Part shown: in pieces, positions 1 to 64,000 of the stretch
How the letters are laid out: every line of letters begins with the position of its first letter
How positions within the stretch are numbered: the stretch's first letter is position 1
Sequence record: NC_021529.2
Strand: one strand, 5' to 3'
Length of the DNA stretch: 64,000 bases
Position numbers and translations under genes: made by a program
The notes under the pieces: model-generated
Told to the model about the DNA's origin: nothing
What the model saw: the letters and a program-made list of their open reading frames with translations, nothing else
The model's database searches: none

Positions 1-1
1 A

Positions 2-547
2 ACACTTGACACAAACCCGATTACAATTCAAGCGTCTGCGGGTGATGCGATTGTATCTGCATCTGAATTGAACGGCACTCACATCGTCAGAACTAATTAC
101 TGTCATATTGTATGTACAGTAATCGATGATGGTACTGGATTAGCAGGTACTCCTCAATGGGGCATTAAGATAAACCCACTTGTAGGTGATTTTAGCGCGC
201 CTGTTAATGACACGATATTTTCTATTCCAGATACTGTAACAGCAACCATGCCATTGTTCGATATACTTTCATTTGCATCATGTAAATTGATGGTTTATGC
301 AGAGAACAGCGACCCGCTACAAGGTGGTGCTGTAACTCGAAGAATGACATCGGAAATATTGCTGCTAAATAATATAACAGATGTCTATATTGATGAATAT
401 TCAGTAGTCAATACAGATAAAGAATTCGGCAACTTGATTCTGATTGAACCACGTGTTGATAACGGCGTAATCGTTCTTGATATCACATCAAATGACGACA
501 ACGTTTCAATTGCTATCAAATCAATCGAAACAATCAGACTATCATAA
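2..547 (+). CDS. 9: baseplate wedge tail-fibre connector gp9 (5'-truncated by window)
   Basis: Frame is open from base 2 (TLDTNPITIQASAGDAIV...) to TAA at 547; lies directly upstream of gene 10, as in T4. Confidence 0.8.
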   Translation, partial: TLDTNPITIQASAGDAIVSASELNGTHIVRTNYCHIVCTVIDDGTGLAGTPQWGIKINPLVGDFSAPVNDTIFSIPDTVTATMPLFDILSFASCKLMVYAENSDPLQGGAVTRRMTSEILLLNNITDVYIDEYSVVNTDKEFGNLILIEPRVDNGVIVLDITSNDDNVSIAIKSIETIRLS

Positions 548-556
548 GGGACAGCA

Positions 557-2803
557 ATGAAACAGACTATCAACGTCGGGCAAATTGTCGATGACGGTAC
601 TGGTGACTACCTTCGTCAAGGTGGCATCAAGACACGTGACAATTTCGACGAAATATACAGTCATTTAGGCGACGGTAGCAGACTATATGCTGCCGGTGCT
701 TGGCGAACTTGGAAGTATGCTTCCACATATCTTAACGGCGATACATCATACAACTCTGCTAATGCTGACCTATATTTCGACGAGTACGGTGATGGTCAAG
801 GCCCAGAGCTTCATGCAAACTTCGGTGAATCATGGACTATCGATACTACACTAGGTGATGTCGATGTTTATCTGCCAGCAGGTGTTGAAGAAGCGGACTA
901 CGGCAAAGCGATTCGCATACGCGACGTGAAGGGCGTTTGGGATAAGAACATAGTAACAGTCTACCCAGACTCTAAAGACTCTATAAAGCGCGTTGCAGCG
1001 TCTACACAGACGGATCTGGGTACAGGGGCTGAGTTTACTAACGCTTATCAAGATCTAGAGCTTGTTTTCACTCCGCCACGTCACTGGGAATATGTTGCTC
1101 AGAAATACGTTAACGGGTTGACTTTTGGTGATGTGCCTAGCGTTCTTCGTAGAGCAATAATTTCACGTCAAGGTCAACGTGATTTCAACATGTCACTAGA
1201 GCTTAATGGTGGTATTTACAACCAAGCAGCAGTTGAAGTTTATCGTCGAGGAAACTTGATGTACTTCGGTGACGATCTTAGTGATTTCAGCGACTACGGT
1301 TCAATCCCACTACACACAGTCGAAGATTGGGTTGAAAATAACCCAGAGACGTATTACGTAGGTGACTTAGTTCGTGGTGATGACATCACAGGGCGTGACG
1401 ACCGTATCTGGCAATGTATCGTAGAGCATAACAGCATCGGTGCATGGGAAGAAACAAAATGGGCTGAATTTGCAGATTTCCCGGACTATGCGTATCACGC
1501 TGGATCTACTGCATATAGCGTAGGCGATATTGTTCTTCAAGATCACGATGGGTATGTTCAATCATTTGAATGTTTGATTTCACATACATCAGCATCTGGA
1601 TATACAGATTTAACAGCAGATAGTCGATGGAAGCAGTTGACTAATGACGATCTAGCGCCTCTTGATGGACGCACGATTCGATTGCGTTTAGCAGCGAATG
1701 CAGGCGACCCGCTTGCTATGGTAACATATCTAAGTGATGTGTCAAGCTTCCGTAGCAGCTATATGCTGAAATCAATTAAGTTAATCGATGAAAATAACTA
1801 CGGCGTAGACGAACAGCCAGGCGCAGTTGTTAAGAAAGAATTTGTGCCGGGAATGTCGTTAAATCTAGTTGACTTCGGTCTTCCAGATTACACACAGTAC
1901 AACACTGAAACTCTAGAAGTGCTTGTCAACGGTAGTCAACTTACTCGTGCTAATACAGCAGGCAACGGTGATAGTGAGAATGGTGGCGAATATGACTTCG
2001 ACCATGTTCAAGATGCTGAAGGTCGATGGAACACGATTGTTTTCGCTGAATCATTGTCTGACAGCGATATCGTAACAGTTCGCTGGTATGATAACGTAAT
2101 TGGTACTTTGCTTTCGTGGGATGACGGCGACGACAATCTTCAAGAACGTACACGTGAAATTTTCGTATCTCGTGATGACTGGGCTGATGTGCGTAGATTC
2201 AACAAGATTCTATACACAGACCCGCAAAACCCATCAGCGGCTGTAACTGAAGTACTACCTGACCCTGAAACATTCGCACCGGGCGGGACATTAGTTTCGT
2301 TGTTTGAAAGTATCTTCCCTGTAGGCTCAGTATACACGAATGCAAACAACCCGAACAACCCTGCTGATTACATGGGGTTTGGTACATGGGTTCGTTACGC
2401 AGAAGGGCGCACAGTTGTAGGTTGGAACACTCAAGATGACGGCAAATTCCACCGAAACAACAACAACGAAAACGTTGTTCAAGCTGGCGGTACTGGCGGT
2501 TCTATCGGTGTTGTTCTAACTAAAGAGAACATTCCAGAGCTAATAAGTACAACAAACCCTGATTATAACGATGACGCAGAGCGTGATATCACGAACATTT
2601 CTGAGCAATATAGCTTAGTTGCTCGTGCTGCTACAGCAGGTGGTGATATCAACTTGAATGGTTGTTTAGGTGACCCAGAGAATACAACTCCACTGGCGTA
2701 TTACAGTGAAGAACCTATAAAAGTCAACCATGGTCAAGTTGCACAGGCTGTTGATGTAACACAACCATATATCACTGCGTACACTTGGATAAGGACTGCA
2801 TAA
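557..2803 (+). CDS. 10: baseplate wedge subunit and tail pin gp10
   Basis: N-terminus MKQTINVGQIVDDGTGDYLRQGG and C-terminal FPVGSVY...QPYITAYTWIRTA are T4 gp10-like; 748 aa. Confidence 0.95.
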   Translation: MKQTINVGQIVDDGTGDYLRQGGIKTRDNFDEIYSHLGDGSRLYAAGAWRTWKYASTYLNGDTSYNSANADLYFDEYGDGQGPELHANFGESWTIDTTLGDVDVYLPAGVEEADYGKAIRIRDVKGVWDKNIVTVYPDSKDSIKRVAASTQTDLGTGAEFTNAYQDLELVFTPPRHWEYVAQKYVNGLTFGDVPSVLRRAIISRQGQRDFNMSLELNGGIYNQAAVEVYRRGNLMYFGDDLSDFSDYGSIPLHTVEDWVENNPETYYVGDLVRGDDITGRDDRIWQCIVEHNSIGAWEETKWAEFADFPDYAYHAGSTAYSVGDIVLQDHDGYVQSFECLISHTSASGYTDLTADSRWKQLTNDDLAPLDGRTIRLRLAANAGDPLAMVTYLSDVSSFRSSYMLKSIKLIDENNYGVDEQPGAVVKKEFVPGMSLNLVDFGLPDYTQYNTETLEVLVNGSQLTRANTAGNGDSENGGEYDFDHVQDAEGRWNTIVFAESLSDSDIVTVRWYDNVIGTLLSWDDGDDNLQERTREIFVSRDDWADVRRFNKILYTDPQNPSAAVTEVLPDPETFAPGGTLVSLFESIFPVGSVYTNANNPNNPADYMGFGTWVRYAEGRTVVGWNTQDDGKFHRNNNNENVVQAGGTGGSIGVVLTKENIPELISTTNPDYNDDAERDITNISEQYSLVARAATAGGDINLNGCLGDPENTTPLAYYSEEPIKVNHGQVAQAVDVTQPYITAYTWIRTA

Positions 2804-3489
2804 TGACAAGTAAAGCAAGACATGCTTCACGTGTGTGGAGCAATGACTCACGCATGAAAATTTTCGATCAAAATGCAATCGGCGACTCGGGATTATTCCC
2901 GGGTGACCGTTTCAATTTTCGCGGTGCTGTTTTAGGCGATTCGACGATTGATGAGATCCAAGAGGGTGCATGGGATCCGAACGTGCAAGCGGCGATTATG
3001 CAGCTTGCTATGGCAGCAATTATGCCTATCGGCACAATTATTCCATCTACGGATTCAACAAACCCATTTAACACAAACCAATTCAACGAAACGATTACGT
3101 ATAGCGGAACATCGACAGTTGATAACATCAGTTTATATGGTGTATCAGTGCAACTACTTGTCGGAGATTCTGACAATGACATTGCTGAAAAGGTGTTCAC
3201 TGCGTTACATGCTTCAAACTTGTTTGATACAGATCCAACAGATCATGTACCACCATCAAACACGTTCGTTTTAAAGCATAGAAGCTCTAGACCGCACAAC
3301 ACAGCGTATTCGAACACACTGACAGACATTCTAGATCCAGAGGGTAGTCCTACTGGTATTCAAGCACAGAGTGTAATCACTGGTTCATCTGACGGTCAGA
3401 GAAGTCTAGGTTACGGCGAGTGGGAACTATATTACACAGACAGTACTACTTTTGGTGATATTGTTTATTATTACAGAAGGATTGCATAA
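2803..3489 (+). CDS. 11: baseplate wedge subunit and tail pin gp11
   Basis: TAATG overlap with gene 10; IMPIGTII motif; position between genes 10 and 12. Confidence 0.8.
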   Translation: MTSKARHASRVWSNDSRMKIFDQNAIGDSGLFPGDRFNFRGAVLGDSTIDEIQEGAWDPNVQAAIMQLAMAAIMPIGTIIPSTDSTNPFNTNQFNETITYSGTSTVDNISLYGVSVQLLVGDSDNDIAEKVFTALHASNLFDTDPTDHVPPSNTFVLKHRSSRPHNTAYSNTLTDILDPEGSPTGIQAQSVITGSSDGQRSLGYGEWELYYTDSTTFGDIVYYYRRIA

Positions 3490-5027
3490 TGTCAGGAACA
3501 AACATATTCACGCACATTAGTGACGAGGCTCAATATGTTTACCTGCAACCGTTCGTATCGCCTGGCGCAGCTTTTGAGTCAGGCGGTGACGTACAAAGTA
3601 TCATAGCTCAAATTAACGAAAGCGCACTACAACCAATTCCTGCATTACCTTACGCGACGACTAGCGAAGATGGGGCAGTTGAATATTCAACCCAAGCTGA
3701 AGCTAATGGTCTGAGCAGTCTTTTGACAGTGCTAACACCTGAATCTCTAGATTGGGTAGATCAGTTCGTATCGCCGGCTACTGATACTCAGTTGGGTAAC
3801 TTACAAGAGCTGAGTTCTGGCGATTTGACTCGCGATTATGCAACGTCAAACGCAAGTAAATTGCTTTCATATCGTCGTCTAGATGAAATGATGACTGTTC
3901 GTGCTGCACTCACTGATGATGGCACAGACCAGTCTCGTGGATTTCTTGAATTTGCAAATTTATCAGAATCATTAGCGTATGCATCTGATAAGTTCATTTC
4001 ACCACTTAGAACATGGAATTTAATCAAGCAAGAAATTCCAAACCCATGGTCTCAAGCAACTGAATCAGCAGTCGGTATTCTCAGAACAGTTGCTCCTCGT
4101 GATGGGAAACGTTCTGATCCGTCAATTGCAATTACTGTAGGTGGGTTAAATCATGTTGACGCAAGCACTTCAAAACGCGGTGCATTTAAATTAACATCAA
4201 ACAACTACAATCGAACCGCAAGTGATGCTAACGAGTATGTAGTAACGCCCGGTACTATTTCAAATCTAATTGCGACAGCAGGTCAAGTTGGGTTTATGCA
4301 ATTGCCTGCATCATACGTCAATGATCCACTGTTGACAACAAACGCTGCTCTAGGTGTTGATTTAGCAACAAAGTTGGGTCCTGACGGTGGTACTATCACT
4401 GGTACATTACAGTGTGATAATATCCAAAGTCGCTTGACATACAGACAAAAACAAACAAGCTATAGTGGCACATATTACACAACGGTCGTTGAAGATCGCG
4501 AAATGTTCCCGAGTAATCAGTTAGATTCTAAAATAGGTCTTGCTGGTAGACCAGTAGGCAGTATTTTCCATTGTACTGCAAACGTAGACCCAAACACTGT
4601 ATTTGGCGGCGTGTGGTATAGAGTACGCGCAGGTCAAACAATGATGGGACAAGGTACTGGCGATGACGGTGCGAGACGACGTTACTTTGCAGCAGGCGCG
4701 CAACGCAATGACGATACCATTACGCTGACGCAGCGCAATCTACCGACTCACAAACACGCTGGGTTCGGAGAAGCGTATAAATCTGTAAATGGCGACTGTG
4801 TTCGTTACACGATTTTAAGAAACCCGTATGGGGTGTCTTTGTATTGTACTGAATATTCACGCGCAGAGTACTGGGAATTTGGTTCTACGGGAGAACGAAA
4901 TCATAGGGGTATGCGTAAAACAGATAGTGACAATTACCTATATTACAATGAGCCTGTTGGTGGTGGTCAAGCACATGAAAACATGATGCCATATCAAGCT
5001 GTTTACATTTGGAGACGAGTTAAATGA
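3489..5027 (+). CDS. 12: short tail fibre gp12-like protein, paralog A (512 aa)
   Basis: gp12-like N-terminus (HISDEAQYV...PYATTSEDGAVEYSTQAEA), AT-x-G fibre repeats, and a PVGSIF...HKH...PYQAVYIWRR C-terminal domain. Confidence 0.75.
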   Translation: MSGTNIFTHISDEAQYVYLQPFVSPGAAFESGGDVQSIIAQINESALQPIPALPYATTSEDGAVEYSTQAEANGLSSLLTVLTPESLDWVDQFVSPATDTQLGNLQELSSGDLTRDYATSNASKLLSYRRLDEMMTVRAALTDDGTDQSRGFLEFANLSESLAYASDKFISPLRTWNLIKQEIPNPWSQATESAVGILRTVAPRDGKRSDPSIAITVGGLNHVDASTSKRGAFKLTSNNYNRTASDANEYVVTPGTISNLIATAGQVGFMQLPASYVNDPLLTTNAALGVDLATKLGPDGGTITGTLQCDNIQSRLTYRQKQTSYSGTYYTTVVEDREMFPSNQLDSKIGLAGRPVGSIFHCTANVDPNTVFGGVWYRVRAGQTMMGQGTGDDGARRRYFAAGAQRNDDTITLTQRNLPTHKHAGFGEAYKSVNGDCVRYTILRNPYGVSLYCTEYSRAEYWEFGSTGERNHRGMRKTDSDNYLYYNEPVGGGQAHENMMPYQAVYIWRRVK

Positions 5028-6445
5028 GTAAAGGAACTCAAATTTTCAACCACGTGATTGACGACGCTGGGACAGTCACGGTAGAAGTTGCGGGCACAGC
5101 ATTTGACGGGTTGACGGGTGGCAACGATGATCTTCAAACATGTCTTGAGCTTATTCAAGATCACGCACTTTCTGCAATCCCTGACTATCCGATTGCAAGC
5201 ACAACAGTCGCTGGTCTTACTAAGCTGAGCGGAGACGCTGAAGTCGTAGATCCACTCAACAATGACAGTGCAGTAACACCGAGCGCACTTGATTATTGGT
5301 TTGAGAATCACGCTACTGCTACTGAAGCGCAATTCGGGTTTGTCAAGTTGATAACAACGTCAACAATTGACACAGTAAACCCGACTGATCCAGTAGAAGC
5401 AGCTCAGAAGCACGCATTCACGCTGAAGACGTTGAACTATGCGTTGAACAATAGATTCCACGCATCTGAGACGAAAGCTGGTGTTGTGCGCCTAGCAACG
5501 AATGCACAAGCGACAACGACGGGTACACTGTCAACCACAGTAGCAATGACTCCTCAGCGAGTCAAAGAAATGCTAGATGTATGGGCTAACACAACTGCGT
5601 CAAATGCGTCTGAAACTACAAAAGGGTTGATACGCTTAGCAAATGGCACAGAAGTGAACAGCGTTCTTGTAGCTGAAAATGATTTGGCGATATCACCATA
5701 TCGTTTCAATTTCAGAACAGCAACTACGACTAGAAAAGCAGGATTTTATTTGCCTGATTCTACAGTAGCCAACGCTAGAACGTCGAATGATCATGCTGTT
5801 ACTGTTGGAACACTTTCATTGTTCAGTGCTAATAGCTCACGTGTCGGTGTTGCTAGACTAGCTAACAATCTTACAACAAATGACCCACTAAGAGCACTAA
5901 GTGCAGCAATGGGTTATAAGTTGAATAATGAAAAAATCGGTGCTGCCGGTGGTACTATTACAGGAACGTTAAAGGTAGACGACATTCAATCTGTTGGTGG
6001 TACTCAGTTAATGAGCAACGGTCTGATTGAATCGACTGCAATGCTTAACATGTACCCTGTTGGTTCAGTATACATGTCAGCTAATTCAACGTCACCTGCT
6101 ACATTATTTGGCGGTACGTGGTCTAGATTAGCTGAAGGTAGAGTTCTAGTTTCTGAAGGTACATATGCTGGAAGAACATTTGCTAACGGCGAGACTGGTG
6201 GTGAATATGAAGTTACTCTTACTGAAGATACAATGCCAACTCACAAACATGCTGGTTGGGGTGAACATCACGACGGTGATGGTCTAGGATTCGGTATTGC
6301 ATATCAATACGGTCGAAACAACAGAGGTTCTGGTAAGTCTGACAGAGACAACTATTTGTACTACTCATCTCCAGTGGGTGGTGGACATGCACACAACAAC
6401 ATTCAGCCATACTACACTGTTTACATGTGGGAAAGAACTGCATAA
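5024..6445 (+). CDS. 12: short tail fibre gp12, paralog B (473 aa)
   Basis: Same architecture as paralog A: ASETKAGVVRLAT repeats, YPVGSVY...HKH...NIQPYYTVYMWERTA. Confidence 0.85.
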   Translation: MSKGTQIFNHVIDDAGTVTVEVAGTAFDGLTGGNDDLQTCLELIQDHALSAIPDYPIASTTVAGLTKLSGDAEVVDPLNNDSAVTPSALDYWFENHATATEAQFGFVKLITTSTIDTVNPTDPVEAAQKHAFTLKTLNYALNNRFHASETKAGVVRLATNAQATTTGTLSTTVAMTPQRVKEMLDVWANTTASNASETTKGLIRLANGTEVNSVLVAENDLAISPYRFNFRTATTTRKAGFYLPDSTVANARTSNDHAVTVGTLSLFSANSSRVGVARLANNLTTNDPLRALSAAMGYKLNNEKIGAAGGTITGTLKVDDIQSVGGTQLMSNGLIESTAMLNMYPVGSVYMSANSTSPATLFGGTWSRLAEGRVLVSEGTYAGRTFANGETGGEYEVTLTEDTMPTHKHAGWGEHHDGDGLGFGIAYQYGRNNRGSGKSDRDNYLYYSSPVGGGHAHNNIQPYYTVYMWERTA

Positions 6446-6483
6446 AGACAAGCATAGTATAGCGTGAAAGACAATATGAATAA

Positions 6484-6513
6484 ACGGGTGAGATTCATTT
6501 CTCACCCTTTTTT
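6484..6513 (+). terminator. intrinsic terminator after gene 12B
   Basis: GGGTGAGA-ttcatt-TCTCACCC followed by a T6 tract. Confidence 0.85.
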
Positions 6514-6519
6514 GTATGA

Positions 6520-6645
6520 GCGAAGCGACAGAAGTTGGTGAGGCGGAAAAATTCCGCATCATCTTAGTAGTATTAGGGGTTTTAGAGATATTAGTAATAT
6601 TAGTATTAAATACTATGTTTAGTTTTTGACTGCATCTGATATTAT
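6520..6645 (+). repeat. non-coding module, copy 1 (GCGAAGC, stem-loop, five 9-nt TTAG units, GTTTAG-N17-TATTAT promoter)
   Basis: 6540-6603 matches the reverse complement of 33693-33756 at 57/64 positions (hand alignment). Confidence 0.85.
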
Positions 6646-6685
6646 AGACGCATAAAGACAAATCCTTCCGTATCCTTTGTATTGC

Positions 6686-6693
6686 TATAAATA
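6686..6693 (+). promoter_or_regulatory. gp55-dependent late promoter for wac
   Basis: TATAAATA, the T4 late consensus. Confidence 0.85.
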
Positions 6694-6733
6694 GAAGTAA
6701 GCTATGTTCATTTACAATACAAAGGGAACAAAA

Positions 6734-8416
6734 ATGACAATTCAAAAGCCTATCATAACAGAGCTTAGATATGTAAATGGTCAGCCAGATCCAAACCTAC
6801 GTCCCGATCAAACTCGAATTAACTGGGCTAAGAATGGTGAAAGTCTTAATGGCGCATCTGGCGATACTGTTTCTGACGGTGTACTAAACCGAGCAGGAGT
6901 AGAGATTCAAGAAAACGTTCTAAACTCTCATAACAACACAAAATCTCAACAAGCGATCATCGAAGAACTTGTCGATACAGTAAATGATCTTACGGGTGGC
7001 GGTGATGCTAACTTAGGTGCGCGTGTTACTCAGACTGAATTTGATATCGACGTATTAGATGGTCAGGTCAGTGACTTGCAAGATGATGTCGGCGTTGCAG
7101 GTAGCATTGATGTACTAGCAACTGGTCTACACAAATCTGTTGAAGATATTGAAGATGATATAGGCGTTCGCAATAGCAACGACATTCCAAACGAAGTTGA
7201 AAATAATGATACTGTACGTAAAGACTTGTACTTTATCAAACGTCGTATTGGTAATGATCGTAACTACGATGTGAATGGCAACCCATCTCCGAGTACCAAT
7301 CCGACGGGTATCAAATTTCAAATCGAAGATCTTTACAACAAGACGGCAACTATTAACACAGAGATTGGTGAAAATGCAATCCCTCTAAGCATCAACGGTC
7401 GTCTATACGAACTTGAACAAAACTCTCAAGTTGGTGACGTTGCAGAACTTCGTTCTGAAATCGGTGATCCTCTAGATGCAGATCCGGGGCGTTCGATCTA
7501 TTTGCGTTTGGATGATGCTGAAAGCACAATTACAGATAACACGACTGATATCACTGCACTGCAAGGTACAATCGATACGCCTACAACAGGTCTAGTCGAC
7601 CGAGTTGCGTCTAGTGAACAATCGATTATAGACACTAATACTCAGGTTACAACAAACACATCAGATATTTCAAGCATCGTAACAGATCTTGGCTCATATT
7701 CTGTTGGTGATGTATACGCAGGTACGGTTAAAGCTCGTCTTTCTGATTTCAATGATGACTTCACAAGTTTGTGGAATCGTGTTGGTGCAACAGACGCCGA
7801 TACTGGTACTATTTCGTTTCGCGTTGCGGGTCTTGAAGCTAGTCTAGGTGACAGAGACAATCCAGTTGCATTCACGGCATGGTATTCTATTCAAGAAAAC
7901 CGCGGATTGGTCGATTCTGCTCAGGCTGATGTTGATGGTCTATTGACTGTTGTAGGTCAATCTGATGATGAGGTTGGAACTCTGCGTGCTCGTGTTCTTG
8001 AACTAGAAGCTCGTTCTGATTACGCTCTAATCACATCAGATACGCCAGTCACAGTTGTAATGCCAACCACTCCTACAGATGTGTTCAGTTTGTTCAATTC
8101 AACATCTGATACAGCAGGCTTTACGTTCACTGGTGGTGTTATCACTCGTGAAGGGCTAGACTTCAAGAAACCAATTGTAATCAACTGGATTATGGTTTCA
8201 CCATCTGCGACTGATGTTACAATTCGTGTTGACATTCTTCACGACGACATGAGCAACGAATCGTCTGAATCTACTCGTACGCTTCGTGCAGGTGCAGTAA
8301 CTCCGATTACAATCCCAGTTATGGCAGATTTGCACGATCTGAGTGAAATTCGCATTTACGCACACACTAGTGATGCTGTAACTATCGAACATGAGTCATT
8401 CATGTTGAAACTATAA
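6734..8416 (+). CDS. wac: fibritin (neck whiskers)
   Basis: Wac-like N-terminus (ELRYVNGQPD...RINWAKNGESLNGA...GVLNRAGVEIQEN), segmented coiled coils, position between 12 and 13; no C-terminal foldon. Confidence 0.9.
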   Translation: MTIQKPIITELRYVNGQPDPNLRPDQTRINWAKNGESLNGASGDTVSDGVLNRAGVEIQENVLNSHNNTKSQQAIIEELVDTVNDLTGGGDANLGARVTQTEFDIDVLDGQVSDLQDDVGVAGSIDVLATGLHKSVEDIEDDIGVRNSNDIPNEVENNDTVRKDLYFIKRRIGNDRNYDVNGNPSPSTNPTGIKFQIEDLYNKTATINTEIGENAIPLSINGRLYELEQNSQVGDVAELRSEIGDPLDADPGRSIYLRLDDAESTITDNTTDITALQGTIDTPTTGLVDRVASSEQSIIDTNTQVTTNTSDISSIVTDLGSYSVGDVYAGTVKARLSDFNDDFTSLWNRVGATDADTGTISFRVAGLEASLGDRDNPVAFTAWYSIQENRGLVDSAQADVDGLLTVVGQSDDEVGTLRARVLELEARSDYALITSDTPVTVVMPTTPTDVFSLFNSTSDTAGFTFTGGVITREGLDFKKPIVINWIMVSPSATDVTIRVDILHDDMSNESSESTRTLRAGAVTPITIPVMADLHDLSEIRIYAHTSDAVTIEHESFMLKL

Positions 8417-8428
8417 TAAGGGGCAGCT

Positions 8429-9346
8429 ATGCAAGCGTATAACGCAACATCGCCTCGTGAAATGAAAGACTTGATTTTAAGGCGCCTTGGTGCGCCTATT
8501 GTCAACGTCGAAGTATCTGAAGATCAGATATACGACTGTATTTCACGAGCACTGGAATTATACATCGAGTATCACCCAGATGGTGTGAATAAGACATATT
8601 CTATCATTTCTCTTTCAGCAGAACAAGCTCAAACTGGTATAGTCAATCTTGATATACCTGCTACTGCAATTACTAAGATCGTTCGAGCAGGAAGTTCGTT
8701 CTTTACGATGGACGGAAACGCAACTTACTCATGGTTCACTGATTTTCTTCAGGGTCTAACAGGTGGTGGCAAAGGGTCTTGTAATACATATCACGGTATG
8801 TTAGCAGGCGGTGGGTTGAGCGATTACTGGAGCTTGATGTCATATAAGAATACGCTGATGGATATTCTTTCACCTGAGCATGACTACTGGTATAATGGCG
8901 TCAACAAACAATTGCGTATTAATGCAAATCTCTCTGAAGGTGAAATTGTAGTCGTAGAAGCATACGTTCCGAGTGCATTGCTTGTGTCTGAATCTGCGAC
9001 AGGTATCATCGGTAACAAAGCAGCAACGATAGGCTCATACGAAGATGTTACGCTTCAAGAAAGTTGGGATGACCCATATAGCATTCTAAGACAGAATAAC
9101 ATCATCGGTAACCCAAATCAATTTGCTGAGCAGAACGCATACTCAGTTCGATGGGTTAAAGACATGGCTACTGCTATGGTTAAGCAAGTTAATGGTACTA
9201 TTCTGAAGAAACATCAAGGGCTTCAATTGCCTGGTGGCATCACTGTAGATGGCAAAGAAATTTACGACGAAGCTACGCAAGAAATGGAGCGTCTTCGAGA
9301 AGAATTGATGACTCTTACTGTGCCACTTGGCGTATACATGGGGTAA
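8429..9346 (+). CDS. 13: neck protein gp13
   Basis: SPREMKDLILRRLGAPIVNVEV and WVKDMATAMVK...LPGGITVDG motifs. Confidence 0.95.
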   Translation: MQAYNATSPREMKDLILRRLGAPIVNVEVSEDQIYDCISRALELYIEYHPDGVNKTYSIISLSAEQAQTGIVNLDIPATAITKIVRAGSSFFTMDGNATYSWFTDFLQGLTGGGKGSCNTYHGMLAGGGLSDYWSLMSYKNTLMDILSPEHDYWYNGVNKQLRINANLSEGEIVVVEAYVPSALLVSESATGIIGNKAATIGSYEDVTLQESWDDPYSILRQNNIIGNPNQFAEQNAYSVRWVKDMATAMVKQVNGTILKKHQGLQLPGGITVDGKEIYDEATQEMERLREELMTLTVPLGVYMG

Positions 9347-9349
9347 TTT

Positions 9350-10186
9350 ATGGGAGCATACGACGACAATACAGGTGGTATGTTCGCTAAATTGGAAAGT
9401 CAAAAAGGGTTTGACAAGATATACAACGAACATCTTGTTAACCCTTATTTCAATTGGGTGAAACACACCAACGAACAAAATCTAACAGACATGCTTGTTG
9501 CTGAATCAATCATCAACAGAGGTGTTGAGTGTATCTATTTAAGACGTGAACTACAGAACGTTGATCTGGTGTTCGGTGAAGACCCATTGAGCAAATTTAC
9601 TCAAAACTTCAGAATGGCTCTATACGTAGAATCGTTTGACGGCTGGGACGGAGACGGGGACTGGTACAGTAAGTTTGGATTTCAAGTCAGTGACGAAATG
9701 AACGTTTGCATAAACCCGAAGCTTTTTGAGCAACAAGGTGACGGAAACAAGCCACAAATGGGCGACTTGATTTATTTCCCACTTGCAAATAGCTTATTTG
9801 AAATCACTTGGATTGAGCGCGAAGACCCTTGGTACATGAACGGTGTTCTTCCTATGCGCAAGATGAAGATGACTAAATTCGTTTACTCTGGCGAAGAGAT
9901 TAATCTTGAGAAACCAGACGCAGTTATTGATTCTATTGATGACTTGTTGAACTTTGGATCGGATACTGACGAAATGATTGAAATTGATAAGATAAATGCA
10001 CTTGATGGACGATGGGATATCGGCATTGAGCAGGGTGAAGAGATTACACAAATCGAAGATGAAGTTGAAAAGTTCTATCAAGGTGAACAGGTAGCTCCTA
10101 ATGGGAGTGATATTAAACCAGAAGACCCTAGAAACACAACAATTGGATTTGGTGTAAATAATAGTAATCCATTCGATAATTTTTAA
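9350..10186 (+). CDS. 14: neck protein gp14
   Basis: LVAESIINRGVECIYLRRE...DLVFGEDPLSKF and GDLIYFP motifs. Confidence 0.95.
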   Translation: MGAYDDNTGGMFAKLESQKGFDKIYNEHLVNPYFNWVKHTNEQNLTDMLVAESIINRGVECIYLRRELQNVDLVFGEDPLSKFTQNFRMALYVESFDGWDGDGDWYSKFGFQVSDEMNVCINPKLFEQQGDGNKPQMGDLIYFPLANSLFEITWIEREDPWYMNGVLPMRKMKMTKFVYSGEEINLEKPDAVIDSIDDLLNFGSDTDEMIEIDKINALDGRWDIGIEQGEEITQIEDEVEKFYQGEQVAPNGSDIKPEDPRNTTIGFGVNNSNPFDNF

Positions 10187-10195
10187 GGGGGCATC

Positions 10196-11380
10196 GTGAA
10201 GGGGTATTTCTATCACAGATCGCTACGAAAATACGTTCTCTTGATGGGAAACTTGTTCTCTAACATATACGTGTCACGCGGAGATTCGTATAGAAAGGTG
10301 CCGATTACAGTTTCATCAAAGGAGCATTTCATTGCTTCATTGAACAGTCAAGAGCTTAACGGTAATGGTAGTGTTGCTAATGTTGCGACGCTACTACCAA
10401 GAATTGGCTTGGATATGGTTTCGTGTACGTATGACGCTACGCGAAAAACAAACATTGCGAATCGTAAGCTGACACGAGACTTTTCTGGCGACAGACCTAA
10501 GTCGAACAAGTTATTCAACCCTGTCCCTTATGATTTTGAATTTGAAGTGAGCATCTATACGAGACATCAAGATGACGCATTTCAGATAATTGAACAGATA
10601 CTACCGTACTTTCAACCTCAGTTCAATACGATGATCAAAGAACTTGATGAGAATGAAGTTATAGTCGATCAGCGTGACATTCCGATTATTTTGGAATCTG
10701 CTGTGCCTGAGACTACGTTTGAAGGTTCTGCTGGTGATATGCGTCACATAGAGTGGACGTTGAACTTGCGAATGAAGGGTTGGTTGTACCCACCTACAAA
10801 TGCACAGTTTGGTGAGATTCGAACGATCTATCTTGACTTCAATGAAGAAGAGCAAGTTATCATCAAAGCAGAGCGTGACACTGTTGAATCATCACTTGAA
10901 TCTGCATGGGGTGTTCGTGCGAGTGTTGATGGTGTACTTGAATCTATTTGGCGTTATGGTGTTGATTCGTTACTAGAAGCACCGTGGGATGTTCGTGAGA
11001 TAATCGAATCTAATTACGTTTCAACATGGGATAGTCGCGTGAGTATCGAAGATTCGTTGGATATTGATTATTACTCTCATGTCATGGTTGATACTTCACT
11101 TGACATAGATTACGAATCTCGAAATGGCGTTGAGATTGATTATTCACTTGATTTTGTAATGACTGAATACGCAATCAGTGAACTACAAACTGATTGGGTG
11201 AGTACGAGTTATGTTGACACATCATTAGACACTAACTGGGAAACAAGAGCTTCTGCTGAACTTGACTTGATTACGTCGTGGGAGTCTAGAAATGAAGTTG
11301 AATATGACTATTCTTCTTCGTGGGATATAAAAGACCAAGTCGATTCTTCAATCGAAGTAACATTCAATATTGAAAACTAA
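10196..11380 (+). CDS. 15: tail sheath stabiliser/terminator gp15 with acidic 14-aa-repeat C-terminal extension
   Basis: YFYHRSLRKYVLLMGNLFSNI, LPRIGLDM, QIIEQILPYFQP; GTG start. Confidence 0.9.
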   Translation: MKGYFYHRSLRKYVLLMGNLFSNIYVSRGDSYRKVPITVSSKEHFIASLNSQELNGNGSVANVATLLPRIGLDMVSCTYDATRKTNIANRKLTRDFSGDRPKSNKLFNPVPYDFEFEVSIYTRHQDDAFQIIEQILPYFQPQFNTMIKELDENEVIVDQRDIPIILESAVPETTFEGSAGDMRHIEWTLNLRMKGWLYPPTNAQFGEIRTIYLDFNEEEQVIIKAERDTVESSLESAWGVRASVDGVLESIWRYGVDSLLEAPWDVREIIESNYVSTWDSRVSIEDSLDIDYYSHVMVDTSLDIDYESRNGVEIDYSLDFVMTEYAISELQTDWVSTSYVDTSLDTNWETRASAELDLITSWESRNEVEYDYSSSWDIKDQVDSSIEVTFNIEN

Positions 11381-11384
11381 CATA

Positions 11385-11413
11385 GTCGGTATTCTAAATA
11401 TATGAATACCGAC
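11385..11413 (+). promoter_or_regulatory. 10-bp hairpin enclosing the late-promoter variant TCTAAATA (11393-11400)
   Basis: GTCGGTATTC-taaatatat-GAATACCGAC followed by ctcattttt. Confidence 0.6.
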
Positions 11414-11433
11414 CTCATTTTTGGAGAAATAAA

Positions 11434-11982
11434 ATGCCTATTGTAGCAGGTGATTTAAAATTTAATAAAAGTACTCATGTAGTATCAGCAGGTGTTGGGA
11501 ATGGAAACACCAACGAGCAGGAGATTGATTCTCTTGGTCTTGCTATCAGTGCGACTGAGCTTGTTTCTGGTGAACTTCACGGCCTATTCGATTCTGTGAT
11601 ATCTGACGAGGCACTTTTTGGACGAACTGAATATCGTCTGATCTATCTTCTGAACGATCATCCAACACTGACTCTATATGATGCTCGTGTGTTCATTTCA
11701 TCAAACACAATTTCTGCCAACTCTGAAATTGCAATTGGGTTTGACCCTGTAGCAGTTAACGGTGAGGACAGTTTGATTGCGTTAGCAGATGAAACAGATT
11801 CGACTACCCAACTTTCTGCCGTTACTTTCGGAACTCACTCGACGTTTGCAACTGGGTTGCTTGTTGGTGATTTGGCAGCAGGTGAACAGCGTGCGATTTG
11901 GGTTCGAAGAACAATCGACCCTAATGCTCCGGCGTCAAATGAATCAGCGACAATCACATTACGCGGTGACACTAACGCATAA
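11434..11982 (+). CDS. probable virion structural protein (182 aa), no T4 counterpart at this position
   Basis: Strong GGAG RBS, late context, beta-rich sequence (GLFDSVISDEALFGRTEYRLIYLLNDH...AIWVRRTI). Confidence 0.7.
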   Translation: MPIVAGDLKFNKSTHVVSAGVGNGNTNEQEIDSLGLAISATELVSGELHGLFDSVISDEALFGRTEYRLIYLLNDHPTLTLYDARVFISSNTISANSEIAIGFDPVAVNGEDSLIALADETDSTTQLSAVTFGTHSTFATGLLVGDLAAGEQRAIWVRRTIDPNAPASNESATITLRGDTNA

Positions 11983-12091
11983 TGCAGTTTAATCGCTGTG
12001 TGCAGCTCGTACACAGCGATTGATAACTTAATCTAGTGTTTGTACTCATATTATTGTAGAGACGCTTAGAATGCGTTTTAGAGAGGATCTT

Positions 12092-14399
<2,308 letters not shown>

Positions 14400-14400
14400 T

Positions 14401-14408
14401 TATAAATA
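14401..14408 (+). promoter_or_regulatory. late promoter for gene 18
   Basis: TATAAATA. Confidence 0.85.
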
Positions 14409-14445
14409 TTAAGAACAAACAAAACTTAAACGTAAGGAAAATTCA

Positions 14446-16461
14446 ATGGCTCTTTTATCTCCGGGCATCGAAAATAAAGAGATTAACCTTGCAAGTGCTA
14501 TCGGCAGAGCGGCAACTGGTCGTGCTGCTATGGTTGGTAAATTTGAGTGGGGTCCAGCTTATAAGATCACTCAAGTTACTTCAGAGTCTGACTTGGTTAC
14601 AATTTTCGGTCGTCCAAACGACTACACAGCAGCATCATTCATGACTGCGAACAACTTCTTGAAGTATGGTAATGATTTGCGTCTTGTTCGTATCTGTGAT
14701 GAAGCGACAGCGAAAAACGCAACTCCTCTTTACAACGCAGTTGAGTACACTATAGGTGCATCTAACGGTTGTATCGTTGGTGATGAAATCACGATTACAT
14801 ACTCTGGTGTTGGTCCGCTAACAGAAAAGGGTGTTGTTCTTGAAGTTGATGCTGGTAACAACAACGCTGCATCAAAGATTTACTTACCTTCTGCTGAAAT
14901 CGTAGCTGCTGCTAAAGCTGACGGCAACTATCCTGGCGTAGGTTCAATCACACTGCAACCAACTCAGGGTGATATCGCATTAACTAACATTGAAATCATC
15001 GACGACGGTTCAGTTTACTTCCCTAACATCGAATTTGCATTCGGTGCTCTAACGGAAATTGAAACTGAAGGCGGCGATTTGAAATACGCAGATTTGATTG
15101 AGAAACAAGGTTTCCCTCGTCTATCTGCACGTTACGTTGGCGACTTTGGCGATGCTATCTCAGTTGAGATCATCAACTACGCTGACTATCAAAATGCATT
15201 TGCATACGCTGCTGGTCATACTCTAGGCGACATCGAACTTCCAATCTACCCTGATGGTGGCACTCGTTCAATCAACTTGACTAGTTACTTCACATTCGGC
15301 CCAGCAAACAGCAATCAATACGCTGTAATTGTGCGTGTGTCCGGCGAAGTTGAAGAAGCGTTCATCGTTTCAACTAGCGCAGGTGACAAAGACGTGAATG
15401 GTCAATCGATTTACGTTGATGAGTACTTCGAAAACAGCGGTTCAGCTTACATCACTGCAATCGCAGAGGGCTGGAAAACTGAATCTGGTGCATACAACTT
15501 CGGTGGTGGCTCAGACGCTAACGCTGGCGCAGATGACTGGATTTTCGGTCTAGATATGCTATCTGATCCTGAAGTGCTTTACACTAACTTGGTGATTGCG
15601 GGTAATGCTGCTGCTGAAGACGTTGCAATCGCTTCGACTGTTCAGAAATACGCTATCGATTCAGTTGGCAATGTTCGTCAAGACTGTGTTGTATTCGTTT
15701 CACCGCCGGCTTCACTTGTTATTAACAAGCAAGCATCAACGGCAGTTGCGAATATTCAAGGTTGGCGTACAGGTATTGACCCAACAAACGGTCAAGCAGT
15801 TGTTGATAATCTAAACGTAAGTACAACTTACGCGGTGATTGACGGCAACTATAAGTATCAATACGACAAGTACTCAGATCGCAATCGCTGGGTTCCACTA
15901 GCAGGTGATATTGCTGGTCTATGTGCTTACACTGATCAAGTATCTCAACCATGGATGTCTCCAGCAGGCTTCAACCGTGGTCAGATTAAAGGTGTAAATC
16001 GTCTAGCTATCGACCTTCGTCGTGCGCATCGTGACGCACTATACCAGCTTGGTATCAACCCTGTAGTTGGCTTCGCTGGTCAAGGCTTCGTTCTATACGG
16101 CGACAAGACTGCTACACAGCAAGCAAGTGCATTCGACCGCATCAACGTGCGTCGTCTATTCAACTTGCTGAAGAAAGCGATCTCAGATGCTGCTAAGTAC
16201 CGTCTATTCGAATTGAACGATGAGTTCACACGCTCAAGCTTCAAATCAGAAATCGACGCTTACTTGACTAACATTCAAGATCTGGGTGGCGTATACGACT
16301 TCCGAGTTGTATGTGATGAGACTAACAACCCTGGTTCTGTTATCGACAGAAACGAGTTTGTAGCAAGTATCTACGTGAAACCTGCTAAGTCTATCAACTA
16401 CATTACGCTGAACTTCGTTGCAACGTCTACCGACGCTGACTTCGCTGAAATCATCGGCTAA
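14446..16461 (+). CDS. 18: tail sheath protein gp18
   Basis: MALLSPGIENKE, WMSPAGFNRG, FDRINVRRLF motifs. Confidence 0.98.
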   Translation: MALLSPGIENKEINLASAIGRAATGRAAMVGKFEWGPAYKITQVTSESDLVTIFGRPNDYTAASFMTANNFLKYGNDLRLVRICDEATAKNATPLYNAVEYTIGASNGCIVGDEITITYSGVGPLTEKGVVLEVDAGNNNAASKIYLPSAEIVAAAKADGNYPGVGSITLQPTQGDIALTNIEIIDDGSVYFPNIEFAFGALTEIETEGGDLKYADLIEKQGFPRLSARYVGDFGDAISVEIINYADYQNAFAYAAGHTLGDIELPIYPDGGTRSINLTSYFTFGPANSNQYAVIVRVSGEVEEAFIVSTSAGDKDVNGQSIYVDEYFENSGSAYITAIAEGWKTESGAYNFGGGSDANAGADDWIFGLDMLSDPEVLYTNLVIAGNAAAEDVAIASTVQKYAIDSVGNVRQDCVVFVSPPASLVINKQASTAVANIQGWRTGIDPTNGQAVVDNLNVSTTYAVIDGNYKYQYDKYSDRNRWVPLAGDIAGLCAYTDQVSQPWMSPAGFNRGQIKGVNRLAIDLRRAHRDALYQLGINPVVGFAGQGFVLYGDKTATQQASAFDRINVRRLFNLLKKAISDAAKYRLFELNDEFTRSSFKSEIDAYLTNIQDLGGVYDFRVVCDETNNPGSVIDRNEFVASIYVKPAKSINYITLNFVATSTDADFAEIIG

Positions 16462-16471
16462 GAGCAATAAC

Positions 16472-16497
16472 GAGGGGCTTTCCAGCCCCTCTAAATA
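16472..16497 (+). promoter_or_regulatory. GC hairpin overlapping late promoter TCTAAATA (16490-16497) for gene 19
   Basis: GAGGGGCT-ttcc-AGCCCCTC immediately followed by TAAATA. Confidence 0.65.
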
Positions 16498-16513
16498 ATA
16501 AGGTAAGAGAAAA

Positions 16514-17014
16514 ATGGCACTTAATGTAGATAACATTAAAAGAGCTTTCAGCAACGGTGATTTCGCTCGTCCTAACTTGTTCGAAGTTGAGATTCCGTAT
16601 CTGGGACAAAATTTTAAATTCCAATGTCGCGCTTCTTCAATGCCGCCAGGCAACGTTGAGAAATTAGAAGTATCATATCAGAACCGTAAATACAACATTG
16701 CGGGTGATCGTACTTTTGATGACTGGAACGTAACAGTTTACAACGATGAGAATCACGACATTCGAAGAGCAATCATTGCATGGCAAGCACGTGCTGCTGG
16801 TCTTGGAAAAGACATTTCTGGCGAAGCACCAGAGCAATACAAGCGCACTGGTACAATTACTCAGCTTGACCGCAATGGCGATCCGACAACTACTGCTACA
16901 GTATACGGTATTTTCCCGACTGTAGTTGGTGAAGTTTCACTTGATTGGGACTCAAACAACGAAATCGAAACGTTTGAAGTTACATTCAGTCTAGACTACT
17001 TCACAATTGAATAA
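16514..17014 (+). CDS. 19: tail tube protein gp19
   Basis: GDFARPNLFEVEIP, GDRTFDDWNVTVYNDE, LDWDSNNEIETFEVTF. Confidence 0.98.
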   Translation: MALNVDNIKRAFSNGDFARPNLFEVEIPYLGQNFKFQCRASSMPPGNVEKLEVSYQNRKYNIAGDRTFDDWNVTVYNDENHDIRRAIIAWQARAAGLGKDISGEAPEQYKRTGTITQLDRNGDPTTTATVYGIFPTVVGEVSLDWDSNNEIETFEVTFSLDYFTIE

Positions 17015-17050
17015 GAATTGGGGCGCAAGCCCCTTTTATTGAGGTAAGAT

Positions 17051-18598
17051 ATGTTAGAATTTATGAAATTCTGGGCGAAGGAAGAAGAACAGGATATTCA
17101 ACAAATTGAAAAACATCCGGTTCGTTCGTTTTCTGCGCCAGATAACGTTGATGGTGCTAAAGAGATTCATACTAACCTATTAGCTCCTCAGCTAGGACAT
17201 GCTGCGATTCCAACTGATGCTCAAGGTGAGGGTGCTATCCCTACTAAAGAGCTAATTAAAGGGTATCGAGCACTTGCAGAATATCATGAAGTCGATGATG
17301 CGATTCAAGAAATCGTCGATGAAGCAATCGTTTATGAAAACGATAAAGAAGTTGTGTGGTTGAACTTAGACAACACCGACTTCTCAGAAAGCATTAAAGC
17401 TAAGATCAATGAAGAATTTGACCGCGTTGTAAGTTTGCTGCAAATGCGTAAACACGGTTACAAGTTGTTCCGTAAATGGTACGTTGATTCTCGAATTTAT
17501 TTTCACAAGATCTTAGACAAAGAAAACAACATTATTGAATTGCGCCCGCTAGACCCGATGAAAATGGAGTTAGTGCGCGAGATTCAGAAAGAGACTGTTG
17601 AAGGCGTCGAGGTTGTAAACGGCACTCTTGAGTATTACGTTTACAAACAATCCGACTATAAAATGCCTTCATGGATGAGCGCAACAAACCGTGCTCAAAC
17701 ATCATTCCGTATCCCAAAAGAAGCAATCGTATTTGCTCATAGCGGGTTGATGCGTGGTTGTGCAGATGAGCCGTATATCATTGGTTATCTTGATCGTGCG
17801 ATTAAGCCAGCAAACCAATTGAAGATGCTAGAAGATGCGTTGGTTATCTATCGTCTAGCACGTGCTCCAGAACGTCGTGTATTCTATGTTGACGTTGGTA
17901 ACTTACCGACACAAAAAGCACAGCAATATGTAAACGGCATCATGCAGAACGTTAAGAACCGTATTGTGTACGACACATCAACGGGTAAAGTTAAAAACAC
18001 TACTAACGCAATGTCAATGCTTGAAGATTACTACTTGCCACGTCGAGAAGGTTCGAAAGGTACAGAAGTAAGCACGCTGCCTGGCGGTCAATCGCTTGGT
18101 GACATTGAAGACGTACTGTACTTCAACCGTAAGTTGTACAAAGCAATGCGTATCCCAACATCACGAGCTGCATCTGAAGATCAGGGTGGCGGTATTAACT
18201 TTGGTCAAGGCGCCGAAATATCGCGTGATGAATTGAAGTTTACTAAATTCGTGAAGAGATTGCAAACTAAATTCGAAACTGTAATCACAGATCCATTAAA
18301 ACATCAGTTGATTGTCAACAACATAATAACTGAAGAAGAGTGGGATTCGAATCACGAAAAAATATATGTGGTGTTTAACCAAGATTCGTATTTCGAAGAA
18401 TCGAAAGAATTAGAGATACTAAATAGTCGTATGAATGCAATGCGCGACTTGCAAGAATATGCTGGTAAATATTACAGTCATAAATACATTCAGAAGAACA
18501 TTTTGCGTTTGTCTGATGATCAAATCACTGCTATGCAGAGTGAGATCGACGAAGAAGAGACGAACCCAAGATTCCAACAAGACGATCAAGGATTTTAA
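17051..18598 (+). CDS. 20: portal vertex protein gp20
   Basis: EDALVIYRLARAPERRVFYVDVGNLP; MLEDYYLPRREG. Confidence 0.98.
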   Translation: MLEFMKFWAKEEEQDIQQIEKHPVRSFSAPDNVDGAKEIHTNLLAPQLGHAAIPTDAQGEGAIPTKELIKGYRALAEYHEVDDAIQEIVDEAIVYENDKEVVWLNLDNTDFSESIKAKINEEFDRVVSLLQMRKHGYKLFRKWYVDSRIYFHKILDKENNIIELRPLDPMKMELVREIQKETVEGVEVVNGTLEYYVYKQSDYKMPSWMSATNRAQTSFRIPKEAIVFAHSGLMRGCADEPYIIGYLDRAIKPANQLKMLEDALVIYRLARAPERRVFYVDVGNLPTQKAQQYVNGIMQNVKNRIVYDTSTGKVKNTTNAMSMLEDYYLPRREGSKGTEVSTLPGGQSLGDIEDVLYFNRKLYKAMRIPTSRAASEDQGGGINFGQGAEISRDELKFTKFVKRLQTKFETVITDPLKHQLIVNNIITEEEWDSNHEKIYVVFNQDSYFEESKELEILNSRMNAMRDLQEYAGKYYSHKYIQKNILRLSDDQITAMQSEIDEEETNPRFQQDDQGF

Positions 18599-18611
18599 GA
18601 GGTAGCAGATT

Positions 18612-18779
18612 ATGGGCTTAGAAACAATGGTAGCAGCAGCACGTGACGGCAAACTAGCTGATTTTGAGGCGCAATTTCGTCAAGAAATCGGGCAGCGTGT
18701 AGCAGCACGCATTGACGACATGAAGCAAGAACTAGGTCGTTCAATCACAGTAGACGGTGAAGTTAATCAGGGGGACTAA
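18612..18779 (+). CDS. 67: prohead core protein gp67 (55 aa; absent from ORF track)
   Basis: Hand translation MGLETMVAAARDGKLADFEAQFRQEIGQRVAARIDDMKQELGRSITVDGEVNQGD; between 20 and 68, with GAGGT RBS. Confidence 0.8.
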   Translation: MGLETMVAAARDGKLADFEAQFRQEIGQRVAARIDDMKQELGRSITVDGEVNQGD

Positions 18780-19264
18780 TGAAGTTCATTACCGAAGCCG
18801 TACAAGAGAAAATGGTAGAAGACTTGGTTGAAGCAGTACTTGACGGTCATTTAGATCGTCAAGACATCAGCGACACAATCAAGGCATTCGCAGAAGCTGA
18901 GGACATTGGGATTCATAGCAACGCTGAGATTACAAAATCGGTGAATGTTGTGCTTGATGCGATTAGTTCTCTTGAAGACGGGTTATCATTTGAAGAAGTT
19001 TGCGAGAAGTTCAATCTGAACGAACGTGAGGTCAAAAGCGTATCTGTGGGTCGTCAAAAAATGGGCGGACCTCTGATTAAACGTCAAAAAGATCGCGAGA
19101 CGCGCAAACGAAAAGCAACACAAACAACAGGGCTAAGTAAAGCTAAGCGTGTTAAAACTGCGAGAAAGGCAGCGAAGACACGTAGACACGACGTTTCTGG
19201 TCAGCGCAAGGCACTTAAAAAGCGCAAGAAGTCTAACAAGAAACGCAAACAATTGGGGCTTTAA
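18779..19264 (+). CDS. 68: prohead core protein gp68
   Basis: Basic C-terminus (RKRKATQTTGLSKAKRVKTARKAAKTRR); position. Confidence 0.9.
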   Translation: MKFITEAVQEKMVEDLVEAVLDGHLDRQDISDTIKAFAEAEDIGIHSNAEITKSVNVVLDAISSLEDGLSFEEVCEKFNLNEREVKSVSVGRQKMGGPLIKRQKDRETRKRKATQTTGLSKAKRVKTARKAAKTRRHDVSGQRKALKKRKKSNKKRKQLGL

Positions 19265-19266
19265 TT

Positions 19267-19908
19267 ATGGAATTGCAACTATTAATTGAAGACTGGGGAT
19301 TGTCAAGCGGGTTAGCTGAGAGTCACGGTGAAAAGCCTCTTGTTGAAGCAAAACTGCCTAAAGAAAAGGGTGGTGACTTGTATATTGAAGGGATTTTCAT
19401 GCAATCGAATGTCGTTAACCGTAATGGTCGTCGATATCCGAAAAAAGTAATGGAATCTGCGGTATCTAAATACATTCAAGAGCAAGTAACGACGAATCAA
19501 GCTTTGGGTGAGCTTAATCATCCAAGTCGCTCAAACGTTGACCCTGCTGAAGCTGCAATTCGTATTACAGAATTGTGGTGGGACGGTGACAACGTAATGG
19601 GAAAAGCAATCGTACTAAATACTCCGAAGGGACAAATCGTTAGAGGACTAATCGAAGGCGGTTGGGTTCCTGGCGTGAGTTCACGAGGTCTTGGTTCAGT
19701 TAAACAAGTTGACGGAATCAACGAAGTGCAAGACTTTCGTCTTACAGTCGGCGTAGATGTTGTATGGGGCCCTAGTGCACCATCTGCATACGTCAAGCCA
19801 GTAACTGAGTCAAATGAGCCTGCTAAATCAGTGAAAACAGTCGAAATTACAGAAAGTAATGACGCTGAATTTGCGAAACTAGCGGAAACGTTAAAAACTC
19901 TCTTATAA
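19267..19908 (+). CDS. 21: prohead protease gp21
   Basis: NRNGRRYPK, LGELNHP (His), GVSSRGLGS (Ser), VWGPSAP. Confidence 0.97.
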   Translation: MELQLLIEDWGLSSGLAESHGEKPLVEAKLPKEKGGDLYIEGIFMQSNVVNRNGRRYPKKVMESAVSKYIQEQVTTNQALGELNHPSRSNVDPAEAAIRITELWWDGDNVMGKAIVLNTPKGQIVRGLIEGGWVPGVSSRGLGSVKQVDGINEVQDFRLTVGVDVVWGPSAPSAYVKPVTESNEPAKSVKTVEITESNDAEFAKLAETLKTLL

Positions 19909-19940
19909 ATATATAAAACATATTTAAGGAATTGAAGAAG

Positions 19941-20780
19941 ATGCAAATCAAAGAGCAACTACTTGAAGCGGTATCACACGACGATACTAAAATCACTACT
20001 GCTTTGGATGGCATTTTTGAATCAGTTGAACTTTCCGAAGATGTTCGTAATAAGTTCAGCACTGTTTTCGAAAGTGTAATCAAAACTAAAGCTGTTGAGC
20101 TTGCAGAAGCGCATATCGCTGAAGCGGCTGAAAAAGCTGAAGCTGTAATCGCAGAGCACAAGCAAGATCTTGATGAAGCTGCTGAGAAGTACGGCGAACA
20201 TCTAGCAGAGCAGATGTCAAACAAACTAGATTCATACCTAGACCACGTTGTTGAAGCTTGGATGGCTGAAAACAAACTAGCGGTTGAAAATGGTCTGAAA
20301 GTTTCTATGTTCGATGGTCTTATGGAAGGTATGAAAAACCTATTCATCGAGAACAACGTTCACTGCCCTGATGACAAGATCGACATGATCGAAGCTCTTG
20401 AAGAAAACATTCAAGATCTTGAAGGTCGTCTAGACAGCGTTGTTGTTGAGAACCGTCAACACAAAGAATACGCTAACTACGTAGAAAAAAACATCATCAT
20501 CGAGCGCGTGACTGCTGGTATGGCTGACTCTCAAAAAGAGAAAGTTTCTGACCTAGCTGAGTCAATCCGCTTTGATGAAAATTTCGAAGACAATCTTTCA
20601 AGCGTGATCAAATTCGCTACTGGCATTAAACTAGCGGAAAAAGAAGAAGATCCGAAGAAAAAAGGTGAAGAAGAGCCTGCTGAAAAAGAAGGCGAAGATG
20701 AACCTAAGAAAGAACCAATGAAAGAATCCGCAGTACCATCTATGGCTGCATACTTAAACGCTGCTCGTAAAACGCGATAA
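19941..20780 (+). CDS. 22: prohead core scaffold gp22
   Basis: Acidic coiled coil, LDSYLDHVVEAWMAENKLAVENG; late promoter TATAAATA at 19904-19911; ATG 19941 preferred over TTG 19932. Confidence 0.92.
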   Translation: MQIKEQLLEAVSHDDTKITTALDGIFESVELSEDVRNKFSTVFESVIKTKAVELAEAHIAEAAEKAEAVIAEHKQDLDEAAEKYGEHLAEQMSNKLDSYLDHVVEAWMAENKLAVENGLKVSMFDGLMEGMKNLFIENNVHCPDDKIDMIEALEENIQDLEGRLDSVVVENRQHKEYANYVEKNIIIERVTAGMADSQKEKVSDLAESIRFDENFEDNLSSVIKFATGIKLAEKEEDPKKKGEEEPAEKEGEDEPKKEPMKESAVPSMAAYLNAARKTR

Positions 20781-20851
20781 GCAATAAAAACGTAAATTTA
20801 CGTTATATAAATACTTTTGTAAATTTTAGAACAAATTAAGGAATCATTCAA

Positions 20852-22402
20852 ATGAACCTAACTGAAAAATGGAAAGAATTGCTTGAAGCAGACGGTGCGG
20901 AAATGCCAGAGATTGCAACTGCAACTAAGCAAAAAATCATGTCTAAAATCTTTGAAAACCAAGATAAAGACATCAACAACGATCCGATGTATCGCGATCC
21001 ACAGCTAGTTGAAGCATTCAACGCTGGTCTAAACGAAGCTGTAGTAAACGGTGACCATGGTTACGATCCTGCTAACATCGCTCAAGGTGTTACTTCAGGT
21101 GCAGTAACAAATATCGGTCCAACTGTAATGGGTATGGTTCGTCGTGCTATTCCTCAGCTTATCGCATTCGATATCGCTGGTGTTCAGCCAATGACTGGTC
21201 CAACTAGCCAAGTGTTCACACTTCGCTCTATCTACGGTAAAGATCCGCTAAACGGTGTTGAAGCATTCCACCCAACTCGTCAAGCTGACGCTTCATTCTC
21301 TGGTCAAGCTGGCACAGGTACTGCAATCGCTGATCTACCAGTTTCTGGTGCAGCAACTGACGGTACTCCATACAAAGCTGTAGTAGCTTCTGTAGGTGGC
21401 GACGCTGACACTGTACGTTACTTCCTAGCACTTGGTGCTGTGACTGTTGCAGTTGAAGGTGAAATGACTGTTGATGAATACACTACTGCTATCTCAAGCG
21501 GTCTAGCTGTAGAAATCGACGCAGGTATGGCAACTTCACAAGCTGAATTGCAAGAAGCGTTCAACGGTTCAAGCAACAACGAGTGGAACGAAATGTCATT
21601 CCGCATCGACAAACAAGTTGTTGAAGCGAAATCACGTCAATTGAAAGCTCAATACTCAATCGAGCTTGCACAAGACCTACGTGCTGTACACGGTCTAGAC
21701 GCTGACGCTGAGCTAAGCGGTATCCTAGCTAACGAAGTAATGGTTGAACTTAACCGTGAAATCGTTAACCTAGTTAACTCTCAAGCTCAAATCGGTAAAT
21801 CTGGTTGGACTAAAGGCGAAGGTGCTGCTGGCGTATTCGACTTCTCAGACGCTGTAGATGTTAAAGGCGCTCGTTGGGCTGGTGAAGCTTACAAAGCTCT
21901 ACTAATCCAAATCGAAAAAGAAGCGAACGAAATCGGTCGTCAAACTGGTCGTGGTAACGGTAACTTCATCATTGCATCACGCAACGTAGTTTCTGCACTA
22001 TCAATGACTGATACTCTTGTTGGCCCTGCTGCACAAGGTATGCAAAACGGTTCAATGAACACTGACACAAACCAAACTGTGTTTGCTGGTGTTCTAGGCG
22101 GACGCTTCAAAGTGTACATCGACCAATACGCAGTGAACGATTACTTCACAGTTGGTTTCAAAGGTGGCACTGAAATGGACGCTGGTGTGTTCTACTCACC
22201 ATACGTACCGCTGACTCCACTACGTGGTTCAGACAGCAAAAACTTCCAACCTGTAATTGGTTTCAAAACTCGTTACGGTGTGCAAGTTAACCCATTCGCA
22301 GATCCAACCGCAGCTCACGCTAAAGTGGGTAACGGTGCTCCAGTTGCTGCTTCAATGGGCAAAAACGCTTACTTCCGTCGCGTATTCGTTAAAGGTCTAT
22401 AA
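20852..22402 (+). CDS. 23: major capsid protein gp23
   Basis: GMVRRAIPQLIAFDIAGVQPM, SRQLKAQYSIELAQDLRAVHG, FQPVIGFKTRYG; late promoter TATAAATA at 20806-20813. Confidence 0.99.
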   Translation: MNLTEKWKELLEADGAEMPEIATATKQKIMSKIFENQDKDINNDPMYRDPQLVEAFNAGLNEAVVNGDHGYDPANIAQGVTSGAVTNIGPTVMGMVRRAIPQLIAFDIAGVQPMTGPTSQVFTLRSIYGKDPLNGVEAFHPTRQADASFSGQAGTGTAIADLPVSGAATDGTPYKAVVASVGGDADTVRYFLALGAVTVAVEGEMTVDEYTTAISSGLAVEIDAGMATSQAELQEAFNGSSNNEWNEMSFRIDKQVVEAKSRQLKAQYSIELAQDLRAVHGLDADAELSGILANEVMVELNREIVNLVNSQAQIGKSGWTKGEGAAGVFDFSDAVDVKGARWAGEAYKALLIQIEKEANEIGRQTGRGNGNFIIASRNVVSALSMTDTLVGPAAQGMQNGSMNTDTNQTVFAGVLGGRFKVYIDQYAVNDYFTVGFKGGTEMDAGVFYSPYVPLTPLRGSDSKNFQPVIGFKTRYGVQVNPFADPTAAHAKVGNGAPVAASMGKNAYFRRVFVKGL

Positions 22403-22421
22403 GACTAGCGAAACAGACAAC

Positions 22422-22448
22422 AAAAGGGACTCTTCGGAGTCCCTTTTT
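22422..22448. terminator. bidirectional terminator between 23 and cca
   Basis: AAAAGGGACTC-ttcg-GAGTCCCTTTTT. Confidence 0.9.
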
Positions 22449-22452
22449 GCGT

Positions 22453-23555
22453 TTATAGCTCTCCACGCAAGTACTTGTACGCGATATTGACACGCTCATC
22501 TGTAAGTGCTTCACCGTATGCTGGTCCCGGCTCAACATCAACTTTGATATTCTTAGTCAAATCGATGATCTCAGTAATCACACGACGCTTAACTGCATCT
22601 GAGATTTGAGAAAGAGCAACTTGAAATTCGAAATTGCCTTTGTATGCACCGATCTTTTCGAGTGTCAAAATAATAGTTTCATCAAACGCATTTGCATAAT
22701 CCAACTCGAAGAAAATATCACATGCTCGTGTGTATTTCTTCGTTGCACCGAACGCATGACTAAATCTACCTTTTCGATTGAACGCAACCCATTTCGCATA
22801 CAGTTGATCATCTTCACTGCGGAATTTCATTCGATTGAAGAATTTCAACCCTTGAATTTCTTTCACAGACGGTAGAGGGAAGAACCCAACGCGACTCAAG
22901 AACAGAAAGTAAATGTGTGCATCTTTTTCTGATAATGCTTTAAGAGTCTCTAGCCAGACACGTTCTTTCGGTAGATTGTTAAGCATACCGTCGTTGATCA
23001 TGTCTTTGCATAATTCAACTGTCTCTTCAGCTACTGTGAATCCCATGCTGTAGTAACGCGCATAGAAACGAGCTACGCGAAGAACACGCAGAGGGTCTTC
23101 TGCAAATGCACTAGTTGTATGACGTAGAATCTTGTTTTTAAATCATCTAGACCGCCATACGGATCAATAACGTCATCAGTCGAACCCCACAGAAACAAAC
23201 TGTTTGGTTGATTTTGTGTATGCTCAATCGCCATAGAGTTGATAGTCAAATCTCGACGAGAAAGATCGTCTTCTAAAGTTACGCCTTCAGTTGTGAACGT
23301 AAAATCAGTTGTTTTCTTGCCAGTGCTACGCTCAACACGAGCAAGTGCAACTTCATTACCTTCTCGGTCAAGCCAGACTGGAAAATCTGCACCTATCGGT
23401 TCACCATACATCATTTCCATTTGTTCGTGTGAGCAGTTAGTCACTACATAATCAATATCTTTCGGGAACGATGCCCACCCTTCTACTTGCTTGAGAATAG
23501 TGTCACGCACAGCGCCACCAACAATGTATTTCTTCATCTTGTTAAGTTCAACCAT
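22453..23555 (-). CDS. cca: tRNA nucleotidyltransferase (class II CCA-adding enzyme), split by one apparent missing base at the A5 run 23135-23139
   Basis: VGGAVRD..DIDY and EDDLSRRDLTINSMA motifs; adding one A restores [34 protein letters not shown] and joins ORFs 23073..23609 and 22453..23046 (367 aa). Confidence 0.9.
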
Positions 23556-23580
23556 TATTCGTCTCCTTTGTAAGACCTTT

Positions 23581-23609
23581 ACAATACACACATAAATACT
23601 ATAAGTCAA
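23581..23609 (-). promoter_or_regulatory. sigma70-type early promoter for cca
   Basis: TTGACT-N17-TATTGT on the minus strand. Confidence 0.7.
23591..23598 (+). promoter_or_regulatory. late promoter variant CATAAATA for the 23629-26309 operon
   Basis: One mismatch to TATAAATA; lies inside the spacer of the opposite-strand early promoter. Confidence 0.55.
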
Positions 23610-23628
23610 CTAGTTTTATGAGAAGATT

Positions 23629-23970
23629 ATGGAATATACAGAATACGAAATAACAAAATATCGTAGTCGCAGAAGTCATGGCATTAACTTGCCTGATTAC
23701 AAAGGCGCGATTTATATCGATCTTCCTAGTAGTAATTGTGGGTCAGACAGCAACTACTTTGCTGTGTTGAACAGCGAAGAGCAAATCGCAGTTGAGATTG
23801 CATTTGGCGGGTTTTATAACGAAAGTGAACCTGAACGTGATCCAATACCAGAAGATACAGATTTTCACTTAATAGGGTCCCAAGGACATTACGAAGTTCA
23901 AGGGAGAATGTTTAACAGCAACTTGCGCGTATGGCTGCGAGGGGCAGGCAAAATAACAGTAATTTACTAA
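23629..23970 (+). CDS. hypothetical protein (113 aa), probably late/virion-associated
   Basis: Clean ORF with RBS, first gene after the late promoter. Confidence 0.6.
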   Translation: MEYTEYEITKYRSRRSHGINLPDYKGAIYIDLPSSNCGSDSNYFAVLNSEEQIAVEIAFGGFYNESEPERDPIPEDTDFHLIGSQGHYEVQGRMFNSNLRVWLRGAGKITVIY

Positions 23971-23979
23971 GGGAATACT

Positions 23980-25440
23980 ATGGCAAGTATTAATATACCT
24001 GGCTTCGGCTATTCTGCTGTTCCTGAATCACCAAATGACGGTCAGCTATACGGTAGACGAGACGCTACGTGGGAGCTAATCGCTTTATCAGATGGTGTTC
24101 TAGAAGCACCAGCAGATGGTACAGAATACGTACGAAAGGATTTGCAATGGGTTCACCCAACATTTCCAACATACGCAGCAACAGATGTTACGTTCACTGC
24201 AACAAATTCACAGCTTCTTTCAGATAACGTGCATGATGCTCTTGAAGAGCTTTACGAAAAATACCCACGAAAAATGATTTTCGTTCGTTCATCTGCTGAT
24301 TTTCCAACACCGCAGTTGTTAAATGGCGTGATGACACACAAACTTGAAGAGTACGAATATGTAATCGATGGTGATGTTGAAATTAGCGCATCTATCGGAT
24401 TCCCAGGACCTGGTCTAGCTGCGTCACTGCGTGCAGTCAATCGTTCATTGTTGATGTATACAGGTACTGATGCGATGTTTCATGATCTGGGCGCTCAAGG
24501 AACAATCGAAGTTGTAGGTCAAACTGAGTTTCAAGCACCGAATGGTGATATGTTCAATTTGATTTCTGGGGCGGGTGGGTTCTCGTTTCAGACACAATGG
24601 GCAGATAGATTTACAAACTGTAATCGTCTAGGTGAAGTTTACTGTGGTGGTCTATCAACGCTTGTATTCAATGGCGGTACATTTAGAAACTTCAATCAAG
24701 GATTGATTGTTCATGACCCCGGCTTCTTTGAAGTAAATACGTTCTTTATGTTTGGTAACAACCAAGCAGGATGTAAATATTTCACAATACAAGGTGAATC
24801 TTCTACTGGTTCAGTGAACATCGATACAGTAACATTCTCATTGGGTACGAATGAAACGATTTTCGACTTTAATCAGAATATTCAAGACACAATCGACACG
24901 ATTAACGTTCGAAGCTGTACTCTTCGTGGTCCTCTAAACGGTACATTGTTTGCACCGGGAAGCCTAACACCTAGAGATAGAAAATTTGAGTCTGTTGGTA
25001 ACACAATTATCGGCAACACTGTACACGGTGGGTTGATTTACCTGAGCGGAAATGTCACTCAGACAGTCGTAACCACAATCAACACACCTACTAAAGCAGC
25101 AGGTACATGGATTACTGAAGACGTTTCTCACTTCAATCATAATGTAAACGGCGCGTTGCAATCTGAAGTGATTCGTGACATATCGAGCAGCGTTGATTTG
25201 TCAGTGAGTGTTCAACCTGCATCAGGTAACGGGGTTGTTATTCGTTGTTACCTAGCGAAAAACGGTGTTGTTATTCCAGAGAGTGCTAAGACAACAACTG
25301 CTGATAACGGCAAAGCTGGTAACTTGTCAATATCATGGCATACTGACATTTCTCAGAATGATTACTTTGAATTGTATGTTGAAAACCGCACTGGTACAAC
25401 GCCAATCATCGTAACTGACGCAACATTGCGCATACCGTAA
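23980..25440 (+). CDS. putative trimeric head/appendage fibre with two N-terminal foldon-like motifs and a C-terminal C1q/BclA-like domain (486 aa)
   Basis: VPESPNDGQLYGRRDATW and VLEAPADGTEYVRKDLQW resemble the T4 foldon [18 protein letters not shown]; position upstream of inh, like hoc. Confidence 0.6.
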   Translation: MASINIPGFGYSAVPESPNDGQLYGRRDATWELIALSDGVLEAPADGTEYVRKDLQWVHPTFPTYAATDVTFTATNSQLLSDNVHDALEELYEKYPRKMIFVRSSADFPTPQLLNGVMTHKLEEYEYVIDGDVEISASIGFPGPGLAASLRAVNRSLLMYTGTDAMFHDLGAQGTIEVVGQTEFQAPNGDMFNLISGAGGFSFQTQWADRFTNCNRLGEVYCGGLSTLVFNGGTFRNFNQGLIVHDPGFFEVNTFFMFGNNQAGCKYFTIQGESSTGSVNIDTVTFSLGTNETIFDFNQNIQDTIDTINVRSCTLRGPLNGTLFAPGSLTPRDRKFESVGNTIIGNTVHGGLIYLSGNVTQTVVTTINTPTKAAGTWITEDVSHFNHNVNGALQSEVIRDISSSVDLSVSVQPASGNGVVIRCYLAKNGVVIPESAKTTTADNGKAGNLSISWHTDISQNDYFELYVENRTGTTPIIVTDATLRIP

Positions 25441-25475
25441 TAAATAAACATGAATGAATAAATTTGGAGATTCAC

Positions 25476-25964
25476 ATGAGTCAATTGAAAACACATGCAG
25501 ATTCACTAACTAAAGCAGAACTAGATGAGTTTGCACAAGAGTTTTACGGCATTGAACTTGATCGTCGTAAATCAAAGGGCGCAATGACTAAAGCACTTAT
25601 CGAAGCTGCTGAAGACAAAACCCCGCTTAAACAACTTCCGTGGGAAGAGCTTCTTTTAGAAGAAACGCCTGAAGTTGTAGAAACACCAGCATCAGTTGAG
25701 CCAGTGGTTCAAGCTGTTGTTGTAGAACAAGACGCATCGTTTGTTCCGCTACCGCTATCGTTTAGACGTGGCAAAGAACGTTTCATGATTGCAACCGATA
25801 CAGCAGTTAAGTCAGCGCAAGCTATTCTTGCTGATGAATCTACAATCAGTGACGCTAAAGAGTCTGATTTGCGTACCGTAAACTCTATCTTGCATTACGT
25901 TTCGCAAGACGGGCAGGTGCTAGTTCGCGAAACTCGAAATAGTCAATTTATCACAATCAAATAA
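25476..25964 (+). CDS. inh: inhibitor of prohead protease Inh
   Basis: ELDEFAQEFYGIELDRRKS N-domain; C-terminus ILHYVSQDGQVLVRETRNSQFITIK matches T4 Inh. Confidence 0.85.
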   Translation: MSQLKTHADSLTKAELDEFAQEFYGIELDRRKSKGAMTKALIEAAEDKTPLKQLPWEELLLEETPEVVETPASVEPVVQAVVVEQDASFVPLPLSFRRGKERFMIATDTAVKSAQAILADESTISDAKESDLRTVNSILHYVSQDGQVLVRETRNSQFITIK

Positions 25965-25973
25965 GGTACTGAA

Positions 25974-26309
25974 ATGACAACACCTATCCACACATCATTG
26001 AATCTAGCAGTTAGCATCGATGATCTTAGCGTAGCTGCGGCAGATGCTGCTAAAAGTGGTTACGATGACATCACGACTACAGTTCTAAATCATACTGGCG
26101 AATCATACATCATCGTTGATAAGCAGACGTATGAAGAGCTTAAAGCTGCAATCGAAGACGCTAGTCCTATTAGCTCAATCGAAGGTCTATCACAAGAGTG
26201 TATCGACATTCTTGCAGGCGCAGTAGATTCGACAACTACACTATGCCGTGAACACACGAATAGTCGATTCTTCCGAATCGCTTGGACTGTGACTACAGCC
26301 GGCGTATAA
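25974..26309 (+). CDS. protein resembling the Inh C-terminal domain (111 aa)
   Basis: Ends TTTLCREHTNSRFFRIAW, similar to the neighbouring Inh VLVRETRNSQFITIK. Confidence 0.5.
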   Translation: MTTPIHTSLNLAVSIDDLSVAAADAAKSGYDDITTTVLNHTGESYIIVDKQTYEELKAAIEDASPISSIEGLSQECIDILAGAVDSTTTLCREHTNSRFFRIAWTVTTAGV

Positions 26310-26311
26310 TG

Positions 26312-26338
26312 AAAAAGCCCGCTGATGCGGGCTTTTTT
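26312..26338. terminator. bidirectional terminator
   Basis: AAAAAGCCCGC-tgat-GCGGGCTTTTTT. Confidence 0.9.
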
Positions 26339-26366
26339 GTGTCTGTCAGACGCTCTGTATGGTATT

Positions 26367-27545
26367 CTAAGCGACGAACGCTACACGCTGTACGATTGTC
26401 TGTTTTTCGTCACGAAACTCGCTGTGCTCTTTTACAGTAGCTTTAATCGTGACTTCTTCGCCAGCTTCGATTCTATCATCGTCGTTGTTGCGTAGACGTT
26501 TGCTACCAAACCAGATGATTAGATTGTTTTCAGCATCACGGAAGCGGTGAATGAATGTGTCGCCGTAGTAGCCTTCAGAAACGATTGTTTTCTCAAGTGT
26601 AACAGTGAAGTTCTCGCGTTTTTTAACAGTACCAACGTGCTCTGATTCTGGTAGTTCAGCTTTACGCTCAGCTTCGCGTTTAGCAAGAATTTCACGCTCT
26701 TTTGCTTTATTGAAAGCAACGATTGCTGCTGCAATGAAACCAGTTTGTTTGTACTCGATGAACTGTGCGCCACATGATGAGATTACATTGTGCATGAAAT
26801 CGTTAGTAGCTTCTTGTTCAGAAACCCATTCTAAGATTTCTTTTGCTCGTGCTTCGTACTTGTCGTAGTCGTATTCAGCAAGCATTCTATCACGCTCTTC
26901 ACGCAATTCTTTTGAATGAACATTGATCATGTTCAAAATCCACTGACGAGTGATACCACCACCATGGTATGCGCCGTTGTGCTCAACGTAAATCGCAGCC
27001 CACGTAACAATCTGAAGTGCATTGTATGTTGTTTTAGAAGAACCACGACCCCACGAATCTTCGTCATTGAAGCTATCAATTGCAACGTAAAATGTTGCTA
27101 GTGAATCGATTGATTTTGTAGGCAAGTAGTATTTCAGGCATGAACCACCAACGCGCATTTCTTCTTTTGTTTCTTCGTTTTTAATAACGTAAGTAACGTT
27201 GCGCTGACGATTAGAGTTGCAGTGATCACATGTTGTGTCACCTAGAAGATGACGGTGATTAGTCTCGCTGTTAGAGCGAATTAGATTTGATGCGTGATCA
27301 AGTTGAGTTAAGAATGACCAACCGTTTTTAGAAGGGTATTCGCCACTGATAGTAACATCTACGTAGTAAACACGCTCTTTAACGTGATTTACAATGCGAA
27401 CTTCAGAGTATAATTCGCCGAATTCAACAGTGATAGGTGCAACGTCAAGACGTTTAGCGATTTTGTTAGTCGCTTCGATACGTGCGTTGAATTCGTTCAT
27501 GTAGATTGTGTTGATTGTGTAAGTAGTTTCGAATTGGTTAGTCAT
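26367..27545 (-). CDS. early protein with a CDHC...C putative Zn site and a C-terminal OB-fold-like domain (392 aa)
   Basis: CDHCNSNRQRNVTYV...VGGSCL; C-terminal HVGTVKKRENF...ATVKEHSEFRDEKQTIVQRV. Confidence 0.6.
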   Translation of the reverse strand: MTNQFETTYTINTIYMNEFNARIEATNKIAKRLDVAPITVEFGELYSEVRIVNHVKERVYYVDVTISGEYPSKNGWSFLTQLDHASNLIRSNSETNHRHLLGDTTCDHCNSNRQRNVTYVIKNEETKEEMRVGGSCLKYYLPTKSIDSLATFYVAIDSFNDEDSWGRGSSKTTYNALQIVTWAAIYVEHNGAYHGGGITRQWILNMINVHSKELREERDRMLAEYDYDKYEARAKEILEWVSEQEATNDFMHNVISSCGAQFIEYKQTGFIAAAIVAFNKAKEREILAKREAERKAELPESEHVGTVKKRENFTVTLEKTIVSEGYYGDTFIHRFRDAENNLIIWFGSKRLRNNDDDRIEAGEEVTIKATVKEHSEFRDEKQTIVQRVAFVA

Positions 27546-27615
27546 AATTTGCTCTCTTAGTTAGTCGATGTCGTTTCGATATAGAGATAATACGACTTTA
27601 TGGTGATAGTGTCAA
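27543..27615 (-). promoter_or_regulatory. early promoter plus conserved leader (copy 1)
   Basis: TTGACA-N17-TATTAT, then ATCGAAACGACATCGACTAACTAAGAGAGCAAATTATG. Confidence 0.85.
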
Positions 27616-27653
27616 TAGGTAAAAACAAAAAAGCGCAAATAATGCGCTTTTCT

Positions 27654-28574
27654 TTACTTACGAATGAAATATGTCTTAGTTGAAGCTCGATTCTCGACTG
27701 TCTTGGTAGTGTAGTCTGTCAGGGATGCTGCATAACGTCGTACAAGACGATTGTACAGCTTTACTCTAGAATCTGACCCACTCTCAATGTTGCGTTCAGC
27801 ACTGAAATAAATTTGCTCTGGCTCACGCTCATCGATGAATTCTTTCATACCGCTCATCACTGTTGCGAATACACCATACATATTACCAGCACCAGTTGCG
27901 CGATACGTGTAATCACCGTCTGCATTTTTACCCAAGAACACAACTTCCCATGCATCTTTGTTAGATTGATACCCAATATGAATTGCATAGCCTTCGCCGT
28001 TAACTTTGAATGTACCGCCCCAGCTAGTTATGCTCTTTTCAACCCAATGTATTTTTGATGGTTTGTCGAATGCTTCAGTCAAATTAACAGATGATAACCA
28101 CTCTTTCCAAGTCTTCTTGTTGCCGATTTTAGCAAATGGAATGTCGTCATTATCCAACCACGTAGCTGAACGATCATAAGACTGAGTAGTGTTGAACCCA
28201 CGATAATCATCACCAACCCATAGCCATTTATGATGCCAGATTTGATTGACTTGACGTGGCTTAGATACAACACCATCTTTATAAGTAATCATCAACCCCG
28301 CTGCTGGTTCTTGAACAGTGTCAAACTCAACTGAGTCATAGAACGCAATCCCGCCTTTCTTGTAGTCAATGCGTACAATATTTGGCGTGAATTGTGGGTT
28401 TGCAATCGAAACTTGTGTACGAGCATCAGCAACCATTTGCTTAAACTCGTCTGGCACGTAATCAATATGAACGTATAATGATCCGCCGATGTCTTTACCG
28501 ACTCCCCATTTACTTCTCTTGACTGCACTACCCTTTCTAGTTTTTAACGGAGCACGCTCAAATATGATAGTCAT
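27654..28574 (-). CDS. two-domain putative internal head protein (306 aa)
   Basis: N-terminal MTIIFE and internal NLTE fit the gp21 cleavage consensus (L/I/F-x-E); late operon; C-domain EAFD...TGAGNMYGVFATV...SRVKLYNRLVRRY. Confidence 0.55.
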   Translation of the reverse strand: MTIIFERAPLKTRKGSAVKRSKWGVGKDIGGSLYVHIDYVPDEFKQMVADARTQVSIANPQFTPNIVRIDYKKGGIAFYDSVEFDTVQEPAAGLMITYKDGVVSKPRQVNQIWHHKWLWVGDDYRGFNTTQSYDRSATWLDNDDIPFAKIGNKKTWKEWLSSVNLTEAFDKPSKIHWVEKSITSWGGTFKVNGEGYAIHIGYQSNKDAWEVVFLGKNADGDYTYRATGAGNMYGVFATVMSGMKEFIDEREPEQIYFSAERNIESGSDSRVKLYNRLVRRYAASLTDYTTKTVENRASTKTYFIRK

Positions 28575-29164
28575 TAGCGCGCCTCGTTAGTGATATTTCG
28601 GATCATGCGTACTGCGTACTGAGTATCGCCGACAATAGCTGCTGACGCTGCTTTATCAACATAGAATGTACTGTCTTCGATCATGTTCAAGTGATGATAT
28701 ATTTCGCGGAAGTCGTGACGATCATACTCTTTCGTATTGAAACGAAGAGCACCAGCTTGTTTGTCATCATCGTGAACACGCTTGTATTCATCAACAACTC
28801 GAATCATTTCGTTTGCGTATTTCTTCATTTCCATGTTATCAAGTTTTAGACGCTTTGCTGCTGTAATAACTTCGTCGCGAGGTCTGTCAAGTTCAATTGC
28901 ATCTTTCAAAATGTTCATACTGTGAATCGTATCGATTGCAGCCTTTTCCATTCTGAATTTGTGCTGTTCTAACGTTCGGTTATGTTTCTTCAGTTCACCA
29001 GTTGCAGTCGCGCCAGCAATCAACCCAGCGAATACTCCCCAGAAACCACCTCTACGCTGTAGGCGTTTTTTAACTTCGCCTTTAGACCCAGATGTCATTG
29101 CTTGAAATTGTGACCATACACCACTTTTTTTAGCTCTGTCTGCTTCTGTTAAAAATTCAATCAT
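28574..29164 (-). CDS. putative internal head protein with a Gly-rich hydrophobic segment (196 aa)
   Basis: MIEFLTE-type leader; GGFWGVFAGLIAGATATG followed by coiled coil; late promoter TCTAAATA at 29191-29198 (minus). Confidence 0.55.
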   Translation of the reverse strand: MIEFLTEADRAKKSGVWSQFQAMTSGSKGEVKKRLQRRGGFWGVFAGLIAGATATGELKKHNRTLEQHKFRMEKAAIDTIHSMNILKDAIELDRPRDEVITAAKRLKLDNMEMKKYANEMIRVVDEYKRVHDDDKQAGALRFNTKEYDRHDFREIYHHLNMIEDSTFYVDKAASAAIVGDTQYAVRMIRNITNEAR

Positions 29165-29232
29165 AGTTTTAACCCCTTAGTAGTTTATTATATTTAGAGT
29201 CAAAACAAAAAGACGACCGAAGTCGTCTTAGT

Positions 29233-29508
29233 TTATTTGTTTTTGACGGGATACTGAGTAACCCAATAATCAACATCATCTGAGTATTCATAATAAGCTT
29301 CATGAAAGCTATCTAACACATCATCAACGACGATCTTCTCTCCAGTTTCGAAGATATACATGATGCTATCGTATCTGTCATCTGCTGCGTTATACATCGG
29401 TTCTGTCGTGAAACGCACGCCACAGGGAGTAAACATTTCATATCGAACTTCTGGTACGTCAACTTGTTCTGCGTTATGCACTGCAAATGCTTGTTCAAGT
29501 ACGTTCAT
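29233..29508 (-). CDS. early hypothetical protein (91 aa)
   Basis: GGAG RBS; promoter TTGACA-N17-TAAGAT at 29537-29565 (minus). Confidence 0.65.
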   Translation of the reverse strand: MNVLEQAFAVHNAEQVDVPEVRYEMFTPCGVRFTTEPMYNAADDRYDSIMYIFETGEKIVVDDVLDSFHEAYYEYSDDVDYWVTQYPVKNK

Positions 29509-29565
29509 GATATTCTCCAATAATTCATCTACTGATATCTTAGATGTTGTGCTTAATTATGTCAA

Positions 29566-30054
29566 CTACTTTCTACGCCACTTAGCAAGTTTTTCATCAT
29601 ATTCACTGTGTTTCCACAAGTCAAATACAATCACACCACTTTGAAACCACCACACAAGCGATATTGTATCGTTCAAGCTAGGGTCTTTTGGGTTTGTGCC
29701 TGCATACAGTTCAGTGCTAGGATGTGAGTGATAAATCGCTTTCTTAACAGCAAATTTATAACCAGATTCTGGTCTGCCTACTTCTTTCGGTGGGTGTACG
29801 TTCCCCAAGTATGCAACTTGATAAATTGTGTTTTTGAACACGATACGTGCTGAGTCAATGTTGAAAAGCAAGTTCTGATATTTCGCAGCATTAGGTGCAA
29901 TACGCCAGTTATGTTTCGGCTTCATTTCTAGAAGCTTGTCAATCTCTGGCTCTTGAATCATCTTGCCTAAGTTATGATTACCCCATTCCTCATCAATCGA
30001 CAAACTGATATGAATGCCGTATAGAGTGTTTTCATATTCATTGAAACTAAACAT
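29566..30054 (-). CDS. hypothetical protein (162 aa), possible internal head protein
   Basis: GAGGT RBS; N-terminus MFSFNEYE resembles T4 capsid-targeting leaders. Confidence 0.55.
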   Translation of the reverse strand: MFSFNEYENTLYGIHISLSIDEEWGNHNLGKMIQEPEIDKLLEMKPKHNWRIAPNAAKYQNLLFNIDSARIVFKNTIYQVAYLGNVHPPKEVGRPESGYKFAVKKAIYHSHPSTELYAGTNPKDPSLNDTISLVWWFQSGVIVFDLWKHSEYDEKLAKWRRK

Positions 30055-30056
30055 AG

Positions 30057-30533
30057 TTACCTCAAATAAGTGAAACTGTTTGAATTGCGCTCATGAACTA
30101 GTAGCTCACCACGAATATTAACCCAATATTCAATAGTTTTCAGATCATACGAGTCACGACGACCTATATGCCAGTCATGAATTACATCAGCGGTTAGCGG
30201 TTGATATACCTCATCACCTTTGCGATATGACGGCATCCATTTTGGCTTGAATTCATCTTCGTCACCTAACGGGCAATCTAGTTTAATAGTCGTTAAATCG
30301 ACTTCAGACGCAATATCAGCGTCTTTAATTGGAATAGCGACTAATTCATCGGGTGTTTCTAACTTCTGCTCAGAATCGCTTACAGCAAGTTCTATCGGCT
30401 CATAGTCTTCATGTTCAAGAAGTGCTTCAATCATCTTACTTTTTGTAAGCGTGTTATCAAGCTCGATGTCAAAATGTTCTTTTGCGAATTCAGCGACGCC
30501 TCGCTTAGTTTGTTTTTTTAGAAAATCAATCAT
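30057..30533 (-). CDS. Inh paralog (158 aa)
   Basis: VAEFAKEHFDIELDNTLTKSKMIEAL N-domain and YWVNIRGELLVHERNSNSFTYLR C-terminus. Confidence 0.7.
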   Translation of the reverse strand: MIDFLKKQTKRGVAEFAKEHFDIELDNTLTKSKMIEALLEHEDYEPIELAVSDSEQKLETPDELVAIPIKDADIASEVDLTTIKLDCPLGDEDEFKPKWMPSYRKGDEVYQPLTADVIHDWHIGRRDSYDLKTIEYWVNIRGELLVHERNSNSFTYLR

Positions 30534-30747
30534 ACATCACCTCAAAATTTAACGTCACCCATATATTTTCATTTAGATCGAAGAAAGTGATCGTGGATGT
30601 GCTCGTTTCGTTCTTTCTCATTTCAGATCTATTTGTGTCTAGAACCGGTAAATAGAATTTACACAATGTCCCATGGTATTTTTTGTCGCCTACAGAGAAT
30701 TTATGACAACCCTCTTCTAGGATTTTCAGAATTTCATTTCGATTCAT
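30526..30747 (-). CDS. small hypothetical protein (73 aa), SH3/WYL-like motif
   Basis: GAGG RBS; TITFFDLNENIWVTL. Confidence 0.5.
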   Translation of the reverse strand: MNRNEILKILEEGCHKFSVGDKKYHGTLCKFYLPVLDTNRSEMRKNETSTSTITFFDLNENIWVTLNFEVMYD

Positions 30748-30761
30748 TGATTTCGTGCCTC

Positions 30762-30787
30762 TATAAATACAGTTATACATATTTAGA
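30762..30787. promoter_or_regulatory. pair of late promoters on opposite strands
   Basis: TATAAATA (+, 30762-30769) toward uvsW; TCTAAATA (-, 30780-30787) toward 30747. Confidence 0.7.
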
Positions 30788-30811
30788 CAAAACTCGCATA
30801 GAGAGAAAATC

Positions 30812-32335
30812 ATGACAGATATTAAAATTGAATATTTTGACGAGAGTTATGCGAGAGTCGTAGCCGAGCCAAGCATTACTCATGAAATGATTGATTACTT
30901 TTCATTTCTGACGGACGGATATAAATTCAACCCAAAATTCAAAATGGGAATTTGGGATGGGAAGATTCGACTAATGACGTATCAAGGTCTATTGCCATAT
31001 GGTCTTGTAGGTCAAGCTAAAGCGTTTGCATCAAATATGATGTACACAATTGAAGTTGACCCAATGCTTGATCCAGTCGAGAAGATTTCACGAGAAGACT
31101 TCGAAGCTTGGGTTGCGTCTCTTGACATATACGGTGGTAGTAATAAGATTGATCCGTATTGGTATCAAATGGATTCTGTGTTCCATGGCATCAACCATCA
31201 GCACAGTCTATTGAATCTGCCTACATCAGCAGGTAAATCATTGATTCAGTCATTGTTGACTCGTTGGTACTTGGAAAATCATGAGTGTCAAAAAGTACTG
31301 ATCATTGTACCGACTACTGCACTAGTTCAGCAAATGCGCGACGACTTTTTAGATTATCGTCTGTTCGAACATGACGACATCTATCAAATTCGTGGTGGGG
31401 TTGACCGTGACGCAATCGGCAACTGTAACATCGTCGTTTCGACGTGGCAATCTGCTGTTAAGCAAGATAAGTCATGGTTCGATCAGTTCGGGATGTTGCT
31501 AGTCGATGAATGTCACTTGGCAACGGGCAAGTCGTTAGACGGCATCATCAAGAAAATGACAAATTGTGAATTTAAAATCGGGCTGACTGGCTCACTTCGA
31601 GACGGCAAAGCGAATATTCTTCAGTATGTTGGTTCATTTGGTGATATTTTTAGACCTGTTTCAACTGCACAGCTAATGGAAGAAGGGCAAGTAACTGATC
31701 TAAAGATCAACTGTTTAATGCTTGAATACCCACAGCCATTACGCGACGAAATGAAGGGCACTTCATATCAAGAAGAAATGAAGTTCATTCTTGAGAACAA
31801 GCAGCGAAATCGTTACTTGATTAAGTTGGCGCATCATCTGAGTGCTAAGAAAGGCGAAAACACGCTACTGCTATTCAAGAACATCAAGCATGGCAAGCTG
31901 TTGTACGAAGCGTTGAAGAAAGTTTACGACCCTGAGAAAGTGTTCTACGTATCCGGTGAGACTAAAACTGATGATCGTACGCATGTGAAGAAGATTGCAG
32001 AAGATATTGATGGGGCTATCATCGTAGCATCATATGGTGTGTTCTCGACTGGTATCAGCATCAAGAAGCTACACAACGTAATATTTGCTCATCCAACGAA
32101 GAGTAAGATCATCAACTTGCAGTCGATTGGTCGTATTCTACGTAAGCATGGTAGCAAAGTTACTGCGAAGCTGTTTGATATCATAGACAACTTAGCAATC
32201 AAGTCGAAACGTGCGAACGCTAAGAAGCCATATACTCACGTAAATTACACAATGAAACATGGGATGCAGCGTATTGAGCTTTACAACCAAGAAGAATTTA
32301 AATACGCAGTCAAGAAAGTTGACTTAGCGGCATAA
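30812..32335 (+). CDS. uvsW: UvsW SF2 DNA helicase
   Basis: LPTSAGKS, LVDECH, GLTGS, QSIGRILR motifs. Confidence 0.97.
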   Translation: MTDIKIEYFDESYARVVAEPSITHEMIDYFSFLTDGYKFNPKFKMGIWDGKIRLMTYQGLLPYGLVGQAKAFASNMMYTIEVDPMLDPVEKISREDFEAWVASLDIYGGSNKIDPYWYQMDSVFHGINHQHSLLNLPTSAGKSLIQSLLTRWYLENHECQKVLIIVPTTALVQQMRDDFLDYRLFEHDDIYQIRGGVDRDAIGNCNIVVSTWQSAVKQDKSWFDQFGMLLVDECHLATGKSLDGIIKKMTNCEFKIGLTGSLRDGKANILQYVGSFGDIFRPVSTAQLMEEGQVTDLKINCLMLEYPQPLRDEMKGTSYQEEMKFILENKQRNRYLIKLAHHLSAKKGENTLLLFKNIKHGKLLYEALKKVYDPEKVFYVSGETKTDDRTHVKKIAEDIDGAIIVASYGVFSTGISIKKLHNVIFAHPTKSKIINLQSIGRILRKHGSKVTAKLFDIIDNLAIKSKRANAKKPYTHVNYTMKHGMQRIELYNQEEFKYAVKKVDLAA

Positions 32336-32361
32336 AAAAGGGAGCAAATTGCTCCCTTTTT
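32335..32361. terminator. bidirectional terminator
   Basis: AAAAAGGGAGC-aaatt-GCTCCCTTTTT. Confidence 0.9.
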
Positions 32362-32362
32362 G

Positions 32363-32473
32363 TTAATCTGAAAATATTGCTTTGAGAATCGCACCGATTA
32401 GTTCAAAGATGAATTCAAATGGAAATAGAATCCAGTCGAAAAACCCGCGATCACGTTTGCGTTCTCTGCTCAT
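32363..32473 (-). CDS. unannotated 36-aa membrane peptide
   Basis: Hand translation MSRERKRDRGFFDWILFPFEFIFELIGAILKAIFSD; fills the gap between uvsY.-2 and the terminator. Confidence 0.55.
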   Translation of the reverse strand: MSRERKRDRGFFDWILFPFEFIFELIGAILKAIFSD

Positions 32474-32476
32474 ATC

Positions 32477-32647
32477 TTACCCGTTTAGAAGTTGAGTTTC
32501 GATAAGTTGCTGTTCGCCGCCAGATTCAGACATCGCCATTTCTGACAGATGCTGTTGACATTGACCTGCGTGTACAGTTCCTTGTGGTGTGTCGATTGTC
32601 ACATCACCTTCTTTGATTGGCTGTTTACATACGATACATTGTGTCAT
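32477..32647 (-). CDS. uvsY.-2: conserved T4 UvsY.-2-like protein
   Basis: CIVCKQPI...TPQGTVHAGQC...ETQLLNG. Confidence 0.85.
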   Translation of the reverse strand: MTQCIVCKQPIKEGDVTIDTPQGTVHAGQCQQHLSEMAMSESGGEQQLIETQLLNG

Positions 32648-32808
32648 GCGTCTAAAGTCTCTTTGGTTAGTGCTTGAAATAGGCAACCGTCATCAACTAC
32701 CATCGGTCCATGAAGTTCCCACCCTTGATCGAGAAGATTTTCAATTTCTTCTGCGAACATGTCTTTAAATTGAATAGTTTTATTCACTACAACGTATTTA
32801 TGATACAT
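32644..32808 (-). CDS. unannotated 54-aa protein, DUF1737-like
   Basis: Hand translation MYHKYVVVNKTIQFKDMFAEEIENLLDQGWELHGPMVVDDGCLFQALTKETLDA; ATGA overlap with the next gene. Confidence 0.6.
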   Translation of the reverse strand: MYHKYVVVNKTIQFKDMFAEEIENLLDQGWELHGPMVVDDGCLFQALTKETLDA

Positions 32809-32811
32809 GTC

Positions 32812-33225
32812 TCAGACCTCGATTGCAAGCTTAAATAACGCAGATGCTTTGCCACCGTCGAACACTTTACCAGTTGCTTTAAGAGCACCCATCAATTTAC
32901 CCATGTCGCGCATAGTACTCGCGCCTGTTGATAGTACGAAATCAGAAACAAATGCGTCTAGCTCAGATTCAGACAGTTTATCAGGTAGTAGCGACTCAAG
33001 AACTTCGTTTTCAGTTGTTAGAATATCAACCTGATCGCCTTGTGCGTGCTCTAATGCAAGCTTGTTGTTGTCAATTGCGCTTGAAATCACTTTGATACAA
33101 GATTCGTCATCGTGTTTTTGGCGACGGTCAAGTTCACCGATGATCACACCTAGTACTGATGCTACAGCATTGTTACGGTCTTTACGCGCTTGTAAACGAG
33201 TTGCTTTAATTGTTTCGATAATCAT
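32812..33225 (-). CDS. GatB/YqeY domain protein
   Basis: ENEVLESLLPDKLSESEL...MRDMGKLMGAL...DGGKAS. Confidence 0.8.
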   Translation of the reverse strand: MIIETIKATRLQARKDRNNAVASVLGVIIGELDRRQKHDDESCIKVISSAIDNNKLALEHAQGDQVDILTTENEVLESLLPDKLSESELDAFVSDFVLSTGASTMRDMGKLMGALKATGKVFDGGKASALFKLAIEV

Positions 33226-33635
33226 ACTATTCCACTCTCAATTTTTCTGTTATCAATAATGTGTTTAATTGTGAATCCCATTTGGCTAATGCCTTTCAGG
33301 GCTTCTTCGATGAAAGACAAAGTATCTTTCATGTGTTGAAATGTCGCGATTGCGCGTTGCAATTCATTATCACCCGCAAGCGCATATTTCATTTCGCTTT
33401 TCTCGACGATGAAGTCACAAACTTCGTCATCGTGTTTACCGCTATAAAACAACCAGCGGTCTTTTCTCACAGCTTCCATTTTCATTTCAGCTTTAATAAG
33501 AAGTTGTCTAGCATCGGCTCGATATGCAAGCCACTTTGCATGAAGAATCGGAATTCGAATTGCTGCTGTTTCTAATGCAGTCGTGTCGATCTTAACATCT
33601 TCTTTGTATTCTGTTTTTAAGTCTTGTAGCTTCAT
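33222..33635 (-). CDS. uvsY: recombination mediator UvsY
   Basis: EDVKIDTTALETAAIRIPILHAKWL; 137 aa. Confidence 0.93.
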   Translation of the reverse strand: MKLQDLKTEYKEDVKIDTTALETAAIRIPILHAKWLAYRADARQLLIKAEMKMEAVRKDRWLFYSGKHDDEVCDFIVEKSEMKYALAGDNELQRAIATFQHMKDTLSFIEEALKGISQMGFTIKHIIDNRKIESGIV

Positions 33636-33653
33636 ATTAACCTCGCTAGAACT

Positions 33654-33774
33654 AGTATACGCTGATGATAGTAATTATAAACACGAATTGTTCTAATATC
33701 TCTAATATTACTAAAACCCCTAATTCTACTAAGATGAGACGGAATTTTTCCGCCTCTTACCTATTTTGCTTCGC
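33654..33774 (-). repeat. non-coding module, copy 2, including the uvsY promoter GTTTAT-N17-TATACT
   Basis: Reverse complement of the 6520-6645 module: GCGAAGC at 33768-33774, hairpin at 33736-33756, TTAG units, promoter at 33654-33682. Confidence 0.85.
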
Positions 33775-33778
33775 GTAT

Positions 33779-33800
33779 AAAAAAGCCCCGAAGGGCTTTC
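33779..33800 (-). terminator. terminator after gene 35
   Basis: AAAGCCC-ttcg-GGGCTTTTTT on the minus strand. Confidence 0.85.
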
Positions 33801-36503
33801 TTATTGCATTGCAAAGTCAATTGCAGTTAATGAGTTTTCGAAGAAACACGCAACTTTAACTTCAGATACGATAGGCAAAGCCCACATCGTTTCAGACGCA
33901 ACGGTAGTATTGTCTTTATATCTGAAAGTAAGTGTTTCTGCGTTTGGGTTCCATCTGAATGTCTTATCAGCAGCAGTGGTATAATAGCCAACACCTTTAG
34001 ATTCTTGTTGATTAGGTACTTCGTCAGGGTTTATCACGCCGAAATAATGCTTGAATTTATCTTCGAATTCCTGATGCTGAGCATCAGTCCAATCATGCGG
34101 CAATATAAATCCATGCAATAAAATCCATTTATTGTTATTCTCTGGAAACCCGTATACTCTATCCATATTTACTAACGGTGATGAAGCTGTCCCGTTAGAC
34201 AATGTTAACGGCAAGTCAGTTCCCAACCCGTCCTTTGCTTTAACGCTTAGATACAAAAAGCTTTCAGACTTGTCTATGCCGTTTGCCCATATTGATATGT
34301 AATATGGTCTTGAAGGGTCTATACTCACTTCTTGCATTTCGATTGGCGAACTCGCTCCGGGCGTTCGAAGATATGCTTTTTCTCCATTCGACAATACATA
34401 ATCACCCCAATGCACATTATCTGCTTCTGCAACTGGCATTGATATACCAGCATACAGATTTGAATCTGAAATATATGCTTTATACCAACTATCGCCGTTA
34501 ACTGCATTGCCTGATATAGGTGAGTTTATTACATCTTGTGCAGCCATGCCATTGATGTTTGAAATCAAATGAGGCACGCCGTCTGGTGAAGACATTCCAC
34601 CCTTGAACAATTGAACATAATCAAATCGCTCATCTTCGATGTCAGACCATATTCTGAATCGATATGCACCGACTGGTAACTCAACAACTGCTTCTTGTGT
34701 TTCGATTAATTCTGAGTTCTGAAATCTAAACGCATGGTTTGATAAAGCTACGCCTGACCCGTCTTGTATGTACAAAGTACACCAACGACTAGTTCCTGCA
34801 ATCGCATCTGTTCTGCTAATAGACCCTCTAGCTTTAAACAGCAGATGTTGACCTTCAGATAAGTTGTGATCTGTCAATAGAACCCAACTTGAATCTTCTG
34901 GGAAGTACGATGATGGTGATTGCGCAGTTGCTTCTACGATTGCCTGTCCGAACCCCGCAGATCCTATGCCTGCTTTATCTTCGAACGCAGAGTCAACGAC
35001 GCTGTTGCCTTCAGCTTCATGAACACATCTATCATAAACGATTCCGAGTTCACCAGTACCAAACGCAGCGTAGCTGTAAGGGTATTGACTGAAATATGAA
35101 GAACCACGATACTCAACCGGACCGAACTGATTTATAGCAGTATCGATACTTGCATCCCCGTACATAATCCCATTTGAAAGTATAACAAATGGTTCAGTTG
35201 TGATAGCATTCAATGCGTTTACGAAGTTGCTACGCTCAGTTGCGTTATCCATGCGGTATTTGCTGTTAGATTTTAACGTCATATCGTCGTTAAACTTCAG
35301 TATACGCATTTGATATGCAACTTTTGTTTCTTGCGTGAACACATTAACATCGTTTAGATAACACGATGCTAATTCAGCACCTGTTGAAACACCAGTTGCG
35401 ACTAATCTAAAGTTGTTATTTGAAAACTCTCTCAGATGTCGAGTAGCAAATTGATAATCATCGATTTTCGAGCCAACAGGCGCGTAAATCCACAGCTCAG
35501 CAACACTCACTGATTGACCGGGACCCGGGAACAACTCAGAATCAGTTGGCCATGGTTGTCTAGCACCGATTGCGAAATGCCATGAAGACGAATCTACTGT
35601 ACCATCAGCCAATGAGTTTGTGTTTGCACTTAATTCAAGACCGCCCCACAAGTTTGACGAGTTCTGAATTGAAATTGCTTCGTATCCACGAACACCACGT
35701 CCATCAGCATCATAATCACCTGCGTAGTTTGATATTAGCGGAACATCAGACATCATGAAGTTCGTCATCCAACGTTTGCCTGTTGGAATAAGACCAGCTT
35801 GATCAGTGTATCCAACATGCCATTGCATGTTTGTTGTGCTCAACGATGTTGGTGTTGTGAATCTAGCGTAGTAACGCTTCCATAATACACCATCTACAAC
35901 TCTTTCATTACCCGTTGATTCGAACACGTCACCAGGTGTCGGTGATATGATATATGGAGTACCTGAACTATCATACCATCTAGCATGAAAAGTCACTGCA
36001 TTCCCGTGGTCTGTTTCGTTTTCGTAAGCAACCCAACACGATAGTGTATATGTGCGATTTGCTTGTAACCTGTTTTGTGGTATATCGAATCTTAGTTGAT
36101 TTTGAATCGTCGGAGATGTCTGTTCTACAACGTAGTTCGACGACCCTGGGTTTTCTTTTTCAACTACATTCCATGTCCCATTTAACGCAGTTTGTTCAGC
36201 TACAAACGCACCGCCTGCTAAGTTACCGTTTCTTAGATATTGCCCTACAGAAGAAGCAGCAAAGTTGCTGCTTTGCTTCCATATATTAGTAATATTCAAT
36301 TCAGGGTAGTGTAATTTGAATTGAAATTTGCCATCTTCTCTGCGAAAATGCTCAAGACTATTCAATGCACTGAATTTTTGCTCAATATCGGGATCACTCC
36401 CGACACTACGAGCTTCAGCGTTGGAGGTGAAATAAACACCTCCTGTTGAATCATGGCGAAAGACAAGAAGCCAATCGCCGTCACGTTTAAGTCTATCGTA
36501 CAT
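33801..36503 (-). CDS. 35: long tail fibre hinge/connector gp35-like multidomain protein (900 aa)
   Basis: Directly follows gene 34; fibrinogen-like, carbohydrate-binding-like and ILEI-like segments. Confidence 0.7.
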   Translation of the reverse strand: MYDRLKRDGDWLLVFRHDSTGGVYFTSNAEARSVGSDPDIEQKFSALNSLEHFRREDGKFQFKLHYPELNITNIWKQSSNFAASSVGQYLRNGNLAGGAFVAEQTALNGTWNVVEKENPGSSNYVVEQTSPTIQNQLRFDIPQNRLQANRTYTLSCWVAYENETDHGNAVTFHARWYDSSGTPYIISPTPGDVFESTGNERVVDGVLWKRYYARFTTPTSLSTTNMQWHVGYTDQAGLIPTGKRWMTNFMMSDVPLISNYAGDYDADGRGVRGYEAISIQNSSNLWGGLELSANTNSLADGTVDSSSWHFAIGARQPWPTDSELFPGPGQSVSVAELWIYAPVGSKIDDYQFATRHLREFSNNNFRLVATGVSTGAELASCYLNDVNVFTQETKVAYQMRILKFNDDMTLKSNSKYRMDNATERSNFVNALNAITTEPFVILSNGIMYGDASIDTAINQFGPVEYRGSSYFSQYPYSYAAFGTGELGIVYDRCVHEAEGNSVVDSAFEDKAGIGSAGFGQAIVEATAQSPSSYFPEDSSWVLLTDHNLSEGQHLLFKARGSISRTDAIAGTSRWCTLYIQDGSGVALSNHAFRFQNSELIETQEAVVELPVGAYRFRIWSDIEDERFDYVQLFKGGMSSPDGVPHLISNINGMAAQDVINSPISGNAVNGDSWYKAYISDSNLYAGISMPVAEADNVHWGDYVLSNGEKAYLRTPGASSPIEMQEVSIDPSRPYYISIWANGIDKSESFLYLSVKAKDGLGTDLPLTLSNGTASSPLVNMDRVYGFPENNNKWILLHGFILPHDWTDAQHQEFEDKFKHYFGVINPDEVPNQQESKGVGYYTTAADKTFRWNPNAETLTFRYKDNTTVASETMWALPIVSEVKVACFFENSLTAIDFAMQ

Positions 36504-36511
36504 AAGTCACC

Positions 36512-39500
36512 TTATATCGCGTGACCGAAAGTGAACTCCAGCACGCCTTGATTGTTCGTTGACATTCTTACTGTGCCAACTTGAATATAGTCTCTGTATT
36601 TAACACTCTCACCAGTACCACCGTCTGGTGTGAACAAGTCGATGCGTTCTGAAAGTGTCTTACCTGCACCTGCCGAAAGAGCTTGATGCGGGTCAGAAGC
36701 ATTCACTGGGTCTGCTGTACGAACATCATTTGTTACTTGAACGATACCTTGACTTGTACGACTTGACTTGATTAGTCGAGCGTTTGCAATTGTACCGCTA
36801 GTGATGTTCTCACCAGAGTGATTGTGGCTATTGTCGTTAACTTGCACGTTTGTTGAAACGTTTCCGCTTCCGTCAATTGTGAAGTTGCCAGTCAAGTCGC
36901 CAGTTAGTGTCACTGTACGCGCTGTAACCCACTTCTCAGCCGCCTTAGCTACGTTGTTAATACCCAAGTACTTCTGACGTAGTGATCCTGCTGCTGGGCT
37001 GCTGTAAGTCGCGTATGTTGCATCAACGTTTTCTGTTCCGCTACCTTCATGAATTGAACCTGCAACATACAAGCGAATTGAGTTGGTATCGGCTGCACCG
37101 TTGTTGATTTTAACAATACCAGATCCGCCTTGGAACGAAGTATCACCATCCGCGCCAAACAATTGGCGAACAGTTGCTGATCCATCTTCTCGGATGCTCA
37201 ATCCCGAAAGACTGACAAGAATATTCCATTCTTTATTAGATTGATCTGTTTCAATTAGTGTGAATCTTGGCGAATCACCGCGAACAATCAAATCATTCTG
37301 CGTGAACGTGTAGATGCCATTAATCACATCTGATTCGTCGCTACGTGCAAACTGAGTGCTATCAAGACCGTCTAGCAATTCTGAGTTGTCAGCAGTTGCA
37401 TGTAACGGCAAGTAGTTGCGTAATGCGTAATGTAACCCATACGGTGATACTGCATACGGAACACGTAAGTACGACGTATATGGCTGCGTAGAACCAACAG
37501 TGTCATTACCGACGAACGATTCAGCAGGTGTTGCAAGCTGAACAGTACCATATCTGCCTTCATCTGCACGTGAAGCTGCTGAATTGCGAGTCCAATGCTG
37601 CAATTTAGATGGTGTTACGATTGTTACATCACTAGTAGCTGAATCAATTTCAGCAGTTGTTGCAAGTTCTGCAATACCTGCTAGAGTTTCAGTTGCACGA
37701 CGTGCATTCAGCTTAGCTGGTGTGATGATGTGAACATCAGAACCACCAGTATTTGCATTTGCTTCAGCTTGCGTCGCAACTTCAAGCGTACCACGTTGAG
37801 TTTCAGTCGCAAGTGCAATTTCTAAGTTAATGCCATTCCAGATATCACCCGTATGTGAGATACCAGATACGCCATAACCCGCCCCTTGCAATACACCGTC
37901 ACTTGTGAAATGATCGTACGCAAGCCACGTTTTGAATTTCAGCGGACTAACAATATGCGTGTCAAGAACACCAGCATCAACTTCAACTTGTGTTGCAATC
38001 TCAGCTACACCACGACGTGTTTCAGTCGCTGAACGATTGTACAATGTTTCAGGAGTGATGAATACGTTGTTCCATGATTCACCTGAACCACTGATCGCAT
38101 TTGCTTCAGTTTGAGTCGCACGACGAGCAATACCACGAATAGTATCACTTGCTTTCCACGCTGCTAATTTCTTAGGCGTGATTATCGCGTCATCAACTGT
38201 TGAGTCGTTAATACGAAGCTCAGTTGACTTAGCAACCCACAATGTACCCGGCTGATTCTCAGTTGCTCGATATTCATCTAGCATCTTCGGTGTTACGATA
38301 CGTAGATGATCTGTCTTATCGTAAACTGTATCAACTAGGCCATTTGTAGAACGGTCTGAACGCATGTTCGCAGTTGATGAAACTGTGCCGTTAGCAGCAA
38401 TGTTATTTGATGCTTTTGTTAGCTCAGCAACACCAGTCAAGTTCTCTTCAGCTTGTGCCGCATGGAACTTCTTAGGTGACAGTACTTGGACATCGTTTGT
38501 TGTGCTACGTGTTTCAGTTTGAGTTGCAATCTCAACAACACCACGACGTGTTTCAGTCGCTGTACGTGCGTTCAAGCTTCTAGGTGTCACTACAATGTCA
38601 TGACGGAAGTTTGAATCTGGGTAACGTACAAGAGCGCCAGAACGTGATTCTTCAAGTGCCTCGCTAGTTGTCAACGAAGCGATACGAGCCATACCGACTT
38701 GATCTTCTGCTGCACGACGTGCGTCAAGAGTCTCAACGGTGATTACGTTGTCTTTCAGAGGACTTTGGTCAGCCCATGGCTTCGCAACGTCTTCTGGGTG
38801 TGCGTATTCAATACCGTGTGCAAGTGCTTCTGTCGGGTCAGCCAGTGGCACAATACCTGGGCGTTTACGATGTAGTTCATCTGCAACGTCGATACGAGTT
38901 GCAATGTTACCGAACGACCATACTTTGCGTGTGCCATCGTAGTACAGAACGAACGAGTAGCCACTGTCGTAGTCACTAATTTCGAACGATTCTACAAAGA
39001 ACGGTACAAAGTCAACATAGTGACGGTATTTCTGATAACGATATGTCTCAAAATCCAAGAATACTTTGTATTCATCAGCCCCATGACCAGGATCATCATC
39101 ACCGAAATTCGGGTGTACTTGAACAGTTACAGTTTTATGTGCTGTCTTGTTGTGTGAAATCTCAATCCAGTCACCATCTACTGGCTTTTCAGGTAGAGTG
39201 ATGAACATTTCTGAAACAGCGTCTGCAATTTCAATCGCGTAACGAGTACGTGGTTTAAGAGAAACCGTGCTCGATTCACCGACGTAGTTCCACAAGTGAG
39301 GATTGTTCGCAACAGTAACTAACCATACGCCTGTGCCTAGATCGTCGATGAATGTAATATCCGCGCCGCCGATAGTGTCAAGACTTATGACTGAACTTCT
39401 TACGCCTGAAATTGGGTCTTGAACTATCTGACCAGTTGACGACGGATGAACACCAATCTGAATTGATGTTTGATTCTCAAGATACGCAACGTCTTTTAGA

Positions 39501-40252
39501 TGGACAGTATCACCATAGTTCGGGTTACGAGGTAGAGAAATCGCTATCTTCTTGACAGACCCATCAAACGTAACAGTTTCACCAGGATTTGTGAAGTAGC
39601 CACCATTTGTTAAATACGACCCTTGCTGTGTTGAGTGACCAGCGTCGATGTATGTTTCGTATTTTTCTTGATCGATTTGATATGTCCATGCAATGCCGTT
39701 AAACACGAAGTAGATTGTCGCGTTTGGTCGATTGAATAGAACTGATGTAACCGATTGTATTGCCCCAGTGTATCCGTAATATTGGATAGATAACCCACCG
39801 CCTGCTGCTACAGTACATGGGTATGCAGAAAGAACGCCTTTTCCATCTTTGATTGTAACAGTATCGCCTTCTACTGGCGATGGTGGTAGAGTTACGGTTA
39901 CTGCTGAGCTTGCAGTAAGGAATAAGAAATCACCTACGTTAGAACCGACTGAAGTATCTGTATCTTCCCATTCTGGGTCGGTACGCATCTTCTTCCATTT
40001 ATTAACATCAAATGGTTCAGGCGCAGTGACTTCGATAATGTTTTTGTATAAACGCTGATTATACTCAACGATGAAGTCTAATTTGTAGTGAGATCGCGTA
40101 GCATCATACTCTTGAACTGTGTTTTCATCGACAAAGTAACCAAGGTTAACTCCGTCGAACAATTCATCTGCTCGTGGGTTTGCTACGTTAATTACGTTTT
40201 GACCACTTGCATCAAGACCTGACGCACGAAATGCTCTGCGGAATTCCGACAT
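36512..40252 (-). CDS. 34: long tail fibre proximal subunit gp34
   Basis: MSEFRRAFRASGLDASGQNVINVA resembles the T4 gp34 N-terminus; ATETRRGVxEIATQ repeats; late promoter TCTAAATA at 40293-40300 (minus). Confidence 0.95.
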   Translation of the reverse strand: MSEFRRAFRASGLDASGQNVINVANPRADELFDGVNLGYFVDENTVQEYDATRSHYKLDFIVEYNQRLYKNIIEVTAPEPFDVNKWKKMRTDPEWEDTDTSVGSNVGDFLFLTASSAVTVTLPPSPVEGDTVTIKDGKGVLSAYPCTVAAGGGLSIQYYGYTGAIQSVTSVLFNRPNATIYFVFNGIAWTYQIDQEKYETYIDAGHSTQQGSYLTNGGYFTNPGETVTFDGSVKKIAISLPRNPNYGDTVHLKDVAYLENQTSIQIGVHPSSTGQIVQDPISGVRSSVISLDTIGGADITFIDDLGTGVWLVTVANNPHLWNYVGESSTVSLKPRTRYAIEIADAVSEMFITLPEKPVDGDWIEISHNKTAHKTVTVQVHPNFGDDDPGHGADEYKVFLDFETYRYQKYRHYVDFVPFFVESFEISDYDSGYSFVLYYDGTRKVWSFGNIATRIDVADELHRKRPGIVPLADPTEALAHGIEYAHPEDVAKPWADQSPLKDNVITVETLDARRAAEDQVGMARIASLTTSEALEESRSGALVRYPDSNFRHDIVVTPRSLNARTATETRRGVVEIATQTETRSTTNDVQVLSPKKFHAAQAEENLTGVAELTKASNNIAANGTVSSTANMRSDRSTNGLVDTVYDKTDHLRIVTPKMLDEYRATENQPGTLWVAKSTELRINDSTVDDAIITPKKLAAWKASDTIRGIARRATQTEANAISGSGESWNNVFITPETLYNRSATETRRGVAEIATQVEVDAGVLDTHIVSPLKFKTWLAYDHFTSDGVLQGAGYGVSGISHTGDIWNGINLEIALATETQRGTLEVATQAEANANTGGSDVHIITPAKLNARRATETLAGIAELATTAEIDSATSDVTIVTPSKLQHWTRNSAASRADEGRYGTVQLATPAESFVGNDTVGSTQPYTSYLRVPYAVSPYGLHYALRNYLPLHATADNSELLDGLDSTQFARSDESDVINGIYTFTQNDLIVRGDSPRFTLIETDQSNKEWNILVSLSGLSIREDGSATVRQLFGADGDTSFQGGSGIVKINNGAADTNSIRLYVAGSIHEGSGTENVDATYATYSSPAAGSLRQKYLGINNVAKAAEKWVTARTVTLTGDLTGNFTIDGSGNVSTNVQVNDNSHNHSGENITSGTIANARLIKSSRTSQGIVQVTNDVRTADPVNASDPHQALSAGAGKTLSERIDLFTPDGGTGESVKYRDYIQVGTVRMSTNNQGVLEFTFGHAI

Positions 40253-40330
40253 TTCATTGCTCCTTTGTTTAGATATGCAATTCGCTATGTTATATTTAGA
40301 CGCAAGATATAAACACATAGGAAACGACAC

Positions 40331-41262
40331 ATGAGTTTAGAAGGATTCTTCAAACGAAAAACAAAATCGTTTGATGGTATGCCTGCTGGCGTTAATTTAG
40401 TTGACTTCAGTCAGATTGTTTTGAGTACAATCATGGCAACGTACAAACCTACAGATTTGCTTACAGTAGATTTGATTCGACATATCGTTTTGAATACGTT
40501 GCGCAGTAACGTGTTAAAAACAAACTTAAATATCCACGCATCATATTGTGTATTGATAACGGTAAAGGCGGTTATTGGCGTAAGAAAGAAGCATGGTATT
40601 ACAAATACAAGCGTAGTTCTCAGCGCGAAGAATCGGGATGGGATTTTGAAACTATCTTTGATGCAATGGCTCTTATTAAAGATGAAATCAAGCAGAACAT
40701 GCCATATTTCGTCATGGACATTGAAGGCGTTGAAGCTGATGATCACATTGGTGTTCTTACAAAGTATTACGTCAGTAAGAACGTTCCAGTTCTGATTACA
40801 TCATCTGATGGTGACTTTACTCAGCTACATACCAGTAAGCTTGTTAGTCAATGGTCGCCTATTGCTAAGAAGTGGGTTAAGCCTAAACATGGATCACCAG
40901 AAATGGACATCATGTTTAAGTGTATCAAAGGCGATAAGAAAGATGGTATCGCACCGTTGAAAGCGCCGAGTGATCACTATACGCATGGTGATGGTCGACG
41001 CGCACCGTCTGTTCGTAAAGAAGAGCTTCGTACTCTTATGACATCAACGCAAGACGAGCTTAAAAAGCTATTGACTGATGAGCAATATGCGCGTTACGAA
41101 GAAAACAGAAAATTGTTAGATTTCGAGTTTATCCCTAAAGATATCAGTGATAGTATTATCGAACAATTTGAAACGCAGAAGCCTGCGCCGCGCAGCAAAA
41201 TCATGATGTATTTCGCTTCTAAGAAGTTAGATAAACTGATTGAAAGTATGAGCGAATTTTAA
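40331..41262 (+). CDS. rnh: RNase H / 5'-3' exonuclease, split by one apparent missing A at 40516-40520
   Basis: LVDFSQI, EADDHIG, SSDGDFTQL, KGDKKDGI; adding one A restores NVLKNKLKYPRIILCIDNGKGGYWRK (310 aa). Confidence 0.92.
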
Positions 41263-41269
41263 AAAAACT

Positions 41270-41298
41270 GTTTATAACAACACGTGCTGCGATATAAT
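41270..41298 (+). promoter_or_regulatory. GTTTAT-N17-TATAAT promoter for dsbA-33-59-32
   Basis: Exact -10 and 17-bp spacer. Confidence 0.75.
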
Positions 41299-41341
41299 GA
41301 GCAGCACGAAACAACTTGAACAAAACATATTGAGGTAATCG

Positions 41342-41617
41342 ATGGACATTCTTGAATACGAAACTATTTCAACTCCACAAGATAAGCAAGAAGTGATCAA
41401 CATGATCAAAGAAGCTGCTGCGTCTTTGCTAAGAACTGAAGGCGAAGCGTCACTGCGTAAAGACATTGCTGCTCGTGCGAAAGAAGAGTTCGAAATTCCG
41501 GCTGCTGATTTCAATAAGGTTGTGAAAATGTATCACAAGCAAAACCGTATTGAAGAACAGCAGAAATACGAAAAAGTAGACACCCTATACGAGAAACTAT
41601 TCGATGATGAAGAGTAA
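41342..41617 (+). CDS. dsbA: dsDNA-binding protein DsbA
   Basis: KDIAARAKEEFEIPAADFNKVVKMYHKQ; between rnh and 33. Confidence 0.9.
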   Translation: MDILEYETISTPQDKQEVINMIKEAAASLLRTEGEASLRKDIAARAKEEFEIPAADFNKVVKMYHKQNRIEEQQKYEKVDTLYEKLFDDEE

Positions 41618-41899
41618 TGACTACGCAATAAAAAAGAGCTTGGTGATTTAGTACCGCCTATTAAAGGCAGTCTAAGGCAGCAAATCTCTCTTGAGATTGA
41701 AGAGATTTACAATAGCTGCCCTGAAATGACCTATCTCGAAGCGTGTCTGTTCTTCATTGAGCAATATGATTATGACATCAGTCGCTTCCCGTATCTGATT
41801 AATCAGACGTTGAAAGATAAAATTGAGACCGAGGCGATCAATGAAAAGACTATTAGAAGTCGATTTGGTTCTTCCTCGGACTTGGGTCAATGGATTTAG
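41604..41899 (+). CDS. 33: late transcription coactivator gp33, split by one apparent missing A at 41630-41635
   Basis: MMKSNDYAIKK plus the -1 frame ELGDLVPPIKGSLRQQISLEIEEIY...MTYLEACLFF...KIETEAINEK gives a 98-aa gp33-like protein; absent from ORF track. Confidence 0.85.
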
Positions 41900-42512
41900 T
41901 ATATTTCGAGTCTATTGTGCTGTAAAAGCGCATATGGGCGGTAAGTATGATATCTCCAAGTACAAACTAGGAATGAAAACACCGCGTTCTGCATTCGATA
42001 AACGGTCAGATAAGGTGTTTTTTGAACGATTAGCCAAACGGCTTACACTGAATGACTGCTATCAGTTGCTTGTTAGTAACTTAGCAGCGAATCCAAATGC
42101 ACTATCGTATGAGATTTCAGGTGCTGACGCACATGAATTTTGGCTAAAACACACAGGTTTTTTAGAAATTTTCAGTCAGCACTATAAAAATGAGCTACTT
42201 TCGATTTTTACTCTTATAAATAAAGAGAATAAAAAATTCAAAGATTTGTTTAGAGGTGAGGGGCATCCAGTTATAATGCAACTCGTTCTACGCAATACTA
42301 TCTCAATCGAGACGTTTGTGATTCTGAACAGGTTATTGAATTTCGTCCCTGTAATCGACAAAGATTACTCGGATGACATCTTCTGGCACGAGTTCAAGAC
42401 GCGAGCTTTAGCATACGATAAGTTGCTGAAAATCGACGAAGAACTTGCTAAAGAAATGTTTATTCAAGTAAAAATCAAAGTAAAATTTAAAACATACTAT
42501 ACGATACAATAA
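41841..42512 (+). CDS. 59: helicase loader gp59
   Basis: VNGFSIFRVYCAVKAH, KRSDKVFFERLAKR, ISIETFVILN. Confidence 0.93.
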   Translation: MKRLLEVDLVLPRTWVNGFSIFRVYCAVKAHMGGKYDISKYKLGMKTPRSAFDKRSDKVFFERLAKRLTLNDCYQLLVSNLAANPNALSYEISGADAHEFWLKHTGFLEIFSQHYKNELLSIFTLINKENKKFKDLFRGEGHPVIMQLVLRNTISIETFVILNRLLNFVPVIDKDYSDDIFWHEFKTRALAYDKLLKIDEELAKEMFIQVKIKVKFKTYYTIQ

Positions 42513-42548
42513 ACACTATACAATACAATAATACAAGGTAAAAACAAT

Positions 42549-43469
42549 ATGTCAATGTTCAAACGTAAATCACCAGCACAACTTCAAGAAAAACTAGAAA
42601 AACTAGATAGCAAGAAGTCATTTGACAAAGCTGACGAGTGGAAACTATCCACTGACAAGCTAGGCAATGGGTCTGCTGTGATTCGTTTCCTTCCTTCTAA
42701 AGGCGAAGACGACCTACCATTCGTAAAAATCTTCACTCACGGTTTCAAAGAAAACGGCAACTGGTTCATCGAAAACTGTCCATCGACTATCGATCTTCCA
42801 TGTCCTTGCTGTGCAGCTAATGGCGAGCTTTGGAAAACTGAGAACGAAGACAATCAAAACATTGCTCGTAAACGCAAGCGTACTCTTTCATACTGGGCAA
42901 ACATCATCGTTCTTAAAGACGACGCAGCTCCAGAAAATGAAGGCAAAGTTTTCAAATACCGTTTCGGTAAGAAAATTCTAGACAAGATCACTCAAGCTGC
43001 TCAAGCAGATGAAGATCTAGGTCTGCCAGGCATGGACGTAACTTGTGTATTCGACGGTGCTAACTTCAGCTTGAAAGCTAAGAAAGTATCTGGTTTCCCT
43101 AACTACGATGACTCTAAGTTCGGACCAAGCACTGAGCTATACGGCGGTGACGAAGACAAACTTAAAGAAGTTTGGGAATCAATGCACGATCTAAACGCAA
43201 TCATTGCACCATCTGCGTTCAAATCAGAGGGTGATCTGCAAAAACGCTTCTTGCAAGTGACTGGTGCAGCTCAGCCTAAAGCATCTGCGGCACAGAATCT
43301 TGAAGCTCAACTGAACACTTCAGCGCCGGCTCAAGCGAATGCTGCAAAGACTGTTACTAAGTCTGAGGCTTCAATTGAAACTCAAGCTCCTGCTTCTACT
43401 GAAGCTGTGACTGACTCAGTTGACGATGAGCTAGACGCACTACTTGCTGATCTAGAGCTAGACGATTAA
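42549..43469 (+). CDS. 32: ssDNA-binding protein gp32
   Basis: MFKRKS N-terminal arm, Zn ligands H..C..C..C (FIENCPSTIDLPCPCC), acidic tail. Confidence 0.98.
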   Translation: MSMFKRKSPAQLQEKLEKLDSKKSFDKADEWKLSTDKLGNGSAVIRFLPSKGEDDLPFVKIFTHGFKENGNWFIENCPSTIDLPCPCCAANGELWKTENEDNQNIARKRKRTLSYWANIIVLKDDAAPENEGKVFKYRFGKKILDKITQAAQADEDLGLPGMDVTCVFDGANFSLKAKKVSGFPNYDDSKFGPSTELYGGDEDKLKEVWESMHDLNAIIAPSAFKSEGDLQKRFLQVTGAAQPKASAAQNLEAQLNTSAPAQANAAKTVTKSEASIETQAPASTEAVTDSVDDELDALLADLELDD

Positions 43470-43477
43470 TGAATGGT

Positions 43478-43498
43478 AAGGGGCTGAAAAGCCCCTTT
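43478..43498 (+). terminator. terminator after gene 32
   Basis: AAGGGGCT-gaaa-AGCCCCTTT. Confidence 0.75.
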
Positions 43499-43516
43499 GT
43501 TCTCTGAGGAGACTGA

Positions 43517-44077
43517 ATGAAATCTAAACTCATGAAGGTTCAAATCGTTTTTGCTCATGCAATGAGTAAATCCCCACACGCCCCTTTCGGAAATCAAAAC
43601 GAACTCCCTTGGAAATTTAATAGCGAAGACTTATCACATTTTAAAAACGTTACGATGAACAGCGTTCTTGTGATGGGATCTAAAACTTTTGAATCCCTAC
43701 CGGGAAAACTCCCATTTCGACCACACATCGTTGTTAGTAGTCGTGCTGAAGCGACTGCGAAAGACGGGTCAAGACCAGATGTTTACTGTAGTTATGAAGA
43801 CTTTGGTCAGTTAATTACAAACATCGAAAATGTTTATCATATCGAAGGATTTGATACAATAAGTGTTATCGGTGGCCCTAGTGTTATCGAGTCTGCATTA
43901 CCTTTTGCAGACTGCATATATAAAACTACAATAGCTGAGAAAATTGAAGCGTATGACGTAACAATTGACTTGACAAAAATTACAATGCTCTTCCCGCATT
44001 CGGAAAGGCAGAATATCATAGAATGCACTAACGGTTCGACGATATTCATAGACAAGTTAACAAAGGGTGACTTATGA
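43517..44077 (+). CDS. frd: dihydrofolate reductase
   Basis: FGNQNELPW, DLSHFKNVT, VMGSKTFESLPGKLPFR, VIGGP. Confidence 0.95.
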   Translation: MKSKLMKVQIVFAHAMSKSPHAPFGNQNELPWKFNSEDLSHFKNVTMNSVLVMGSKTFESLPGKLPFRPHIVVSSRAEATAKDGSRPDVYCSYEDFGQLITNIENVYHIEGFDTISVIGGPSVIESALPFADCIYKTTIAEKIEAYDVTIDLTKITMLFPHSERQNIIECTNGSTIFIDKLTKGDL

Positions 44078-44808
44078 TTTTTAAGAATAATATTGGGTGG
44101 TACGCAGGTGCTGGATCTGTGCGTCATGACTTCTACATCAACGGTGTTATCGAAGAGCCAGAAGATTACAACGAAATGCTTCAGATTCTACATACTGCAT
44201 CTGAAACAGACGTGGTCTACTTGCACTTGAATACTCCGGGTGGTAACTTTGCTGCTGCTTGTCAAATCTGTGACGCTATTATGCAATCAAAAGCAGGTGC
44301 TGTTATTGCGTGTGCTGAAGGTGAAGTGTGTAGCGCAGGTACGATGATCTTCTTAGCATGTAATGGCTGGCACGTATCGCCATTCGCGACGTTCATGTTC
44401 CATACATCAAGTGGCGGTCAAATCGGTAAAATGCCAGACACGCTTAAACAAGCTAAAGCTCACGAAGAACATCTTAACCGAGTTTGTGGTCTTCTGTATG
44501 ACCCGTTCTTCGATGCAGACGAAATCGACGAAATCATCAACCATAACCAAGACTTGTGGTTAACTCCAGAAGAAGTTACAGAGCGACTTCAGCTAATGTC
44601 TAAGAAGTTCGAAGAAGACATGAAAGAAGCTGAAGAAAAACTTGCTGATGATATCGAAGCCCAGCTTGAAGAGCAGATTGCTGAACGTGTCGCTGAGCGT
44701 GTAGCTGAAGAACTTCGCAAGGTGACTGAAGAGCTTGACGCCGAAGAAGCCGAAGTTGAAGTCGAGAAGCCGAAGCGCAAGCGAAAAACTGCTACGAAAA
44801 AAGACTAA
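44074..44808 (+). CDS. clpP: ClpP-like serine protease with acidic coiled-coil tail
   Basis: LNTPGG, VCSAG (Ser), FMFH (His), DLWLTPEE (Asp). Confidence 0.85.
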   Translation: MIFKNNIGWYAGAGSVRHDFYINGVIEEPEDYNEMLQILHTASETDVVYLHLNTPGGNFAAACQICDAIMQSKAGAVIACAEGEVCSAGTMIFLACNGWHVSPFATFMFHTSSGGQIGKMPDTLKQAKAHEEHLNRVCGLLYDPFFDADEIDEIINHNQDLWLTPEEVTERLQLMSKKFEEDMKEAEEKLADDIEAQLEEQIAERVAERVAEELRKVTEELDAEEAEVEVEKPKRKRKTATKKD

Positions 44809-44872
44809 TTTAGTTTCTGTGATTTAAAAGGGGTAGCATTTGCTGCTCCTTTCTTAGTTTAAAGGTAAAACA

Positions 44873-45973
44873 ATGTCAGATTTATTGAAATCTCTGAAAA
44901 AATCAAGCACTTCTGGTTACGCTCATGTACTATCAGAAAGTCAGTTCATGTTTGAAAAAGATCACACTCGTACGTATGTGCCTGCAATTAACATTGCATT
45001 CAGTGGTGAAGTAGATGGTGGATTAACTTCGGGTCTAACAGTACTTGCAGGTCCATCTAAGCACTTCAAATCTAACTTGGGTCTTGTTGGCGTTGCTGCA
45101 TACTTGAAGAAATACCCAGAAGCAATCTGCGTGTTCATTGATACTGAATTTGGTATCACTCCATCATACTTGAAATCTCAAGGGGTTGACCCTGAACGTG
45201 TTCTTCATATTCAATGTGAAAGTGTTGAGCGTATGAAGTTCGAAATGGCAAATCAGCTTAAAGATCTTGCTGAGCGTAAACGCGCTAAGAAAGCAGGTGA
45301 AGAGCCAGATCGGGTTGTGTTCTTCATTGACTCAGTTGGTAACGTTGCATCTGCAAAAGAGATCGACGACGCGCAGAATGAAAAATCAGTTGCTGACATG
45401 TCACGTGCTAAGCAGTTGAAATCGTTGTTCCGTATCATCACGCCTTATTTCACAATGCTTGATATTCCGTGTATTGCTATCAACCACACGTATCAGACTC
45501 AAGAAATGTACTCTAAAACTGTGATGTCTGGTGGTACTGGTATCATGTACTCTGCTGATACAGTAATTATTCTTGGCAAGCAGCAAGAAAAAGACGGCAA
45601 AGAGATCATCGGTTATCACTTTATCATGAACATCGAGAAGTCTCGTTTCGTGAAAGAGAAGATGAAAGTTCCTTTGACAGTGACGTATGAACATGGTATC
45701 GATCAGTTCTCTGGTCTACTTGATATCGCGTTGCAGACGGGGCATGTCGTTAAACCATCGAATGGGTGGTATCAGCGTGCATTCATTGATGAAGAAACTG
45801 GTGAAATTGAGATTGAAGAAAAGAAATATCGCGCTAAGGAAACTCAGACGCTTTCTTTCTGGAAAGAAATCATCAATTCTCCGACGTTCAAGACTGGTGT
45901 GAAGCGCCTCTACTGTCTAGGACAGCTAGACGAATCAGAGCTATTAGACGAAGTAGATAGCTTATTTGATTAA
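44873..45973 (+). CDS. uvsX: RecA-like recombinase UvsX
   Basis: AGPSKHFKS Walker A, FIDSVGN, MSGGTGIMYSAD. Confidence 0.98.
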   Translation: MSDLLKSLKKSSTSGYAHVLSESQFMFEKDHTRTYVPAINIAFSGEVDGGLTSGLTVLAGPSKHFKSNLGLVGVAAYLKKYPEAICVFIDTEFGITPSYLKSQGVDPERVLHIQCESVERMKFEMANQLKDLAERKRAKKAGEEPDRVVFFIDSVGNVASAKEIDDAQNEKSVADMSRAKQLKSLFRIITPYFTMLDIPCIAINHTYQTQEMYSKTVMSGGTGIMYSADTVIILGKQQEKDGKEIIGYHFIMNIEKSRFVKEKMKVPLTVTYEHGIDQFSGLLDIALQTGHVVKPSNGWYQRAFIDEETGEIEIEEKKYRAKETQTLSFWKEIINSPTFKTGVKRLYCLGQLDESELLDEVDSLFD

Positions 45974-45979
45974 TATCGT

Positions 45980-46008
45980 AGACCCGCTGATCATTCAGCG
46001 GGTCTTTT
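45980..46008 (+). terminator. terminator after uvsX
   Basis: AGACCCGCTGA-tcat-TCAGCGGGTCTTTTT. Confidence 0.8.
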
Positions 46009-46027
46009 TGTATCTGAGGAAAAATTG

Positions 46028-46330
46028 ATGACACCTAACCAAGTTGGCGAACTTCTCACTGAATTAAATGAGCAAGTTAAATTTAGTATCATGATTGATG
46101 ATATTGAAGTTTATATCACTAATATTCTGTTAGATAATAGCGGAAGACTCAAAGTTGAATTTGTTACTCAGCATCCAGACAAAGAAGAACAAATTCGTCC
46201 GCATGTTGAAGCATGTATTATGAAACTTATTAGTGAAGAACAACAAAGAAACGGGGTAGAACAAAAATGCAAATCGAGAAGTCGATTTTCTCAAATCTTA
46301 TCGAAAATCAAGAGTACTTTGCTACGGTAA
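46028..46330 (+). CDS. 40: head vertex assembly chaperone gp40
   Basis: IRPHVEACIMKLI resembles T4 LAPHVEKCITMQL; between uvsX and 41. Confidence 0.8.
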   Translation: MTPNQVGELLTELNEQVKFSIMIDDIEVYITNILLDNSGRLKVEFVTQHPDKEEQIRPHVEACIMKLISEEQQRNGVEQKCKSRSRFSQILSKIKSTLLR

Positions 46331-47673
46331 TCCCGCACTTAAAGAAAGAGTATTTTCAGTCGGCAGCACATAAGCACATCTTCATGATGATCAAGAATCA
46401 CGCAGATGAGTATAAACGTCGCGCAACACCTGAAGTGCTGAAAGTATGTCTCGAATCTTTGACTAGCATTAGCGAATACGATTACGCTGAAATTCAGCAA
46501 ACAATTAATGAACTAGATCCGCATCCAAGTCATGATTTACGATGGATGATTGATGAGACTGAGAAGTTCTGTGTTGAACAGAGCGTGTTCAATGCATTGA
46601 CAGAATCGATTGCGATTCAAGATAACGCATCAAAGCCATTAGATCAGCGCAATAAAAAGATGAAGTCAATCGGCGCTATTCCTGACTTAATGCGTGATGC
46701 GTTGAATGTATGTTTTGACACTTCTGTCGGTCATGATTACTTTGCAGATTGGGAACCGCGATACAAGTCTTACATTGAGAAGGCAGCGAAAATCCCATTC
46801 AAAATGAACATTCTTAACAAGATCACTCAAGGTGGTGTTGAAAGAAGTACTCTGAATCTGCTTCTAGCGGGTTCTAACGTCGGTAAGTCACTTGCTCTAT
46901 GTCACTTAGCAACTGAGTATCTTCTGCAAGGCTACAACGTTCTGTACATCAGTATGGAAATGAGTGAAGCGGCAGTATCGAAGCGTATTGATGCCAACTT
47001 GATGGACATCAGTATGGATGATTTCGATACTATTACTGAAAAAACGTACGGCAATAAAATTCAGAATCTTGAGAAGAAAACTCAAGGTAAGCTATTCATC
47101 AAACAGTTCCCAACTGCTGGTGCTAACGTTACTCACTTCAATACGTTAATGAATGAGCTTCGCACGAAGAAAAACGTTGTCCCAGATGTTGTAATTGTCG
47201 ATTATCTTGGTATCTGTGCTAGTTCTCGCGTTTCGAGTTCTGAGAACACATACGTGCATGTTAAAGCAATCGCTGAGGAAGTACGTGGCTTTGCTGTTGA
47301 ACATAACGTAGCTGTTTGGTCTGCTGCTCAGACTACACGTAACGCATGGGATGCAAGTGACATGGGAATGGGTGATATTGCTGAATCTGCTGGTCTTGCT
47401 CATACTGCTGACTTGATTCTCGGTATTATGGAAACTGAAGAAACAGTCGCATTGGGTCAACAACGAGTGAAGCAAATCAAGTCTCGTTATGCTGATCGAA
47501 ATCAAGATCAAACGTTTATGATTGCTGTTAACAAAGGCAAACAAAGATGGGGTGATGTAGATGGTACTGCGAATTATAAAGCACCTGCTCAATCTCAAAC
47601 GCAATCGTCGTCTCCTTTCGCGCAAAAGAAAGAATCGACGCAGAAAACAGAGGCGGCGAGTGTAAATTGGTAG
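46267..47673 (+). CDS. 41: replicative helicase gp41
   Basis: AGSNVGKS, IVDYLGI, WSAAQTTR, IKSRY. Confidence 0.97.
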   Translation: MQIEKSIFSNLIENQEYFATVIPHLKKEYFQSAAHKHIFMMIKNHADEYKRRATPEVLKVCLESLTSISEYDYAEIQQTINELDPHPSHDLRWMIDETEKFCVEQSVFNALTESIAIQDNASKPLDQRNKKMKSIGAIPDLMRDALNVCFDTSVGHDYFADWEPRYKSYIEKAAKIPFKMNILNKITQGGVERSTLNLLLAGSNVGKSLALCHLATEYLLQGYNVLYISMEMSEAAVSKRIDANLMDISMDDFDTITEKTYGNKIQNLEKKTQGKLFIKQFPTAGANVTHFNTLMNELRTKKNVVPDVVIVDYLGICASSRVSSSENTYVHVKAIAEEVRGFAVEHNVAVWSAAQTTRNAWDASDMGMGDIAESAGLAHTADLILGIMETEETVALGQQRVKQIKSRYADRNQDQTFMIAVNKGKQRWGDVDGTANYKAPAQSQTQSSSPFAQKKESTQKTEAASVNW

Positions 47674-47912
47674 AGATAATTGGGTCTAAGTATTGTCTTG
47701 CGTGTCGTAAAGTCTGCGACACGTTAGACAGACGCGAGATTAAATATACATTTTACGACGCATTTAAGCCGTCATTGCGCTATATAGAACTTCAGCGAAT
47801 TGCAGAAGACGAAGGTTATATTGCCCATCCGATAGCGTTTTACGACGGCGAGTGTCTTGGCGAAGGTGTGAGCGTATTAGCTCGCATTGACAAAATTTTA
47901 TACGGGGAATGA
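47667..47912 (+). CDS. glutaredoxin-like protein
   Basis: CLAC redox motif; upstream of nrdD; TTG start. Confidence 0.75.
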   Translation: MVEIIGSKYCLACRKVCDTLDRREIKYTFYDAFKPSLRYIELQRIAEDEGYIAHPIAFYDGECLGEGVSVLARIDKILYGE

Positions 47913-49748
47913 ATGAAAGACGACATCAAAGACATTGTTAGTGGTTCGGGTAACAATAAAGAAAACGCGAATAAAGACTCGAAAGTGATCCCTACAATGC
48001 GTGACTTGGTAGCAGGTACAGTTGCGAAACAATACGCACTCGAAGACTTTCTACCGAAGCACATTGCAGAAGCACATATAAGTGGCGATATTCATTTTCA
48101 TGATTTAGATTACAGTCCATTATTTCCGCAATTCAACTGTATGCTTATTGATATCAAAGGCATGCTTGAAAACGGATTTAAAATGGGTAATGCTGAGATC
48201 GAAGAGCCAAACAGTATCGCGACTGCTGCGACTATTGTCACTCAGATCATACAACAAGTAAGTAGTCACATTTACGGCGGCAACACTGTTAATAGAATTG
48301 ACGAAGTTCTAGCACCATATGTTCGTAAGTCGTATTACAAATGGCTTGAGGTTGGTCGCGAAGAGCATCCCGATTCAGACTCAAAAGCAGCTATCTTTGC
48401 ACGTAAACGTGTCGAGAAAGAAACGTACGACGCTTTTCAAACGTTTGAGTATCAAGTTAACACAATGCAGACTTCGAACGGTCAGACGCCATTCACGACG
48501 ATTAACTTCGGTCTAGGTACATCGTGGGAAGAAAAGCTTATTCAGAAATGCATTCTGCAAAATCGAATTGCTGGTCTAGGCAAGACAAAGAAAACAGCGA
48601 TTTTCCCGAAACTTGTATTCACTATCAAAGATGGTGTGAACTTGAAAGAAGGCGATCCGTGTTACGGCATTAAGAAGCTTGCACTTGAATGCGCAAGTAA
48701 GCGCATGTATCCAGATATCTTGAGCTATGAAAAGCTAGTAGAAACAACTGGCGGGTTTAAGTCACCGATGGGATGTCGTTCATTCTTAGGCGACTGGAAA
48801 AACGAAGATGGTGAAACTGTATTCGACGGTCGAAACAATCTAGGCGTTGTCTCGTTGAACATTCCCCGAATTGCAATTGAAGCATCTGGTGATACTGCAC
48901 GATTCTTTGAAATTCTTCATGATCGTTGCACACTCGCGTACGAAGCGTTGATGCTACGTATTAAACGCTTTGATGATGTGACTGCATCAGTTGCACCGAT
49001 TCTGTACTGTGAAGGTGCAATGGGTGTACGTTTGAAACCAACTGATAAAGTCAGTGAAGTGTTCAAGCATGGTCGCTCAAGTATCTCACTTGGTTACATC
49101 GGCTTACACGAGGCAGTAACACTTCTGTCGCCTGATAAAGACATGCATACATTCGAGTCACAGCATAAGCAATTCCTTGCTGAGAAGATTGTAGAAACGC
49201 TTAGAGCGTATACTGACGCATGGAAAGAACTGACTGGTTACGGATTTAGTCTGTACAGCACACCAAGCGAATCGCTATGTGATCGTTTCTGTCGTCTTGA
49301 TCAAGAGAAGTACGGTATCATTACTGGTATCAATGACAAAGACTACTATACAAACTCGTTCCACTTAGACGTATTCAAGAAAGTGAATCCGTTCGAGAAG
49401 ATTGACTTTGAAGCATCGTACCCAGCATATGCAAACGGCGGTTTCATTTGCTATGCAGAGTTCCCGAACATGCGCGACAATATCAAAGGTCTAGAACGTG
49501 TATGGGATTATGCTCATAGCAAAGTTGCTTACTTCGGTACAAACACACCGATTGATCAATGTACTTGTGGATGGTCTGGCGAGGCACATGCTGATTCTGA
49601 AGGCTATTCATGTCCTGTCTGCGGTGAGCGTGATCCAGAGAAACTACACGTGACACGTCGAGTCTGTGGATATCTTGGTAACCCTGGTGCTCGTGGTTGG
49701 AATCACGGCAAGACTGTTGAAATGCAAAATCGCGTTAAGCACTGTTAA
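47913..49748 (+). CDS. nrdD: anaerobic ribonucleotide reductase large subunit
   Basis: PMGCRSFL, GRNNLGVVSLN, YTNSFH, C-terminal Zn cysteines and glycyl-radical RRVCGYL; uninterrupted. Confidence 0.98.
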   Translation: MKDDIKDIVSGSGNNKENANKDSKVIPTMRDLVAGTVAKQYALEDFLPKHIAEAHISGDIHFHDLDYSPLFPQFNCMLIDIKGMLENGFKMGNAEIEEPNSIATAATIVTQIIQQVSSHIYGGNTVNRIDEVLAPYVRKSYYKWLEVGREEHPDSDSKAAIFARKRVEKETYDAFQTFEYQVNTMQTSNGQTPFTTINFGLGTSWEEKLIQKCILQNRIAGLGKTKKTAIFPKLVFTIKDGVNLKEGDPCYGIKKLALECASKRMYPDILSYEKLVETTGGFKSPMGCRSFLGDWKNEDGETVFDGRNNLGVVSLNIPRIAIEASGDTARFFEILHDRCTLAYEALMLRIKRFDDVTASVAPILYCEGAMGVRLKPTDKVSEVFKHGRSSISLGYIGLHEAVTLLSPDKDMHTFESQHKQFLAEKIVETLRAYTDAWKELTGYGFSLYSTPSESLCDRFCRLDQEKYGIITGINDKDYYTNSFHLDVFKKVNPFEKIDFEASYPAYANGGFICYAEFPNMRDNIKGLERVWDYAHSKVAYFGTNTPIDQCTCGWSGEAHADSEGYSCPVCGERDPEKLHVTRRVCGYLGNPGARGWNHGKTVEMQNRVKHC

Positions 49749-49773
49749 GAAAAGCTCCTTCGGGAGCTTTTTT
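49749..49773 (+). terminator. terminator after nrdD
   Basis: AAAGCTCC-ttcg-GGAGCTTTTTT. Confidence 0.9.
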
Positions 49774-49794
49774 CGTTTTTATTGAAAAAAGTTC

Positions 49795-49868
49795 TTGCAT
49801 TATAAAACCAATGCGCGTAATATTAACTACATCGAAACGACATCGACTAACAAAGAGAGAACATTATG
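49795..49868 (+). promoter_or_regulatory. early promoter plus conserved leader (copy 2)
   Basis: TTGCAT-N17-TAATAT, then ATCGAAACGACATCGACTAACAAAGAGAGAACATTATG. Confidence 0.8.
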
Positions 49869-50288
49869 CTATACATTAACCTAACTACTCGCAGCGTTAC
49901 ATCAGAACATTCAGTAGCACAACAATGGCTTCAAGAACGTCACGATGTGCAATCACGCTGGGATTGGGACTGCGACACAATTGAGCAAGTTGCTGAAGTG
50001 TGCAAGATGATTGACGACGAACGTTACATGGTGACTGATGCAGGTGCCGGTTGCTCGCCTCGCTTTGATATCATCGAAAAGCCACAAGTCGGTGATGAAG
50101 TTAGCTATGCATTTAACGGCGACTACTACCCTGACGGTGAAATCGCGAAAATTTCAAAAACAATGAAAATGATCACGACTACAACAGGTAAGAAATATTA
50201 CCGCAAGCAGTTGACAGGTCGTTGGGTTAATGCTGGTACGTGGACACTTGTTCAGGGCCATGTATCAAAACTGAATGAGGAATTCTAA
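49866..50288 (+). CDS. early hypothetical protein (140 aa)
   Basis: First gene after the conserved early leader. Confidence 0.7.
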   Translation: MLYINLTTRSVTSEHSVAQQWLQERHDVQSRWDWDCDTIEQVAEVCKMIDDERYMVTDAGAGCSPRFDIIEKPQVGDEVSYAFNGDYYPDGEIAKISKTMKMITTTTGKKYYRKQLTGRWVNAGTWTLVQGHVSKLNEEF

Positions 50289-50536
50289 TGAAAAAATATG
50301 CGTATGCTTTCGCACTATGGATTATCGCAATTCTATTGGCTGCTCCATTTTTCTTTTATAAAGTTGAATCGAATGAACAGCCATTAGTTTTCAGAAATAT
50401 TCCAATTTACCATCCTACAAGTGATGATTCGTATAAAAAGGTATGCATGGATGGTATTGAGTACTATCGAATGGGACGTGGCGCAGCGCCAGTAGTTGAT
50501 AAAGAAACGCTATCATTTGTACGTTGCGGAGAGTAA
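50288..50536 (+). CDS. membrane-anchored hypothetical protein (82 aa)
   Basis: N-terminal hydrophobic helix; CMDGIEY...C pair. Confidence 0.65.
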   Translation: MKKYAYAFALWIIAILLAAPFFFYKVESNEQPLVFRNIPIYHPTSDDSYKKVCMDGIEYYRMGRGAAPVVDKETLSFVRCGE

Positions 50537-50537
50537 A

Positions 50538-51077
50538 ATGTACGTTGAAACAGAGAAAGATGTACCTGTCGTAGTCAATAAAAAAGTCGAACCTGGCACT
50601 ATGATTCGATTGCATACAACTTGCAATGCGTCATTGCTTGTTAAATTTGCACACGTTGATTTGCATAATGTTGTGTTATACAGTGAATGTGATATGCGTG
50701 CATACATGTTGCAGCAAAATAAAATCGCGATTGACAAGAAAATCTTCACTGTTGATAAGATGACTTTGGCAATTTCGCATGATAAAGAAGTGTATCTGCA
50801 CCAAGAAACGTTGTTGTACGAGTCAATCACGCATGAAAAGCAGGCTGTGAAAGAAGAACTTAAAGCTGGCGACGAACTTGGTGTGTATGTTGACTGTCAA
50901 TGGACACCGCGCAGAGAAATAGGCAAAGTGTTATTCAGTAACGATGAATTTATTACCGTCGTTGCAGACGACGTACCATTTACGTTTGGTAGAAATGAAC
51001 TGAGTAATATCGTTCACGTTCAAAGCAATGGTGCTCGATATTCATGTCGATTCATCCCGACGGTTACATATAAATGA
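50538..51077 (+). CDS. hypothetical protein (179 aa)
   Basis: GGAG RBS; ATG 50538 is in frame with ORF 50496. Confidence 0.6.
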   Translation: MYVETEKDVPVVVNKKVEPGTMIRLHTTCNASLLVKFAHVDLHNVVLYSECDMRAYMLQQNKIAIDKKIFTVDKMTLAISHDKEVYLHQETLLYESITHEKQAVKEELKAGDELGVYVDCQWTPRREIGKVLFSNDEFITVVADDVPFTFGRNELSNIVHVQSNGARYSCRFIPTVTYK

Positions 51078-51549
51078 AGTACCAAAAATTAACGAGTTTG
51101 ATTTCGCAAATGGTGAAGGTGTTCGATTGAGCATCTTCGTTTCTGGGTGTGAGCATCGCTGTAAGGGCTGCTATAACGAATCTACGTGGGATTCGAACGA
51201 TGGTATTGAATTCACTGAAGACACGCTCAGAGACGTTCTGACGAGCTTAGAAGAGCATGATGGGCTGAGTCTCACTGGTGGTGATCCGTTGCATCCTGAT
51301 AATCGCGAAGAAATACTGCGAATTTGCAAAGCAGTGAAAGAACGCCATCCTGAAAAAGACATATGGATGTGGAGCGGTTACAAGTTATCTCATGTTTATC
51401 ATTTAGAGATAATGAATTATATTGATGTTTTCATAGACGGGCGATACAAGAGACATCAACCGACGCAGAAAGCGTGGCGTGGTTCTGACAATCAAATCTT
51501 GTACGTTCGAGTTAACGACGAGTTAGTAAAAGATGAGCTACGAAACTGA
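51074..51549 (+). CDS. nrdG: anaerobic RNR activase (radical SAM), split by one apparent missing A at 51084-51088
   Basis: CEHRCKGC motif; an ATGA-overlapping start gives MKYQK and one extra A joins INEFDFANGEGVRLSIFVSGC (158 aa). Confidence 0.92.
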
Positions 51550-51742
51550 TATATGTACGCCAGAATCTGTCGGGAATGTTTATGTGAGTAAGATTCCTGA
51601 TGGTGTTCTATTTAAAAAACATGCATGGTCAGACGCAATGGGATATTATGTTCATATGGACATGTTCTATTTGACTGAAGTCGCAATTGCGCTATCTGAA
51701 CATATTGGGTTAACAGATTTATTTGGAGTGTATTCAAAATGA
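51533..51742 (+). CDS. hypothetical protein (69 aa)
   Basis: Overlapping operon context. Confidence 0.55.
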   Translation: MSYETDICTPESVGNVYVSKIPDGVLFKKHAWSDAMGYYVHMDMFYLTEVAIALSEHIGLTDLFGVYSK

Positions 51743-52263
51743 GTTGTGTTTGGATTACGAGTGACTTGCATTTAGGTCATCGTAACATTGGTAAATTTCG
51801 TGAAGGTATTGCAGACACTCAAGCGAATACAGATTGGATTGTTGACTTCTGGTTGAAGAACGTTCGCAAACGTGACACTGTAATCATGCTTGGAGATACT
51901 GCATTTACTGAAGAAGCAGTTGGTATTTTAGCAGGCCTGCCGGGTCGAAAAGTTCAGTACGGTGGTAATCATGATGACTTGCCTGTAACGAGCTACATGC
52001 GTGCATTTGACGTAATTCGCGGCTGTGAGAAGTTCAAAAAGCTAGGTTGGCTTAGTCATTTCCCATTGCATCCTGCTGAGTTGCGTGGTCATTTTAGCAT
52101 TCACGGTCACGTGCATTACGAAACGATTGACGACTATCGTTATGTAAACGTTTGCTGTGACAATCTACAGCGTAACATCGGTCAGCCGATGATTCGTTTA
52201 ACTGATTTGCGTCAGCTTCTTGACAAGCGTCGTGTGTCTAAAGAGGTCAGTTACGACTTCTAG
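51739..52263 (+). CDS. calcineurin-like metallophosphoesterase
   Basis: SDLHLGH, LGD, GNHD, SHFP, HGHVH motifs. Confidence 0.9.
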   Translation: MSCVWITSDLHLGHRNIGKFREGIADTQANTDWIVDFWLKNVRKRDTVIMLGDTAFTEEAVGILAGLPGRKVQYGGNHDDLPVTSYMRAFDVIRGCEKFKKLGWLSHFPLHPAELRGHFSIHGHVHYETIDDYRYVNVCCDNLQRNIGQPMIRLTDLRQLLDKRRVSKEVSYDF

Positions 52264-52265
52264 CA

Positions 52266-52335
52266 CATAGTCTATCTGCATGAACATCTAAATACTGGTA
52301 TGGTATTAAGAGTGGTGTTCATGCACTATGATAGA
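52266..52335 (+). promoter_or_regulatory. start-sequestering stem-loop with late promoter TCTAAATA (52287-52294) in the loop
   Basis: TGCATGAACA (52277-86) pairs with TGTTCATGCA (52316-25); flanking TCTATC/GATAGA or CATAG/CTATG pairing covers ATG 52328. Confidence 0.7.
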
Positions 52336-53173
52336 TGTTTTGTTGAGATATGACGCAAGGATCATCAATAGTCGGAAGATCGTTATCTACACAGATGACA
52401 ATCGTCTTAGTCTTATTGTGAAACTCGCGAACGAACTCGACGGAACGTACAAGAAGTGCGATCCTGGCAGTTCAATTGGTTGTATACAGATGGAAAAATG
52501 CAGAGTATACGTCAAGCCAACATCTAATCCCGGTATCGAGAATGAACGCAATTTCTATACTATTGTAAAGCAACACATTGATTCTGGCTGTACGCGGATT
52601 AATATTGGTGGGCGTCTTATAAAAGGTGTTCAGTCGATTGAAATGACTGGACATGACACGAAAAATAATAAGAAAGCTGATATGGTCTTGAAAACGACCA
52701 AAGGCGAATTCCCAATTTCAATTAAAAAGCAAAACGCAGAGCGTTGGGCGAGTACTGATGTAATTCATGGCAAAGAAGCTTGCAAGCTACTGGATGATAT
52801 GGTAGCTAAACGAATTGTTACATTATCTGACTTTTCAGATGATGGTAAAGTCAAGCGTCTAAGTCAACCAATTGCTCGACGACTACGCGAAGATGAGATT
52901 GACCATGTTGTATTTGGGTCTGATATTCTCAACAACGGCTTGGTCATTGTAAATAGCTTTACTCTAGATGATTTTGCAATCAAGCGCGGTACATTACATA
53001 TTAGCGGTGAAATACTGTTGAATTCAAATGATGTAAAAGACACTATATATCACCCATATATGATGATTAGAAATGATGCATGTCGCCGTTCAAAGGCATT
53101 GCCTTATGGTGTGCGTGTTGAGGTTGTATTCGAATCAAGAATTACGAAAAATACGATTGTTTACGAGGAGTAG
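52328..53173 (+). CDS. putative PD-(D/E)xK nuclease
   Basis: GIENERNF...KKADMVL...FPISIKK motif arrangement. Confidence 0.55.
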   Translation: MIDVLLRYDARIINSRKIVIYTDDNRLSLIVKLANELDGTYKKCDPGSSIGCIQMEKCRVYVKPTSNPGIENERNFYTIVKQHIDSGCTRINIGGRLIKGVQSIEMTGHDTKNNKKADMVLKTTKGEFPISIKKQNAERWASTDVIHGKEACKLLDDMVAKRIVTLSDFSDDGKVKRLSQPIARRLREDEIDHVVFGSDILNNGLVIVNSFTLDDFAIKRGTLHISGEILLNSNDVKDTIYHPYMMIRNDACRRSKALPYGVRVEVVFESRITKNTIVYEE

Positions 53174-53176
53174 CTA

Positions 53177-54001
53177 ATGGCTATCAAAGATAAATTGGAA
53201 GAACTTATTGCGTCGGTTCACCAATGTACTACAAAAGACGGTGTAGTTGAGATCGAAAAACTATACACTAAGAAAAAAAGCGAACTTGGTGCTAACATCA
53301 CTCCGATGATGGACATTCGTGTTCGTGACGCGATTCGTGGTAAAATCACGATGTTTGACAAAGAAAGCAACGCAGAAAAAGAAGAAGCAGCAATGAAGAA
53401 GCAGCAACAAGAAGCTGAAGCAATTGCAGCTAAACTTGATGAAGGCTTGTTCGTCGTGTCTGAGAAAGAATTCTTTGAGCATGACACTGTTGTCAATGAG
53501 TGTGCTATCGATGCTGCTTGTATTATGGATATAGATGCATCAATCCCTTCAGTTGGTCACAAAGAACTGACTAAGACCCTATCTGAAGCGTGTGATCACG
53601 TAGGCGCAGTCGGTAAAGTATTTGTTCCAGAATCACATAATCACGTCTTGTCACTACAAGAGCGCGTTGAGATCATCGAATCGTTCTCTGATGTTGACGT
53701 TGCAGAAAAAGGTGTGATGTTCTCTGAAGTTGAAAACATGATTCAGCGTGGTATTACTCGCGTGTTTGCATTTGTCGAGTCCGAGAAAGTAGCGGAATAT
53801 CGTCGTCTTGGTCGTCACTTCTTACGAGTTGGCGGTACACGATTTGAAATCGTTGAAGTTAAGAACAAAGTACCATCTTCTGTTATTGACAATCTAATCC
53901 GCGAAGACAATCTAACTGAATTCTTCCGAAGCGTACCGATGCCGCTTGCAGAAGCAGAGAAGATCTTTGATCGTCATATTGAACAATTCTTGGGGGCGTA
54001 A
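53177..54001 (+). CDS. UvsW.1-like domain fused to a degenerate cytidyltransferase-like domain
   Basis: IASVHQCTTKDGVVEIEKLY...DIRVRDAIRGK resembles T4 UvsW.1; SVGHKEL (HIGH-like) and C-terminal SSVIDNLIREDNLTEFFRSVP. Confidence 0.6.
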   Translation: MAIKDKLEELIASVHQCTTKDGVVEIEKLYTKKKSELGANITPMMDIRVRDAIRGKITMFDKESNAEKEEAAMKKQQQEAEAIAAKLDEGLFVVSEKEFFEHDTVVNECAIDAACIMDIDASIPSVGHKELTKTLSEACDHVGAVGKVFVPESHNHVLSLQERVEIIESFSDVDVAEKGVMFSEVENMIQRGITRVFAFVESEKVAEYRRLGRHFLRVGGTRFEIVEVKNKVPSSVIDNLIREDNLTEFFRSVPMPLAEAEKIFDRHIEQFLGA

Positions 54002-54480
54002 TGAGTATTGCAAAACGCGGTGCTGATGGGTTTTATGCTCTTCGTCTATCTCGCTTGCTTCATCTACGTTTCGAACGCTGGGAAGCATATCGTTTAGGCA
54101 TCATTGATGCTAACGGCAAGAAGCTACGCGACCCTGAGACAGCACAAGAGAAAAGCAACTGGACTATGTTTCATGTCACTGTTCGTAATATCAAGCGTAT
54201 GGTGAATGCATTGCCGGGCGGTAGAACTGCACTTGATTACGGTGCGTCGTATCTTCTGTTGATTGAGCTTGCTAAAGAATATGGATTGTCAGATGATTTC
54301 GCTGATGAGTGTATTCGCGTTGAAGAATCGATGGTAGCTGGCGACGCTGGTGATGGATCTAGTTCGCCTGAATCAATTGCATCTGGTGAAACCACTGGTG
54401 CTGTTACAAATCCGGGACCTGAAACTCTCGGTAAGAAAAAGAAGAAAAAGAAACTGAAGAAATTCAGACACTTTGATTGA
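54001..54480 (+). CDS. 61.1: conserved T4 gp61.1-like protein
   Basis: WEAYRLGIIDANGK...FHVTVRNIKRMVNALPGG. Confidence 0.8.
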   Translation: MSIAKRGADGFYALRLSRLLHLRFERWEAYRLGIIDANGKKLRDPETAQEKSNWTMFHVTVRNIKRMVNALPGGRTALDYGASYLLLIELAKEYGLSDDFADECIRVEESMVAGDAGDGSSSPESIASGETTGAVTNPGPETLGKKKKKKKLKKFRHFD

Positions 54481-54481
54481 T

Positions 54482-54506
54482 AAAAGCCCCGTTTTAGGGG
54501 CTTTTT
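54482..54506 (+). terminator. terminator
   Basis: AAAAGCCCC-gtttta-GGGGCTTTTT. Confidence 0.85.
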
Positions 54507-54509
54507 AAT

Positions 54510-54538
54510 GTTTATCGTATCGTGACGCCGTGTATAAT
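54510..54538 (+). promoter_or_regulatory. GTTTAT-N17-TATAAT promoter for primase
   Basis: Exact -10 with upstream TG. Confidence 0.75.
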
Positions 54539-54558
54539 GTCTACACGGAGGTAATATT

Positions 54559-55617
54559 ATGCAAATTCTCGTTGATATACAATACGCAAAGATGCTTCAG
54601 CATCGTTTGCTACTCCCTAAGGTTCATAGTAACCGTCCCTTCAAAATCAATGCTCGTTGCCCGATTTGCGGCGACTCAAAAAAGAACAAATATAAGACTC
54701 GTTTTTGGATCAATGAAGTAAAGACTAAAACTGGTATGTTGCATTTGCGCTGTTCTTGTTGGAACTGCGATTACAACGAATCACTATACACGTTTTTGCA
54801 AGATCATGAGCCTGCTTTGTTCGCACAATATCGCGTTGATCTATTCAAAGAACGAAACTCGCGTGAGCGTAAAGAGCGCGAGTCAGAACCAGTCGAAGAA
54901 AAGAAAGAAGCGACTGTAATCGAGAAAGAGCAAGAAGAACAATTGTTCTATAACATCACTGCACTGAAAGAAGGTCACGTGATGCACAAATATCTTGAGT
55001 CTCGTAAAATCCCGAAAGACAAGTGGAATTTGCTTGGCTTTACTCGTGGGTGGTCGCAAATGGCTAAGACACTTAGACCAGACTTGTACGAAGGCGAAAT
55101 CAAACAAGATCACCCTCGATTAGTTATTCCGATTTACAATAAAGACGGGTTGGTTGCAGTTCAAGGTCGTGCGCTGACAAACAAACACGCTCAGCGTTAC
55201 ATGACGATCAAAATCGACGACGATTTCAACAAGATTTATGGCACAGAACGAATTAATGAAGATGACCCTGTTATTTTCGTTGAGGGTCCGATTGATAGTT
55301 TATTCCTATACAATTGCTGTGCTATAGTAGGTGGACAAGTGAGTCCAGCGAACGCACCGTATGCTGGCAATCGCATATGGGCACTTGATAATGAGCCGCG
55401 TCACCCTGACGTTGTAAAGCGTCTTCAAGTTCTGATACGAGCTGGTGAGCGCGTTGTAATATGGGATAAACTTCCGCCACAAATCATCGGTAAGAAAGAC
55501 ATCAATGATTTTGTGAAAGCTGGCGTATCTGCTGAGTTTATTCAGCAATACATTTATGAAAATGCTGTTAGCGGTCTAATGGCAACAAACAGATTGAATC
55601 GTTGGAAAAAAGTTTAA
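54559..55617 (+). CDS. 61: DNA primase gp61
   Basis: Zn ribbon CPICGD..CSCWNC, QGRAL, TOPRIM VEGPIDS, DINDF. Confidence 0.96.
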   Translation: MQILVDIQYAKMLQHRLLLPKVHSNRPFKINARCPICGDSKKNKYKTRFWINEVKTKTGMLHLRCSCWNCDYNESLYTFLQDHEPALFAQYRVDLFKERNSRERKERESEPVEEKKEATVIEKEQEEQLFYNITALKEGHVMHKYLESRKIPKDKWNLLGFTRGWSQMAKTLRPDLYEGEIKQDHPRLVIPIYNKDGLVAVQGRALTNKHAQRYMTIKIDDDFNKIYGTERINEDDPVIFVEGPIDSLFLYNCCAIVGGQVSPANAPYAGNRIWALDNEPRHPDVVKRLQVLIRAGERVVIWDKLPPQIIGKKDINDFVKAGVSAEFIQQYIYENAVSGLMATNRLNRWKKV

Positions 55618-56228
55618 TGAAGATCATTTACCTCCCTCACTACAAAGAAAACAAAGAACTTGGGCTTGAAGCAATTGACAAACTAAGCGTCAAAGATCCA
55701 GATGATGCAGGTATTGATCTGCGTGCTGCGATTCGAGGCACACTTGTTCTAAACCCAGGTGAATCATACGTAATCCCATCTGGTGTTAAGATTCACATCG
55801 GCTCACATGATCTGCACAAGAAAAACATTGTCCTAAGCAAGCTTGAGTCATTTTTTGATCGCACACTACGTGCTCTATCAAATCGAAATGATGTTCAACC
55901 GTTGTTCGACGTTGTATCGAATATTTTGAAGCGTGACAAAGACGAAATCGGTGTATACGGTGCGATTGCTCCGCGCAGTGGTCTTGGATTTAAGCACTTC
56001 TTACGACTTGCGAACACAATCGGTATCATTGACGCGAACTATCAAGGTGAAATCATGATCAAGATTCGCAATGAAGGTGACGACGTGTTAACGATTGAGC
56101 GCGGTGATCGTATTTGTCAGTTGATTTTCCACACGTATGTTAAGAACGTCACGTTTGAAGAAGTTGAAGACTTCGATGAAGAAACTGAACGTGGTGAAGG
56201 CGGGTTTGGTCGTAGCGGGGTGAAATAA
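55617..56228 (+). CDS. dut: trimeric dUTPase with internal insertion
   Basis: AGIDL, PRSG, GIIDANYQGEI, RICQLI, RGEGGFGRSG (motifs 1-5). Confidence 0.93.
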   Translation: MKIIYLPHYKENKELGLEAIDKLSVKDPDDAGIDLRAAIRGTLVLNPGESYVIPSGVKIHIGSHDLHKKNIVLSKLESFFDRTLRALSNRNDVQPLFDVVSNILKRDKDEIGVYGAIAPRSGLGFKHFLRLANTIGIIDANYQGEIMIKIRNEGDDVLTIERGDRICQLIFHTYVKNVTFEEVEDFDEETERGEGGFGRSGVK

Positions 56229-56455
56229 TGCTAGATGTGCAAGATATTTTAGGCGAATATCATACAATATTGTTTGACGAGCGCGTTGAAGCCGCGCTCC
56301 GAATGGATATTGCTCGTGATCAAGAACAGAAAGACAAGATGATTGGTAGTCTTCGATACACACTTGGTCAAATTCAACAACAACAAAGAATGATTGACAG
56401 CAAACTTGCGTTGCTTCATTCATTACTAGATTTGAAGCAAAAGGTAACAGCATGA
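56228..56455 (+). CDS. hypothetical coiled-coil protein (75 aa)
   Basis: TAATG overlap, operon context. Confidence 0.55.
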   Translation: MLDVQDILGEYHTILFDERVEAALRMDIARDQEQKDKMIGSLRYTLGQIQQQQRMIDSKLALLHSLLDLKQKVTA

Positions 56456-57135
56456 CAGCTCCGATTGATATTATCATTGACTACGAAGGTCTGAACGTAA
56501 CACCAGATGCAGCAGTAATCGAACTCGGCGCTGTTGCGTTCGAGCATGATTTTGAAAAAGTGCCAAACTACCAAGAGCTTGTTCAAAACGGATTTCGTTG
56601 TAAGTTCGACATCAAGCATCAGAAAGGTCGTCGTTCAATCAACAAAGCAACTGTAGAGTGGTGGAAATCGCAGTCTGAAGAAGCAAAGGCGATTCTTATC
56701 CCGTCTGGTAGCGACGTGTCTGTTGAAGAAGGTCATCGACTGTTCATTGAATGGATCGAGAACAACACTGGTTACAACGGTAAGTCACATTTCTACTGTC
56801 GTGGTAATAACTACGATATCCCGCTAATGGCAGATTGTTTCAGAGACGTTGGTCTCCGCCATGCAATCGTTGAGCGATTCTGGAAATTCCGTGACGTGCG
56901 TACTCGTATTGAGTCATTGATGTTGCAACGTGATATGACAAAAGTGCCAGTTAAGCGCGACTTAATGCCGGGTTTCATTCACCACAACGGTATTCATGAC
57001 TGTGCGAAAGATGCAATGATGCTTATTCTAGCAGCGCGTTACGCACTTGATCTAGAAGAACTACCCGAGAAAATGGAATGTCATGAAGTCTCGGTTGACT
57101 TCACTGACGAAGAGAAAGAGGAACTTGGTCTATGA
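56452..57135 (+). CDS. dexA: exonuclease A (DEDDh)
   Basis: IIIDYE..AAVIELG, TVEWWKSQSEEA, RGNNYD, HNGIHDCAKD. Confidence 0.92.
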   Translation: MTAPIDIIIDYEGLNVTPDAAVIELGAVAFEHDFEKVPNYQELVQNGFRCKFDIKHQKGRRSINKATVEWWKSQSEEAKAILIPSGSDVSVEEGHRLFIEWIENNTGYNGKSHFYCRGNNYDIPLMADCFRDVGLRHAIVERFWKFRDVRTRIESLMLQRDMTKVPVKRDLMPGFIHHNGIHDCAKDAMMLILAARYALDLEELPEKMECHEVSVDFTDEEKEELGL

Positions 57136-57293
57136 TGATCGCAGTACATTTGCTTTCGCAAGCAAAGCCAGTTGTTCATGACAACGTAAAGAACGCTTAT
57201 ACCAAAGATGGTCTTTACTGTTTGATGATGAATGACGGCGTGGTTTACAAGTACCCACTGATCAATATTTTCCGAATTACAGAAAATATGTAA
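57132..57293 (+). CDS. unannotated 53-aa protein
   Basis: ATGA overlap with dexA; MMIAVHLLSQAKPVVHDNVKNAYTKDGLYCLMMNDGVVYKYPLINIFRITENM. Confidence 0.55.
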   Translation: MMIAVHLLSQAKPVVHDNVKNAYTKDGLYCLMMNDGVVYKYPLINIFRITENM

Positions 57294-57300
57294 AAAGTAC

Positions 57301-57361
57301 TTGCGTTGTTGATGTGACTTGTGTATTATACTCACATCAACAACGAAAAGAGAACATTATG
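57301..57361 (+). promoter_or_regulatory. early promoter embedded in a perfect 14-bp inverted repeat
   Basis: TTGCGT-N17-TATTAT; CGTTGTTGATGTGA / TCACATCAACAACG arms; AAGAGAACATTATG leader end. Confidence 0.75.
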
Positions 57362-57583
57362 AGACACACACTTGATTTCAAACATGTATGGTTTGTCGTT
57401 GAAATTAAAAAGCGAAAAATCGTTGCATTTGAAGAGCACGACATGTATGCTGGTGGTCAATTAAAACTACCGACAGATAGAAATGTCACTGAATGGGTTC
57501 GTGCTAAGATGCATGGTCGCGTTCACGGTGAAGTGATGATCGACAAGATTGACACTTTCCTAGAAGAGCATGTCGATCAATAG
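57359..57583 (+). CDS. early hypothetical protein (74 aa)
   Basis: ATG after the AGAGAACATT leader. Confidence 0.6.
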   Translation: MRHTLDFKHVWFVVEIKKRKIVAFEEHDMYAGGQLKLPTDRNVTEWVRAKMHGRVHGEVMIDKIDTFLEEHVDQ

Positions 57584-57591
57584 GTGATACT

Positions 57592-57981
57592 ATGAATCTT
57601 CATACAAATCTACATAAATGGCGACAATTCTCGTACGAGCTTAGTAACCATGCTCTTGAGAAGCAAAAAGGTCTAGTTGGTACAGTAACGTTCGTCATGA
57701 AGAAACATTTTACGCATCGCGTCATTGATAGATTCGTCCCTGGCGAATACAAAACAATCCGTCGTATGTTATATCATGTTGTAAATCAGAATATGTGTGA
57801 ATTATTATTCTGGTATTACAGTGATATTCAGAAAGATGTTGCAATTAAGCGTGATGATCTGTATATTATATTGACACGCGGTAGAGATTGTTTTTTATTA
57901 ACAACTATCTATCGTTCTGAGAGAGAAGATAACGACAAATTCTTCTTGATTGATTTGAATAAAAAATGGAGTAAAGCGTGA
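57592..57981 (+). CDS. hypothetical protein (129 aa)
   Basis: AGGTG RBS; operon context. Confidence 0.6.
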   Translation: MNLHTNLHKWRQFSYELSNHALEKQKGLVGTVTFVMKKHFTHRVIDRFVPGEYKTIRRMLYHVVNQNMCELLFWYYSDIQKDVAIKRDDLYIILTRGRDCFLLTTIYRSEREDNDKFFLIDLNKKWSKA

Positions 57982-58427
57982 AAGGTTACGTGTTTGTGAA
58001 TCGTTACTGTACTGGTATTCAAGCTGGTATTCAAGGTGCTCATGGTCTATTGCGTCTAGCACGTAATCATCAAGATGGTGATGACTTTGATCTATGGTTG
58101 AATGATCACGAGACGATTGTTATGTTGTCTGCTGCTGGTCACGAACATCTGAAAGAAATCGAAGAGCAATTGAAAGCATTCGATTGTATCGATGAAGTCG
58201 TTTCATTCCAAGAAGAAGGGTTGAATTTCGCTTATACTTCTGTTGCTTTTATCGGTAATCGTGAGTTAATGGCAGCTCAAGAAGACATGAAAGCGTGGCG
58301 TGATGATCGTCGTAAAGGTGTAGCGATTAAACGCGAAGACTTTGAAGACGAAATGTTCTTCAAATACGGCACAGAACTGTTTGAACTAGTACAATATCTA
58401 GAGGGGTTTAGATCACACAATGGCTAA
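57978..58427 (+). CDS. peptidyl-tRNA hydrolase 2 (Pth2)-like protein
   Basis: IQAGIQGAHG...W...ETIVMLS...FQEEGLNFAYTSVAF pattern. Confidence 0.5.
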   Translation: MKGYVFVNRYCTGIQAGIQGAHGLLRLARNHQDGDDFDLWLNDHETIVMLSAAGHEHLKEIEEQLKAFDCIDEVVSFQEEGLNFAYTSVAFIGNRELMAAQEDMKAWRDDRRKGVAIKREDFEDEMFFKYGTELFELVQYLEGFRSHNG

Positions 58428-58644
58428 TTTAAAACTGACTACAGCTTCACGTTTCGACGAGCTAATGACGCAAAAAGGCGTAGATGTTAAAAACAGCACA
58501 TCTGGTCCCGAGTTCATCACGACTGTTTACAAGAACGGTGAACTAATCGCTGAACGAGTTCTATACGTGTCTCAAGCTGAACACTTTGAATTGCAACTTC
58601 CTCAAGCAGTGAAATCTGCTAGAAAAGTTAGCAAACTCCCGTAA
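58420..58644 (+). CDS. hypothetical protein (74 aa)
   Basis: GAGGGG upstream; operon context. Confidence 0.55.
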   Translation: MANLKLTTASRFDELMTQKGVDVKNSTSGPEFITTVYKNGELIAERVLYVSQAEHFELQLPQAVKSARKVSKLP

Positions 58645-58680
58645 AAACTGTTTAATATATGAATTTGTGAGTGTAATATT

Positions 58681-58866
58681 ATGAAATCTAAAGGGTTTAC
58701 TCTTATTGAACTGCTTGTTGTCATCGTAATTCTTGGTATTCTAGCATCTGTTGGTGCTGGTGCGTTGGGAATTGGCGAGACAGCAACGCTGACAACAACT
58801 GATACTCAATCTGTGCAATACGAGATTGACGGTCAACTAATGCAATGTACTCCTGTGTGGGAGTAA
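58681..58866 (+). CDS. minimal type IV prepilin-like protein (class III signal peptide)
   Basis: MKSKG|FTLIELLVVIVILGILASVGAGALG: basic leader, Gly-1, Phe+1, Glu+5, hydrophobic helix. Confidence 0.85.
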   Translation: MKSKGFTLIELLVVIVILGILASVGAGALGIGETATLTTTDTQSVQYEIDGQLMQCTPVWE

Positions 58867-58883
58867 AAATAGAATGAAGGTAA

Positions 58884-59786
58884 TTGATGAATAACTACTT
58901 GCAACTATGCACTGAAATCCTCAATGAAGGTGATTTGCTTGAGAATCGTACTGGTACTAAAACTCTTAGTGTAATTTCGCGTGATCTTCGCTGGGATTTA
59001 TCGAAAGGTTTCCCGCTACTGACGACTAAGAAAATGGCAACAAAAGCTATTTTCGGTGAGCTTCTATGGTTTTTGAGTGGTTCTGGCTTGATTAGCGACT
59101 TGCGCAAATACACTGAGTTATCAGACGACGATTTCTGCATTTGGCAGCAAAATCTCGATGAGTTAAACGAGCGTGCAAAGAAAGCAGGTATTGTTAGAAA
59201 CGAAGACGATCTTGGTTATGTTTACGGTAAAGTATGGCGCAAGCGTCTATCTGTCACTGCTGACAAAGAAGTAACTGAGTTCGACCAGATTCATCAATTG
59301 CTGTGCGATATTGCAGCGGTAAAAGAAGATCCGACGCAAGGTGCGCAACGTCGTATGCTAGTAGAAGCATGGGACCCGTACTTTCATACTGAAAGCAACT
59401 CACTTGACGTAGCGTTACCGCCATGTCACTACGGCTTTCAAGTATTCGTGCGTAATGGTAAGATCAGTCTGAAATGGCAACAACGTTCAGTTGACACATT
59501 CTTGGGTCTCCCGTTCAATATCGCATCTTATGCACTATTAGTTCACATTCTTGCACAGTTAACTGGCTTGAAAGTAGGTGAATTGATTTTCTCTGGTGGT
59601 GATGTTCATCTTTACGAAGATCACGTGATTCAAGTTCTACAGCAAATACGTCGTGAACCGCGTAAGCTGCCGCAAATTGAATTGCCTGAATTTGATACGT
59701 TGTCACAACTGTTGACTAAACGTGCAAGTGATTTCGTAATTTACGACTACGACCCATACCCGGCACTGAAAGGTAAAATGTCATGA
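58884..59786 (+). CDS. td: thymidylate synthase (ThyA), no intron
   Basis: NRTG, GELLWFLSG, ALPPCH, QRSVDTFLGLPFNIASY. Confidence 0.98.
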   Translation: MMNNYLQLCTEILNEGDLLENRTGTKTLSVISRDLRWDLSKGFPLLTTKKMATKAIFGELLWFLSGSGLISDLRKYTELSDDDFCIWQQNLDELNERAKKAGIVRNEDDLGYVYGKVWRKRLSVTADKEVTEFDQIHQLLCDIAAVKEDPTQGAQRRMLVEAWDPYFHTESNSLDVALPPCHYGFQVFVRNGKISLKWQQRSVDTFLGLPFNIASYALLVHILAQLTGLKVGELIFSGGDVHLYEDHVIQVLQQIRREPRKLPQIELPEFDTLSQLLTKRASDFVIYDYDPYPALKGKMS

Positions 59787-59980
59787 TCAGTAAAACAGAT
59801 TATTTTGATTTGAAAGTAGGTACGCCAATCATTGTGATTGAGCGTATTGACACTATTGACGGCGAGCTTCTAAAGCTCCCGTTTAGTAAAGTTGTTGCAG
59901 CAGACGATCCAGAAATCGGATACGCACTAGCTGACGGCAAAATCCACTATCTTTTTGACTTTGAAATTGGGGAACGCTAA
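59783..59980 (+). CDS. hypothetical protein (65 aa)
   Basis: ATGA overlap with td. Confidence 0.55.
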   Translation: MISKTDYFDLKVGTPIIVIERIDTIDGELLKLPFSKVVAADDPEIGYALADGKIHYLFDFEIGER

Positions 59981-60270
59981 TGGCACTGCATATTTACGTA
60001 GAAGTAGACACCAACGACGGTGATTACGTTGGTACGCTGACTGCTGCATCAAGTGAAGAAATCGAACGATTTGAAACGCTTGTACACAAGTCTGGCGATA
60101 GTCTAGCAAGCTGGACAGAAGGCGAATGTCAAGAGCGCCCGAATTCAGAAGTATATCCTGAGTTCAGCGAAAATGACATTGAGTTCATTGCTGACAAAAT
60201 GCCTTACTGTGAATACGGGTTTCACACAGTTGAAGTAATTAAAATCGTGGACGTGTTGAATACATTATGA
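59980..60270 (+). CDS. acidic hypothetical protein (96 aa)
   Basis: TAATG overlap. Confidence 0.6.
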   Translation: MALHIYVEVDTNDGDYVGTLTAASSEEIERFETLVHKSGDSLASWTEGECQERPNSEVYPEFSENDIEFIADKMPYCEYGFHTVEVIKIVDVLNTL

Positions 60271-60590
60271 TTAATGAAGTACTAGAAGTAAGTAAGCGCG
60301 TCGATAACGGTCGTTGTGTTCGTGATGTATTGGCGAGCGCCGTTGAAGAGCAAGGCGAACTTGCAACTGAAGTTCGCATCAAGTACGGTACATCGTACAA
60401 AACTGCTGATGTTGATGGTATCATCGGTGAAGCGGTAGACGGCATTTTGTGTCTACTCGACTTGATTTATGTCGATAATCCAGACGTAACAGAAGCTGAA
60501 ATCATGCAAGTTGTTCGCACTAAGCTCGCCAAATGGGAGCGCAAAGAAAGCGAACATAAACTCAAACAAACTGAAGAAATGGTGAAATAA
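60267..60590 (+). CDS. MazG-like NTP pyrophosphohydrolase
   Basis: VEEQGELA...IIGEAVDGILCLLDL (EExxE...ExxD). Confidence 0.75.
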   Translation: MINEVLEVSKRVDNGRCVRDVLASAVEEQGELATEVRIKYGTSYKTADVDGIIGEAVDGILCLLDLIYVDNPDVTEAEIMQVVRTKLAKWERKESEHKLKQTEEMVK

Positions 60591-60887
60591 ATGACACAAC
60601 GTTACTCTTTTGAAGAAATTCTTGGTGAAGACTACGAAGAAAAAGATTACCTTGACTTTCTATTGGACGGTTATGGTGATTATGGCGACGCGAAATTAGT
60701 AGACCAAGACGGTGGTGGCGAAGGCGGCTCAGAATACTGTTACTCAATTATTGAGAAAGCCGGTCGATTCTTCAAGACTGAATACAGCTACTACAGCTAC
60801 CATGGTTACGACAACTACGGTGATCACTTCGTTGAAGTTTACCCAAAGAAAGTTACAATCACGCAGTACGTGAGCACTCCTCAGTAA
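60591..60887 (+). CDS. acidic hypothetical protein (98 aa)
   Basis: GGGEGGSEYC motif; operon context. Confidence 0.6.
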   Translation: MTQRYSFEEILGEDYEEKDYLDFLLDGYGDYGDAKLVDQDGGGEGGSEYCYSIIEKAGRFFKTEYSYYSYHGYDNYGDHFVEVYPKKVTITQYVSTPQ

Positions 60888-61648
60888 TGCGTATTGTTGT
60901 CGGGTCAACTGCGTTGCATCATAATGGTATTCGACTGCGTAAGACCATTAAAGATCTAGATGTATTCGTAGACTCTCCCGACTCGGCTAACGACGGGGAT
61001 GATTTCATTGTCATTCCCGTCGAAATCTTGCAGATGTTCGACGGTGAGATAGCAACTGCTGACGAAGTTTACACGATTAAGTGCAGTCATCTTGGATGGG
61101 ATGAGCATAAAGTCGGGTATAGTCAGTTTGGTGGGTCAACATTGTGGGACAAGCATAAGCGTGATGTTATCGCGCTATCACGATTCTGCAAGATTAAGCC
61201 TGAGCTATACGCAGCGTTGACCAATCACTGGCGAAGTGAACTTGGAAATAAAGATTATCTGTCATTGAACAAAGATGCAGATGATTTCTTTAATGACAAG
61301 GTTCGATACGTGTACGACCACGATGAACTACATCGAATGGTTGCTGCGCCAAATCGCCCGTTGTATGAGAAAATTCTCAAAGACGAATGTGATGTATTAG
61401 TCAGTAAAGAAAAGTTCGAACAGTTGTCATTCGAAGACAAAATCAATTTGTTTCACGAAGAAATTACAGTTATTGCCATTGAGCGTTACATCGTTCATGG
61501 TATGATGCCGTTGAATGCGTGGAATCATGCGTTGAAGAAGACAATTACGAGACTTACCAAGAACTGGGCATGTGATTTCATTTGTGCAAACATGAGTCAT
61601 TACATAAAGCCGAAATACAATTTGAATATTTTAGAAGAAAAGGGTTGA
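60887..61648 (+). CDS. putative Pol-beta-superfamily nucleotidyltransferase-like protein (253 aa)
   Basis: VVGSTAL...KDLDV signature; YDHDELH. Confidence 0.5.
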   Translation: MRIVVGSTALHHNGIRLRKTIKDLDVFVDSPDSANDGDDFIVIPVEILQMFDGEIATADEVYTIKCSHLGWDEHKVGYSQFGGSTLWDKHKRDVIALSRFCKIKPELYAALTNHWRSELGNKDYLSLNKDADDFFNDKVRYVYDHDELHRMVAAPNRPLYEKILKDECDVLVSKEKFEQLSFEDKINLFHEEITVIAIERYIVHGMMPLNAWNHALKKTITRLTKNWACDFICANMSHYIKPKYNLNILEEKG

Positions 61649-61718
61649 CAGATGTCAGCCCTTTTTTGTATTATAGCTTTATCGAAACGACATCGACTAA
61701 CAAAGAGAGAACATTATG
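61639..61718 (+). promoter_or_regulatory. terminator hairpin overlapping an early promoter, plus conserved leader (copy 3)
   Basis: AAGGGTTGACA-ga-TGTCAGCCCTTTTTT contains the -35 TTGACA; TATTAT 18 bp later; 38-nt leader identical to copy 2. Confidence 0.8.
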
Positions 61719-62045
61719 AATGACTTAACTAAATTCGACATCAGATTTTCTGAAATCAAAGTTGTTTACTCTATCGGTGCAGAACACCAAAAAGTAGCAA
61801 TGCGTATTGAAGATGGTACAATTATGTTGCATGAAGTTTTGTTCATTGATGCGAAAGGTTCATATTGTGAAACTCGTAAACTTTGGAGCACTAAAGTTGA
61901 AAAGAAATGTGCATGGCCAGGTTACGAATCAGCTCAATTAGTTGATAAAATCAAAGCAGCAGGTAAAGTGTCACTTCGTCACTGGCGTGCTGCATCTGAA
62001 GCAGATTACGAACTATTTCGTTTAACAGAAGCATTCGAGGGTTAA
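61716..62045 (+). CDS. early hypothetical protein (109 aa)
   Basis: First gene after the leader. Confidence 0.7.
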   Translation: MNDLTKFDIRFSEIKVVYSIGAEHQKVAMRIEDGTIMLHEVLFIDAKGSYCETRKLWSTKVEKKCAWPGYESAQLVDKIKAAGKVSLRHWRAASEADYELFRLTEAFEG

Positions 62046-62047
62046 TC

Positions 62048-62452
62048 ATGACTGATATTTACGAAATGTGGGAAAAGAAAATCGAACGTCTTGGCGAAAT
62101 GCACAAGAAAATCTATGACATGGGTCAGCTTGCTGCTGGTGACGAAGGCAAGTATATTTTCAAAACTGAAATGAAGCGTGAGCATCTATCACGCGAGATT
62201 TCGCATGATATTGACCACAAAGGCATAGACTTGCACCATCTTATGTACAAAGGGTTGTACGAGACGGCACGCGAATATCAAGGTGCAATCATGATTTTCT
62301 GCAAAGAAATGCCGTTGAAACAGCGCCGAGAACTTTTCGACAAGATTCGCGCCGTGTTTAACATTGATGCTTATACAGACGAAGCATGGGAAAAGGTACT
62401 CAAGCAGTTCAAAGGTTCATTGGTAGACCAGGGATTCATGTCAGGAGAATAA
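62048..62452 (+). CDS. hypothetical protein (134 aa)
   Basis: GAGGG RBS. Confidence 0.65.
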   Translation: MTDIYEMWEKKIERLGEMHKKIYDMGQLAAGDEGKYIFKTEMKREHLSREISHDIDHKGIDLHHLMYKGLYETAREYQGAIMIFCKEMPLKQRRELFDKIRAVFNIDAYTDEAWEKVLKQFKGSLVDQGFMSGE

Positions 62453-62454
62453 TT

Positions 62455-63162
62455 ATGAGCAGTTATAGTGTAAAGAAAGAAGAGTGTCAGAAACGTGGTA
62501 TCGCGTTCAATTTCACTGAAGAGCAATGGAAAACATTACAAAACATGAAAAATGGTGGTCGTTGTGCATACACGAATCATCCATTCAAGTCAGGCTGTGT
62601 GAAAATGCGTGCGACTGTTGAGAGAATCGACGAGTCAATGCCATATGAACCGACGAACTGTGTTCTTGTGACTCAACTTGCGAACAATGTAAAGTGCAAA
62701 TACATCGAGCAGAATCAGCCAATCAGCAGTGCCACACCAGAACAAGCGCACACACTGAAAACGATTAAGAAATTTCTTTCTGACAGCAAGCGTGTCAAGA
62801 GAGTCGTTCAATCATATGTTGACAAGTACAAAGGGTTGGTTATTGAAACACCAACGAGTGATTTAGACATCACTAAACTATACGTGAAATATGCGACTGA
62901 AGCACAGCGCAAAGGTAAGCACTTTGAAATCACGATAGGTGACTTCAAACGCACTGTATCGCGTAAACAGTGTCAAGTCAGTAAAGTACTACTGCCTAGC
63001 ATCAAACAGCGCGTAGTGCGCGTTATAGACGATTCTAAGCCTATTACACGTGACAACATTCAAGTAACGTCGCAGCAAATCGACGAGATCATGACTTCTA
63101 TTGAAGAATTAGACATGACACCAGCGCAGAAACGCGCATTGATGAAAAACTTGGGGGCATAA
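62455..63162 (+). CDS. Srd-like / His-Me-finger-like protein with internally duplicated domain
   Basis: KRGIAFNFTEEQW..CAYT..VERIDESMPYEPTNCVLV repeated as RKGKHFEITIGDF..CQVS..VRVIDDSKPITRDNIQVT; AGGAG RBS before ATG 62455. Confidence 0.5.
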   Translation: MSSYSVKKEECQKRGIAFNFTEEQWKTLQNMKNGGRCAYTNHPFKSGCVKMRATVERIDESMPYEPTNCVLVTQLANNVKCKYIEQNQPISSATPEQAHTLKTIKKFLSDSKRVKRVVQSYVDKYKGLVIETPTSDLDITKLYVKYATEAQRKGKHFEITIGDFKRTVSRKQCQVSKVLLPSIKQRVVRVIDDSKPITRDNIQVTSQQIDEIMTSIEELDMTPAQKRALMKNLGA

Positions 63163-63163
63163 T

Positions 63164-63418
63164 ATGGCTAAATTAGTAGAAGTTTACTCAACACCTGCAA
63201 AGAAAGTTAATATCGCTGGCGTCGAGCTAGTGGTAGAGAATCGATTCAATTACGTGACTATCGATCAATCAGGCACTGTATGGGCTTATGAAGATTCCCC
63301 TAGTCTTTGCAACGATGGTGATGGTGCGTATTGGGATGTTTGGTCTGGTGAGTCTGATGGTATTGCGCAATTCAGTGATGTGACTGAAGAAGAGTTCACT
63401 AAGTTATACGAGGTGTAA
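63164..63418 (+). CDS. hypothetical protein, tandem paralog 1 (84 aa)
   Basis: GVELVV..NYVTIDQSGTVWAYEDSP. Confidence 0.6.
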   Translation: MAKLVEVYSTPAKKVNIAGVELVVENRFNYVTIDQSGTVWAYEDSPSLCNDGDGAYWDVWSGESDGIAQFSDVTEEEFTKLYEV

Positions 63419-63419
63419 T

Positions 63420-63680
63420 GTGAGTAAATTATTAACAATGTACAAGGGTTGCATGACAGTTGTGATGGTTAGTGGTGTTCCATTAGTCGTCGATCATGAA
63501 ACTGAATACGTAACTGTAGACCGAAACGGTTATGTCACTGGGTGGACTGATCGACCATACTTCGACGAAGAAGAGCAGACGTGGTCGTGTTTTGAGCTTT
63601 ACGGTGAAGAGTGGCATTTAGCAACAATCTCAAATCCAACAAAAGAAGCAGTCGAAACGTTAATCGAGGTGTATCCATGA
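63420..63680 (+). CDS. hypothetical protein, tandem paralog 2 (86 aa)
   Basis: GVPLVV..EYVTVDRNGYVTGWTDRP. Confidence 0.6.
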   Translation: MSKLLTMYKGCMTVVMVSGVPLVVDHETEYVTVDRNGYVTGWTDRPYFDEEEQTWSCFELYGEEWHLATISNPTKEAVETLIEVYP

Positions 63681-64000
63681 ATGACATCATGCAAGAGCTT
63701 GCTAGAGAATATCGCAAATCTGATAAGCATAAGAAAGATCTACACTGTGACATCTTTCTAATCCCTTGTGACAAAGATGGTGACATTGAATCGAAATACA
63801 TCAAAGAAACACTGCTTGGGGTGTATGACGAAATCAAACGTTTCACGGGTCTTAGTCACGATGAAGTCAAAGAATGGTTTAAAGAACAGCCGTGCGATAC
63901 GTGGTTTGGTAAGAAAATCACACATGAAGAAAAAGTTTATCTTTCGTTTTACGTGCGATACGATATACCTAAGAGTATGTTAAAGACATACGACATGAAC
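63677..64000 (+). CDS. hypothetical protein, 3'-truncated by window
   Basis: ATGA overlap; frame MNDIMQELAREYRKSDKHK... is open to the window end. Confidence 0.55.
   Translation, partial: MNDIMQELAREYRKSDKHKKDLHCDIFLIPCDKDGDIESKYIKETLLGVYDEIKRFTGLSHDEVKEWFKEQPCDTWFGKKITHEEKVYLSFYVRYDIPKSMLKTYDMN

Follow-up and report, generated by a model that had tools for sequence, protein, structure and literature searches.

The DNA ahead of wac in Vibrio phage nt-1 raises the question of why its sequence recurs on the opposite strand ahead of uvsY, and of what might read it. The window analysed here is a stretch of 64,000 nt that corresponds to bases 124001-188000 of the nt-1 genome (NC_021529.2), and within it positions 6540-6603 match the reverse complement of 33693-33756 at 57 of 64 nt (89%), the top inverted repeat of the window. 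A preliminary description had taken the pair for a duplicated origin-like module, comprising GCGAAGC, a hairpin and five 9-nt TTAG units between an upstream terminator and a promoter-like site. Every one of these parts is found in both copies at the positions listed below, and the swap of the last two TTAG units that it reported between the wac and uvsY copies is real. It had also ascribed to wac a late promoter of its own at 6686, where TATAAATA indeed occurs. The features of the wac copy, with offsets counted from the TCATC anchor, are:

6440..6451, plus strand: left copy of the 12-nt direct repeat GCATAAAGACAA, overlapping the stop codon of the second gp12 gene (offset -119)
6486..6513, plus strand: intrinsic terminator closing the gp12 late transcription unit (8-bp stem with 5 G-C pairs, then a T run)
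6514..6539, plus strand: 5' arm of the module, made up of GTAT, AGCGAAGCG and a spacer of variable length (GCGAAGC at 6520-6526)
6540..6560, plus strand: hairpin GAGGCGGAA-AAA-TTCCGCATC, with a 6-bp core
6559..6608, plus strand: invariant linker TCATC, then five 9-nt TTAG units (TTAG starts at 6564, 6573, 6582, 6591 and 6600)
6616..6645, plus strand: promoter-like site 5' of wac, TGTTTA-N18-TATTAT, of the TGTTTA class
6650..6661, plus strand: right copy of the 12-nt direct repeat GCATAAAGACAA (offset +91)
6686..6693, plus strand: late promoter of wac, TATAAATA, given as context outside the module, in a stretch 95-97% conserved between phages

Those of the uvsY copy are:

33779..33800, minus strand: intrinsic terminator after gp35 (GC stem, TTCG loop, T run), as read from the sequence
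33757..33778, minus strand: 5' arm of the module (GCGAAGC at 33774-33768)
33736..33756, minus strand: hairpin GAGGCGGAA-AAA-TTCCGTCTC, with 9 contiguous pairs, one of them G-T
33684..33737, minus strand: linker TCATC, five TTAG units (starts at 33732, 33723, 33714, 33705 and 33696) and a degenerate sixth (TTCG)
33654..33683, minus strand: uvsY promoter, TGTTTA-N18-TATACT, of the TGTTTA class (uvsY ATG annotated at 33635)

The uvsY promoter matches the sigma-70 consensus at 9 of 12 positions and passes a plain consensus scan, which the promoter-like site of wac fails. The terminator after gp35 has the same form as the stem-loops of the nt-1 PeSLs (PMC4122927).

Copies of the module in nt-1 and its relatives

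The pair described initially turned out to be part of a larger set: a whole-genome search of nt-1 returned exactly six copies (A to F, at record coordinates of about 51.3, 104.2, 130.6, 157.7, 200.9 and 245.2 kb), with no weaker seventh match up to E=1. Neighbouring copies lie 26-54 kb apart, the gaps computed from the match positions being 53, 26, 27, 43, 44 and 54 kb, and by our own calculation six random points would leave a smallest gap of at least 26 kb with a probability of about 0.007. Copy number and conservation, for which the preliminary description had proposed a search, extend to the relatives of nt-1. KVP40 and VH7D have the same six sites occupied at the same spacings, and 51 related Vibrio phage records carry 5-7 copies each, the exceptions being three partial records with 1-4. 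Further afield, the IMG/VR viral collection yielded copies in KVP40 and VH7D alone, a metagenome scan found three contigs with the module, and 185,579 bacterial and archaeal species genomes contained none. A loose five-unit TTAG pattern gave more than 120 matches across viral contigs, many of them from giant viruses, but these are pattern matches alone. The text of the nt-1 genome paper (PMC4122927) does not mention the module, and the literature searched, with the KVP40 genome paper outside its scope, holds no description of the element and no transcriptome or origin mapping for the phage group. As judged from sequence, the module is about 130 nt long, a non-coding cis element known only from KVP40-like Vibrio phages.

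Constraint on the sequence

Compared across copies, the module consists of a AGCGAAGCG motif, a variable spacer, a 6-9-bp hairpin, an invariant TCATCTTAGTAG(W)ATTAG stretch and 5-7 phased 9-nt TTAG units. The parts listed in the preliminary description are therefore retained, whilst three aspects of its layout required correction: Firstly, the number of units is 5-7 rather than five. Secondly, the module reaches farther 5' than GCGAAGC, into a common GTATCTGAAG-type stretch. Thirdly, the promoter was rejected as a part of the module, since TGTTTA-N18-TATAAT is a general class of site and is absent from some copies. GCGAAGC itself is unremarkable in number (10 matches in the window against 6.8 expected) and owes its meaning solely to its constant position relative to the rest of the module in four of the six nt-1 copies (A-D) and in most copies from related phages; nt-1 copies E and F lack it, as do several copies at the wac site. 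TCATCTTAGTAG is identical in 25 of 27 copies, and the units follow the consensus TTAG-W-R-R-W-W at a strict 9-nt period, with TTAG retained in 133 of the 134 units scored; a four-unit TTAG pattern with one mismatch allowed matches the window five times, against 0.00 in shuffles. Specific positions are invariant, and others toggle among allowed bases.

In the nt-1 wac copy, a 37-aa ORF for a small hydrophobic peptide can be traced at 6516-6629. The TTA-Gxx frame is open by construction, its product would be rich in Leu and Val, and ORFs have been annotated at the wac spot in CZ01, QD01, F86, K566 and 6E35. We give this reading next to no credence, and discarded it on the grounds of its start codons, a frame that shifts from phage to phage and invariant codon usage: an ORF in that frame begins with ATG in only 2 of 27 copies and has no start codon in 13; length differences in the spacer of the 5' arm are not multiples of 3, and the wac ORF of KVP40 and VH7D reads the array in another frame because the spacer differs by 1 nt. 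The compensatory changes in the stem would alter three residues, whilst every Leu codon is TTA and every codon after it begins with G, which points to constraint on the nucleotides and not on a protein. For annotation, this implies that the hypothetical protein called across the module in several genome records is spurious.

The module is under stronger constraint than the neighbouring genes. Its 40-nt core is 93-95% identical between phages, compared with 70-85% for coding and 35-60% for intergenic flanks. Mean likeness hardly depends on which copies are compared, with identities of 0.878 when the site is the same and the phages differ, 0.856 when both copies come from one phage, and 0.850 when site and phage both differ; that same-site and within-phage copies are equally alike suggests one common reader. 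A selected non-coding cis element with such a reader is, in our judgement, very probable. The preliminary description had a family-specific factor binding the TTAG units; the single consensus does suggest a reader of this kind, but no initiator gene was found beside any copy.

This constraint bears directly on whether the module could be a recombination or gene-shuffling cassette, that is, a PeSL-like repeat which spread early, is homogenised by gene conversion, has no dedicated function and marks junctions of gene exchange. The wac site has the look of an old insertion, its terminator, module and promoter being bracketed by an 8-12-nt direct repeat in six phages (seen in KVP40, VH7D, K566, 6E35 and one metagenome contig as well as in nt-1). 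Spacers and units peculiar to the lineage are common to the copies of phage 1.081.O, whose site B contains a tandem duplicate, and both features indicate gene conversion. The gene after copy A in nt-1 differs from that in KVP40 and VH7D, the point of exchange falling exactly at the array edge. PeSLs have been described in nt-1 itself (PMC4122927), and the likeness to such cassettes (PMC2839356, PMC4122927) is considerable: copies B, D and E carry an A3-4G3-loop-C3T3-4 terminator followed by a sigma-70-like promoter, and copy A lies in a variable region at 51-56 kb, with gene exchange ending at its edge. The module differs, however, as an extra unit of 80-130 nt between stem-loop and promoter, which occurs without either part in copy A, in the 1.081.O wac copy and in the second tandem site-B copy of that phage, and which numbers 6 fixed copies, where PeSLs come in dozens and vary. 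Flanking direct repeats or target-site duplications are confined to the wac site and absent from the other five, and a search for homology of the genes flanking sites A and F found none. Neutral repeats in a recombination-proficient lytic phage are expected to cause deletions and to be lost. Here the same six sites are kept in phages whose genes have diverged by 15-30%, a covariance-model search found no decayed copies, and the core is more conserved than coding sequence, with specific positions invariant. Recombination without a dedicated function is accordingly improbable as an account of the module, with a slim chance of being right.

Hairpin strand, terminators and promoters

The hairpin is the only structure predicted consistently in the module, the remainder being unstructured. 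Paired cells make up 86% of the stem alignment against 83% in shuffles, and none of 500 shuffles reached the observed value. Of the 27 stems, 12 contain a G-T or T-G wobble, and a further T-G is present in the second tandem site-B copy of phage 1.081.O; at pair 6:20, 12 of the 27 copies have G-T, and two pairs have changed from G-C to C-G in 3 of 27, probably in one or two events. The wobbles can pair on the top strand only. The top strand also folds more stably than its complement (-8.8 against -6.5 kcal/mol for the uvsY hairpin).

A strand preference of this kind could arise in a transcribed RNA element, in which the 5' hairpin and a C-poor UUAG/UAG tract would control translation or decay of neighbouring messages, either by binding an oligomeric protein in the style of TRAP, HutP or the T4 gene 32 operator, or through RNase E cutting. 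Every copy in every phage examined is oriented with local transcription, and the stem changes are those expected of G-U wobbles and compensation in RNA. C fills only 13 of 670 positions in the unit spacers (G fills 155), a near-absence that would keep an RNA unstructured, and the binding sites of TRAP and HutP, like the T4 gene 32 operators, likewise place a structured nucleation element before an unstructured, C-poor UAG tract. Copy A is squeezed between two co-directional early genes with the downstream start codon at the array edge; the array runs up to the start codon at site A, as it does in two metagenome contigs, and its last units contain the ribosome-binding site of a downstream gene that differs from case to case. 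Copy F stands between a stop codon and a terminator. The comparison falters in that NAG triplets are separated by 6 nt here and by 2-4 nt in TRAP and HutP sites, and in that GCGAAGC is notable as a DNA, not an RNA, mini-hairpin. Unlike TRAP and HutP sites, moreover, most copies are shielded by terminators: four of the six in nt-1 have a strong intrinsic terminator 5-25 nt upstream of their start; the interval holds no promoter, and the next one lies downstream of the array, as is the case in their counterparts in other phages. Save at copy F, no terminator follows the module to give it an end of its own. Rfam 15 held no match at gathering score, and matches up to E=10 were at chance level. An RNA role is thus distinctly unlikely, albeit less so than neutral shuffling. 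A Rho-loading rut site in an antisense RNA was also considered and rejected, as the C of antisense CUAA mostly follows A and not a pyrimidine.

The position of the promoters invites a different interpretation, namely that the module is a transcription-control cassette whose TTAG array offers duplex sites to a phage or host regulator (the missing MotA-like function, DsbA or a nucleoid protein) that would activate, repress or insulate the early promoter that follows. Five of the six nt-1 copies point toward a promoter-like site 0-30 nt downstream; four adjoin one with a GTTTA-type -35, three of these having the full TGTTTA. In all four phages compared at site E, the array directly adjoins the -35 region, and its junction with the promoter is conserved between phages at D as well as at E. 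A protein could recognise TTAG-W-R-R-W-W through the major groove of a duplex, and dispersed operator arrays with one consensus are typical of phage regulators. In both KVP40 and nt-1, AsiA is present and MotA is not recognisable (PMC2988021), from which an undiscovered co-activator would be expected. Set against this, copy A and its KVP40 and VH7D counterparts have no promoter, and the wac copy of 1.081.O has no TGTTTA promoter and runs straight into the late promoter. The distance from array to -35 varies over some 0-30 nt across sites, and at site B three phages differ in it, with 23, 27 and 26 nt. The TGTTTA class itself has six sites in the window against 0.43 expected, and those 5' of dsbA, gp32 and gp61 carry no module. 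The genes 3' of the six copies are ORF126 (function unknown), a dNMP kinase, wac, uvsY, a glutaredoxin-like gene with gp24 and gp55, and ORF404; they are unrelated in function, which argues that the module does not define a regulon. Finally, binding to duplex DNA leaves the covariation of the stem and its top-strand-only wobbles unexplained. We consider transcriptional control unlikely, if somewhat less so than an RNA element. The preliminary description had named both a structured ncRNA and an activator cassette as alternatives, and both are still in contention.

A possible role in replication initiation

The reading that we tentatively prefer, in the knowledge that it may well be wrong, is that the six sites are origin-type elements for opening of the duplex and loading of a replisome or primosome. 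The TTAG array, with 69-81% AT against about 58% in the flanks, could act as the unwinding region, its opening helped by negative supercoiling behind the adjoining early (prereplicative) promoter. The opened top strand would fold into the hairpin and a GCGAAGC mini-hairpin and present the phased TTAG units to a phage-encoded reader of single-stranded DNA, be it an initiator, a helicase loader or a primase, and the first fork would depart in the direction of local transcription. The exact heptamer of the d(GCGAAGC) mini-hairpin is present in the module. In initiation signals of the G4 type, which the module resembles, stable hairpins on one strand precede an unstructured tract where a primase could start. 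The more specific proposition, that KVP40-like phages possess sequence-defined origins or primosome-loading sites in six copies that a phage protein reads as single-stranded DNA, in the form of two hairpins and phased TTAG units on the non-template strand, is somewhat unlikely as it stands.

Comparison with T4 provides part of the appeal. The origins of T4 number at least five and are scattered, most of them in late-gene regions, a copy number and dispersal similar to those seen here; oriF lies at the uvsY promoter and oriE has evenly spaced iterons (PMC3016281). The likeness to oriF and oriG is one of arrangement, with a module copy at the uvsY promoter, an early promoter beside an AT-rich stretch of about 50 bp, and dispersed sites. 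There are also differences: the T4 promoters depend on MotA, whereas here TGTTTA occupies -35 and there is no Mot box at -30; no particular sequence is needed for T4 unwinding elements, nor is any motif common to the T4 origins (PMC3016281), whereas the module is defined by sequence and common to six sites. At the gp34/rnh junction, the place of T4 oriG, nt-1 has no copy. The R-loop layout of T4 is not reproduced either, because the AT-rich array lies upstream and not downstream of the promoter; the preliminary description, which had invoked a T4-like promoter with a downstream unwinding element, was not borne out on this point, the promoter being dispensable as well.

Iteron origins, whether T4 oriE with its 12-nt repeats or those of plasmids and lambda, resemble the module in having evenly spaced direct repeats beside a GC-rich element. 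They differ in period (12-22 bp against 9 nt), in that their 17-22-bp repeats are phased with the helix and occupy one or two sites per replicon rather than six, and in that the initiator is usually encoded beside the repeats, where no such gene was found here. The strand bias of the module has parallels in DnaA-trios, strand-specific repeats within unwinding regions of the kind that an initiator reads as single-stranded DNA. A similar bias is reported for the 13-mers of RK2 TrfA, strand-specific repeats of the unwinding region (PMC4081077).

Several observations count against an origin. A 9-bp period is much shorter than that of classical iterons, the placement of copy A between early genes fits an RNA role better, and co-directionality with transcription would be explained just as readily by a transcribed RNA element. 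The nt-1 annotations include no initiator-like gene. Eight genes beside or close to copies A, E and F yielded no DNA-binding domain in Pfam, although most genes of the phage have no assigned function, and across ten genes (those near A, E and F together with three candidate regulators elsewhere) Pfam returned SprT-like, glutaredoxin, DsbA and DUF families only. No DnaA box (TTATCCACA, at most one mismatch) occurs from -200 to +250 nt of the TCATC anchor in any of the six nt-1 copies, and the single match to the IHF consensus falls within ORF126, 66 nt downstream of copy A. A nick site for an HUH Rep protein, of the TAGTATTAC type, was tried and rejected: the units TAGTATTAG and TAATATTAG are similar to that nonamer, but they end in G, stand in tandem and lie outside the AAA loop. 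At the level of annotation, nt-1 has no Rep gene.

Should the origin reading nevertheless hold, the T4 family (Straboviridae) would gain in the module its first consensus origin motif, T4 itself having none, and an undiscovered initiator would be implied in KVP40-like phages. Origin choice in T4-type phages is poorly defined and the role of the oriE iterons has yet to be settled (PMC3016281); a module found in a well-sampled phage group with an easy and non-pathogenic laboratory host, Vibrio natriegens, offers a direct experimental handle on the matter. Whichever reading holds, an uncharacterised factor would be reading six sites in phages that have AsiA and lack a known MotA.

The DNA of nt-1 also carries sparse 7-deazaguanine, at about 348 modified bases per million nt (PMC6884629). 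A link between this modification and the module was dropped, because DpdA2 alone suffices to modify plasmids in E. coli (PMC10516641).

Distribution of the module in nt-1 and its relatives

A 501-nt query around the module (a ~130-nt element comprising a 5' arm, a hairpin and an array of 9-nt units starting TTAG) was 100% identical to Vibrio phage nt-1 (NC_021529.2), with window position 6300 falling at record base 130300, so that the window spans record bases 124001-188000. By the record annotation, the first copy of the module is flanked by the second gp12 short-tail-fibre gene and by wac; the second, on the minus strand, lies between gp35 and uvsY. Much of the preliminary description of this pair was borne out: 6540-6603 and 33693-33756 form the longest inverted repeat of the window (64 nt, 89%); terminators lie upstream (at 6486-6513 by scan, and plain from sequence before the uvsY copy); the wac late promoter TATAAATA is present at 6686-6693; and a four-unit TTAG pattern of 9-nt period, allowing one mismatch, matched five times, all within the two copies, and never in 100 shuffles. 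GCGAAGC was likewise found at both claimed positions, but with 10 occurrences in the window where 6.8 are expected, it is meaningful only by its conserved position. The idea of a two-copy duplication, in contrast, failed: pattern searches of the whole record revealed six copies.

Copies of the module in the nt-1 record (position, strand, neighbours)
Copy A: ~51.3 kb, plus; ORF125 upstream, ORF126 downstream
Copy B: 104.2 kb, minus; gp3 upstream, gp1 (dNMP kinase) downstream
Copy C: 130.5 kb, plus; gp12 upstream, wac downstream
Copy D: 157.7 kb, minus; gp35 upstream, uvsY downstream
Copy E: 200.9 kb, plus; SprT-like ORF327 upstream, glutaredoxin-like ORF328, gp24 and gp55 downstream
Copy F: 245.2 kb, plus; ORF403 upstream, ORF404 downstream

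Searched with a covariance model derived from 27 copies, nt-1 gave scores of 88-97 bits for these six and no further match up to E=1; copies are either intact or absent. Every one follows the transcription direction of its neighbouring genes. Gaps between copies round the 247.5-kb genome are 53, 26, 27, 43, 44 and 54 kb, and by our own calculation six random points would all lie 26 kb or more apart with a probability of ~0.007, a figure that is suggestive only because the copies represent one inherited arrangement.

Sensitive BLAST with the 156-nt module as query, run on 50,697 phage records, matched 51 Vibrio phage records (plus one spurious match), including nt-1, KVP40, ValKK3, VH7D, phi-pp2, the oyster-derived D and K series and others. 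Genomes usually hold six BLAST places (range 5-7; three partial records hold 1-4), with KVP40 and VH7D carrying copies at the same six sites as nt-1 and with its spacings. In 1.081.O, the most diverged genome, there are seven, the extra copy being a tandem duplicate at site B (sites B-F were read). At this gp3/gp1 junction (stretch L036, 4000-4440, minus strand) the whole module is repeated ~165 nt start to start, the second copy lacking an upstream terminator. Exact-pattern scans recovered three metagenome contigs only and no copy in bacterial or archaeal genomes, and Rfam held no match. The nt-1 genome paper describes PeSL (promoter/stem-loop) terminator/promoter cassettes and does not mention the module in its text (PMC4122927); no prior description was found in the searchable literature, a search outside which the KVP40 genome paper fell.

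Anatomy, constraint and coding potential

Alignment of the 27 copies resolves five parts: a 5' arm consisting of a GTATCTGAAG-type stretch and AGCGAAGCG, absent from nt-1 copies E and F; a spacer of ~8-22 nt; a hairpin with a 6-bp GCGGAA/TTCCGC core and AAA loop, extended to 9-10 pairs; an invariant TCATCTTAGTAG(W)ATTAG stretch; and further 9-nt units of consensus TTAG-W-R-R-W-W. Units number six in 18 of the 27 copies and five in seven. The array is 69-81% AT, and its inter-TTAG spacers (A 282, T 220, G 155, C 13) contain 2% C versus 20% in the genome, with G at its normal level.

When copies at one site are aligned between phages, mean pairwise identity is 0.93-0.95 over the hairpin and first units, against 0.70-0.85 for flanking coding sequence and 0.35-0.60 for flanking intergenic DNA. 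Identity of the 66-nt core is 0.878 between phages at the same site, 0.856 within one phage and 0.850 where both site and phage differ, and there is therefore no tree-like signal. A single consensus constrains all copies, a few positions toggling between allowed bases, as would be expected if one factor read every copy. Gene conversion among copies also occurs, as indicated by lineage-specific spacers and units common to the 1.081.O copies. At the wac locus, a 12-nt direct repeat GCATAAAGACAA (6440-6451 and 6650-6661) brackets terminator, module and promoter; six phages have it in all, and it is kept as 8-12 nt in KVP40, VH7D, K566, 6E35 and one metagenome contig. It was not found at other sites, and resembles the trace left by an old insertion of the cassette. 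Such a repeat, together with gene conversion, would suit a recombination cassette free of function, yet conservation of the module and the absence of decayed copies make this very improbable.

Comparison of stems suggests selection on the folded form of the hairpin, with modest covariation. GCCCAA/TTGGGC replaces GCGGAA/TTCCGC in KVP40 copy B and VH7D copies B and F, amounting to two compensatory double changes with both versions present within one genome; this covariation rests on three sequences and probably reflects one or two events. Such changes speak against a site bound by a dimer and also against coding, in which three residues would be altered. Stem pair 6:20 is G-T in 12 of the aligned copies and G-C in 11, and pair 7:19 is a T-G wobble in the second tandem copy at 1.081.O site B. 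These wobbles pair on the top strand only, which folds 1.7-2.3 kcal/mol better than its complement.

A peptide gene is effectively excluded by start codons, frame and codon usage. Whilst the nt-1 wac copy can be read as a 37-aa ATG-started ORF, an ATG start in that frame occurs in two of 27 copies, and 13 have no start codon. The KVP40 wac-site spacer is one base longer, and its ATG-started ORF therefore reads the array in another frame to give an unrelated peptide. The putative leucine codon is always TTA and the next codon always begins with G, which is a constraint on nucleotides. Hypothetical proteins annotated across the module in several related phages (6516-6629; L024 322-525, L025 373-546, L026 383-499) are probably spurious. 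ORF125 and its KVP40 and VH7D counterparts extend into the 5' arm (L003 1780-1866 at nt-1 copy A; L021, L018), where AGCGAAGCG therefore encodes Ser-Glu-Ala; they always end in amber TAG, 0-9 nt before the hairpin, after which an open array frame resumes in phase, which may be coincidence or remnant. In the K566 wac copy (L025 446-500), three consecutive units read TTCG, TTCG and TTCA for TTAG with the 9-nt phase kept, whereas near-identical 6E35.1a retains TTAG; K566, one of the genomes with only five BLAST places, may carry a natural loss-of-function variant of one copy.

Promoters and candidate functions

The promoters previously proposed beside both window copies correspond to two promoter-like sites, TGTTTA-N18-TATTAT (6616-6645) and TGTTTA-N18-TATACT (33683-33654), of which the uvsY site alone passed a standard sigma-70 scan. 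TGTTTA-N16-19-TAYWMT occurs six times in the window against 0.43 expected, with more sites elsewhere in the genome.

TGTTTA-class sites in the window
6616-6645, upstream of wac
33654-33683, upstream of uvsY
41269-41298, upstream of dsbA
42247-42277, upstream of gp32
43831-43860, upstream of ORF271
54509-54538, upstream of gp61

From this excess, the sites constitute a distinct general class of promoter, plausibly early (prereplicative). Genome-wide, TGTTTA-N16-18-TATAAT outnumbers TTGACA-N16-18-TATAAT by 7 to 1, and most class members lack the module. Because the phage has AsiA and no MotA, the class may be the KVP40-like counterpart of T4 middle promoters. In nt-1, copy A lacks a promoter, the next gene's start codon lying at the array edge; KVP40 and VH7D encode another gene at this place, whose start codon occupies that edge too. 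Downstream of copy F, a terminator hairpin overlaps a TTGACA promoter, and the 1.081.O wac copy directly abuts the late promoter. The distance from array to -35 region varies from 0 to ~30 nt (23, 27 and 26 nt at site B in three phages). The promoter is thus a frequent neighbour of the module rather than a component, and a cassette for transcription control, whilst consistent with the siting of copies ahead of promoters and with the absent MotA function (PMC2988021), is made doubtful by copies without promoters and by variable spacing.

The sequences argue firmly for a non-coding cis element confined to one clade, with a structure specific to one strand and a reader shared by all copies, a variant of iteron/unwinding-element modules or of operator arrays. 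Our favoured reading, held tentatively, is that it would serve as an origin or primosome-loading element: its downstream genes form no regulon; its placement relative to promoters is loose; a terminator screens four of the six copies from upstream transcription; copies are few, fixed and evenly spread; and an AT-rich array adjoins structures formed on one strand only. T4 replicates from five or more scattered origins, most of which lie in late-gene regions, and its oriE has iterons (PMC3016281). Also in favour of replication origins, as originally proposed, the uvsY copy coincides with the T4 oriF position; against them, the array and promoter are in the reverse of the order expected of a T4-style R-loop origin, and no candidate initiator for the module was found. 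The tight, mRNA-like setting of copy A also counts against an origin, and accords instead with an RNA operator, as do orientation, wobbles and lack of C, but the terminators upstream of copies render an operator unlikely. The module gives the T4 family a sequence-defined, multi-copy site, making origin choice or a missing early-phase regulator directly testable in a convenient host.

Neighbouring genes and other repeats

The RefSeq wac start is the ATG at 6704; the true start is probably 6715, where a conserved GGGAAC ribosome-binding site is followed by ATGACAATTCAAAAG, the annotated start in F86, K566, 6E35 and 1.081.O. The two adjacent gp12 genes are tandem paralogues, as they share stretches 71-80% identical (4370-4427 with 5932-5989; 4743-4772 with 6236-6265). 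A second repeat family, of 45-57 nt and 86-93% identical between copies, presents TATCGAAACGACATCGACTAAC, AAGAGAGAACATT and ATG in order and is a shared 5' untranslated region with ribosome-binding site; ORF251, ORF277 and ORF302 carry it directly before their start codons, and ORF291 does so in part.

Leader family before ATG
27537-27593, minus strand
49824-49868, plus strand
61668-61724, plus strand
57342-57368, plus strand, weaker

Imperfect direct repeats of 35-75 nt at 37641-38722, within the large minus-strand gp34 proximal tail-fibre gene, are internal coding repeats.

Follow-up and report, generated by a model that had tools for sequence, protein, structure and literature searches.

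Vibrio phage nt-1 encodes a putative two-module internal head protein whose N-terminal domain recurs in TIGR04096 methyltransferases and polyvalent proteins

ORF252 (VPFG_00035) of Vibrio phage nt-1 consists of two modules that fold independently, and a family of stand-alone proteins exists for each of them. Comparison of the two families indicates that ORF252 is probably a late-expressed 'polyprotein' of the phage head, which would be packaged, cut in two and ejected together with the DNA. The N-module is a widespread unnamed domain common to the C-terminal third of the TIGR04096 methyltransferases and to polyvalent proteins, and the C-module is a minimal GNAT-like domain. Each module is led by a putative T4-type capsid-loading tag, and therefore ORF252 is probably split and injected. 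A division into two domains had been proposed in an earlier note on this DNA, and the stand-alone homologues of each module support it by comparison.

The window analysed here is a stretch of 64,000 nucleotides, bases 124001-188000 of the record HQ317393.2 of nt-1, a KVP40-like T4-type phage of the family Straboviridae. ORF252 occupies positions 27654-28574 of the window on the minus strand and encodes 306 aa, annotated as hypothetical (PHROG 16075, function unknown). The block that contains it, between the head genes and uvsW, keeps its synteny in KVP40, 6E35.1a and 1.081.O and also holds two paralogues of the prohead-protease inhibitor Inh. The prohead protease gp21 is annotated in nt-1 at positions 19267-19908 of the window. 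No dnd genes were found at the phage locus of ORF252.

The gene is the second of a two-gene operon. The first gene, ORF253 (28574..29164, minus strand), encodes a basic protein of 196 aa with the leader MIEFLTE↓A, where the arrow marks the putative cut. Its stop codon overlaps the start codon of ORF252 in the sequence TAATG, and a GAGG ribosome-binding site is located 8 nt 5' of the ORF252 start. ORF253 belongs to PHROG 16422, also of unknown function, and a Pfam scan and an ESM Atlas search yielded no lead for it. The pair is flanked on both sides by intrinsic terminators of the minus strand, one with an 8-pair stem and a T run (29210..29229), ending the upstream unit after ORF254, and the other with an 11-pair stem and a T run (27627..27653), closing the operon directly 3' of the ORF252 stop.

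A late-promoter-like box, TCTAAATA, is found at 29191..29198 on the minus strand, 34 nt upstream of the ORF253 start codon. It is one base off the T4 consensus and invariant in the four diverged phages nt-1, KVP40, 6E35.1a and 1.081.O, with varying flanking bases. Copies of TCTAAATA also precede the window ORFs at 11434, 16514 and 52328, at distances of 24-41 nt, and gp34 has CTAAATA about 41 nt upstream. Several tail genes of the window, as well as gp22, gp23, uvsW and inh, have TATAAATA, exact or with one base changed, 18-50 nt upstream. A closely related late-promoter consensus, (a/g)CTAAATA, in which (a/g)C replaces TA, is reported for phage Aeh1 (PMC2988020). With the conserved TCTAAATA box placed between the terminators, late transcription of the ORF253-ORF252 operon is plausible on the basis of sequence, as is the previous description of ORF252 as a late-operon gene. 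ORF251, which comes next, is preceded by a sigma-70 promoter close to the consensus (TTGACA-17-TATTAT); therefore, the minus-strand block is mixed and not uniformly late.

In T4, gp21 cuts after L/I-X-E, and the capsid-targeting sequence (CTS) comprises the first 10 residues of IPIII, where targeting involves positions 4 and 7 and processing involves positions 8 and 10 (PMC9026906). The leader is the sole common part of the T-even internal proteins (PMC3012670). Two putative gp21 sites were found in ORF252. The leader MTIIFE (residues 1-6; 28557..28574, minus strand) ends with I-F-E and may be a propeptide followed by a cut, and L165-T166-E167, followed by AFD (28074..28082, minus strand), may be an internal site between the modules. 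Cleavage at both would create new N-termini at R7 and A168, and the predicted mature fragments have pI values of 9.2 and 9.0. All the strings quoted in the earlier note are present in the protein (MTIIFE at residues 1-6, GVGK at 24-27, FDTVQEP at 84-90, HHK at 114-116 and LTE at 165-167). Homologue comparison backs both of the cleavage positions proposed there, but the second N-terminus would be A168 instead of A167. The leader of ORF252 has 6 residues, compared to 10 in T4, and lacks an equivalent of CTS position 4. Comparable L/I-x-E leaders are found at the start of nt-1 gp68 (MKFITE↓A), gp21, gp22 and gp23.

A lone N-terminal [LI]xE is not significant, since 21 of the 81 window ORFs (26%) have one within their first 14 residues. 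Its position and its conservation among homologues, however, are significant. Glu6 with Ile, Leu or Met at P3 is invariant in 14 close homologues. An N-terminal extension is present in 39 of 60 stand-alone N-module representatives, and [LIVM]xE, with a background of 0.0135 per position, occurs in 27 of these 39 phage-type copies versus only 1 of 24 bacterial copies. Stand-alone N-module proteins have leaders such as MQNFKQYLTE, MLSFKEYLAE and MSFLAFLAE, and many of the leaders closely resemble that of T4. At two metagenomic loci (L009 and L010), a leader of this kind starts each of three genes in a row; those on either side of the N-module gene resemble small SAM methyltransferases, a weak resemblance limited to a common NVLNV(I/V)E motif.

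The inter-module site is backed in the same way. Stand-alone C-module proteins from IMG/VR contigs and phage PA5oct start with MKTYKELLSE↓LFD, MKTYNEFLTE↓LFD, MRLQHYITE↓LFD or MHLFE↓LFD, and their leader junction xLxE↓LFD is in exact register with NLTE↓AFD of nt-1. The site is kept in all full-length orthologues and duplicated in two of them, and the gene of phage 1.081.O encodes the N-module only, stopping just past the site. The PA5oct homologue of the C-module is gp135 (141 aa, 35% identity, tblastn E 3e-7), which according to its annotation note is a structural protein detected by ESI-MS/MS. Similar to the C-module of nt-1, gp135 has a putative cut in register at its start (MHLFE↓LFD against LTE↓AFD), whereas, unlike ORF252, it is a stand-alone protein of an unrelated jumbo phage. 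The PA5oct preprint reports 93 virion-associated products, and its main text does not name gp135. Literature searches for a virion proteome of a KVP40-like phage found none, and a search for RNA runs covering the locus likewise found none.

Alternatively, ORF252 might be an unpackaged late cytoplasmic protein, for example an accessory of nucleic-acid modification or repair, with structural or coincidental L/I-x-E strings. The ease with which L/I-x-E is met in a single sequence and the short leader of ORF252 would fit such a protein. In addition, close stand-alone N-module proteins retain L-x-E at their extreme C-terminus, 2-3 residues before the stop codon, where cleavage would serve little, and therefore the L-x-E at that place may be structural. 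However, in other phages both module families have full T4-type leaders and stand in tandem arrays of the kind typical for internal-protein loci. Such leaders are missing from bacterial copies, and the annotation of the PA5oct homologue lists it as a virion protein. We consider a purely cytoplasmic ORF252 unlikely. That the protein would be packaged, processed and ejected, as the earlier note had put forward, is well supported by comparison, through the leaders in tandem arrays, the annotation of gp135 and the conserved late-promoter variant.

The N-module (residues 7-167; 28074..28556, minus strand) is an alpha/beta domain, which also occurs alone in proteins of 168-180 aa, including the product of the orthologous gene of 1.081.O. 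A profile search of 1.84 billion representative proteins revealed at least 1,103 matches at E ≤ 1e-3 and 176 at E ≤ 1e-30. Some of the matched proteins consist of the domain alone, some are fusions, and in others, of 2,000-6,400 aa, it is an internal segment. No Pfam model, including the Pfam LPD models, covers the domain. The AlphaFold model, built with 49 sequences, has a pLDDT of 96. Comparison of the model with solved structures gave nothing convincing (best Foldseek E of 0.2 in the PDB, best VIA-align Z of 3.7), neither the ORF252 protein nor the family profile retrieved a relative in sequence searches of the PDB, and a fold search in BFVD returned one unnamed viral protein of 1,232 aa. 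The invariant or near-invariant residues Lys27, Tyr34, His36, Glu89, Pro90, His114, His115, Lys116, Trp117, Tyr124, Phe127 and Ser136 look, from their conservation, like part of a site for catalysis or ligand binding. No PLD fold surfaced, and for this reason the H-x-K motif was not read as PLD/HKD. A sulfur-binding domain and a PUA-like reader were also considered, and nothing of either kind surfaced.

The domain had previously been likened to the TIGR04096 family (dnd_rel_methyl, DNA phosphorothioation-associated putative methyltransferase). This likeness is real at the family level, because 27 of 49 stand-alone members match TIGR04096 and no other family (best E 3.9e-10), and the ESM Atlas structure search agrees, with three clusters named for the family at TM 0.51-0.53. 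The matches fall at model positions ~320-463 of 478, to which the N-module is homologous and which form the C-terminal accessory domain. Moreover, P0160, a protein detected with the N-module profile at E 1.9e-33, reaches 207 bits against TIGR04096 (curated cut-off 150 bits, model length 478). The sequence of nt-1 itself does not share in this result, as neither ORF252 nor its N-module matched TIGR04096 in NCBIfam even at E ≤ 10 or 0.01. Unlike TIGR04096 proteins, ORF252 has no SAM-binding domain, no score against the full model and no dnd genes nearby. No methyltransferase Pfam match and no DYGCGHG motif were detected in it, in line with the previous remark that methyltransferase motifs are missing.

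Among the best 150 matches of the N-module profile, about 34 are longer than 1,250 aa. One such polyvalent protein, P0039, combines the N-module with an Eco57I-type methylase, a ResIII/SNF2 helicase, LPD38 and, immediately upstream of the N-module, a Methyltransf_23 domain; ART-PolyVal domains are also present in N-module-bearing polyvalent proteins. According to Iyer et al. 2017 (PMC5512222), polyvalent proteins are considered to enter together with the invading DNA, and domains of this type are also found solo close to phage structural genes. Similar to domains of polyvalent proteins of the P1 DarB type, the N-module recurs both in multidomain proteins of 2,000-6,400 aa and alone, but ORF252 is small and its delivery would follow the T4 CTS route. 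In 66 mid-sized N-module proteins the most frequent fusion partner is Methyltransf_23 (8), followed by CCA-adding enzymes (2) and NFACT-R (2), and the single cases include Tpt1, YafQ, ART-PolyVal, ParB_N, NlpC/P60 and DUF5662. A tblastn search of KVP40-like phages with an N-module-plus-methyltransferase fusion revealed no partner methyltransferase. A longer ValKK3 alignment in the same search adds no score and was disregarded.

The domain has cellular counterparts as well. Scanning one genome per species revealed stand-alone N-module copies at 49 loci, mostly in Planctomycetota; these copies are 31-39% identical to the N-module of nt-1. The adjoining gene encodes one protein family of ~441-605 aa in 8 of 16 surveyed loci; seven of these eight neighbours were checked, and all have the DYGCG(H/R)G motif and a divergent, partial N-like domain. 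The neighbour is a bona fide TIGR04096 member, with 512-592 bits, in all five genomes tested. The N-module domain is thus in a conserved cellular partnership with the TIGR04096 methyltransferase. In two of the five genomes the pair has a DndB-family gene within 2-5 kb, and the other three lack one. Matches among 128 neighbouring ORFs include helicases (7), DndB (3), PAPS_reduct (2) and AAA_23 (2), together with nucleases, and the cellular copies accompany helicase-nuclease, DndB-family and C5-methylase genes. The helicase-nucleases adjoining the bacterial pairs gave no match to TIGR04095 (dnd_restrict_1) at its cut-off, and all 14 of 14 control genomes gave matches, which makes this test uninformative. 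No dnd context was found on the contigs bearing P0160 and P0039.

The fusion partners also suggest that module 1 could act on RNA, for instance on tRNA or RNA ends, and aid resistance to RNA-targeting defences, which would be compatible with injection. CCA-adding enzymes (PolyA_pol + HD), NFACT-R, the RNA 2'-phosphotransferase Tpt1/KptA and the RNase YafQ are all found fused to the domain, and the tRNA nucleotidyltransferase genes of nt-1 are located 4-5 kb from ORF252. On the other hand, a Methyltransf_23-type methyltransferase is the commonest partner (8 of 66 proteins), the cellular neighbours point to DNA, and polyvalent proteins freely mix DNA- and RNA-directed domains. A role on RNA is regarded as doubtful.

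A more specific proposal, which builds on the earlier note, is that the injected N-module shields the phage DNA from phosphorothioate-dependent restriction (Dnd/Ssp) or inhibits it, for example by mimicking the host partner of TIGR04096. What favours it is context: the homology to the TIGR04096 accessory domain, the TIGR04096 gene adjoining the Planctomycetota copy in 5 of 5 genomes (8 of 16 loci for the neighbour family as a whole), DndB in 2 of 5 genomes, and the DndB, PAPS_reduct and AAA_23 matches among the 128 neighbouring ORFs. Nevertheless, three of the five genomes have no DndB at all, and the domain, with 1,103 clusters, occurs far more widely than dnd. Its fusion partners include CCA-adding enzymes, Tpt1, NFACT-R, YafQ and ART, it sits in general polyvalent proteins, and the tblastn search found no partner methyltransferase for it in KVP40-like phages. 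The link of the N-module domain to phosphorothioation is real but loose, and we judge a specific anti-phosphorothioate action speculative and quite improbable.

The C-module (residues 168-306; 27657..28073, minus strand) adopts a minimal GNAT-like fold. Its AlphaFold model has a pLDDT of 85 and lacks the helices alpha1-alpha2. The top 50 Foldseek matches are all GNATs (probability ~1, E 2e-3 to 1e-2), and VIA-align superposes the model on GNATs with Z of 7.5-8.6 and an rmsd of 3-4 Å over ~110 of 141 residues, a range of Z in which similarity in fold proves little by itself. The segment R225-A-T-G-A-G230 (27885..27902, minus strand) corresponds to GNAT motif A (R/Q-x-x-G-x-G/A), which in GNATs is found at the start of helix alpha3, and directly precedes the long helix at C-module positions 67-85. 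Similar to GNATs, the model thus superposes on many members of that fold and has R-x-x-G-x-G before the central helix; unlike them, it is without alpha1-alpha2 and without a GNAT Pfam match. The RxxGxG motif is retained in the nt-1/ValKK3-type and stand-alone homologues, whereas its Gly residues are lost in the KVP40/6E35-type orthologues. Pfam searches gave no Acetyltransf match, and the single hit, DUF6934, scores 19.1 bits, under its cut-off of 27. The module matches PHROGs 6387 and 27801, and a word-based homologue search with it alone returned nothing. The C-modules of nt-1 and the ValKK3-type are 77% identical. Compared with the KVP40/6E35-type the identity is only ~26%, beside N-modules that are 92-93% identical to that of nt-1, indicating that the C-module has been swapped or has rapidly diverged. 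This module was not described in the earlier note, and its GNAT likeness was missed there.

It is very unlikely that ORF252 is only a component of the prohead core or scaffold like gp67 and gp68, degraded or inert after maturation and without a role in the next host, as might be suggested by its gp68-like leader (MKFITE↓A in nt-1 gp68) and a head-gene neighbourhood with two inh paralogues, since both modules are compact, conserved and well folded, and their invariant residues resemble those of enzymes. Furthermore, polyvalent effectors and bacteria, which have no capsids, also contain the N-module, and a C-module swapped between lineages beside a 92-93% identical N-module is typical of arms-race cargo and not of scaffolds.

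Based on these comparisons, we propose a pathway for ORF252 as an injected internal protein. The MTIIFE leader would take the precursor into the scaffolding core, where the prohead protease gp21 would cut after Glu6 and Glu167 to yield two basic proteins of ~18 and 16 kDa. Both fragments would stay with the packaged DNA and, once ejected, act in the host ahead of all phage gene expression, most likely as effectors of counter-defence or takeover. More speculatively, module 1 might bind nucleic acid or a phosphate-bearing ligand through its conserved K/H/H/K/Y/S cluster, the cellular copies might bind likewise beside their methyltransferase, and module 2 might bind or transfer an acyl group.

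Several features of this proposal resemble IPI, IPII, IPIII and Alt of T4. The leader of ORF252 ends with L/I-x-E, the predicted products are small and basic, and late expression, a property of the T4 internal proteins, would apply to ORF252 as well. As in the hyperplastic internal-protein loci of T4, unrelated cargo stands behind a conserved leader, and near-canonical leaders of 10 residues are found on homologues of both ORF252 modules. Unlike IPI-III and Alt, ORF252 is a candidate from sequence comparison, and it has no relation to them in sequence or fold. In addition, its precursor would consist of two cargo modules with an internal site, and its leader has only 6 residues. ORF252 is best described as a fusion of two putative cargo modules with a retained protease site between them, and therefore as a variant of the T4 internal-protein theme.

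The injected internal proteins of T4 are the textbook example of anti-restriction cargo, and functions are known for very few types of such cargo. ORF252 would add two cargo families to the internal-protein repertoire and suggests that internal proteins can be polyproteins cut apart by the prohead protease. As nt-1 can be cultured on Vibrio natriegens, a single gene suffices for testing both families. The wider interest lies in the N-module, a large, unnamed family modelled at high confidence and structurally unmatched, which links the capsid cargo of T4-type phages, polyvalent proteins and a bacterial methyltransferase module partly tied to phosphorothioation genes. It is improbable that the N-module is a phage copy of the small partner protein of a bacterial TIGR04096 methyltransferase module, sometimes linked to Dnd genes, and is loaded into capsids and injected to subvert that module, or a related defence based on DNA modification, just as the DNA enters. 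If true, this would establish both a new fold and a new class of anti-defence proteins that are injected, common to T4-type phages and polyvalent proteins. The TIGR04096 family, for its part, has a small partner gene that is conserved, and this is relevant to the role of that enzyme.

The gene immediately preceding ORF252, ORF253 (28574-29164, minus strand), opens with the leader MIEFLTE/A, the slash marking the putative gp21 cleavage point. This leader resembles that of nt-1 gp68 (MKFITE/A), and the start of ORF253 bears a close likeness to the final seven residues of the T4 leader. The ORF253 product is basic, with a computed pI of 9.3, and contains a hydrophobic, glycine-rich stretch near residue 40. 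It is probably a further packaged protein. ORF253 and ORF252 are predicted to share one transcript and to be translationally coupled.

Inh, the prohead-protease inhibitor (PHROG 8608), is present as two paralogues on opposite strands, at 25464-25964 (plus) and 30057-30533 (minus), between which lies the ORF251-ORF255 block. Immediately past the ORF252 terminator, a near-consensus sigma-70 promoter (TTGACA, 17 nt, TATTAT) is predicted at 27587-27615 on the minus strand. It would drive ORF251 (392 aa, PHROG 2319), and its position ahead of this gene apparently makes ORF251 an early-type gene embedded among late ones. Beyond the block, ORF257 (30526-30813, minus) contains, as annotated, a CTAAATA box at 30780-30786 on its own strand. 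Lying 33 nt downstream of this box, a candidate alternative ATG (30747) agrees better than the annotated start at 30813 with the KVP40 orthologue, which is shorter. The 60 bases concerned also hold, on the other strand, the putative uvsW late promoter TATAAATA (30762-30769, plus), which makes it and the CTAAATA box putative divergent late promoters.

In the KVP40 record, the ORF252 orthologue KVP40.0371 (3501-4463 of locus L003) is credited to a PF05480 match. Since the nt-1 protein has no match to PF05480 in current Pfam, this assignment looks outdated or spurious.

Five Planctomycetota genomes (L027, L033, L047, L025 and L041) carry a conserved pair comprising a TIGR04096 methyltransferase (512-592 bits) and a small adjoining gene of 155-220 aa, a stand-alone paralogue of the C-terminal domain of the adjoining enzyme itself. 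No description of this small partner was found in the literature searched. On the uncultured phage contig L007, the row at 3923-8041 encodes DUF5662, an OGG/HhH-GPD glycosylase, a Methyltransf_23 protein (402 aa), the N-module protein and, last, a protein with a weakly colicin-D-like end; these genes could together form a cassette for modifying or repairing nucleic acids. In two metagenomic T4-like contigs (L009:249-1593 and L010:2-1199), the N-module gene is flanked by small methyltransferase-like proteins with VGAGLD or DYGSG motifs and NVLNVVE, and every one of these tandem genes opens with a near-canonical capsid-targeting leader. This arrangement of leader-bearing genes suggests that some phages may package a split TIGR04096-like enzyme.

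What the first reader, a model, noticed from the sequence alone, without database searches (positions are those of the whole stretch)
58681..58866. Lytic phage encodes a stripped-down type IV pilin (MshA-like class III signal peptide): candidate pilus/T2SS mimic
Seen: the 61-aa ORF reads MKSKG|FTLIELLVVIVILGILASVGAGALGIG..., a textbook prepilin-peptidase substrate, followed by only about 30 polar residues with a single Cys and no globular pilin domain. No other pilus genes are in the window. Established: Vibrio MSHA, competence pili and T2SS pseudopilins share this G|F-x-x-x-E N-terminus, are processed by PilD, and polymerise through the alpha-1N helix. MSHA is the receptor for several Vibrio filamentous phages. 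Inference: the phage peptide is processed by host PilD and either caps or poisons pilus/pseudopilus assembly or titrates PilD. That could exclude pilus-dependent competitor phages, or shut off adhesion, DNA uptake or type II secretion during infection. The pilus inhibitors I know from other phages bind assembly factors rather than imitating pilin, so a pilin-mimic mechanism may be undescribed.
Basis: partly seen in the sequence, partly recalled or inferred. Interest (0 to 1): 0.82.

Follow-up and report, generated by a model that had tools for sequence, protein, structure and literature searches.

The report
Helix-only stub pilin in Vibrio phage
The virulent Vibrio phage nt-1 carries a 61-residue gene that encodes only the membrane-helix end of a type IV pilin plus a small conserved tail; all related Vibrio T4-like phages keep it intact, probably to tamper with host pili or secretion, but the pilin likeness was already annotated and similar phage stub pilins are already in print.

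Summary
Window 58681-58866 (+) is a 61-aa ORF with a complete prepilin (class III) signal, well above the curated Pfam and TIGRFAM cut-offs, followed by about 30 polar residues and no pilin head domain. The window is Vibrio phage nt-1, a KVP40-like T4-type virulent myovirus, and this is the only such motif in its 247.5-kb genome. The gene is not a remnant. It is intact in 47 Vibrio strabovirus records and in divergent uncultured T4-like contigs, almost always directly upstream of td, with dN/dS of 0.06-0.26. At about 40% identity the invariant residues are the cleavage motif (K-G-F-T-L-x-E), mature Gly14, and a C-terminal G...C-T that is predicted, at low confidence, to form a beta-hairpin. 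No cellular homolog of the tail was found. The most likely function is a PilD-processed decoy pilin that enters host type IV filament machines early in infection and perturbs them; this is inferred, not shown. "MshA-like" is not specifically supported. The claim that pilin mimicry by phages is undescribed is out of date: prophage P-FimU has been characterised, and truncated PilA-like proteins of virulent phages were noted by Sztanko et al. (2024/2026). Verdict: a real, selected gene; a new member of a known kind; moderate interest.

The parts
58681..58866 (+). Stub-pilin gene (nt-1 ORF295, VPFG_00078), 61 codons plus stop
   Evidence: N_methyl and TIGR02532 score above their cut-offs. Full-length match to phrog_13280.
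58681..58695 (+). Short basic leader, residues 1-5, ending in Gly(-1); predicted to be removed by host prepilin peptidase
   Evidence: Read directly from the sequence. K4 and G5 are invariant across the 13-sequence family alignment. Cleavage itself is inferred.
58696..58767 (+). Alpha-1N hydrophobic helix, residues 6-29, with F+1, E+5 and G+14
   Evidence: AF2 helix at 8-31 and 8-28, with pLDDT up to 91. Hydropathy maximum 2.79. F6, T7, L8, E10 and G19 are invariant. dN is 0.05-0.12 against dS of 0.5 to over 2.
58768..58818 (+). Thr/Ser/Gln-rich variable linker, residues 30-46, predicted disordered
   Evidence: pLDDT below 50 at residues 31-42. dN reaches 0.77 and there are length differences between orthologs.
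58819..58857 (+). Conserved C-terminal motif, residues 47-59, predicted beta-hairpin carrying the single invariant Cys56
   Evidence: Identical in all 11 KVP40-like orthologs. dN is 0-0.08. G51, C56 and T57 are invariant at about 40% identity. AF2 strands at 45-49 and 52-56, low confidence. No Pfam or PDB match when searched alone.
58645..58680 (+). 36-nt intergenic spacer holding the likely ribosome-binding site; its last 17 nt are invariant in the KVP40-like phages
   Evidence: Upstream sequences printed. No promoter or terminator was called here. The spacer is shorter or absent in the 6E35.1a, F86, L020 and L021 relatives.
58420..58644 (+). Constant upstream neighbour: a 74-aa soluble ORF of unknown function (phrog_14360)
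   Evidence: A 74-77-aa ORF directly precedes the stub pilin in nt-1, KVP40, ValKK3, 6E35.1a, F86, L020 and L021.
58884..59786 (+). Constant downstream neighbour: thymidylate synthase td
   Evidence: Pfam Thymidylat_synt E=1.7e-79. td follows the stub pilin in every Vibrio strabovirus context inspected.
54506..61644 (+). Co-directional replication and nucleotide-metabolism gene block (primase gp61, dUTPase, DexA, PTH2-like hydrolase, stub pilin, td, MazG) that probably sets the expression timing
   Evidence: Annotation. A terminator-like hairpin at 54482-54505 and an 11/12 sigma-70-like site at 61645-61674 bracket the block. The window's six T4-type late-promoter motifs all lie at or before 42222.

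Best explanation
The gene encodes a decoy pilin. It is transcribed with the early replication and nucleotide-metabolism genes. The 61-aa precursor inserts into the inner membrane, and the host prepilin peptidase (PilD/VcpD) removes the 5-residue leader and N-methylates Phe1. The resulting 56-aa alpha-1N-only subunit joins the membrane pool of pilins and pseudopilins. Through its Glu5 and alpha-1N helix it docks into host type IV filament machines (MSHA and competence pili, possibly the T2SS pseudopilus). Having no head domain, it stalls, destabilises or alters filament assembly. The conserved periplasmic hairpin with its lone Cys gives it a specific partner. The likely benefit is exclusion of pilus-dependent competitor phages, with shut-down of pilus-dependent host behaviours as an alternative benefit. 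Shown here: the motif, the architecture, the conservation, the selection and the genomic context. Inferred: expression timing, PilD processing, engagement of the machinery, and the benefit.
For: The class III signal is complete and scores above the curated cut-offs. K4, G5, F6, T7, L8, E10 and mature G14 are invariant at about 40% identity, while the rest of the hydrophobic segment drifts among aliphatic residues. A plain membrane anchor or Sec signal would not need the G|F-x-x-x-E residues or a charged Glu inside the membrane. Whole-gene dN/dS is 0.06-0.26, similar to neighbouring genes at 0.03-0.18. The gene is intact in 47 Vibrio strabovirus records and in divergent contigs with the same synteny. 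It is the only membrane-type protein in a block that lacks T4-type late-promoter motifs. Precedents exist: prophage P-FimU is built into P. aeruginosa pili and blocks tip-binding phages, and truncated PilA-like proteins occur in virulent phages (PMC12952977). In V. cholerae the minor-to-major pilin ratio controls pilus dynamics, so an extra pilin-like subunit is a plausible lever (PMC13249403). MSHA pili are cited as receptors of some Vibrio phages (PMC13609209). A related mini-pilin sits 3 nt upstream of a T4 Imm-family superinfection-immunity gene in contig L031. Every short relative whose context I inspected is phage-borne, 8 of 8.
Against: I found no expression, processing or phenotype data for any family member in the searched literature. 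These phages use OmpK or LamB as receptors, not pili (PMC12028318), so the gene cannot be self-exclusion by receptor masking. A pure poison subunit would not need a conserved C-terminal hairpin, so part of the function is unexplained. Pro22, typical of type IVa pilins and pseudopilins, is replaced by a Gly-rich stretch. The structure models have only moderate confidence, with mean pLDDT of 65-67. The target machine (MSHA, competence pilus or T2SS) cannot be told apart from the sequence. The Imm adjacency is a single contig.
Confidence: 0.45

Rival explanations
1. Non-disruptive incorporation, as with P-FimU. The processed stub pilin is built into otherwise functional host pili, along the shaft or at the tip. 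It displays its linker and hairpin, or leaves gaps, so that competitor phages no longer recognise the filament while the pilus keeps working.
For: P-FimU works this way (PMC12952977), and its authors suggest the same for truncated PilA-like proteins. The fast-evolving linker, with dN up to 0.77 and indels, would fit a surface-exposed segment in an arms race.
Against: With no head domain there is nothing to fill the outer shell of a filament. The most conserved part is the hairpin, not a variable surface. For a virulent phage, keeping the pilus functional has no obvious value.
Confidence: 0.15
2. An inner-membrane-anchored periplasmic effector unrelated to pilus assembly. The class III signal only delivers and orients the peptide. 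The conserved hairpin acts in the periplasm, for example as an Imm/Sp-like block to DNA entry by superinfecting phages or as a lysis-timing signal.
For: The conserved element beyond the signal is a short periplasmic hairpin with an invariant Cys. I detected no Imm homolog in nt-1, so that role is apparently unfilled. A related mini-pilin lies next to an Imm-family gene in L031. T4-type phages are known to use small envelope proteins for exclusion (PMC12952977).
Against: This does not explain why the PilD recognition residues and Glu5 are invariant when an ordinary signal-anchor would do. The gene is not in the lysis cassette, since the spanins lie about 37 kb away in the genome. There is no similarity to Imm or any other family.
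Confidence: 0.2
3. PilD sponge. The peptide is made in excess and competes with host prepilins for the prepilin peptidase, lowering the supply of mature pilins and pseudopilins.
For: By sequence it is an ideal substrate.
Against: PilD is an enzyme that turns substrates over, so a cleavable substrate is a poor inhibitor. Gly(-1), which permits cleavage, is invariant. The conserved C-terminal hairpin would be pointless. The apparent ribosome-binding site is weak and the gene sits mid-operon, with no sign of very high expression.
Confidence: 0.05
4. An ordinary Sec signal peptide. Signal peptidase I cuts after the small residues near position 26, releasing a soluble periplasmic peptide of about 35 aa. 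The pilin likeness would then be a relic of the gene's origin.
For: In nt-1 and ValKK3 the hydrophobic stretch is followed by small residues that could fit a -3/-1 rule.
Against: That site is not conserved in the 6E35.1a, F86 and L020 relatives, while the G|F-x-x-x-E motif is invariant. The hydrophobic stretch is longer than a typical Sec h-region.
Confidence: 0.07
5. A decaying remnant of a captured host pilin gene, with no function.
For: The gene is short, has no head domain, and is annotated as hypothetical.
Against: It is intact in all 47 records and in divergent contigs. dN/dS is 0.06-0.26 with synonymous sites near saturation. The C-terminal motif is invariant. An exhaustive profile search of 1.84 billion proteins found no longer cellular protein sharing the tail.
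Confidence: 0.02

Closest known systems
Truncated PilA-like proteins of virulent Pseudomonas phages (about 60 residues), noted by Sztanko et al. (PMC12952977); probably the PAK_P3 gp139 type
   Same: Both are encoded by virulent myoviruses, are about 60 aa long, and consist of a class III signal plus alpha-1N with no head domain. The same untested hypotheses apply: incorporation without a phage-binding site, or assembly inhibition.
   Different: There is no homology beyond the N-terminal motif. phrog_10597 matches only residues 2-24. The PAK_P3 tail is charged, has no Cys and lacks the hairpin motif. The host genus and genomic position differ. That gp139 is the family the paper means is my inference, because their table is not held.
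Prophage P-FimU minor-pilin mimics of P. aeruginosa F10-like phages (PMC12952977)
   Same: Both are phage-encoded pilin-family proteins that use the host pilus machinery. P-FimU serves phage-versus-phage competition.
   Different: P-FimU is a full-length minor pilin with extra loops, is expressed from a prophage, and keeps the pilus functional. The nt-1 protein has no head domain and belongs to a virulent phage. Function is shown for P-FimU and not for this gene.
Geobacter PilA-N (geopilin domain 1), a naturally truncated type IVa pilin
   Same: These are the best solved-structure sequence matches, and the mature length is similar, about 60 aa.
   Different: The match covers only about residues 2-41. 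PilA-N is all-helical and works with a separate PilA-C partner. The phage protein has a short helix, a disordered linker and a hairpin, has Gly instead of Pro22, and the phage encodes no partner gene. The PilA-N biology is from my own knowledge.
Archaeal provirus SNJ2 pilins PilA1/PilA2 (PMC12426801)
   Same: Both are virus-encoded type IV pilins that hijack host secretion and assembly machinery.
   Different: The SNJ2 pilins are full-length, form the dominant filaments, serve as the receptor for another virus, and belong to a temperate archaeal virus.
Phage inhibitors of type IV pili that bind assembly factors (Tip-PilB, PfsE-PilC, Zip-PilZ)
   Same: The proposed outcome is the same: pilus-based superinfection exclusion.
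   Different: Those proteins bind the ATPase, the platform or a chaperone and are not pilin-like. The nt-1 protein imitates the substrate of the machine.
T4 Imm superinfection-immunity protein (PF14373)
   Same: Both are small early membrane proteins of T4-type phages. An Imm-family gene directly follows a related mini-pilin in contig L031.
   Different: There is no sequence similarity, and I detected no Imm homolog in nt-1.

Membership tests
Type IV pilin / pseudopilin superfamily (class III signal, Pfam N_methyl PF07963, TIGR02532) | HMM score above the curated cut-off for the N-terminal cleavage/methylation motif | tested here: met
   PF07963 scores 38.4 bits against 21.2; TIGR02532 scores 37.4 against 16.3.
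Type IV pilin / pseudopilin superfamily (class III signal, Pfam N_methyl PF07963, TIGR02532) | Short basic leader ending in Gly(-1), hydrophobic residue at +1, Glu at +5, then about 20 hydrophobic residues | tested here: met
   The leader is 5 residues with two Lys. G5, F6 and E10 are present and invariant family-wide. Hydropathy and the AF2 helix agree.
Type IV pilin / pseudopilin superfamily (class III signal, Pfam N_methyl PF07963, TIGR02532) | Globular alpha-beta head domain (alpha-1C packed on an antiparallel sheet, often with a C-terminal disulfide loop) | tested here: not met
   Only about 30 residues follow the helix. AF2 gives a disordered linker plus one hairpin. There is a single Cys. 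No full-length pilin model reaches its cut-off. All PDB matches end by residue 41.
Type IV pilin / pseudopilin superfamily (class III signal, Pfam N_methyl PF07963, TIGR02532) | Cleavage and N-methylation by a prepilin peptidase | not testable with these tools
   Inferred from the motif only. That Vibrio hosts carry PilD/VcpD is from my own knowledge.
Type IV pilin / pseudopilin superfamily (class III signal, Pfam N_methyl PF07963, TIGR02532) | Polymerisation into a filament by a type IV filament machine | not testable with these tools
   No data available.
Type IV pilin / pseudopilin superfamily (class III signal, Pfam N_methyl PF07963, TIGR02532) | Genomic linkage to pilus or T2SS assembly genes | tested here: not met
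   There is no second class III signal in the whole nt-1 genome and no pilus or T2SS gene in its annotation.
MSHA major pilin MshA | Similarity to MshA beyond the generic N-terminal helix, and better than to other pilin classes | tested here: not met
   MshA chain 9lab_B aligns only to residues 2-26 at 23.5 bits. Geopilins score 24.3 and 24.2, and PilA scores 21.4. With the family profile, geopilin and PilA rank above MshA.
T2SS major pseudopilin GspG (TIGR01710) | Score above the equivalog cut-off | tested here: not met
   29.5 bits against 88.85, over residues 4-35 only.
phrog_13280 (phage protein family of unknown function) | Full-length profile match | tested here: met
   E=3.1e-37, residues 1-61 on profile positions 1-61 of 67.
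Phage stub pilins of the PAK_P3 gp139 / phrog_10597 type | Homology over the whole protein, not only the signal | tested here: not met
   phrog_10597 matches residues 2-24 only, at 28.9 bits. The C-terminal tails are unrelated.
P-FimU-type phage pilin mimics | Full-length minor-pilin fold that can replace the host subunit | tested here: not met
   There is no head domain, and the FimU-related GspH model matches only residues 3-30.
T4 Imm superinfection-immunity family (PF14373) | Pfam match | tested here: not met
   No hit for the nt-1 protein. As a positive control, the L031 neighbour scores 63.6 bits.

The most novel reading that the evidence does not exclude
Alpha-1N-only mini-pilins are a widespread, essentially phage-specific class of early proteins found in large virulent phages of Vibrio, Aeromonas, Pseudomonas and uncultured hosts. 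They hijack the host prepilin peptidase and act as substrate-mimicking poisons of type IV filament machines. In the Vibrio strabovirus family, the conserved periplasmic hairpin with its lone invariant Cys would capture a specific host component, possibly through a mixed disulfide. This mode of inhibition would be mechanistically distinct from every characterised pilus inhibitor.
Probability: 0.2. Interest if true: 0.75.

Novelty: new member of a known kind. Interest (0 to 1): 0.5.

Why it matters
If the peptide really enters and perturbs host type IV filament machines, it would be the first worked example of a virulent phage attacking pili or type II secretion by imitating the machine's substrate rather than binding its motor or platform. 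It would also explain a core gene of the broad-host-range KVP40-like Vibrio phages, which are used as aquaculture phage-therapy candidates and in Vibrio natriegens work. At 56 residues it would be a minimal natural probe of what a pilin needs in order to be recognised, processed and loaded. In ecological terms, it would point to pilus-dependent phage competition, or control of attachment and DNA uptake, as a selective force on marine T4-like phages whose own receptors are porins.

Tried and rejected
1. The word-indexed search of 5.8 billion proteins found only three true clusters, and IMG/VR added only KVP40 and VH7D themselves. The exhaustive profile search was needed to find the 6E35.1a, F86 and uncultured relatives.
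2. A Foldseek search of the AF2 model against PDB gave only meaningless hits with E of 5 or more, as expected for a 61-aa model of moderate confidence.
3. The C-terminal 31 residues searched alone gave no PDB or Pfam match, and PADLOC gave no match. The origin of the tail is therefore unresolved.
4. Promoter scans gave no convincing promoter or terminator next to the gene, and sigma-70-like matches in the block are no more frequent than in shuffled sequence. Expression timing therefore rests on context only.
5. Literature searches for KVP40-group transcriptomes or proteomes covering this gene found nothing. The PAK_P3 RNA-seq paper does not mention its stub pilin.
6. The supplementary table of Sztanko et al. 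listing phage PilA-like groups is not held, so I could not check whether the Vibrio family is already in it.
7. A search for an Imm homolog in nt-1, using the L031 Imm-like protein as query, returned only chance-level hits.
8. I considered and rejected two ideas. A holin or antiholin role is unlikely because the gene is not in the lysis cassette and that would not explain the invariant PilD motif. A virion protein is unlikely because the block has no late-promoter motif and the protein has a membrane anchor.

Full report
**1. Observation**

An in-frame stop seven codons upstream leaves no other start. Pfam N_methyl (PF07963) scores 38.4 bits against a cut-off of 21.2, and TIGR02532 scores 37.4 against 16.3. 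Every full-length pilin or pseudopilin model (GspG, GspH, PpdD, ComGC and others) matches only residues 2-35 or so and falls far below its cut-off. The predicted mature peptide is 56 aa. It has Phe1, Glu5, Gly14, Gly instead of Pro at position 22, one Cys and a pI of about 4. Its hydrophobic stretch scores 2.79 on a 19-residue hydropathy window.

**2. Where the window comes from**

The window is 100% identical to Vibrio phage nt-1 (HQ317393.2 / NC_021529.2; window coordinate + 124000 = genome coordinate). nt-1 is a KVP40-like T4-type virulent myovirus of the family Straboviridae. The gene is ORF295 (VPFG_00078), annotated as hypothetical. A six-frame scan of the whole 247.5-kb genome finds no second class III signal. 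The annotation contains no pilus, T2SS or prepilin-peptidase gene.

**3. Conservation**

- tblastn finds an intact copy in 28 KVP40-like records at 71-100% identity.
- The exhaustive profile search of 1.84 billion representative proteins added more distant full-length homologs at 39-48% identity.
- P0008 occurs in 18 records of the ~253-kb V. crassostreae phages (6E35.1a, D48x, K5xx).
- P0009 occurs in Vibrio phage F86.
- P0013 and P0047 occur on uncultured T4-like contigs.
- In all of these, the gene lies directly after a 74-77-aa ORF and directly before td, downstream of dUTPase and DexA.
- The 28+18+1 records equal the 47 Vibrio phage records that match the td region at all. I did not check that the seven unlisted records are the same ones.
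- No longer protein and no cellular protein shares the C-terminal part. The tail alone matches nothing in Pfam or PDB.

**4. Selection**

- Nei-Gojobori estimates between the four main KVP40-like lineages give whole-gene dN/dS of 0.06-0.26, with dS of 0.5 to over 2.
- Neighbouring genes give comparable values: td 0.03-0.10, MazG 0.08-0.18, and the upstream ORF 0.05-0.10.
- The constraint is uneven. For the signal and helix, dN is 0.05-0.12. For the Thr/Ser/Gln-rich linker, dN reaches 0.77 and there are indels. For the 13-residue C-terminal motif, dN is 0-0.08, and the motif is identical in all 11 orthologs fetched.
- In the 13-sequence family alignment the invariant columns are K4, G5, F6, T7, L8, E10, G19 (mature G14), G51, C56 and T57.
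- The "decaying remnant" reading is therefore refuted.
- The invariance of the peptidase-recognition residues and of a membrane-embedded Glu argues that pilin-type processing or docking is what selection maintains. The rest of the helix, by contrast, drifts among aliphatic residues.

**5. Structure**

Two AlphaFold2 runs, with 4- and 13-sequence alignments, agree. They give a helix at about 8-30 with pLDDT up to 91, a disordered linker at about 31-42 with pLDDT below 50, and a beta-hairpin at 45-49/52-56 over the conserved motif with pLDDT of 55-70. Mean pLDDT is 65-67, so the hairpin is only a suggestion. Foldseek found nothing. Solved-structure sequence matches are all confined to the N-terminal helix: Geobacter PilA-N "geopilin", PilA, MshA, PilE, GspG and PpdD. 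MshA is not singled out, so "MshA-like" is not specifically supported.

**6. Expression context (inference)**

- The gene sits in a co-directional, tightly packed block of primase gp61, dUTPase, DexA, a PTH2-like hydrolase, td and MazG.
- The six matches to the T4-type late-promoter octamer in the window all lie at or before 42222, in the structural-gene part. None lies in this block.
- A strong terminator-like hairpin at 54482-54505 and an 11/12 sigma-70-like site at 61645-61674 bracket the block.
- The 36-nt spacer before the gene ends in 17 nt that are invariant among the KVP40-like phages, but no promoter is called there.
- Early or middle co-transcription with td is the likely pattern. 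I found no transcriptome or proteome that covers it.

**7. Mechanism**

The best-supported reading is a PilD-processed decoy pilin. It would join the inner-membrane pilin pool and dock into host type IV filament machines through Glu5 and alpha-1N. With no head domain, it would perturb assembly, while the conserved hairpin and lone Cys give it a specific periplasmic partner. My confidence is 0.45.

Plausibility comes from three papers.
- Prophage P-FimU is incorporated into P. aeruginosa pili and blocks tip-binding phages (PMC12952977).
- The minor-to-major pilin ratio sets pilus dynamics in V. cholerae (PMC13249403).
- A review lists MSHA pili as receptors of some Vibrio phages (PMC13609209).

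The KVP40-group phages themselves use OmpK or LamB (PMC12028318). Any exclusion would therefore be aimed at other phages.

The rivals are:
- non-disruptive incorporation (0.15);
- a periplasmic effector unrelated to pili that uses the class III signal only for delivery (0.2);
- a Sec-type signal (0.07);
- a PilD sponge (0.05);
- a remnant (0.02).

A circumstantial point bearing on exclusion comes from contig L031. There, a related 78-aa mini-pilin is followed 3 nt later by a T4 Imm-family gene scoring 63.6 bits. I detected no Imm homolog in nt-1.

**8. What is already known**

- The pilin likeness of this family was recorded in the KVP40 record as a PF00114 match.
- ValKK3 carries a "PulG" note, QD01 a "PilE" note, and 6E35.1a the label "type IV pilus biogenesis protein".
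- UniRef names it as a prepilin-type domain protein.
- The ValKK3 paper mentions low homology to PilE (PMC13142089).
- Sztanko et al. (bioRxiv 2024; Cell Rep 2026) reported four groups of PilA-like proteins in non-temperate phages. One is a truncated ~60-residue family in six Pseudomonas phages. They proposed incorporation without a phage-binding site, or inhibition of assembly.
- Their main text does not mention Vibrio, and their table is not held.
- Archaeal provirus pilins are also described (PMC12426801).

- the extent of the family and its core-gene status across Vibrio straboviruses;
- the selection profile;
- the conserved G...C-T hairpin with no cellular counterpart;
- the pattern that short class III signal proteins are phage-borne in all eight contexts inspected.

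Other phage stub pilins are unrelated beyond the signal. PAK_P3 gp139 is 59 aa with a charged tail. An Aeromonas T4-like phage protein has a similar post-helix layout with two Cys.

**9. Verdict**

This is a real, selected gene. It is a new member of a known kind, namely phage-encoded stub pilins and pilin mimics. Interest is 0.5. The mechanism is unproven but can be settled directly by descriptive expression, processing and localisation data.

**10. Disclosure of slips**

I also used the 8-base T4 late-promoter consensus, from my own knowledge, as the search pattern. None of the recalled pilin strings was used as a query or as evidence. All pilin comparisons in this report rest on tool outputs.

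Noticed in passing
L031:1794-2215 (Logan SRR21686420 contig); sister contig L030:1807-2043: A 78-aa mini-pilin (P0087) is followed 3 nt later by a 60-aa T4 Imm-family superinfection-immunity gene (PF14373, 63.6 bits). In the sister contig L030 no gene is called in that gap.
   Followed up: partly
L021:6222-8099: In this uncultured T4-like contig, td is split into two Thymidylat_synt ORFs by a GIY-YIG / I-TevI-like endonuclease ORF. The layout resembles the T4 td intron.
   Followed up: no
L003:1068-1718 (ValKK3): A homing endonuclease gene sits on the opposite strand between the small ORFs and the hydrolase, upstream of the stub pilin. It is absent from nt-1 and KVP40 at that position.
   Followed up: no
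window 6686-42222 versus 42223-64000: All six matches to the T4-type late-promoter octamer are on the + strand in the first 42 kb, the baseplate and structural part. None is in the replication and nucleotide-metabolism part. The total count (6 against 2.5 expected) is only mildly enriched.
   Followed up: partly
window 54482-54505 and 61645-61674: A 9-bp GC-rich terminator-like hairpin lies just before the primase gene, and a near-consensus (11/12) sigma-70-like site lies in the 67-nt gap before ORF 61716-62045. Together they may delimit a transcription unit.
   Followed up: no
L024:1276-1734 (Aeromonas phage GomatiRiver_11): The class III signal lies at about residue 76 of the annotated 152-aa CDS, so the annotated start is probably too far upstream. 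The part after the helix has two Cys and a G-x-x-I-L-x-C stretch reminiscent of the Vibrio-phage motif.
   Followed up: partly
window 57978-58427: The conserved 149-aa 'hydrolase' (phrog_3668) has only a weak, sub-threshold PTH2 peptidyl-tRNA hydrolase match (17.7 bits against 23). It is a constant member of the block upstream of the stub pilin.
   Followed up: no
window 60887-61648: A 253-aa ORF is a strong DUF7275 match (E=1.4e-55), with a weak DUF7277 match at its N-terminus. Its function is unknown.
   Followed up: no
L005:1501-1683 (phage CZ01) versus window 58681-58866: The nearly identical CZ01 ortholog is one codon shorter within the Thr run of the linker (60 aa against 61), showing that indels are tolerated in that segment.
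   Followed up: no
MT135025.1 (Vibrio phage V07), locus L007: The record is 349 kb and flagged UNVERIFIED_ORG, about 100 kb longer than its relatives. This may be an assembly artefact.
   Followed up: no
L027:3113-3334 and L028:8001-8213: Two-Cys mini-pilins (P0039, P0005) occur in unrelated phage types: one contig has a T7-like RNA polymerase, and the other has ThyX, MazG, dCMP deaminase and an Amidase_2 endolysin. This suggests repeated acquisition or spread of short pilin-like genes among phages.
   Followed up: partly
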